NCBI GenBank assembly: GCA_964342815.1
Contig: CAYFHS010000042.1
Coordinates: 1 to 36,634, forward strand
Length of the DNA: 36,634 nucleotides
Direction: 5' to 3'
Origin: an uncultured archaeon
Lineage (GTDB): Archaea > Thermoplasmatota > Penumbrarchaeia > JASLWR01
The stretch's first letter is position 1. Each line of letters starts with the position of its first letter. A program made the translations under genes and the position numbers. This document shows positions 1 through 36,634 of the stretch, one piece after another. A model generated the notes under the pieces. The model searched no databases. It saw only the letters and a program-made list of their open reading frames with translations, and was not told the DNA's origin.

Positions 1-8528: not shown

Positions 8529-8844
8529 ATAGGTGGGAACTACATTATTATAATTTCGCGATAATATGACAAGACGAGTTCTACTGGCTCGTCTTGGCTT
8601 GGCTTGCCCAGTAACGTCTGGGCAAGTGCGATGTAACGAGTTACATCAACAGTGACGTGCCAGCGTGGTACGTCTCCATATGAAATCCCGAACTGTGTAA
8701 ATCTCATTTCCAGGCTTGTGAACTGTAAGAGCAGTATCCAATTTAAGTGCTTCCGTATCGTCCCGAAATTCTTCAAAATTATACAAGAAATGAAATATAT
8801 CCATTCGAAAACTATTTTTATAATGCCGTATTGTTCCCTTTTGT

Positions 8845-10569
8845 ATGATGATGAAAAGAAATAGGTCGATATCGGGTATAATCATTCTTTCCATATTATT
8901 TGTCGTGCTGGTACAAACGTCGGCCTTGGCAATCAATGTATTGAAATTGGATCGGGATTATGCAAGAACCGTAGAACGCGATAAAAGCCTGGAGTTCCGA
9001 TGGGGTATTCTTCACCCAGACACGAACATATCCTATTCCGTGACCATTGACGTCTCCTCCGATAAAGACTGGGAGGTCGAGCTTTCCCGAAATAACTTTG
9101 TATTGCACAAATCAACCGCAAGCCTTGCAAATATCACCGAAGTCACAATGACCATTTCCACATTGAACCAGATATACGGTGACACTGCCAGTTTCACCGT
9201 CAACTTTACCTTCTCGCCCCTGGATAATGAAGTCGCTCAGGAAATTAGGAAAACCGAGACCTGTACGGTTACAATCAAATCCTCCTTATCGAGCTCAGGC
9301 CTTGATCTTTTTGGATTCGAGATCGGCCTGCCGGAAGAATGGGATCTGCCTTTGGTGCGTTTTGGGATCTCTCTTGTATGCTATATCATTGTCGGTATGC
9401 TCCTCTACTTCATATTGATCCCTCTGATACGGAATCTCACAAAGAGAACAAAGACAGATATTGACGATCAGGTTATGGATGTCATAAGAAGTCCTTTAAT
9501 GATCATTATATTTTCCTATGCAGTAATTGCCTCGCTTTCGAGACTTGAACTTCCAGAGCAGTTTCTATATTATATTTTGATGATCTACGAGGTAATAGTT
9601 ATTATCGTTATAGCGAGGGTGATCAGCAAGGTTTTCAAAGTGATATTCGAATCTCTGGGGGCTGTTTTCCAAAAACACTCTAAAAAAGAGATACATAAAA
9701 CCCTGATGCCCATATTCCAGAAGACGCTGAGCGTCATCATCTATTTCACTGCCATCATGATTATCTTCGACAGTGTGGGGATCGAAATAACCCCGTTCCT
9801 AGCCAGCGTGGGAGTCATTGGTCTCGCAATTGCCTTTGCAGCTCAGGAGACATTATCCAATCTCTTCAGCGGTATAATGATACTTGCGGACCGGCCGTAT
9901 AAAGTGGGGGATATACTGCAGTTCGATGAAGGTTACTACGAGGTGGAAAGGATCGGGTTCCGGTCAACTAACGTAAGAAACATCTTCAGGAATTACAGGG
10001 TGAACTACCCTAACCGCGTTCTTGAGAAGAACAAGATCATCAACGAGTTCGAACCCGATCGGCGGTATTTCCTTTTCAGATTCATGACCCTGGATTACGA
10101 GACGGACGTCTTCAAAGCCCTGGACATAATAAGACAGACCGCCTATGACCACGTAAGCGTCATCAAGAATGACAAACGCCATTCGGACCCCTCGGCAAGA
10201 ATAAAGGAATTCACGGATCTGGGGGTTCGAGTTTATCTCTGGTGCTACATATACGATTGGTGGGACCAGTGGTTGGCCAATGACGAGATATTACAGGAAA
10301 TAATTAGGCGATTCAAGAAGGAGGGTATCAAACTAGCCTATCCCTCAAGGATACTTCAATTCGACAACCGTTCCCCACTCCGGGTTTCCGAAAAGAATTT
10401 TGAGGGTGTACGAGGGATGAACTTCGAAGGAATAGACATCGGTTCTCAGGAAGTGGCTGCTATATCAAAAGGCAAAATGGGTATGACCGGAATGAAAGAA
10501 ACAATAGAGAGAGACCAGGCCAAATTGAGAAAAATGGAGAGACTTGGGAAAAAGAAATCCAACAAGTAG
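8845..10569 (+). CDS. mscS: Small-conductance mechanosensitive channel with an extra N-terminal extracellular domain
   Basis: ASVGVIGLAIAFAAQETLSNLFSGIMILADRPYKVGD, VERIGFRST, FKKEGIKLAYP. A signal peptide and ~140-aa beta-rich domain precede the TM region. Confidence 0.9.
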   Translation: MMMKRNRSISGIIILSILFVVLVQTSALAINVLKLDRDYARTVERDKSLEFRWGILHPDTNISYSVTIDVSSDKDWEVELSRNNFVLHKSTASLANITEVTMTISTLNQIYGDTASFTVNFTFSPLDNEVAQEIRKTETCTVTIKSSLSSSGLDLFGFEIGLPEEWDLPLVRFGISLVCYIIVGMLLYFILIPLIRNLTKRTKTDIDDQVMDVIRSPLMIIIFSYAVIASLSRLELPEQFLYYILMIYEVIVIIVIARVISKVFKVIFESLGAVFQKHSKKEIHKTLMPIFQKTLSVIIYFTAIMIIFDSVGIEITPFLASVGVIGLAIAFAAQETLSNLFSGIMILADRPYKVGDILQFDEGYYEVERIGFRSTNVRNIFRNYRVNYPNRVLEKNKIINEFEPDRRYFLFRFMTLDYETDVFKALDIIRQTAYDHVSVIKNDKRHSDPSARIKEFTDLGVRVYLWCYIYDWWDQWLANDEILQEIIRRFKKEGIKLAYPSRILQFDNRSPLRVSEKNFEGVRGMNFEGIDIGSQEVAAISKGKMGMTGMKETIERDQAKLRKMERLGKKKSNK

Positions 10570-10711
10570 TGATTTTATACATTATAGTAAAGAAAGTTAT
10601 CCCCCGTATGGAAGTTTTGGGACAATTAACTTTATATCACTAAATAATTATACTTTCCTATTCGATGGAGCGAGGTAAGAATTTGTAAACTTAAACGGCA
10701 GGGGGAAGAAG

Positions 10712-13700
10712 ATGGAAGATTACAAAGCTGAGAAACCCGGCATCTCCAGAGACCGTGCCGGTTACGGAATAACAGGATTCTTCGTAATTCTGGGAATTTG
10801 CGCAGCGGTTCTTGCGATAATAGTCCTATTTTCAGGTAATGCGAATGCGGAACTGAATGTCACGGTGGGCGATAAGGCACCATCCTTTATAGGACCATCG
10901 AGTGAAGCGGTCTGTATGCTGAATATAACCATGAACAATAACAGCATGGGAATCAACAACAGTGTCGATTCTATAAAGATCACAATCCATAATGATACAG
11001 GTTTCGGCAATATCACAAAATTAGCCGCATTAAGCGGAACTGAAGGTTCAGGTGTTTCAATCTACAAAGAGAGCGGTCAAACCCCGGAGTTCCAGCTGGG
11101 TGAAGACACCTTGGTGGGTATCCCTGGACAATGGAACGGCACTGGGCCCTTCTGGGATGTGCTGATTACCTTTTCGTCGACCATTACCGTACCAAATTCT
11201 TCTTTTGATCCGCTTTTGTACGTCATTATTAGAAGTTCCGACGAGATATCCGATCTTGATATGTTCAACGTTTCCATAAACGCTTCGGGTGTCAATTCCA
11301 CCTTCGGAGTAGCTCCCCTAGTAACTGCAGCTTCTAGCCCCATCACTGCAGATACCCTGCCGCCTGCCTTCACAGGGAAGGTGGTGGATGATGCTCTTCT
11401 CCCGTATGTGTATTACGATCCATCGACAGACATTATTTACTATGGTGACGACATGACGAGCAGCCAGGCATTGGTGGTTAGATTGACAGGGGTGTCGGAT
11501 GTGCTCTCAGGAGTGGCCAACACCACTTTTCCGGGACTTTTGGGCAATAATGGTACCGTTGTGACCACGGCTCCCTTCAGCTATCGTTACGACATCGAGG
11601 CAAACGATACGAGCTCAGGGCTGTATTACATAAAAGTTTACGATAATGTAGGCAATTATCTCGAGGTGAATCTCTCAATCCAGAGGGACATCACAGCTCC
11701 TGCCATAACCGGTGTGGATGTTATCGAGCTTTCCGATTACCTCTATTTCGACGTAGGTTCACGGATTCTTTATTACGGGAACGAGATGGGACAGTCCCAG
11801 GATTTCTACGTCTACATGATAGCGCCCAACGACGATGAGAGCGGTCTTTGGGGGATGAGACATCCTGTTAATCTGGGGACCGGCCAGGATGTAAAAACCG
11901 ATCTACCCTACAATATAACCTTCACGGTCTATTCAAGCGACAGCTCCGAGGAGCCGCTGAACTTTTCAATCCATGATAAGGTCAACAATTCGTATCAGTG
12001 GAGCATGGAAATATTAAGGGATGTAACCCCGCCCACGGCAGTTCTTCTCATCAACGAAACCAGCTCCTATCTACATACCTCACAGAATACTCTCTATTAC
12101 GGGGGAAACATGGATGCACTTGAACCCTTTTTCCTTGAAGTATCCGGGGTCGACGATGATCTTGCGGGATTTTCGAATGCGGAATTCCCAGGAATTTTCG
12201 ACCGGCCATCTGAATTCTTGGGTTCCCAAGACGTACCATACGAATACAAGGTCAATCGATCCAATAGAATTTCCGGAGGATATGAAATCGTGGTTAGGGA
12301 CAGGGTGTTCAATTCACTTTCTCTTTCACTCTATCTGGTGAGGGATATCATAATTCCTTCCGGCTTTTTCGACATATCCGAAGACAGTAATTACATTCAT
12401 TTCAATTCGGAATCTAAGCTGTTGTACTACGGAGATAAGATGAGCAGTACGCAGCTTTTCGAGATAAATATAAAAATCGGGGAAGACGCTGATTCCGGTT
12501 TCGGTGGAGTGATATTCCCCGATTTCGCCGGTCAAAACACCACAATAACGACTTCACCACATTCTTTCGCCTATGAAATAAAAGCAGATACTGAATATCA
12601 TGGAATTCTTAGGATCTCTCTCTTCGATAATGTGGGTAATATTCTCAATTTCGAGATAGAATTAATTCAGGATAACAAAGTACCCGTGGCCGGTTCCATA
12701 AACATAGGAAAGGATTCTGAGAATTTGTATTATTCTTCAGAGAATTCCATACTGTATTACTCGCCGCTGCCGGGAGTACCGGCCAAGTTCCTTGTGGAAT
12801 TGATCAATTTCGACGACCTGGATTCCGGGATATCACATGCGCGCTTCCCAATGCTCGTTAATAACACGGGAGTCAATATGACGGGATATCTGAGAAATGA
12901 TTATACCCTGTCAGGAGAATTGCTTGGTGATCGTGACCTTACAATGACAGTATTCGATCTATGCGGTAATAGTGCTTCCGTAGTTGTACATTTAGTTGCG
13001 GATTCAAATCCCCCGTCGTATAAAGAATTCACGCTGGAAGAAGATGCCGGTGGCCTCTATTTCAATAAAAGTACCAGATATCTGTACATATCCGTGTTGG
13101 AAAGCGATGACATGTTCACAGTCATAGTATCCAATATCACCGACGAGCTATCAGGTGTGAAGTACGTACTCATACCACCCATCGAGGGGATCACTGGCGG
13201 CCGAAAGATCCTCGAGAATGACAATTTTACCGAAGAGTTTCACCTGCCGTATAATGAGATGCTCGAAGGGACCTATACATTCAAGATCCTCGATAATGTA
13301 AATAATGTTCTTACCATCGATCTCGTCTTGGTATTAAAAGATAATTTGATAGCTCCATCCGTGGAAAGCGTAATGGAAGAGAATGGGACTATTATAGATG
13401 AAAATGGGAATGTTTCTTTCAGTCTCTCAGGGGTCGATTCACCATTTGAGCTGGAACTCTACTACAAGATCAAGGGGGGGGCGTGGACCAGATTGGGTAA
13501 ATGTCGGGCAGGAGAAATAAAAAACTTTTCTATAAAGATGTTCACCTCCCTGGAACTTGCTCAACCCGGCTTCTCAAGCTCCATCGAGTTCAAGGTAAGC
13601 GATCCTCTGTCGAACACAGCAACCACCCGAACCATCGTGGTGCAGGTACCAGATATCGAAGAAGAAACTGAGGAGGAAGAACCTATTCTGGGAAGTTTCG

Positions 13701-14185
13701 TCATACTGGTGGCGTTTCTGATTTTGATAATAATACTGTTCGGCTCACTCTTCCTGTGGATATTACCCCATAAGGGGGATCCTCCAAAAGCGAAGGAAAT
13801 GATGTATTCTGAAAAAGACATGGAGGCTCCTGAAGTGAAATCGATAAGTCCAGAAGTTCTATCGTTGGAACTTGAAACAAAAGAGGAAACCGAGGACGAG
13901 GAAACGGAAGAGGATGAGGAATATGAATGTCCGGACTGCGGAGCGTCGCTGCGTGAGGAAGATAATGAATGTCCCTCTTGCGGTGCTGAGTTCGAAGAGG
14001 AGGAGGAAGAGGATTTCGAACTTGACATGGATGAGGGGGAGGGAGACAGTGAGGACGAAGAATCCTGGGATAGTGATGATTTCGAGGATGAGGCGGATGA
14101 AGACTTCGAAGATGATGATGACTTTGAACTGGATATGGACGAGGACGAGGACGAGGATTACATATACGAGGATGATGACGAATAG
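10712..14185 (+). CDS. Large single-pass surface protein: six ~110-aa Ig-like repeats, TM helix, cytoplasmic zinc ribbon and acidic tail
   Basis: Signal peptide ending GNANA. Repeats carry LYYG..M, DxxSG, DxxGN and DxxPP. TM FVILVAFLILIIILFGSLFLWIL, then CPDCG...CPSCG and a D/E-rich C-terminus. Confidence 0.85.
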   Translation: MEDYKAEKPGISRDRAGYGITGFFVILGICAAVLAIIVLFSGNANAELNVTVGDKAPSFIGPSSEAVCMLNITMNNNSMGINNSVDSIKITIHNDTGFGNITKLAALSGTEGSGVSIYKESGQTPEFQLGEDTLVGIPGQWNGTGPFWDVLITFSSTITVPNSSFDPLLYVIIRSSDEISDLDMFNVSINASGVNSTFGVAPLVTAASSPITADTLPPAFTGKVVDDALLPYVYYDPSTDIIYYGDDMTSSQALVVRLTGVSDVLSGVANTTFPGLLGNNGTVVTTAPFSYRYDIEANDTSSGLYYIKVYDNVGNYLEVNLSIQRDITAPAITGVDVIELSDYLYFDVGSRILYYGNEMGQSQDFYVYMIAPNDDESGLWGMRHPVNLGTGQDVKTDLPYNITFTVYSSDSSEEPLNFSIHDKVNNSYQWSMEILRDVTPPTAVLLINETSSYLHTSQNTLYYGGNMDALEPFFLEVSGVDDDLAGFSNAEFPGIFDRPSEFLGSQDVPYEYKVNRSNRISGGYEIVVRDRVFNSLSLSLYLVRDIIIPSGFFDISEDSNYIHFNSESKLLYYGDKMSSTQLFEINIKIGEDADSGFGGVIFPDFAGQNTTITTSPHSFAYEIKADTEYHGILRISLFDNVGNILNFEIELIQDNKVPVAGSINIGKDSENLYYSSENSILYYSPLPGVPAKFLVELINFDDLDSGISHARFPMLVNNTGVNMTGYLRNDYTLSGELLGDRDLTMTVFDLCGNSASVVVHLVADSNPPSYKEFTLEEDAGGLYFNKSTRYLYISVLESDDMFTVIVSNITDELSGVKYVLIPPIEGITGGRKILENDNFTEEFHLPYNEMLEGTYTFKILDNVNNVLTIDLVLVLKDNLIAPSVESVMEENGTIIDENGNVSFSLSGVDSPFELELYYKIKGGAWTRLGKCRAGEIKNFSIKMFTSLELAQPGFSSSIEFKVSDPLSNTATTRTIVVQVPDIEEETEEEEPILGSFVILVAFLILIIILFGSLFLWILPHKGDPPKAKEMMYSEKDMEAPEVKSISPEVLSLELETKEETEDEETEEDEEYECPDCGASLREEDNECPSCGAEFEEEEEEDFELDMDEGEGDSEDEESWDSDDFEDEADEDFEDDDDFELDMDEDEDEDYIYEDDDE

Positions 14186-14259
14186 TTTTCAGCAGCCTCA
14201 ACCGAGCATCAACTTCTAAATAAAATTCACACTGTGGCGGAAATCCATATTTTGGATGC

Positions 14260-14460
14260 TCATAGCCGGCTGTTGTATACACGGACAAATTTCTCAATGG
14301 AGCGGTCCCAGGTTTTCTCGACACTGTCCGGAAAAAGACAGGCGGGCAGCTCATTCATGGACCGGTGGTATACGAGACATTCGCAGCATATACCGTGCCG
14401 GGGACACCCCGGGTAGCTACAGTTACAGTTTTTTGTATTCGTTTTCTTTTTGCATTCCAT
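14260..14460 (-). CDS. Small cysteine-rich protein (DUF6485-like)
   Basis: CNCSYPGCPRHGICCECLVYHR...LPACLFP. Start moved from 14535 to ATG 14460, which has an AGGAG RBS at suitable spacing. Confidence 0.7.
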   Translation of the reverse strand: MECKKKTNTKNCNCSYPGCPRHGICCECLVYHRSMNELPACLFPDSVEKTWDRSIEKFVRVYNSRL

Positions 14461-14509
14461 GGACATAGCTCCTGTTCTTTTATTTGCAGTAAATAATGTC
14501 TTGATCACA

Positions 14510-14953
14510 CTAGGCCTTCTCACGGTCTTTCTCATCCCTCCCAGGGACTGTTGCGGAATCCAATTTCTCTCCTATCAACTTTCGCAATATAAGCCTGATA
14601 CTTATGGTGCTGCGAATTTCTTCATCGCGGGTTTCAAGAGATTTGAAGATATCCTGGACAGGCGTTCGGTTCAGCCGTTTTATACTTTGATACAGAAATC
14701 GACCCCCGTTCCGAAGGTCTTTCCATGCCATCCGGTCCTTTTTCATCCGAGCCCTGGCGTGAACAAACTCTTCCGATTCGAACGTAACGGCGGAAACGTC
14801 TCGACCCGCCCTCTCCATCTCCGAGGTCAGAGAAGAAAATATCAGATAATCCCTGCACTGATCCACGGTCACTTCCAAAGGCGCCATGATGGCGACGAGA
14901 CCCCGTAATTCTTCATCGTTCAACTCAGTTTTTTTGGGTTCTTGAACTACCAA
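14510..14953 (-). CDS. Hypothetical helical protein downstream of dph5
   Basis: In-frame TTG at 14953 lies 5 nt after a GAGGTGA RBS and avoids overlap with dph5. No family recognised. Confidence 0.6.
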   Translation of the reverse strand: MVVQEPKKTELNDEELRGLVAIMAPLEVTVDQCRDYLIFSSLTSEMERAGRDVSAVTFESEEFVHARARMKKDRMAWKDLRNGGRFLYQSIKRLNRTPVQDIFKSLETRDEEIRSTISIRLILRKLIGEKLDSATVPGRDEKDREKA

Positions 14954-14969
14954 CCGTCTCACCTCTTTT

Positions 14970-15842
14970 TCACGTACAATCCAGAATTTCTTTGGGGGCT
15001 CCTGCAAGCTTTACAAGAGCGCGAGTTTCTATAAAATGAAGTTTTCCAGGTATAACAATGGAATGCAGGGGCGGGCCCATATCAACCTTTCTCATCTCCT
15101 CGAGATATCCTGATCTTACACGGACATCCTTCCCCCCGGCCCGGGAAACAGCACATACGAGGGTCTCCGGAGTGAGTATATTTTTCCCTTCCATCCTCTC
15201 CATTTCCCAAATTACCTCAAATCCGGTACGGGAATCCATTAAGAGGAATTTAATACCTTGGTGATCCATTTCCGTACTTGGGAAACCTGAAAGCAACTCC
15301 TCGTCCTGTGCCGAAGTACCTGTTACAATATCCAAGAGTACCAGAGTGTGCAATCCCAATTCCAGATTTCTTCTTATGGCTTCGTAAGGGCTCGTTGGAA
15401 AAAAATTCTTTCGTGGAAATACTAGTGTGGTCACCCTTCCGAACTTGTAATGGGAAAGACCCAGTTCCGAGGGTACAGCCGTCAATACCGATGGGGCATG
15501 GTATATCCTGGTAGGAATACCGAGTTCCAATGCCCTGAGTCTCAATTCCACGTGCGTGGTGGCGCTCATGGAATCACCGGCGGTGAGGAAAACCACGGCG
15601 TTTCGGGAAGCTGCCTCCAGTATCCCGGAACCGGATTCCACCTGTTCCCGGCTCAACAATTCAATATTATTCCCAAGCTTGTGCTGAAGATCCGAAATGG
15701 CAACCCCTCCCGGCAGAGAAGTGTAAAATTCTGCGAAAACTTTACTGGCCCCCCTGATCACGGAACTAAGCTCTGCACCAATTCCCTCCGTACCCCAAAG
15801 TCCAAGCCCCACGAAATCGAGTCGTCCCCTGCCGTCTATCAT
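14970..15842 (-). CDS. dph5: Diphthine synthase (diphthamide biosynthesis methyltransferase)
   Basis: FVGLGL, FLTAGDSMSATTH, GLSHYKFGRVTTL, GLHTLVLLDI, DMGPPLHSIVIPGKLHFIE. Confidence 0.93.
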   Translation of the reverse strand: MIDGRGRLDFVGLGLWGTEGIGAELSSVIRGASKVFAEFYTSLPGGVAISDLQHKLGNNIELLSREQVESGSGILEAASRNAVVFLTAGDSMSATTHVELRLRALELGIPTRIYHAPSVLTAVPSELGLSHYKFGRVTTLVFPRKNFFPTSPYEAIRRNLELGLHTLVLLDIVTGTSAQDEELLSGFPSTEMDHQGIKFLLMDSRTGFEVIWEMERMEGKNILTPETLVCAVSRAGGKDVRVRSGYLEEMRKVDMGPPLHSIVIPGKLHFIETRALVKLAGAPKEILDCT

Positions 15843-16017
15843 CTGTTTTGCAGCTCCCGGTAATGTCTTGGTGAAAATCCCGAAAACAACAGATACGAGA
15901 TATAAATACTTATCATCGGAATGTTCACGGAAACTCCGTCATCTTTATATTCATAGGCTGAATTTGACATTGTTGTTATTTGAAGGGATCAATCCATCTC
16001 CCGGACAGGTGAATACA

Positions 16018-17868
16018 ATGGAGCTGAAACGCATACGTGTGGAGAATTATAAAAGCATCAGGAGCGCGGACATTCCCCTGGATGAGAACATTATCGTTCT
16101 TGCAGGGGCGAATAATGCAGGAAAAGGCAATGTCATGGGCAGCATCTCCTTTCTTGTCAGCGTTATCAAAGGGGATTTATCAGAAGGATATGACGAAGCG
16201 TACGCCAGGTGTATTACCGGCAAGGACAAAGGGAAGGATATGAATTTCGAACTGTATTTTACCTTCGGGAAGGAAGAGATGGAAGGTTTCGTCATGGGAC
16301 TGGATATCAAGGACGTGAAGAAGAACGAGATCAGACGAGGCATCGGGTATGATGTCAGATACCGTTTACGTCTGGACAGGCAGGGAATATCGGAGGAGAC
16401 CATCGTCCTCTATATGAGAGATATGGAGCTTGCATATGCCAAAGGCAACCGCAAGGAAGGTATATACGTCTTCGAGATCATGTCCGCCGGTACCCTTGTT
16501 CCAAAGTTCCCCAACAAACCGGATTATCAAATGAAGAGGGTGGGGGGTGGTTTCCCCCCATCATCCATATTGTACAAGGCAGCCAATATGCCTTTCGAGA
16601 TGAAAGAGTGCTTCTTGCTCAATATGATCTACCAGTACCTGCACGGAATCCATCACATGCCTCCCATAAGAGAATATAAAAAAATTGTGCGGCTAAAGGG
16701 ATGCCTCGAGCTGAAAGGCGACGGCAGCAATCTGCCTGAGGTGCTCCACAGCCTCCTTACCGCGGATAAAGATCGCTTTGGTGAGATTGTGGAAATCACC
16801 CGGATGGTCTTAGAGGAGATTGCGGATATCGACATTCCCCTGATCGATGGAACCGGTGATACGCATGTGGCAGTGAAGGAATCCGCTGCCGTGGAAGCTT
16901 CGTACTGCTGGAGTGAACTTTCTTCCGGTATAAAGGAGTTGATCTTTCTCGCGGCTTTGATATGTCTCAGAGGCAACAGCAGACTTTTGATGATGGCCGA
17001 ACCGGAGGCGCATCTTCACCATGGTGCTCTGCGAAGATTCATGGATATTGTAAAAGAGAGGTCCAGCGCCAGCGGTACCAAGATGATGATTGCGACCCAC
17101 TCCCCGGTGGTAATAGATCATTTCGAGATGAAGAACATCTATTATCTTGTGAAAAACAAGGGAGGGTCTCGGCTGATGTCAATGAAGAGGAACTCCAGCA
17201 TGGAAGACTTGATGGGAGAGGCCGGGATGACGAAGGGGGAGTTCTTTGCCCTTTGTCCCAGAAAGTACCTGCTGATATTCGAGAACAGGAGCGACGGAAA
17301 CATATTTCGTCAATTTTTGATAAGAAAAGGCGTTCGTCCATTGAAGGAACGGATCGGAATAATCGTCCCATCACGGAAACGATCACATGCCATGGGTGCG
17401 GACAGGGCTTTGAGTGAAAACTGGGGTATGGAGCAGGCAATGAAGTTCGCAAGATTGATAAAACAAACGGGAGTACAGATGCCGTTCAAGCTGATCTTCG
17501 GCTCGGACACCCTGGGTGAAGTGAAGAAAAAACGAATCGACCAGGAAGATTTTCAGCCGGACGAATATGTGTTTCTCAAGAAAAAGGCAATGAAGGATTA
17601 TCTTATTGACACAAGGGCTCTCGCCAAGACTGCGCACAAGGACATATTCGAGATAGAACGCATGATCGGCGGATCGAAGGGGAGCACGGAGGAAAAGCTG
17701 GCCCATATCCTGGGCGACGCTTACCTGGAAGCATCGGAGGCAACCAATGCTCTTATCGTTGGATTTCTGAAAAACACACCGGAGGATATTGGGGCGATCA
17801 TAGACGGGATTGTTCCAAAGCGCAGTAAAACCATTTCGGAGGAACCAAATCCATTCGTAATTGTCTGA
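16018..17868 (+). CDS. OLD-family-like ABC/AAA ATPase-TOPRIM protein with degenerate catalytic motifs
   Basis: Start reassigned to ATG 16018 (AGGTGA RBS; MELKRIRVENYKSI). Walker A GANNAGKG, signature LSSG, Walker B MMAEPEAHLH, H-loop IATHSP, TOPRIM-like LLIFENRSD. Confidence 0.8.
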   Translation: MELKRIRVENYKSIRSADIPLDENIIVLAGANNAGKGNVMGSISFLVSVIKGDLSEGYDEAYARCITGKDKGKDMNFELYFTFGKEEMEGFVMGLDIKDVKKNEIRRGIGYDVRYRLRLDRQGISEETIVLYMRDMELAYAKGNRKEGIYVFEIMSAGTLVPKFPNKPDYQMKRVGGGFPPSSILYKAANMPFEMKECFLLNMIYQYLHGIHHMPPIREYKKIVRLKGCLELKGDGSNLPEVLHSLLTADKDRFGEIVEITRMVLEEIADIDIPLIDGTGDTHVAVKESAAVEASYCWSELSSGIKELIFLAALICLRGNSRLLMMAEPEAHLHHGALRRFMDIVKERSSASGTKMMIATHSPVVIDHFEMKNIYYLVKNKGGSRLMSMKRNSSMEDLMGEAGMTKGEFFALCPRKYLLIFENRSDGNIFRQFLIRKGVRPLKERIGIIVPSRKRSHAMGADRALSENWGMEQAMKFARLIKQTGVQMPFKLIFGSDTLGEVKKKRIDQEDFQPDEYVFLKKKAMKDYLIDTRALAKTAHKDIFEIERMIGGSKGSTEEKLAHILGDAYLEASEATNALIVGFLKNTPEDIGAIIDGIVPKRSKTISEEPNPFVIV

Positions 17869-17919
17869 GGAAGACGGGGGAAGTTTTGAGGTCTAAAAGC
17901 GTGTTTATTCGTAATAATG

Positions 17920-17972
17920 TCGCATAACTCCCTGATTCACAAACAATAAGTTCGGATAAGGGAGTTATGCGA
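17920..17972. repeat. 14-bp perfect inverted repeat
   Basis: TCGCATAACTCCCT (17920-17933) and AGGGAGTTATGCGA (17959-17972) with a 25-nt spacer. Confidence 0.85.
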
Positions 17973-18175
17973 AATTTCGTCAGCCTCTCATGAATTATAA
18001 CTTACAGTATGTTTTAAGAGCAATCAAACGTTGAAGAAATTACTTACTCTGAATGTCTTTCCCCCTACCAATCGATTTTTTAAGAGCGCAATTCTGACAC
18101 GATCGTATAATGTAGTCGTAAGATTTATTACTAACTTGATATATATACTTATACAACACAATGAGGAGATTTCCA

Positions 18176-18460
18176 ATGACACCTGAGGCAGCGAAAGCAA
18201 CTGAGATACTTCATTACCCTCAACTTGATACGGTTTTAATGGTTGAGGAGTTCATCAAGGAACATAGTGGTGATTTTAAGAAACGTTCACTATGGGAGCA
18301 CCTACCCAAGAAAATGATGTACCAGACTTTCATGGTCATATATGACTATCTTTTGGATTCGGGGAAGATCGCACGGGATTCAGAACACAAGATTTGTTGG
18401 ATATGGAATCCAGAACTTGTTGCGAAATACTTGCAGAATGAAGCATTAGCCATCCGTTAA
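18176..18460 (+). CDS. Small winged-helix-like protein, putative antitoxin
   Basis: GAGGAG RBS before ATG 18176 and a TATA-rich stretch at 18124-18147. It lies directly upstream of a RelE-like ORF. Sequence YPQLDTVLMVE...LWEHLPKKMMYQTF. Confidence 0.65.
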   Translation: MTPEAAKATEILHYPQLDTVLMVEEFIKEHSGDFKKRSLWEHLPKKMMYQTFMVIYDYLLDSGKIARDSEHKICWIWNPELVAKYLQNEALAIR

Positions 18461-18483
18461 ATTCCATATTCATGGTGTTTCCG

Positions 18484-18813
18484 ATGAAATCCAAAGTAGT
18501 ATTTGCTGATGAGACGGTGAAAGAAGCATATGACCGATTACAAGGTTCCAGGACCGAAGATCAGAATCTCTATCGATGGTTAAACAGAGCATTCGATGAC
18601 TTGTCTGAAAATGCATTCTGTGGTATTCAGATCCCAAAGAAGTTGATTCCGAAAACATATTTGAAGAAGTATGGTATCGATAATCTATGGAAATATAATC
18701 TTCCAAATGCTTGGCGTCTTATTTACTCAGTGGCGAGGGATGAGGTCATTGTAATCTCAATCATTCTGGAATGGTTGACCCACAAGGAATATGAAAGACG
18801 TTTTAACTACTGA
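18484..18813 (+). CDS. RelE/ParE-superfamily toxin-like protein
   Basis: ~110-aa basic protein with NLWKYNLPNAWRLIYS and a terminal HKEYERRFNY, typical of archaeal RelE-like folds. Start is 18472 or 18484. Confidence 0.65.
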   Translation: MKSKVVFADETVKEAYDRLQGSRTEDQNLYRWLNRAFDDLSENAFCGIQIPKKLIPKTYLKKYGIDNLWKYNLPNAWRLIYSVARDEVIVISIILEWLTHKEYERRFNY

Positions 18814-19091
18814 ACGAATTTTACTTGTGATTTAAATGAGTTCCCCCCGACATTCAGAGTATGCAAGATTGATAATTAAGATGATTGCTACTGGAAAACA
18901 TTTGTTACCATAAGGAAAACAAAAAATTACGCCGGACCTTCGCCCCTCCTTGGCCCTATCGCACTAGCATAACTAACAGATTCCCGGTTCTCGGCCTTCA
19001 CCCAAATTCCGATCCCGCCAATGCCGATACCAATGAATTGTTCCCCCCGTCGGAACTTCGGAAATCACTAAGTCGTTATAGCAAGGTCCTG

Positions 19092-19781
19092 CTATCGTAC
19101 CTCGCATCTCCCCCCCAGGCTCCTTATGGCGTCGCGCAGGTCCAGGAGTTTTTTTGGGGGGTAACTTGTCATTACATTGAAGGCCGGATCAAGGGTTTTG
19201 GAAGCGACGAAAGGTTGCAGGACGTATGAGCTCGCACCCTTAATGGTCTTACCTATGGCGATAAGATCCTTTTCGGTTAGTTGCGTGTTTACCACAGTGG
19301 TCCTGAATTCGTATGCCTTCCCCGATTTCATTATCAAACCCATGCTCTCCCCGATCATCGCTGTATCGATGTTGGATCGCGTGATCTCCCGGTATCTACC
19401 AAGAGGTCCCTTGGCGTCCATAGCTATGTAATCCACCAGATTATTCTCAACCAGCTTCCCAATGACATCGGGCCTGCTGCCGTTGGTATCAACTTTTATG
19501 AGAAAACCCATTTTTTTCACTTTTTTTAAAAAGTCAAAAAGATCGGGCTGCAGCGTCGGTTCCCCGCCTGTGACCACCACGGCATCCAGTTTGCCCTTGC
19601 GCGTCTCGAGGAACGACAAAACTTCCTCAACCGGTATCAGGTTTCCGTATGAGCTCTCGTCTACCAGTTCCGGATTATGACAGTAAGAGCATCGGAAATT
19701 ACACCCCTGGGTGAACACGATCGCACAGTGTTTGCCAGGATAATCCGCCACCGAGAATCGTTTAAATCCACCTATGCGCAT
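19092..19781 (-). CDS. nrdG: Anaerobic ribonucleoside-triphosphate reductase activating protein (radical SAM)
   Basis: CNFRCSYCHNP (CxxxCxxC), VVVTGGEPTLQ, DTNGSRP, YEFRTTV. AGGTGAG RBS before ATG 19781. Adjacent to nrdD. Confidence 0.93.
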   Translation of the reverse strand: MRIGGFKRFSVADYPGKHCAIVFTQGCNFRCSYCHNPELVDESSYGNLIPVEEVLSFLETRKGKLDAVVVTGGEPTLQPDLFDFLKKVKKMGFLIKVDTNGSRPDVIGKLVENNLVDYIAMDAKGPLGRYREITRSNIDTAMIGESMGLIMKSGKAYEFRTTVVNTQLTEKDLIAIGKTIKGASSYVLQPFVASKTLDPAFNVMTSYPPKKLLDLRDAIRSLGGRCEVR

Positions 19782-19846
19782 GAGCTCACCTGTTTTTTTG
19801 TTATATTCAGCGGTATCTGCGTTTACACTAGATACCGCAAACATTG

Positions 19847-21979
19847 TCAAGCTGCTAACTCCGAAATATTTTCGAACTTCGCACCCTTGACAATATCATA
19901 GGTCTTTCTCGATCGGAATTCCTCTTTCTTGCCGCCGTTCCATTGGTCCACCGGTCTCAGGTACCCCACGACACGGGAATACACCTCGGTGGGCTGACCA
20001 CAGATCTCGCATGGATTTTGCTTTCCCAACAGGTACCCGTGAGAGGAACAGATGCTGAAAGTTGGTGTAAATGTGAAATACGGCAGGCGATAATTCTCAC
20101 ATATCTTCTGGACCAGATTTCTGATGGCCGCGGGGTCGCTCACCTGCTCCCCAAGGAAAAAATGCAGTACCGTACCGCCGGTATATTTCGTCTGTATATC
20201 GTCTTGCAGATCCAGTACTTCGAAGATGTCGTCACTGTAATTCACCGGCAGGTGTGACGAGTTGGTATAATAAGGTTCCCCCCCATTACGATAGGCTTCC
20301 TCATTAGCGCATATTATTTCGGGCATACTTATTTTATCCTTCTTTGCAAGACGGTATCCCGTACCTTCGGATGGTGTGGCCTCCAGGTTGTAATAGTCGC
20401 CGGTCTCCTGTTGAAATTCAAGAAGGACACCTCTCATCAATTCCTGCACCCGGATTGTGAATTCACGTCCTTCTTCGGTGGCTATATTAACTCCCAGAAG
20501 GTTCAGGCATGCTTCGTTCATCCCCAGTATGCCTATTGTTGAAAAATGGTTTTTCCAGTACTGGTCGAAACGCTTCTTCACGTTGCGGAGATAGAATTTC
20601 GAGTACGGATATAAATTCGATTCTGTGAACCGCTCAAGTACCTTTCTCTTGATGATCAGGCTTTCCTTGGCCATCACCATCAGTTCCTTGAGCCTTCCAC
20701 AGAACTCGATCTCGTTATCCGCGAGATATGCAAGCTTTGGCATATTGATGGTAACCACACCTATGGATCCGGTTAGTGGATTGGATCCAAAGAGACCCCC
20801 GCCACCTCTCTTTTTAAGACTTCGATTATCTATCCTCAACCTGCAGCACATGGAGCGAACGTCATCGGGACTCATATCGGAATTGATGAAGTTCGAGAAA
20901 TACGGGATGCCGTACTTCGCCGAAATATCCCAAAGGCCGGACAGGTGCGGGTTATGCCAGTCGAAATCCTTCGTTATATTGTAGGTGGGAATCGGGAAAG
21001 TGAATACCCTTGCCTTAGCATCCCCCTGGCCCATGATCTCGAGGAACGCCCTGTTGAAAAGATTCATTTCCTCCTGCAGCTCCCCATAGGTCCAATCCAT
21101 GGGTTTACCGCCAATGATTGCGGGTTGATCGGCGTAATAAGATGGAACGGTCAGGTCAAGTGTAACGTTTGTGAAGGGAGTCTGGAATCCGACTCTGGTT
21201 GGCACATTGATATTAAAGGCGAATTCCTGAAGCGCCTGTTTGACCTCCTGATAATTTAATCCGTCGTTTCTAATAAATGGCGCCAGGAGCGTATCGAAAT
21301 TGGATATGGCCTGGGCTCCGGCGGATTCCCCCTGAAGCGTGTAAAAGAAGTTGACTATCTGCCCGAGAGCACTTCTGAAATGTTTGGCAGGTTTACTCTC
21401 AACCTTTCCCCTTACCCCCCTGAATCCCTTGACAAGAAGATCGTAGAGATCCCAGCCCACGCAGTAGACCGACAGCATGCCCAGGTCATGGATGTGAAAA
21501 TCGCCATTTACATGGGCCGCCCGGATCTCGGGGGGATAGATATTGTTCAGCCAGTATATTTTGGTAATTTCGGATGACACATAATGGTTCAATCCCTGCA
21601 GGGAATAGGTCATGTTGCTGTTCTCGTTCACCTGCCAATCGCTCTTTTCCAGGTACTGCAGCATAAGATCGACGCTGGAGCCATCGGTTATTTCTCTTAT
21701 CCGAGCGTGCTGTTCCCGGTATATTATAAAGGCTTTAGCGGTCTTTCGATATCGGGAAGAAAGCAGAACCTCTTCGACGATGTCCTGAATATCCTCCACC
21801 GTTGGGACCCTTCGATCTATGGTATCTTCTGCAAGGTTCAAAACCCGCGTGGTCAACCGTCTAGCGTTGTGAGGATTTATCTCCCCATAGGAAGCCCCTG
21901 CTTTGATAATGGAATCGGTAATTTTTTCGGAATCGAATTTCACCAAGCGTCTGTCTCTTTTCCTGATCCTCTTGAACAT
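19847..21979 (-). CDS. nrdD: Class III (anaerobic) ribonucleoside-triphosphate reductase with N-terminal ATP cone
   Basis: ATP cone IRKRDRRLVKFDSEKI, SMCCRL active-site loop, NLEATPSEG, CSSHG..CEICG metal site, glycyl-radical motif SRVVGYLRP. Confidence 0.96.
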   Translation of the reverse strand: MFKRIRKRDRRLVKFDSEKITDSIIKAGASYGEINPHNARRLTTRVLNLAEDTIDRRVPTVEDIQDIVEEVLLSSRYRKTAKAFIIYREQHARIREITDGSSVDLMLQYLEKSDWQVNENSNMTYSLQGLNHYVSSEITKIYWLNNIYPPEIRAAHVNGDFHIHDLGMLSVYCVGWDLYDLLVKGFRGVRGKVESKPAKHFRSALGQIVNFFYTLQGESAGAQAISNFDTLLAPFIRNDGLNYQEVKQALQEFAFNINVPTRVGFQTPFTNVTLDLTVPSYYADQPAIIGGKPMDWTYGELQEEMNLFNRAFLEIMGQGDAKARVFTFPIPTYNITKDFDWHNPHLSGLWDISAKYGIPYFSNFINSDMSPDDVRSMCCRLRIDNRSLKKRGGGGLFGSNPLTGSIGVVTINMPKLAYLADNEIEFCGRLKELMVMAKESLIIKRKVLERFTESNLYPYSKFYLRNVKKRFDQYWKNHFSTIGILGMNEACLNLLGVNIATEEGREFTIRVQELMRGVLLEFQQETGDYYNLEATPSEGTGYRLAKKDKISMPEIICANEEAYRNGGEPYYTNSSHLPVNYSDDIFEVLDLQDDIQTKYTGGTVLHFFLGEQVSDPAAIRNLVQKICENYRLPYFTFTPTFSICSSHGYLLGKQNPCEICGQPTEVYSRVVGYLRPVDQWNGGKKEEFRSRKTYDIVKGAKFENISELAA

Positions 21980-21998
21980 TGTATCTCGCCCGCCCCTT

Positions 21999-22643
21999 TC
22001 ATAAGGCTATCATTCTAATTCTGTCCTTTTCCTCATCTATCTCGAAGTCCTCGAAAGAAGTTGGGGCCGCTTCCTTCAGTATCCTCAAAATCTCCATGGT
22101 CACCCTTCGGATCTCCCACTGGGCGGCGGGAGTGCAGCGGAGCTTGACAATGTGACGCCATTCCCTGAGATTGGCCGACACAACTATCTGCGTCTCCACG
22201 GCATTTGGGAGCACGAAGCGAGCATCCTCTTTTCTTATTCCCAATTCCTTCAGTTTGCCGTAGCTCTTCCTGGCACTCTCCATGAACTCGATAAAGGCCG
22301 AATGGGCTTCTTCGTTGTTGGATACGGAGTCGGGTTCAATATAGTTCATATCCCTCTCATCAACGTATCTCTGGGAGCGCTGGGTGAACGAACAAAGTCT
22401 ATGTCTTATTAGCTGATGCGTGAATACCCTTGAAACACCGGAGATCTCAAAAGTAGCATAGGCATGCTCCAGGACCGAACCGTGTCCTTTTTTTGTTATC
22501 TTTCTAATGAATGTTTTTTCTGAACCGTCTTTCTGGTGCCGAAAGGATTGATAAGCCGTCCTTCCAGCCCTCTCTATCAATCTCTCCGCACCTGGGGTGA
22601 TAGACAACAACTTCACGTTCATTTTCACTATGCCGTTGCTCAT
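21999..22643 (-). CDS. thyX: FAD-dependent thymidylate synthase
   Basis: GHGSVLEH, RVFTHQLIRHRLCSFTQRSQRY (ThyX signature), EDARFVLP, AQWEIR. Confidence 0.96.
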   Translation of the reverse strand: MSNGIVKMNVKLLSITPGAERLIERAGRTAYQSFRHQKDGSEKTFIRKITKKGHGSVLEHAYATFEISGVSRVFTHQLIRHRLCSFTQRSQRYVDERDMNYIEPDSVSNNEEAHSAFIEFMESARKSYGKLKELGIRKEDARFVLPNAVETQIVVSANLREWRHIVKLRCTPAAQWEIRRVTMEILRILKEAAPTSFEDFEIDEEKDRIRMIAL

Positions 22644-22702
22644 GATAAACTAACTCCAGGTTGGGGTCGAAAAAGGTAGGGTGATGCCATCTTCACTTGG
22701 TG

Positions 22703-22711
22703 TTTATATAT
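22703..22711 (-). promoter_or_regulatory. TATA box for the thyX-nrdD-nrdG operon
   Basis: ATATATAAA on the minus strand, 60 bp upstream of the thyX ATG. Confidence 0.5.
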
Positions 22712-23035
22712 TATTCCATTCTGTTTTTTCCATTTCCTTTTCCCACAAGAGAAGACTTTCTTTTTTATCTCTTTAATGTTGACAAAAAATAATGAAAATC
22801 TATAATGTTAAAATTAAAAGTTTAAAAGGGATTTATCCCTCCCAACCGCTTTCCCGTGGAGATTAGTGCCTTTTGTAAAAACTTGAAAATGCCCGCGTTA
22901 CCGAAGTAATATAAAAATTCCTAAGTCTGTCCATCATTCCATAGACAGAAGCTCTATTTCTACAATAATTTTGGCCGCAGTTGGATTAATTATGACCGAA
23001 TATTAGCCGCTTTTGAGAATTCGTTTTCATACAGT

Positions 23036-23356
23036 TTAAAGATGCGCTTCCAGCTTTGCGGTTAACGCGTTCTTTGCGTTGAAGCCCACAATGCGTTCCG
23101 CCTCTTTGCCGTTCTTCATAACTAGAATCGTCGGGATACTCATTATGCCGAACCGTGCCGTGGTCTCTTGATTCTCGTCAACATTCAATTTCCCAAATAC
23201 TATCTTTCCTTCCATTTCATCGGCGATCTGATCGATAATGGGACCGATCATTCTGCACGGCCCGCACCAGGGCGCCCAGCAATCCACCACGACAAGCGGA
23301 TGCTCTTTGGTTATTTTATCGAAGCTGTCGTCCGTTATTTCAACCGGTTTGCTCAT
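23036..23356 (-). CDS. trxA: Thioredoxin
   Basis: 106 aa; DCWAPWCGPC, KLNVDEN, IMSIPT. Confidence 0.96.
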   Translation of the reverse strand: MSKPVEITDDSFDKITKEHPLVVVDCWAPWCGPCRMIGPIIDQIADEMEGKIVFGKLNVDENQETTARFGIMSIPTILVMKNGKEAERIVGFNAKNALTAKLEAHL

Positions 23357-23594
23357 TTCATCTACCCCTGTTCACTTGCGCACATGAATTGGTATTTAAC
23401 AAATCATCATAATGAACTTGCGCTCCCTAATGCTGCCATTGATTATCTTTTTGTTGGCGATTTTTACGATGATTCTGACTACGATTTAATAATTAATAAT
23501 ATAGGAGAAAAACAATTTCCGTATTATTTCCAACATCTAACCAAAACCTATAAATAATCTTACTACAAGTAGACTTAATTAGATAATTATTTTT

Positions 23595-25571
23595 ATGAGT
23601 AATAAGGTGGTCAAAATGAGAAAAACAATGATAAAAATATTTTCTATTCTCCTTCTTACGGCTCTGGTATCCTTTATTCCAAACACTGGGTTCGGTGAAA
23701 ATACACGAGCTTCGGTAATAATGGTTTCAGACCCGGCCATTGAGGTAGACATCGACAACTCCTTTGCTTCCACCGAGGTCAGTTTCGAAATTGAAAATAA
23801 GGGCTCATCCGACAAGGAAATGAACTTTCAGATAACTATTCCCTCGGAGGCATTCTTCACCAATCTTTCCATAAAATACGACGAAAAGAATTACTACGGA
23901 CAGGTAAAGGAATCTGATGAGGCCCAGCAGGAATACGATGAGGCCGTGGAATCGGGAAAGAGCGCCATCAAACTCGACAAACAGTCTGTGGAAAGCTTTT
24001 CAATGACCTTCAACATCCCCTCGGAGAAACCGATAAAGGTATCGTACTCCTACCACCAGTTTCTCGTCAAAGAACTTGGAGGTTATGAAATATCGGTAAT
24101 TCCGGCAAGGCTTCTACCGAGTTTGACCTCGACGGAAATTTCCATATCCTTTAACGTAAATTCTCCTTTCGACATGACCAATGCGGACATTAGCAACCTG
24201 AATGGAAAGATCAACTTTGTCGGGACAAGCTCTTTCAGTATTGACGCGGATCTGGACCACTCATCCATGGCCAAGGAGATACTGCTGAGCTATGATACCG
24301 CAACCACTAATACGGAGGGTAATACCCAATTCCACAAGGACGGGGAGATCACATATTTCCTCCATACCTTCGCACCTGGCATGGAAGACCTTGGTAACAA
24401 GGCACTGAACAAGGATATCGTATTCATCGTTGACTGTTCGGGTTCCATGGACGGAACGAAAATGACGCAGACAAAGGAGGCTTTCAATCTCATTGTAGAC
24501 GAGTTATATGTGGATACGGACCGATTCAACATAATCTCGTTCAGTAATAATCCAAACTCATGGAAGACCGAGCTGCAGGTACCCAATGACGCCACGGTGA
24601 AAAATGCCAAAGAATACATCAACAGCCTTAGTGCAGTGGGCGGGACCAATATCATGGATTCCCTCGAAGAAGGATTAGATATGTTCGACGACAATGCAAC
24701 GCGTATGAAGATAATCGTCTTTATGACGGATGGAGAACCCACTTCCGGTGTTACGGTACCCAACACCATTTGCTCGTCCATTCAGAAGAAAAACACGAAG
24801 AATGTATCGATATTCTCACTGGGCGTGGGTACCAATATAGATTTCGAATTCCTGAAAAAACTCTCCTACGTCAACTATGCCCGGGCCTATCCTATAGATG
24901 ACAAGACGGACATCAGCGAGCAGATCGCCCATTTCTACGACACAATATCGACGCCTCTGATTCATGAACTACATCTTGATTACGAAAATACCGATGAAGT
25001 TTATCACCGACATGCTCCCTACATGTTCAAGGGACAGGAACACTGTATCCTTGGAAAGGTTATAGATACGGGAAAAAAGGTAAAGTTTACTGGCTCCGGT
25101 ATGACGGTAAACGGGGAAAACCAGTTCTCCGGAGGGTTCACACCCACTGCCGATAATAATCCCTTCGTGTCCCGTCTCTGGGCATTCATGCATATAAGGT
25201 GGTGCGAAGAAAAGATGCTCATCGACAACGGGAATAGTAACATATATCGAGATGAGCTGATCCATACCGCTCTGGAATTCCAGATCGTAACGGATTATAC
25301 CACCATGATCGTAGTTGCTGAAAATGAATTCGAAGAAGAGCCGGAAGAGCCCGAACCTGCGGTGGAGGATAAGGATGACCAAAGCTACAACTCCGGTACC
25401 AGTAATAATAATCCACCAAGCCAGAGTTCCAAGTACGATGATGATGAAGATCCGTCCCCTTCGGGCAGCAGTCGTTGGGATGATGATGAAAATGCACCCG
25501 TTAGCGTGAGAGTATTGTTTACCGCTTTGTTTTTCGTACTCCCGATACTGTATTACCGAAGACGAAATTAG
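23595..25571 (+). CDS. Surface-anchored VIT + von Willebrand A domain protein (inter-alpha-trypsin inhibitor heavy-chain-like)
   Basis: Signal peptide; VIT-like N-terminus (KESDEAQQEYDEAVESGKSA); MIDAS DCSGS, GGTNI, FMTDGEPT; RLWAF; Ser/Asp-rich linker; C-terminal TM helix followed by RRRN. Confidence 0.9.
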   Translation: MSNKVVKMRKTMIKIFSILLLTALVSFIPNTGFGENTRASVIMVSDPAIEVDIDNSFASTEVSFEIENKGSSDKEMNFQITIPSEAFFTNLSIKYDEKNYYGQVKESDEAQQEYDEAVESGKSAIKLDKQSVESFSMTFNIPSEKPIKVSYSYHQFLVKELGGYEISVIPARLLPSLTSTEISISFNVNSPFDMTNADISNLNGKINFVGTSSFSIDADLDHSSMAKEILLSYDTATTNTEGNTQFHKDGEITYFLHTFAPGMEDLGNKALNKDIVFIVDCSGSMDGTKMTQTKEAFNLIVDELYVDTDRFNIISFSNNPNSWKTELQVPNDATVKNAKEYINSLSAVGGTNIMDSLEEGLDMFDDNATRMKIIVFMTDGEPTSGVTVPNTICSSIQKKNTKNVSIFSLGVGTNIDFEFLKKLSYVNYARAYPIDDKTDISEQIAHFYDTISTPLIHELHLDYENTDEVYHRHAPYMFKGQEHCILGKVIDTGKKVKFTGSGMTVNGENQFSGGFTPTADNNPFVSRLWAFMHIRWCEEKMLIDNGNSNIYRDELIHTALEFQIVTDYTTMIVVAENEFEEEPEEPEPAVEDKDDQSYNSGTSNNNPPSQSSKYDDDEDPSPSGSSRWDDDENAPVSVRVLFTALFFVLPILYYRRRN

Positions 25572-25591
25572 ACCCCTAGGGTGGATTACGC

Positions 25592-28024
25592 ATGGAATGG
25601 AAAATAAGAAGAATATTTATTCCGCTCGTATTAACAATGATGCTGGCTCTCATTTCAGCTACAAACATTTCCGCGCAGCATTACAGCGTCACCCCTATAA
25701 ACGCGGATAAGAACAATATCAACGATCTAGCGTTTGTTCCGGGGAAATCCACCCTTTTGGCCATCAGCGACGACAGCGATCTTTTGATCTGTGATATTAA
25801 CGGGAACATAGTGCATGACAAGAAGTTCCCTTCAAACCTTTACTCGGTGGCCGTTCATCCAAGCGGAGCGATGGCTGCCGCAGGGGGCAGGGCCGATGAC
25901 GGTATCAATGCCACGTTGTATATAATAAGCCCCATAACCGGTCAGATCACAAGAGAGATATCCACGGACCACGGCAGTATCTACTGTCTCGAATTCTCCC
26001 ACGATTCGTCCCTTCTTGTGGTAACCACGGGTGACGGCACGATGCTGCTGCTCAACACCACCAACTTCAGCATATACCGGGAAAAGGCACTTGGAGAAAA
26101 GATTTTTTCGGCATCTTTCTCCCCCTACGACGATGCTCTCGTCATCGGTGACGCGGCTGGACGACTCCACATCTACTGGCCGGGCAACGACTCTCTTAAA
26201 AGCATTACCGCGCATAGTGACAGGGTTTACGATACGCTTTGGCCGGCTGATGATACACTTCTCTCATGCGGCAAAGATGGAGTAATAAAAATTTTCGGTA
26301 AGGGATTGAAGGAACTGAGGGTTCTTACAGCCCATGATGATACGGTCCTACGTCTCGGAGGCTCGTCCGGCGGCAGATATGTATTATCAGGAGGAAATGA
26401 CGGTAGGACGGTCATCTGGGACATGAAGGACAATTCCGTGGCGTTTGAACTTGGAAGTGCAAAATACTTTGTAGAATCCAATGCGGTATCGCGTGACGGT
26501 CGATACGCTTGCTACGGTACTTCCGACTCCCAGATATTCATTGTTTCCCTGGACCCGGACGACGACGGCTATTTACTGTTGGAGGATGATTTTCCAAACG
26601 ATCCCGCAGCGTCATCTGACTCGGATGATGACGGTTCACCGGATGATTGGAACGAAGAAAAATCGGTGGTCGATAGCACATCAGGATTACACCTGGATCA
26701 TTTTCCCGGCGATCCCGCTGCCAGTTTGGATACCGACGAGGATGGTTTTCCCGACGAATGGAATTCGAACATGACCATGGATGATTCCAACAGCAACATC
26801 AGCCGCCTTGATGATTTCCCTTCGGACCCCGCCGCAAGCCTGGATACAGACGGTGACGGATCACCGGACGAATGGAACATTGGCAAGAATGGCGGGGATT
26901 CCATAACGGACCTGGAACTTGATATCTTCCCGAGCGATCCGGATGAATGGGCCGATTCTGATTGGCCTTTTGCCGACGGGATCGGTGATAACGCCGACAG
27001 GTTTCCGGGTTTCAACAATTATGTTTTTTATATCCTCATTGTGGTCTCCGTGGTTATCGTCATGGTGATCATTGTTCTGAAAATTCGGTCGGGTTCCGGA
27101 AGGGTCACATTCACATCCGTGGGAGAGATAAGTGATGAGGAAAAAGTGGAGCAAAAAAGTTTGGAGCTGGGCCATGGGCGGCAAATAAAAATGAAAGCGG
27201 TGGACGGCAGAATTGAAAGGCTAGTCCCGAACTATCTTATCACGCACAAGCTGGGCTCGGGAAGTTTTGCTTCGGTATACCAGGCGAACAGTCTTGAAGG
27301 AGGAAAGGTGGCGATAAAACTTCCGAAACTTCTCGATGAGACGCTTGATTCTTCCATATACGAGAAGTTCGAAAGCGAGGCGAAAATATGGAAGAAGCTG
27401 GAGCACCAGAATATAGTGGAGCTTTGTGACGCCGGGACTGATCCCATACCTTACATGGTGATGGAGCTGATGGAAGGGGGTAATCTAAAACTGCTTCTTG
27501 CCGAGCGGGAGCTGACGGTGGAAGAGAGCGTGAACATAATGCTGGGGCTGCTGGACGCCATGTCCTTCGCCCACCGGATGGCAACGGTTCACAGGGATAT
27601 CAAGCCCGAAAATATTCTCTTTACCGGTGGCGGACAACCAAAAATATCCGACTGGGGCATAGGCAAGTTCATGGCTTCGGAAAATGTCACGGAGAGCAGC
27701 GGACACAAGGGGACCCTCGCGTACAGCGCACCGGAGCAGGTCTCGCCGAAAAAATACGGAAAGGTTGACTGGAGCACCGATATGTTCCAGCTTGGTACGG
27801 TGTTCTATGAGATGCTGACCGGTTTAAATCCGTTCATGGGGGAAGATCCGGCGGAGGTGATTTCGAATATTTTATATACGGACGTGGAACCCCCAAGCTC
27901 GATTAACCCCAATATCCCCAGGGGAATTGATGAGATAGTGATGAGGGCTCTCTCACGCGAAAAGAGAGAGCGATGGCGTAGTACGGACGTGATGTACGAG
28001 AGGCTGAAGGAAATGGTGAGATGA
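25592..28024 (+). CDS. Receptor-like Hanks-type Ser/Thr kinase: WD40 propeller, TSP3-like Ca-binding repeats, TM helix, kinase domain
   Basis: Signal peptide; WD repeats (AHSDRVYDTLW, AHDDTVLRL..DGRTVIWD); three DxFPxDPAASxDxDxDGxPDxWN repeats; TM helix; LGSGSFASVY, VAIK, HRDIKPEN, DWG, APE. Confidence 0.92.
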   Translation: MEWKIRRIFIPLVLTMMLALISATNISAQHYSVTPINADKNNINDLAFVPGKSTLLAISDDSDLLICDINGNIVHDKKFPSNLYSVAVHPSGAMAAAGGRADDGINATLYIISPITGQITREISTDHGSIYCLEFSHDSSLLVVTTGDGTMLLLNTTNFSIYREKALGEKIFSASFSPYDDALVIGDAAGRLHIYWPGNDSLKSITAHSDRVYDTLWPADDTLLSCGKDGVIKIFGKGLKELRVLTAHDDTVLRLGGSSGGRYVLSGGNDGRTVIWDMKDNSVAFELGSAKYFVESNAVSRDGRYACYGTSDSQIFIVSLDPDDDGYLLLEDDFPNDPAASSDSDDDGSPDDWNEEKSVVDSTSGLHLDHFPGDPAASLDTDEDGFPDEWNSNMTMDDSNSNISRLDDFPSDPAASLDTDGDGSPDEWNIGKNGGDSITDLELDIFPSDPDEWADSDWPFADGIGDNADRFPGFNNYVFYILIVVSVVIVMVIIVLKIRSGSGRVTFTSVGEISDEEKVEQKSLELGHGRQIKMKAVDGRIERLVPNYLITHKLGSGSFASVYQANSLEGGKVAIKLPKLLDETLDSSIYEKFESEAKIWKKLEHQNIVELCDAGTDPIPYMVMELMEGGNLKLLLAERELTVEESVNIMLGLLDAMSFAHRMATVHRDIKPENILFTGGGQPKISDWGIGKFMASENVTESSGHKGTLAYSAPEQVSPKKYGKVDWSTDMFQLGTVFYEMLTGLNPFMGEDPAEVISNILYTDVEPPSSINPNIPRGIDEIVMRALSREKRERWRSTDVMYERLKEMVR

Positions 28025-28128
28025 ACGCACACTGTGTGGATTCTGGATTAGGGGGGAAGGGAAATAAAAATATTAATCTCCAGAGAAAAAAAAAGAATAT
28101 AATAGAACATAGTGGAAAACCCAATTAT

Positions 28129-28785
28129 ATGGAAGAACTTTTTGAAATCATAAACTCGAAGAAGAAAATCCATTACCCCTTGATCATAATCTTTTTTCTG
28201 ATTATTGCGGTATTCGTTGGGATCTTCGTTCTTTATAATGATTACTTTGAACATCACGGAGGTGAACTCGTATTCTATCTAGTCATTCCATTCCACTTAA
28301 TTGTATTAACAATATTGTTTATTATTGATAAGTTTTCATACAACATAAAGAGAATTGGTGAGACCTTCATATTGACAAAATTTCATGCATTCGGTATGTA
28401 CTGCTTATATCTTTTAGTACTCATCCCAATTGCGTTTTTTGGTGTGATATTAAATCCTGAGGATGAACAATATTTATATGTTATAATTGGAGCTTTGTTA
28501 ATTGCATTAATTATAATTATTGTTTGTACCGTTAGTTTTCTATCACCTATTCGAATTGAAATCAACGATAAAGTTATCAAATATCGTTCGGAAAGGTATA
28601 TGGGACGCAATGAATCCTTCTTACTTGCAATCAATAATATTAAAACTATGAGAATCAAGAAAGATATAAATAAAGAAGGCGTTGGTTTAATAATAAGTAC
28701 CAAAACAGATGGTCTAAATCAAAGAGTTCATTTCGGATTGAAAAATAATAGAATAATAAGTAATGAAATATCCCGAAGAATATAA
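28129..28785 (+). CDS. AT-rich hypothetical membrane protein (about 4 TM helices plus a short soluble C-terminal domain)
   Basis: Four hydrophobic segments and a base composition visibly far more AT-rich than its neighbours. Start is 28129, or 28021 with an ATGA overlap on the kinase stop. Confidence 0.65.
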   Translation: MEELFEIINSKKKIHYPLIIIFFLIIAVFVGIFVLYNDYFEHHGGELVFYLVIPFHLIVLTILFIIDKFSYNIKRIGETFILTKFHAFGMYCLYLLVLIPIAFFGVILNPEDEQYLYVIIGALLIALIIIIVCTVSFLSPIRIEINDKVIKYRSERYMGRNESFLLAINNIKTMRIKKDINKEGVGLIISTKTDGLNQRVHFGLKNNRIISNEISRRI

Positions 28786-28813
28786 AAAAAAATTCTAATG
28801 AATAGACGACACG

Positions 28814-30145
28814 TCAGCCGTTTAGCTTCCTGAGCGAGAAAAATATCATTTCTTCGATAATTCGCCGTAATGCATCGTCGTCCCTGCACTTCGATCTTTT
28901 AGTCAGGTCAAGATACTGGTCGAAATACCCAATAGGCAGGTCGAGTACGGGTATGTCGTTCGACCTCAGAATATGAAACATCAGGAGGCGGGATGTCCTG
29001 CTGTTACCATCGATGAACGGATGGATCCTTTGAAACTCGTTGTGGAAGAAGGCCGCAAAAGATATCACTTCGGCAAGGTTGTTTCTACCCTCTGTGAATT
29101 CACGGTATTTCTCCATCAGGCGCTTGATCTTCATGGGTATCATTCGCCACTCGCACGTTTTGAAGCTTGGGTTCCCCTTGATCCTGACGTTCTGACTACG
29201 TAACTGGCCGGCACCGTGAATGTGTTCCATCCGCAGGAATCCCCTTTGGGGACCGCCGCCGTTTGGTGGCGGGGAAAAAGGGGAAGCAGATTCCTGCGTT
29301 TCCGAGGATGAAACCCACCGATTCATCGGTGGGTGATTCATTGCCGATCGATGGTACTCCAATATGAGCGGGAGGTCAATCTTGATGCCCTTTTCCGAGT
29401 TTTCGACCATAAGGTCTATGGCTCTTTTATAGTTGCTGACCTCTTGAATATGTCTCAGTTTATGCTTCTCGGGAACTATCTCCTGAAGGATCAATTTCTG
29501 TGTCTCCGGCAGCGTCAGGGGGTTTCCCTCAAGATGCAAACTGCTGTAAATGAAATCCACTTTTCGTCTTTTTTCAAGATCGTCAAGGATGGAGTAGTTG
29601 ATCTTAAGGTTCCGCTTGTATTTTCTCAGTTCATTTTTGATCTCCCTCATGAATGTATGCTCTTTCGGAGTGTAAAAATCGGATTCCCTTCCAAAATATT
29701 GCAAGAGCTTTACTAGAAAATTGTGTCGGAGCAACTTGCAGGTCACTGGTCTTCTGGAGATGACCAAAAGAATTCCATACCTGGACAAAGCCGTCCGGTA
29801 AAAATTGAAGGTTCGGGGATTTATTGTGATATCTTTCGTCGTGAAGAATTCCTTTCGAGCCGCCTGTTCAATGAATTCGATCATCGTGGGCTTTAACATA
29901 AGGTTATAATTCATTCCGTTGTCAACGCAGAATCGTATTAATTGGAATAATTGGACTGAGCTCGGGTCTTTCGATGGTCGTACGGCCTCATTTCGGTATA
30001 CCAGATTTTCCTTTTCAAGTTTCAGAACTTGGTTGAAAATGCTCCTGTATTCTTCCTTGTTCTTATGAAGGGCGTCGACGATATCGATCACTCTTATTTC
30101 ACCCTTTGTCGCTATAACGTAGAAGACATCGTACTTCGAGACCAT
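28814..30145 (-). CDS. Fic-domain protein with N-terminal wHTH-like region and internal inhibitory helix
   Basis: Fic loop HPFIDGNSRTSR, inhibitory motif SLHLEGN (S/TxxxEG/N), flap GQLRSQNVRI. Contains a 37-aa in-frame insertion. Confidence 0.9.
   Translation of the reverse strand: MVSKYDVFYVIATKGEIRVIDIVDALHKNKEEYRSIFNQVLKLEKENLVYRNEAVRPSKDPSSVQLFQLIRFCVDNGMNYNLMLKPTMIEFIEQAARKEFFTTKDITINPRTFNFYRTALSRYGILLVISRRPVTCKLLRHNFLVKLLQYFGRESDFYTPKEHTFMREIKNELRKYKRNLKINYSILDDLEKRRKVDFIYSSLHLEGNPLTLPETQKLILQEIVPEKHKLRHIQEVSNYKRAIDLMVENSEKGIKIDLPLILEYHRSAMNHPPMNRWVSSSETQESASPFSPPPNGGGPQRGFLRMEHIHGAGQLRSQNVRIKGNPSFKTCEWRMIPMKIKRLMEKYREFTEGRNNLAEVISFAAFFHNEFQRIHPFIDGNSRTSRLLMFHILRSNDIPVLDLPIGYFDQYLDLTKRSKCRDDDALRRIIEEMIFFSLRKLNG
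29231..29341 (+). mobile_element. 111-bp palindromic miniature element inserted in frame in the Fic gene
   Basis: IR CGCAGGAATC (29232-29241) / GATTCCTGCG (29289-29298) enclosing two hairpins, plus terminal palindrome ACCCACCGAT-TC-ATCGGTGGGT followed by GATTCAT. Removal restores ...HRSAM-EHIHGAGQLR. Confidence 0.75.
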
Positions 30146-30326
30146 GAACGTGTATATGTTTTGAGAAATAAAAAACTTTCTATTTTGTATCTAAAGTTTA
30201 ATAGATGTAAACTTCGAGTGCAATTAGCGAACTAGAAGGGTGCAAACGAAACGTTGAAGTAAATCCATAAACACTGCACCCCTCACAAGGCTAATTTAAT
30301 ATAGCTGTAAGGTCAATCTAGCATAC

Positions 30327-33300
30327 ATGCCTGCCAGTAATTCCAAATTATCACCCATTCTGCAGACCACCTCGATTCTTTTTATTGTCTTTCTCATGTT
30401 ACTCAGCGGGTATCAACAGGGCTTTTCCGCATCATTCCCCGACGAGAATAGTACTAGTATAAAGCTCGACGGGATTGCTTCCGAAATCTCTTTGTCCGGT
30501 AGTAACAGGGCGCATCTCACCTGGAGCTCCGATAAATATCTTTACGATGACCTGATCGTGGAAGAGAACGATATGCTGGTGATCTATCCGGGAGTGACGG
30601 TCTACCTGGACGAAGGGGTGAACCTTATTATCAAAGGTATGCTGATGGCAAATGATTTCGGAGTTGATGATGTCACCACGTTTACTTCACTTCATAAGGG
30701 ATCGAAATGGGGAAGCATCATTTTCGATCGACGAAATGTCACATCCGATGATAAAGCTGAAAGCTTGATGGACAAGTGTATCATACGGGAAGCGGATTGT
30801 GCCATCCGCTGCAATAGCGCGTCGCCCATGGTAAAGAATACCGTTATTATTGACTCGGCTCTTCACGATTTTCATCTCGAGAACGCCTCAAATGTGGAAT
30901 GTCTAAACACCCTTTTCGATCGTGATAAAATTTATTTCGGGGACGCGGAGTCCAGCTTGTCGGTCAATTGGCTTCTTGATATCAGTATTGCTCTACCATT
31001 GGGCTACCCCGATTCCGACGTGAATGTGGTGATAAAGGATCTTACGGGCAGAGATCGTTTCCGCGGCATCACCCGCGCTCCCGGCTCAATAAACGAAATA
31101 GTATTGGAGGAATGCCATTATGTTCCTGACGAGTTACTTCGGGTGAAAAAGATCGGCCTGACGTCACATGGGATAATTGCTTATGATAATTCCAGCATGG
31201 TAAAACAGCACCGGGTCTATATGGACTCTCGTAAATCGATAAATATATCTTTCGGTGCGCATGCGAGTACGGAAAAAATGATAGCGGAGGTGGATAAAGA
31301 GAACCTTGCGGCAGTGCTGCACGATCTGACAGATTTCGGCACGCGTCATACAGACACACCGGAGAAATACGAGGCAGCAAAATACCTCTATGAGCGATTT
31401 ACGGAGATAGGGAGAGATAGGCTCAACAATTCAAAGATAAACGGTATAAACAGCAATCCTCTCTTTGTGAAATATGATAACCATACCCATCTCGATTATG
31501 AGCTTGATGATGGAAGGATCGTCGATCTATATGTCGTGAACGTGGTGGCAACGCTGCCGGGTACCGATGAAAACAGCGACCAGGAATATATCATCAGCGC
31601 CCATTACGACAGCCACAATCTCAGCTGCCCCGGTGCGGACGACGATGCCTCCGGGATCACTGCTATGATGGAGGCTGCAAGGATAATGTCACAGTACCGC
31701 TTTCCCCATACGATCAGGTTCATCGCCTTCGATGCGGAGGAGGAAGGATACCGCGGCAGCGGCGATTACGCGTGGCATGCAAAGCTTAGAAAAGACAACA
31801 TCACCTGCGACATCCAGATGGACATGATCGGTTACAACAACGATACGGAATACGCCAATGTCGTAAGGAGTGACGGACCTTCCATGTGGCTCGCCAGTTC
31901 CTTGAAAAACGCAAACTCGAAATACGACCTCGGGCTGGACGTGAGGATTCACAACAACGCTTCATACAGGAGAAGCGACCATTTCAGATTCTGGGACCGA
32001 GGTTACAATGCGGTGCTGATATCGGAAAACGAAGATATCAATAACTGGAATCCATACTATCACAGGGAGAGCGACCGGATCGACATAATCAATTTCACCC
32101 AGATCCAGAAGACCACCCAGATGGTGCTGGCAACCGTGGTCGATCTCGTGGGCATATCCAATACCCCTCCATCGAATCCCGCAAACATCAAACCCGAGCG
32201 TACCCACTCTCTCCGTCCCGAGCTCACGTGGGCTCCTTCGGTGGATCTCGACTCGGATGAAATCGAATATCATTTGACCGTAGGAACTGGTGAAGGTAAG
32301 GACGATATTTTGTCGAATTTTACTACAAGATCCCTTTTTTACCAGATCACCGGAATGGACCTCTCATACGGGAACACTTATTTCGTAGAGTTATATGCTG
32401 AAGATGCCACTGGTAGAAGGTCGGATATCATTAGGAAATCCTTCGAGGTAATAAATACACCACCGGTCCTGAGCCGGATCGGCACTAAGACGGTATTCGA
32501 GGATGATCTTCTATGGTTCAACGTAACGGCTGTGGATATCGATACGGAACCCACTGATAAACTATTGTTCGGTGAGGACTTCGACCGTTTCGAGATCAAC
32601 TCGTTAACGGGAGAGGTGAGATGGCGGCCATCGAATGATGATGTTGGAATACATTTAGTTAACTTTTCGGTGACCGATGGAATAGATGGAAACGATTATG
32701 AACTTGTCAACATAAGCGTCCTCAACGTTAACGACCCGCCATTTCTTTACCGGGATCTACCGGATATCTCTTTTTTGGAAGACAGGACGCGTGAGAACGC
32801 TCTGGATCTGGACGAGTATTTCACGGATGTGGACGAAACCACTCTTGCATACTCATATGAAAGCAACCCGAATATAATTACTACGATACACGATAACGGA
32901 GTCGTGGACCTGGCTGCCGCCGAGAACTGGTCCGGTACGGCTGAAATAAATTTCACAGCCACGGATTCCGCAAACGCCACGGCGAGCGGCTCTCTACAAG
33001 TTTATGTAGAGCCTGTGAACGATCCTCCGGTAATAAATTATCTGGATGAGATTATCGTGGACGAAGGAGATACAATAACGCTTTCACCCAATGCCACTGA
33101 CGTGGACGGCCCCTTTCTGAGGTTCAGCTATTCGGGCGCCATGAGACGCGACACCTGGACCACGGGTTATTCGGATTCAGGGATCTACACCGTGATAGTT
33201 ACGGTGACCGACGGGGAACTCACGGATCACCATATTATAAACCTCGTTATAAAAAACATAAATCGACCCCCTGTTGCCCTGGGCGGCAGAAACCGTACCG

Positions 33301-33791
33301 TAAGGATCGGAGAGGCAGTTCATCTCGATGCGTCCCAGTCATTCGACCCAGACATAGACTCGGAGCATGCGGGTGCTGTAGGTGTAAGTTTAGACTATCT
33401 GTGGGATTTCGGGGATGGGCGGAAGGAACGTGGCAGATCAGTTTCTCACAAGTATGAAAGAGCTGGAAAGTATCTGGTAAAGCTTACTGTGACGGACGAG
33501 GAAAATGCCGCAGGGACATTCACGCTGACCATAACGGTAATGGAGAAGGACGATACAGGATTTCCTCTATTCTTGGCCGTTGGTCTGGTACTTCTTGTAT
33601 TAACTCCCATAGTCATTATAGTAATCATATTCCGCCGCAGAAGGTATGAAGAAATGAGCGCCTTGTTGTGGCAGAAGGAATCGAAAAGCCGTAGAGTGCG
33701 GAGGAAGAAAAAAATCAAACGGGTGATGGTAAGAAAAGCGGTAGTCAAAGACGAAGGGGGCTTTAAAAAACCGGAAAAGGATCAATTGTGA
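30327..33791 (+). CDS. Membrane-anchored multidomain M28-family zinc aminopeptidase
   Basis: Signal peptide; SAHYDS, GADDDASG, DAEEEG, DMIGY, RSDHFRF, YYHRESD; then FN3/cadherin-like repeats (VNDPP), PKD (YLWDFGDG), TM helix and basic tail. Confidence 0.9.
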   Translation: MPASNSKLSPILQTTSILFIVFLMLLSGYQQGFSASFPDENSTSIKLDGIASEISLSGSNRAHLTWSSDKYLYDDLIVEENDMLVIYPGVTVYLDEGVNLIIKGMLMANDFGVDDVTTFTSLHKGSKWGSIIFDRRNVTSDDKAESLMDKCIIREADCAIRCNSASPMVKNTVIIDSALHDFHLENASNVECLNTLFDRDKIYFGDAESSLSVNWLLDISIALPLGYPDSDVNVVIKDLTGRDRFRGITRAPGSINEIVLEECHYVPDELLRVKKIGLTSHGIIAYDNSSMVKQHRVYMDSRKSINISFGAHASTEKMIAEVDKENLAAVLHDLTDFGTRHTDTPEKYEAAKYLYERFTEIGRDRLNNSKINGINSNPLFVKYDNHTHLDYELDDGRIVDLYVVNVVATLPGTDENSDQEYIISAHYDSHNLSCPGADDDASGITAMMEAARIMSQYRFPHTIRFIAFDAEEEGYRGSGDYAWHAKLRKDNITCDIQMDMIGYNNDTEYANVVRSDGPSMWLASSLKNANSKYDLGLDVRIHNNASYRRSDHFRFWDRGYNAVLISENEDINNWNPYYHRESDRIDIINFTQIQKTTQMVLATVVDLVGISNTPPSNPANIKPERTHSLRPELTWAPSVDLDSDEIEYHLTVGTGEGKDDILSNFTTRSLFYQITGMDLSYGNTYFVELYAEDATGRRSDIIRKSFEVINTPPVLSRIGTKTVFEDDLLWFNVTAVDIDTEPTDKLLFGEDFDRFEINSLTGEVRWRPSNDDVGIHLVNFSVTDGIDGNDYELVNISVLNVNDPPFLYRDLPDISFLEDRTRENALDLDEYFTDVDETTLAYSYESNPNIITTIHDNGVVDLAAAENWSGTAEINFTATDSANATASGSLQVYVEPVNDPPVINYLDEIIVDEGDTITLSPNATDVDGPFLRFSYSGAMRRDTWTTGYSDSGIYTVIVTVTDGELTDHHIINLVIKNINRPPVALGGRNRTVRIGEAVHLDASQSFDPDIDSEHAGAVGVSLDYLWDFGDGRKERGRSVSHKYERAGKYLVKLTVTDEENAAGTFTLTITVMEKDDTGFPLFLAVGLVLLVLTPIVIIVIIFRRRRYEEMSALLWQKESKSRRVRRKKKIKRVMVRKAVVKDEGGFKKPEKDQL

Positions 33792-34069
33792 ACGACTATC
33801 TTCTTCACGTTGACTACATGGATATACTCGGTGAACTGGAAAGGTTTTTTTGTCTCGGTGAAATAGGTTTTCCCCTCCCATTCCACGGCATATGCGTACT
33901 TTGATCTGAAAATACCTCTTTTGGCGGAATATACATCTGCCTTGTAGGTCTTCGCAAGAACGTTGATGAATTCTTCTCTGGAAATAATTAAAACGGACCC
34001 GTTTGCTCTGTACACACCACCGGGAGATACCGGCTCTCCAAACCCCACTTTATCCCCCGTTCCAATCAT
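33782..34069 (-). CDS. Small hypothetical protein, likely co-transcribed with the CBS-TPR pair
   Basis: 95-aa ORF with GAGGA RBS, 26 bp downstream of the CBS-TPR gene. No family recognised. Confidence 0.65.
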   Translation of the reverse strand: MIGTGDKVGFGEPVSPGGVYRANGSVLIISREEFINVLAKTYKADVYSAKRGIFRSKYAYAVEWEGKTYFTETKKPFQFTEYIHVVNVKKIVVHN

Positions 34070-34095
34070 ATTTCATCCTCAGGTACCATAAGAGT

Positions 34096-35208
34096 TTAGA
34101 AAAATCCCACTCCCTTGTCGTTTTCGCAGACGGTGATCGCCTCCCGAGCGCTCTGGTTCTGAGGATTGATGCGAAGAACCTCTTTGAAAGCCTGTGCGGC
34201 CTTCTTTTCCTTACCAAGCACGTGAAGGGACCCGCCCTTGTTAAACCAGGCGTCCTCGTGGTTCGGATTAATTTTCAGAGCCTTGTCATAGCACTTGATA
34301 GCTTTTTTCTCCTGCTCCGCCTTGTCGTAAGCGTTGCCCTTGCTGTACCAGATGGCGGCGGTCTCTCCCTGCAGCACATCAGCCCGATCGAAGCATTTTA
34401 TAGCCTCATTCAGTTTTCCAAGATCGGAGTAGGCAAGTCCCATATTCGTGAGTATTTTCACGTCATCCGGTTTCAGCTTAAGAGCCTTGCTGTAACATTG
34501 AAGGGCCCGCTTGACGTTCCTCATCTTCGCATAGACGTTCCCGCGGTTCAGCCATGCATCCTCGTTGTTGGGATTTATGGCATTCACCCTCTCGTAACAC
34601 ATGAGTGAGTCCTTGAACCTCCCCGTGCCCTCGAAGCTTCTGGCCAGTTCGAACCACCCGCGTTCCTGGTCGCCGTAGAGCGCCAGGGATTTTTCGTAGC
34701 ACTCCAGTGCTTTCTTTGGCTGCCCCATGGACGACATGGCGATTCCCTGGGTCCGCCATTCGTCGGGGGTCTCGGGTTCGTGGGATCTGTCGTATATCCC
34801 AAGAAGGGCCAGGGCATCCTTGTAATCGTTCTTGGAGAAGAAACCGACGCATTTACCGTCGTAGTCGATGACCACTATGGCATTTGGATAACGCTCTGAC
34901 AGCATGGGAAGAACATTTCCCAGCATCTCATCCTCCACCACCTCCATGAAATCTGTGTCCATAAGCTCCTTGGCTGATAGATCAAGAGGATTCTCGCCGT
35001 CTGCAACTGTGTTAACTATCTCCTTGTTCGTGATATAACCGATTACCTTTTCCTTGTTCTTAGCAACCAGTATGACACCGCCCTCTTTCAGTTTCTTCAG
35101 GCGCCGGGCCACAACCCTGCCCCGGGTTCTCGTGGAGACCATGTAGAACTCGTCGGTTATGGTCATCTCGTTTATCCTGCTCATCTCGTTGAACCAAACT
35201 TCAGCCAT
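34096..35208 (-). CDS. CBS-pair + TPR protein (paralogue B)
   Basis: N-terminal CBS pair (VIGYITNKEI, IVVIDYDGKCVGFFSKND) and about six TPRs (AWLNRGNVY, AWFNKG). GGTGA RBS. Confidence 0.88.
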   Translation of the reverse strand: MAEVWFNEMSRINEMTITDEFYMVSTRTRGRVVARRLKKLKEGGVILVAKNKEKVIGYITNKEIVNTVADGENPLDLSAKELMDTDFMEVVEDEMLGNVLPMLSERYPNAIVVIDYDGKCVGFFSKNDYKDALALLGIYDRSHEPETPDEWRTQGIAMSSMGQPKKALECYEKSLALYGDQERGWFELARSFEGTGRFKDSLMCYERVNAINPNNEDAWLNRGNVYAKMRNVKRALQCYSKALKLKPDDVKILTNMGLAYSDLGKLNEAIKCFDRADVLQGETAAIWYSKGNAYDKAEQEKKAIKCYDKALKINPNHEDAWFNKGGSLHVLGKEKKAAQAFKEVLRINPQNQSAREAITVCENDKGVGFF

Positions 35209-35228
35209 GTAATATCACCATATGAATT

Positions 35229-36341
35229 CTAGAAAAATCCGAATCTCTTGTTCTCGGCGCAAATGGCCATTGCCTCGCGCGCGCTTCCGTTGTTCGGATT
35301 GATCCTCAGAACCTCTTCGAAGCATTTAATTGCTTTCTTTTCCTTGCCCCATATATGAAGCGCCGCACCCTTGTTGAACCAAGCGTCCTCGTGATCTTTA
35401 TTGAGCCGGATCGCCCTATCATAGCATCTTATTGCCTTCTTCTCCTGCTCGGATTTGTCATAAACGTTACCTTTCTTGTACCACAGTTCATCGGTCTCTC
35501 CGCATATTGCCTCCGCCTTTTCAAAGGTCGCTATGGCAGCGTCGAACTTGCTCACGTCGGACAGTGTCATCCCCAAGTTCTTCAGTATAGCTACGTTTTC
35601 GGGTTCCAGCTGGAGGGCGCGGCCGAAGCTCTGGACCGCCTGGGTGTAATTCCGGAGGGCCGCCAGAACGTTTCCCCGGTTGTACCAGCCGTTGACGTCG
35701 GTGGGGTTTATGGAAACGTATTTATCGTAACAGAGGCCGGCATCCCGTAGGCGTCCTTCCTTTTCGAACTTTCTCGACATCTCGAACCATGCTCTCTCGC
35801 GGTCCGGGAAGACCGCAATGTAATTTTCGTAACACTCCAACGCCTCGGTGGATTTGCCTGTAGCCGACATAGCTATCCCCTTGGTCAACCATTCTTCCGG
35901 GGTCACTGGATCGTGGGATTTATCATAACACCCAAGGCCGGCCAGGGCATCCTTGTAGTCGCTCTTCGAAAAATAACCGATGCAGGCTCCCTCGTAATCG
36001 ATGACCACTATGGCATTGGGGTAGCGCTCGGAGATCATGGGAAGGACGTCGCCAAGGGTCTCCTCCCCCACCACTTCCATGAAATCTGAATCCATTATCT
36101 GGTCCGCTCGGACCTCGGGGGGATAATACCCTTCCGCAACGATCCAGAGTATCTCGCGGTTCGTGATATAGCCGATCACCTTACCCGATTCGTCCGCCAC
36201 CAGGATCACACCCTCGTTTCCCAGGTGCTGAAGCCTTTGCGCCACCACATTGCTCGGTTCATCCACAGATACTATATCGAATTCGTCCGTTATCTCCATT
36301 TCATTTATTTTTGTACTCTTATCGAACCACGAAACACTCAT
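35229..36341 (-). CDS. CBS-pair + TPR protein (paralogue A)
   Basis: Same 370-aa length and architecture as 34096-35208 (VIGYITNREI, GWYNRGNVL, AWFNKG). GAGGTGA RBS. Confidence 0.88.
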   Translation of the reverse strand: MSVSWFDKSTKINEMEITDEFDIVSVDEPSNVVAQRLQHLGNEGVILVADESGKVIGYITNREILWIVAEGYYPPEVRADQIMDSDFMEVVGEETLGDVLPMISERYPNAIVVIDYEGACIGYFSKSDYKDALAGLGCYDKSHDPVTPEEWLTKGIAMSATGKSTEALECYENYIAVFPDRERAWFEMSRKFEKEGRLRDAGLCYDKYVSINPTDVNGWYNRGNVLAALRNYTQAVQSFGRALQLEPENVAILKNLGMTLSDVSKFDAAIATFEKAEAICGETDELWYKKGNVYDKSEQEKKAIRCYDRAIRLNKDHEDAWFNKGAALHIWGKEKKAIKCFEEVLRINPNNGSAREAMAICAENKRFGFF

Positions 36342-36477
36342 GCCATATCACCTCGTAACTGTAATCAAAATCATATTTTCAAGGTTAACCGGTAAGCTAT
36401 AACTCAATACCAGCATATCGGATACTGCACTGGCCATCATCGTATTCAGTCCATCCCGCTGACAATATTGTCTGCGG

Positions 36478-36634
36478 TCACCACGCTTCCATATGTATGA
36501 CTTCTCCCCCGGAAGGATCGGTCCAGATGTCAAGGCGGTTCAGACCTTTTCCACCTTATCCGTGGAATTCTTCCTTATCTTTATCTCCCAGTAGCCCTTA
36601 TCCCCGTACCACTGGAACAAACCGTATACGTTAA
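36478..36634 (-). other. Probable 3' end of a gene cut by the window edge, possibly frameshifted
   Basis: An open frame from the edge (NVYGLFQWYGDKGYWEIKIRKNSTDKVEKV*) stops at 36540. A -1 frame continues GLNRLDIWTDPSGGEVIHMEAW* to 36478. Confidence 0.3.

Follow-up and report, generated by a model that had tools for sequence, protein, structure and literature searches.

A hairpin-rich 111-bp repeat inserted in frame in a predicted Fic protein gene of an uncultured marine Thermoplasmatota archaeon

The Rickettsia palindromic elements RPE-1 to RPE-10 (Ogata et al.) are described as palindromic repeats of ∼100 to 150 bp without a transposase (PMC10969869). In haloarchaea, Haloquadratum walsbyi harbors palindrome-associated elements derived from IS200/IS605 (PATEs), and Haloquadratum also carries the small mobile repeats SMR-A, which are ∼110 bp long, cause no target duplication, and have no known mobilizer (PMC3119063). 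Here we analyze a short repeat with features of these systems in a window of 36,634 nt, by which we mean the whole stretch of DNA under study.

An exact 111-bp insertion at positions 29231 to 29341 of the window interrupts the minus-strand Fic gene at 28814 to 30145 (Table 1). On the strand that we call top, it starts with CCGCAGGAATCC and ends with GTGGGTGATTCAT. Its G+C content of 55 to 61% compares with 45% for the genome, and both strands folded far beyond shuffled sequences (z = −6.65 and −6.11; equaled by 0 of 200 shuffles). The segments named in the preliminary description were all found, comprising a 10-bp inverted repeat (CGCAGGAATC/GATTCCTGCG), the hairpins CCGCCGCC-GTTT-GGTGGCGG and ACCCACCGAT-TC-ATCGGTGGGT, the terminal GATTCAT, and TCCAT immediately before the element; the Fic peptide quoted there is encoded by the 443-aa minus-strand open reading frame (ORF). 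Its local TCCCC-TTTG-GGGA hairpin was not a conserved pairing, as covariation across copies favored positions 10 to 17 with 47 to 54. Alignment to the closest Fic orthologs, P0001 and P0002 (406 aa; 85% and 84% identity), left the clean 37-residue gap that had been anticipated, and the Met at the insertion point is single in the empty orthologs. The 37-codon bracket N...M drawn earlier is offset by one codon relative to the DNA coordinates given with it (M...R when translated); either placement is equivalent, since ATG borders the insert on both sides. The genomes of the sister species and the taxonomic family contained no Fic ortholog, so that there is no DNA-level empty site for the Fic locus itself.

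Table 1. Features of the Fic locus and of the inserted element, in window coordinates
Feature	Position	Strand	Basis or content
Host gene, 443-aa Fic-family protein	28814..30145	-	ORF list, Pfam PF02661, 335 homologs, FICD profile match
Fic active-site motif HPFIDGNSRTSR, residues 375-386	28988..29023	-	Translation
Extended flap segment MEHIHGAGQLRSQNVRIKGNPSFKTCE, residues 306-332	29150..29230	-	Starts directly after the insert; aligns to FICD ..VDPVEAGRFRTTQVLVG..
Target pentanucleotide TCCAT directly 5' of the element	29226..29230	+	On the gene strand, Met codon in ..SA-M-EH...
Mobile-element copy, 111 bp	29231..29341	+ ("top" strand, conserved fold)	16 canonical copies aligned, empty sites, 37-codon gap in orthologs
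Long three-tier hairpin	29232..29298	+	Pairs 2-9/61-68, 10-17/47-54, 23-30/35-42 (element positions)
Right-end hairpin	29308..29341	+	ATGAA 29308-29312 with terminal TTCAT 29337-29341, around 9-bp stem ACCCACCGA/TCGGTGGGT
SLHLEGN, residues 202-208	29522..29542	-	Alignment to TVAIEGN of FICD

The host protein has winged-helix-like domains at its N terminus and, at its C terminus, a Fic domain, which matched Pfam Fic with 54 bits (cut-off, 24); a profile match to FICD structures reached an E value of 4e-16. Most of the homologs are 405 to 410 aa long. The active-site motif satisfies the family pattern HxFx(D/E)GNGRxxR, with the second Gly replaced by Ser throughout the clade, and H375, P376, F377, D379, G380, N381, S382, R383, and R386 were invariant among 60 homologs. 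The same 60 homologs kept S202, L203, L205, E206, and G207 without exception and N208 nearly so; we take this SLHLEGN segment to fit the motif (S/T)xxxE(G/N) that marks the inhibitory helix in Fic proteins of class II. Predicted structures and the FICD alignment placed the insert where the preliminary description had put it, at the point in the Fic domain where a helix gives way to the flap segment. In the model of an insert-free ortholog, which was confident throughout, the flap segment was non-helical, with pLDDT values of 79 to 97. In the window protein, pLDDT fell below 50 for the insert and its neighbors (residues 271 to 319), including flap residues 306 to 319. The inserted peptide, a bottom-strand reading of 37 residues rich in Ser, Pro, and Gly, was modeled without confidence. 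According to these models, the element adds a floppy 37-residue loop between helix and flap of the predicted Fic protein.

As the preliminary description had supposed, the repeat is multicopy, and further copies lie in frame in ORFs. Eight canonical copies plus composites were present in the window's genome, and ∼8 copies in the sister species, of which four are 100% identical at different loci. Median pairwise identity of the copies was 97.7% in the sister species versus 85.6% in the window's genome, and comparison of the two species recovered exact empty sites at 6 loci. These presence/absence differences within one genus, together with the identical copies at separate loci, mark the repeat as a nonautonomous mobile element. 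The four identical copies at unrelated loci point to a burst, and the comparison indicates that the element moved after the split of the two species, and in the sister species recently. Two of the four genomes of the taxonomic family contained the element family, both belonging to one genus. The sole match in a genome collection outside the window's genome was a Thermoplasmatota metagenome-assembled genome (MAG), and 13 loci from a metagenome search were mostly those already seen in the sister species. No viral contig contained a copy; twelve viral-contig matches to a 17-mer were due to chance, and motif matches elsewhere in the window (1573 and 34555) proved to be ordinary coding sequence. 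The repeat is restricted to a single genus of uncultured marine Thermoplasmatota.

Insertion occurs exactly 3' of a T, with CAT preferred and the target not duplicated. All 21 loci had T as the last base of the 5' flank, 18 had AT there, and 14 had CAT; no target-site duplication was seen in the six empty/filled pairs compared. Since TTCAT forms the 3' end in all 16 canonical copies while the 5' flanks vary (TCTAT, TCAGT, TACCT, and others), a duplication of fixed length is excluded. Comparison of the left end with the reverse-complemented right end (ATGAATCACCCA) revealed no terminal inverted repeat; the ends have only GAATC in common, out of register, and a short similarity, GAATC(N)CCC, lies near both termini. 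Stems begin at element nucleotide 2 and finish at nucleotide 111, so that palindromes lie near both ends.

The two hairpins (Table 1) are dissimilar, and the minimum free energy structure was identical to the centroid structure. The long hairpin comprises 24 pairs, 98 to 99% paired across 12 distinct copies, with changes on both sides at four of these pairs. Among the 14 pairs of the right-end hairpin, whose loop region holds a second GATTCAT, six carried compensatory substitutions, and no variation was seen in the five ATGAA/TTCAT pairs. Over the whole fold of 38 pairs, 98% of cells were paired and double changes affected 10 pairs, which none of 500 shuffles matched; the copies are related, and counts across them are therefore not independent. 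G·T cells outnumbered A·C cells 20 to 1, marking the top strand, which is antisense to the Fic mRNA, as the strand on which the fold is conserved. In P0121, a variant of the same locus, 4 of 37 insert residues had changed compared with 0 of 138 flanking residues, and three of the four changes fall on arms of the compensatory pairs 17/47 and 89/99. Judged from these substitution patterns, constraint appears to act on the top-strand nucleic-acid fold and not on the peptide. The compensatory changes could alternatively derive from hairpin-templated mutation instead of selection, and the G·T excess from strand-biased deamination.

Frame-preserving insertion, proposed earlier for the Fic gene, was found in predicted translations of unrelated proteins as well. 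Carriers include Fic, a MOFRL (glycerate-kinase-like) kinase, UvrC, an aminotransferase, FTR, an ABC auxiliary protein, three surface-protein paralogs, and a PKD/wHTH protein. Bottom frame 0 is predicted as coding in UvrC, the aminotransferase, FTR, the MOFRL kinase, and others, and top frame 2 in another two proteins. Insertions lie mostly in linkers or tails; the copy in UvrC cuts short a domain match. The element fits inside genes because its length is 3 × 37 bases and three of its frames are free of stops. All ORF-resident copies keep bottom frame 0 open, and copies outside long ORFs have gained stops or lost 2 nt (109 nt). By these comparisons, the peptide appears to be a passenger.

A tnpA/tnpB element with matching ends, expected from the preliminary description, was sought in the window's genome and its relatives and not found. 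Neither Pfam nor tblastn detected Y1_Tnp (PF01797) or TnpB (PF07282) in the window's genome (89% complete), TnpB was absent from all three relatives examined, and the window's genome contained no left and right ends kilobases apart enclosing a parent. No TnpA/TnpB or Y1 gene flanked by element ends was found in the window's genome, the sister species, or the metagenome loci, and none of the 13 metagenome loci connected a copy to a transposase; at an assembly completeness of 89 to 93%, such absence is not proof. The sister species carries IS200-type TnpA genes, whose end hairpins are unrelated to those of the element, and one type of these, L062, also occurs in a genus without the element. An IS110-type gene, the only one of the assembly, was rejected as a parent, as it lies on a short contig of 63% G+C that is a likely contaminant. 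The anatomy is consistent with the IS200/IS605 origin suggested earlier (no target duplication or terminal inverted repeat, a short target resembling the 3' end, subterminal hairpins, a single folded strand); the affiliation itself is a candidate one, since the searches turned up no transposase whose ends match. The left end of IS608 has a spacer between cleavage site and hairpin, and the element has none.

We favor, at slightly better than even confidence, the reading that the element is nonautonomous hairpin-rich mobile DNA of the PATE or Rickettsia palindromic element kind, moved in trans as single-stranded DNA and tolerated in Fic as a passenger. Its top strand would travel as single-stranded DNA, and an enzyme supplied in trans would recognize the hairpins. 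Cleavage would follow TTCAT, whose pairing with ATGAA holds it at the base of the right hairpin; joining would take place after a target similar to TTCAT. HUH/Y1 transposases, a candidate class for this enzyme, move IS200/IS605 elements in this way. A more specific version, closer to the preliminary description, makes the element a PATE from the lineage's own IS200/IS605 transposon, moved by its TnpA, with insertion and precise excision toggling the activity or target choice of Fic. The four descriptive features of PATEs just listed under anatomy in part, namely, no terminal inverted repeat, near-terminal palindromes, no target duplication, and a length too short for a transposase (PMC3119063), are all present, and the pairing of ATGAA with TTCAT recalls how a guide is arranged with its cleavage site. 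Y1 transposases moreover occur in the sister species with its recent burst and not in the window's genome, which has old copies only. As for the toggle, the insert adjoins the flap, and in the closest Fic clade it is present in two of four members and missing from the other two. This clade is unresolved in the tree, and the grouping of the two carriers as sisters gave an AU p value of 0.09; gain plus loss and one gain are inseparable with these four members, a single gain is not rejected, and excision is not required. Against this version, no TnpA or TnpB gene lies between such ends, and the L062-type TnpA also occurs in the genus that lacks the element. The insert is kept in the near-identical strain P0121 and at the same codon in a 73%-identical ortholog, and it is therefore stable and not toggling. 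We thus found no support for a switch of Fic specificity or activity, and regard the combined version as unlikely; the insert would instead be a tolerated passenger loop and no regulator. A classical cut-and-paste miniature element (MITE), served by a DDE transposase acting via terminal inverted repeats, would account for the small size, the copy number, the overall palindromic nature, and the GAATC(N)CCC likeness near both ends. It is very improbable given that no terminal inverted repeat is in register, that the 3' end is constant next to a variable 5' flank without duplication, that so strong a strand asymmetry is unexpected for a double-stranded substrate, and that no parent transposon was found, the sole IS110-type gene being on the foreign-looking contig.

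The strand asymmetry would also suit a functional RNA (an antisense regulator or structured small RNA) or a cis-acting element of the host, for example a terminator, whose copies spread by host use. Only one strand conserves the fold, and it tolerates G·U; the orthologous copy that lies between convergent genes shows 93.7% identity versus 77 to 82% for its flanks; and two compensatory changes arose in place at the Fic locus. We nevertheless consider this quite improbable, since no Rfam family matched (the best hit was a sub-threshold partial glmS, 19 bits versus a cut-off of 37), copies occur in either orientation relative to genes, within ORFs, at gene starts and ends, and intergenically, and the presence of one identical sequence in four copies at unrelated loci points to a burst. 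A mobile coding module of 111 nt, or a segment removed after transcription as an archaeal bulge-helix-bulge intron or after translation as a mini-intein to leave mature Fic without the 37 residues, seems scarcely credible. Length divisible by three, the open bottom frame 0, and the recurrence of the peptide across many proteins would agree with it; however, two frames on both strands are predicted as translated at different loci, and base pairs are kept while amino acids change. The contrast between open ORF-resident copies and decayed copies elsewhere likewise disfavors splicing out, which would make openness needless. To our knowledge, 37 residues without a Cys/Ser...His-Asn signature cannot be an intein. 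Finally, as an improbable reading, we entertain that either the element and a larger two-hairpin family (sharing the linkers CCG(C/T)AGG and CGAGGATG) are moved as single-stranded DNA by an enzyme not recognizable as an IS200/IS605 TnpA, or resident copies are kept folded as top-strand antisense RNA on their host genes, Fic included. With such a non-TnpA enzyme, marine Thermoplasmatota would have a hairpin-directed transposition system that has not been described before.

The passenger reading has consequences for annotation, as 37-residue inserts rich in Ser, Pro, and Gly in proteins of this lineage would be repeat derived. The copies also supply natural data on insertion tolerance for Fic, UvrC, and other enzymes, in a case well defined by its exact boundaries, its target motif, and sites found empty, as well as by two predicted frames and conservation of fold over peptide. 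They pose the question of what moves a PATE-like element in genomes without a matching TnpA.

Compared with known systems, the element resembles REP/REPIN sequences (mobilized by RAYT, or TnpA-REP, and belonging to a GTAG-tagged superfamily), as characterized in the cited account, in forming single-strand hairpin repeats, possibly with a comparable short tag beside the stem, and both are lineage restricted and modular (PMC3733652). Element positions 3 to 6 read G(C/T)AG, as GCAG in 12 and GTAG in 2 of the 16 canonical copies, and a larger, related family of repeats contains CCGTAGG. However, no RAYT-like or Y1 gene is flanked by element copies, and REPs are by definition extragenic, whereas the element resides in ORFs. 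SMR-A resembles it in its length of ∼110 bp, in the lack of target duplication, and in a tie to nesting in the palindromes of other elements, but has prominent terminal inverted repeats and targets PATEs, whereas the element has none and is itself nested into (PMC3119063). PATEs are likewise archaeal and share the four features named above, a short conserved terminal oligonucleotide, and other small repeats nested in their palindromes. They differ in that their palindromes match resident IS605-type transposons, whereas the element's parent was found in neither genome, and in-frame residence in genes is not described for them (PMC3119063). The two end hairpins of the element are also unlike each other. 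Like RPEs, as these are portrayed in the cited source, the element lies in frame in many unrelated genes (housekeeping genes for RPEs) and adds a conserved peptide (PMC10969869), and its retained copies are mostly in linkers, loops, and protein ends. Set against that portrayal, it uses two reading frames on opposite strands, conserves its fold on one strand only, has a defined target/end motif (CAT/TTCAT), and is intergenic in many copies. With no known sequence relationship, it is likened to RPEs by description, and, its host being an archaeon, it is an analog and not a member. As such, it offers a clear counterpart in archaea to the Rickettsia palindromic elements, namely, selfish DNA with hairpins by which proteins grow longer and yet stay intact.

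The 111-bp element lies antisense within an ORF matching Pfam Fic (PF02661, 54 bits), and its inverted repeats and the TCCAT on its 5' side match the plus strand as previously described. Its G+C content is 55 to 61%, versus 45% for the genome. A search with the Fic protein returned 335 homologues, nearly all of the best ones 405 to 410 aa long. The two nearest (P0001 and P0002; 406 aa, 85% and 84% identical, respectively) aligned as ..YHRSA-MEHIHGA.. with a clean 37-residue gap where the insert sits, and the gap recurred in more distant homologues, which bears out the in-frame 37-aa insertion of the preliminary description. Since an ATG stands on either side, the insert can be written as N...M, as it was then, or as M...R, following the DNA coordinates; both notations are valid. 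In P0003 (461 aa, 73% identical), the element is inserted at the codon used in the window's Fic and contains an extra 18-residue module.

Locations of the element, its host gene and related features (G000, genome containing the window; C, its contigs; G003, same-genus sister species; L, its loci; A1, Fic alignment)
Feature	Location	Strand	Remarks
Element	29231-29341	+	Starts CCGCAGGAATCC, finishes GTGGGTGATTCAT; preceded by TCCAT
Fic host ORF	28814-30145	-	443 aa; sole long ORF spanning the element
Fic motif HPFIDGNSR	28988-29023	-	Throughout the Fic clade, versus canonical ..GNGR
Orthologous copy, G000	C2:227033-227141		109 bp; ends of convergent ORFs; G000 copy nearest the G003 master sequence
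Orthologous copy, G003	L041:1501-1609		109 bp; ends of convergent ORFs
Composites, G000	C1:238564-238746; C3:29000-29176		183 bp, identical
Right-end module, G000, outside the window	C10:81964-82017		..GTGGGTGATTCAT, then first 13 nt of left end CCGCAGGAATCCC, then unrelated DNA
~70-nt two-hairpin units, G000 (examples)	C4:132171-132220; C2:86782-86829; C13:66220-66251		Variable stems
IS200-type Y1 transposase gene, G003	L060:1423-1890		Type found only in G003; GTAG-tagged hairpin just past stop codon
Different IS200-type Y1 transposase gene, G003	L062:1405-1896		Classical matching end hairpins, CCAG..CC TTTA GG..CTGG
~50-residue insertion	P0050, A1 columns 153-202		Different insertion, in a Fic orthologue of another lineage, between its N-terminal domains

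BLAST and profile searches of G000 (4.35 Mb, 116 contigs, 89% complete; the window is its contig C42) confirmed a multi-copy repeat, with eight canonical copies (seven of 111 bp, one of 109 bp), several of them in frame within ORFs, as well as longer composites and fragments having only the right end in common. Among four genomes of the taxonomic family, the element was present only in G000 and G003, the latter with ∼8 canonical copies. Its right-end 24-mer hit one other organism among species-representative genomes, "Thermoplasmatota archaeon isolate ETNP2_MAG_1," which is evidently G003; JGI metagenome matches were mostly loci already known from G003, and viral contigs yielded chance 17-mer matches only. 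The repeat family is thus restricted to one genus. Four G003 copies were 100% identical across 111 bp, each in different flanks, and the median pairwise identity of copies was 97.7% in G003 versus 85.6% in G000, indicating that the family was recently active in the former and is old in the latter. Flanks aligned between the species at 74 to 89% identity and revealed exact empty sites in G000 opposite four G003 copies, and in G003 opposite the G000 copies on C22 and C47 (a difference of 111 bp each). The identical copies and empty sites together substantiate the suspected mobility. One copy occupies an orthologous site in both species (93.7% identical, flanks 77 to 82%).

In each of the two composites, the right-hairpin loop of the 111-bp element contains 72 additional nt, a two-hairpin module (CCGTAG...GTGGGCAT) that follows ..TTTAT directly; the composites' identity at different loci indicates that the composite itself is mobile. 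G000 also contains a much larger family of ∼70-nt two-hairpin units with the conserved linkers CCGTAGG, CGAGGRTGCAG, and CGGAACGTAGTGGGCAY, of which the first two, together with a GGAATCC stem, are common to the 111-bp element. The right-end module on C10 may be what is left of a tandem insertion behind the TTCAT end or of an integrated right-to-left junction.

TTCAT formed the 3' end of every canonical copy, and ..ATTCAT is also present in the right-hairpin loop itself. The 5 bases 5' of the left end varied (TCCAT, TACAT, TATAT, TCTAT, TGCAT, TCAGT, TACCT, and ATCGT), with T at position −1 in 21 of 21 distinct loci, AT in 18, and CAT in 14. A fixed-length target-site duplication would make both sides covary, which they do not, and no in-register terminal inverted repeats were found at the element ends. 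From the aligned copies we conclude that the preferred target resembles the element's own 3' end and that target duplication is absent.

As single-stranded DNA, the element folded with z scores of −6.65 (plus strand) and −6.11 (minus strand), and none of 200 shuffles did as well. When the plus-strand minimum-energy structure (38 pairs, four helices) was scored on 12 distinct copies, 98% of the cells held standard pairs and ten pairs had changed on both sides, a number reached by 0 of 500 shuffles, although the copies are related and the cells hence not independent. Sliding the partners by 1 to 3 columns lowered pairing to 45 to 59%. Covariation favored pairing of positions 10 to 17 with 47 to 54 instead of the local TCCCC-TTTG-GGGA hairpin originally drawn, and ATGAA (positions 78 to 82) formed five invariant pairs with the terminal TTCAT. 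Non-Watson-Crick cells on the plus strand comprised 20 G·T versus 1 A·C, the G·T cells being spread over 13 different pairs by our count from the pair table. This one-sided excess indicated that the conserved fold is that of the plus strand, antisense to the Fic mRNA; part of the G·T and compensatory patterns could stem from strand-biased deamination or from mutation templated by hairpins.

Three of the six frames are free of stops (top-strand frame 2; frames 0 and 2 of the bottom strand, which codes for Fic), and the length is 3 × 37 nt, so about half of random intragenic insertions keep the gene open. Bottom frame 0 was used mid-ORF, across the two genomes, in Fic, a MOFRL glycerate-kinase-like gene (C22), and three paralogous 1430-aa genes (C1), and likewise by two G003 copies at gene starts. 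The C47 copy reads in top frame 2, adding 37 different residues to a PKD/winged-helix protein seven codons ahead of its stop; after the insert, the orthologous tail continues in frame. Among 5.8 billion proteins, the bottom-frame peptide occurred in UvrC, class I/II aminotransferase, ferredoxin-thioredoxin-reductase-like, ABC-auxiliary-like, and MOFRL proteins and several small ORFs, and the top-frame peptide occurred in the C47 protein and one more unrelated protein; in-frame copies in other genes therefore exist in two frames. Most insertions fell in interdomain linkers or tails by Pfam (in UvrC, the domain match ends at 61/116, just ahead of the insert). Copies outside long ORFs had decayed differently: that on C29 gained a stop, and the orthologous pair lost 2 nt. 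P0121, a cluster representative from another assembly, differed from the window's Fic at 4 of 37 insert residues but at none of the 138 following (probability, ∼0.002 by our hypergeometric calculation). Of these four changes, three fall on the arms of pairs 17/47 (C-G to T-A) and 89/99 (A-T to C-G), which in the window's copy alone have changed yet still pair. By these comparisons, amino acids drift while pairing is maintained, and the peptide is apparently a passenger.

The Fic family profile matched solved Fic structures, human FICD among them (E = 4e-16). In that alignment, the helix ..LEYHRSA precedes the insertion and the segment (M)EHIHGAGQLRSQNVRIKG follows it; this segment aligns to FICD ..VDPVEAGRFRTTQVLVG.., the flap. 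AlphaFold2 modelled the window's Fic with a mean pLDDT of 83 and with residues 271 to 319 below 50; the model of insert-free P0001 averaged 93.5 with no residue below 70, and its equivalent segment (269 to 295) was extended and confident. Alignment and models thus bear out the earlier placement beside the flap; the low confidence over the 14 residues that open the flap may be genuine or an artefact of modelling. Both the catalytic motif HPFIDGNSRTSR and SLHLEGN, the motif of the inhibitory helix, are intact. The Ser of HPFIDGNSR is invariant in 60 homologues, mostly from DPANN-type archaea. The P0050 insertion may be another in-frame repeat.

The suggestion that insertion or excision switches Fic activity or specificity is unsupported: nothing was found in its favor, and a near-identical strain (P0121) and the 73%-identical orthologue have the insert, which the two 84 to 85%-identical ones lack. 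Two carriers and two insert-free relatives formed one supported clade (100/99) with unresolved internal branching; a tree constrained to join the carriers was 10.7 log-likelihood units worse (AU P = 0.09). There may have been one ancient gain and no loss since; alternatively, the insert may have been gained and later precisely lost, or this TCCAT site may have been hit twice.

Single-strand transposition by an HUH/Y1 enzyme would fit the one-strand fold, the target resembling the 3' end, and the fact that TTCAT pairs with a sequence at the right hairpin's foot. A DDE-type MITE is unlikely, since terminal inverted repeats and target duplications are lacking and the fold is strand asymmetric. 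That asymmetry, the conserved orthologous copy, and in-place compensatory changes would also suit a functional RNA or cis-element, which the family may be, but the contexts and orientations are scattered, identical copies arose in a burst, and Rfam gave no match. That the element is a coding module, an intron, or an intein is very unlikely, given that two frames are used, amino acids change where pairing is kept, and copies remain open only inside ORFs.

No IS family is commoner in archaea than IS200/IS605 (PMC13343696). The IS200/IS605 origin proposed earlier is favored by anatomy, but no TnpA or TnpB with matching ends was found in G000 or G003. In G000, Pfam and tblastn detected no Y1_Tnp or TnpB, and three relatives' genomes had no TnpB. 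In G003, two TnpA genes of the IS200 type were present along with two fragments, but with flanking hairpins unrelated to the element; one type is 81% identical to a gene from a genus without the element. Assembly completeness is 89 to 93%, and repeats are often missing from assemblies. The recent burst in Y1-bearing G003, with only old copies in Y1-free G000, is suggestive, in a comparison of just two genomes. An IS110-type transposase gene on a 1579-bp G000 contig (C110; ∼63% G+C versus 45%) was rejected as mobilizer, being unrelated to the element and probably on a binning contaminant.

In the literature searched, no paper described an in-frame element of this kind in Thermoplasmatota. Membership in the IS200/IS605-derived class is unproven, since the search for a parent transposon was negative. 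Every feature describing palindrome-associated transposable elements (PATEs) of haloarchaea was present: no terminal repeats, near-terminal palindromes, no target duplication, and a length too short for a transposase (PMC3119063). The element is thus PATE-like in anatomy and functionally analogous, in an archaeon, to the Rickettsia palindromic elements (PMC10969869).
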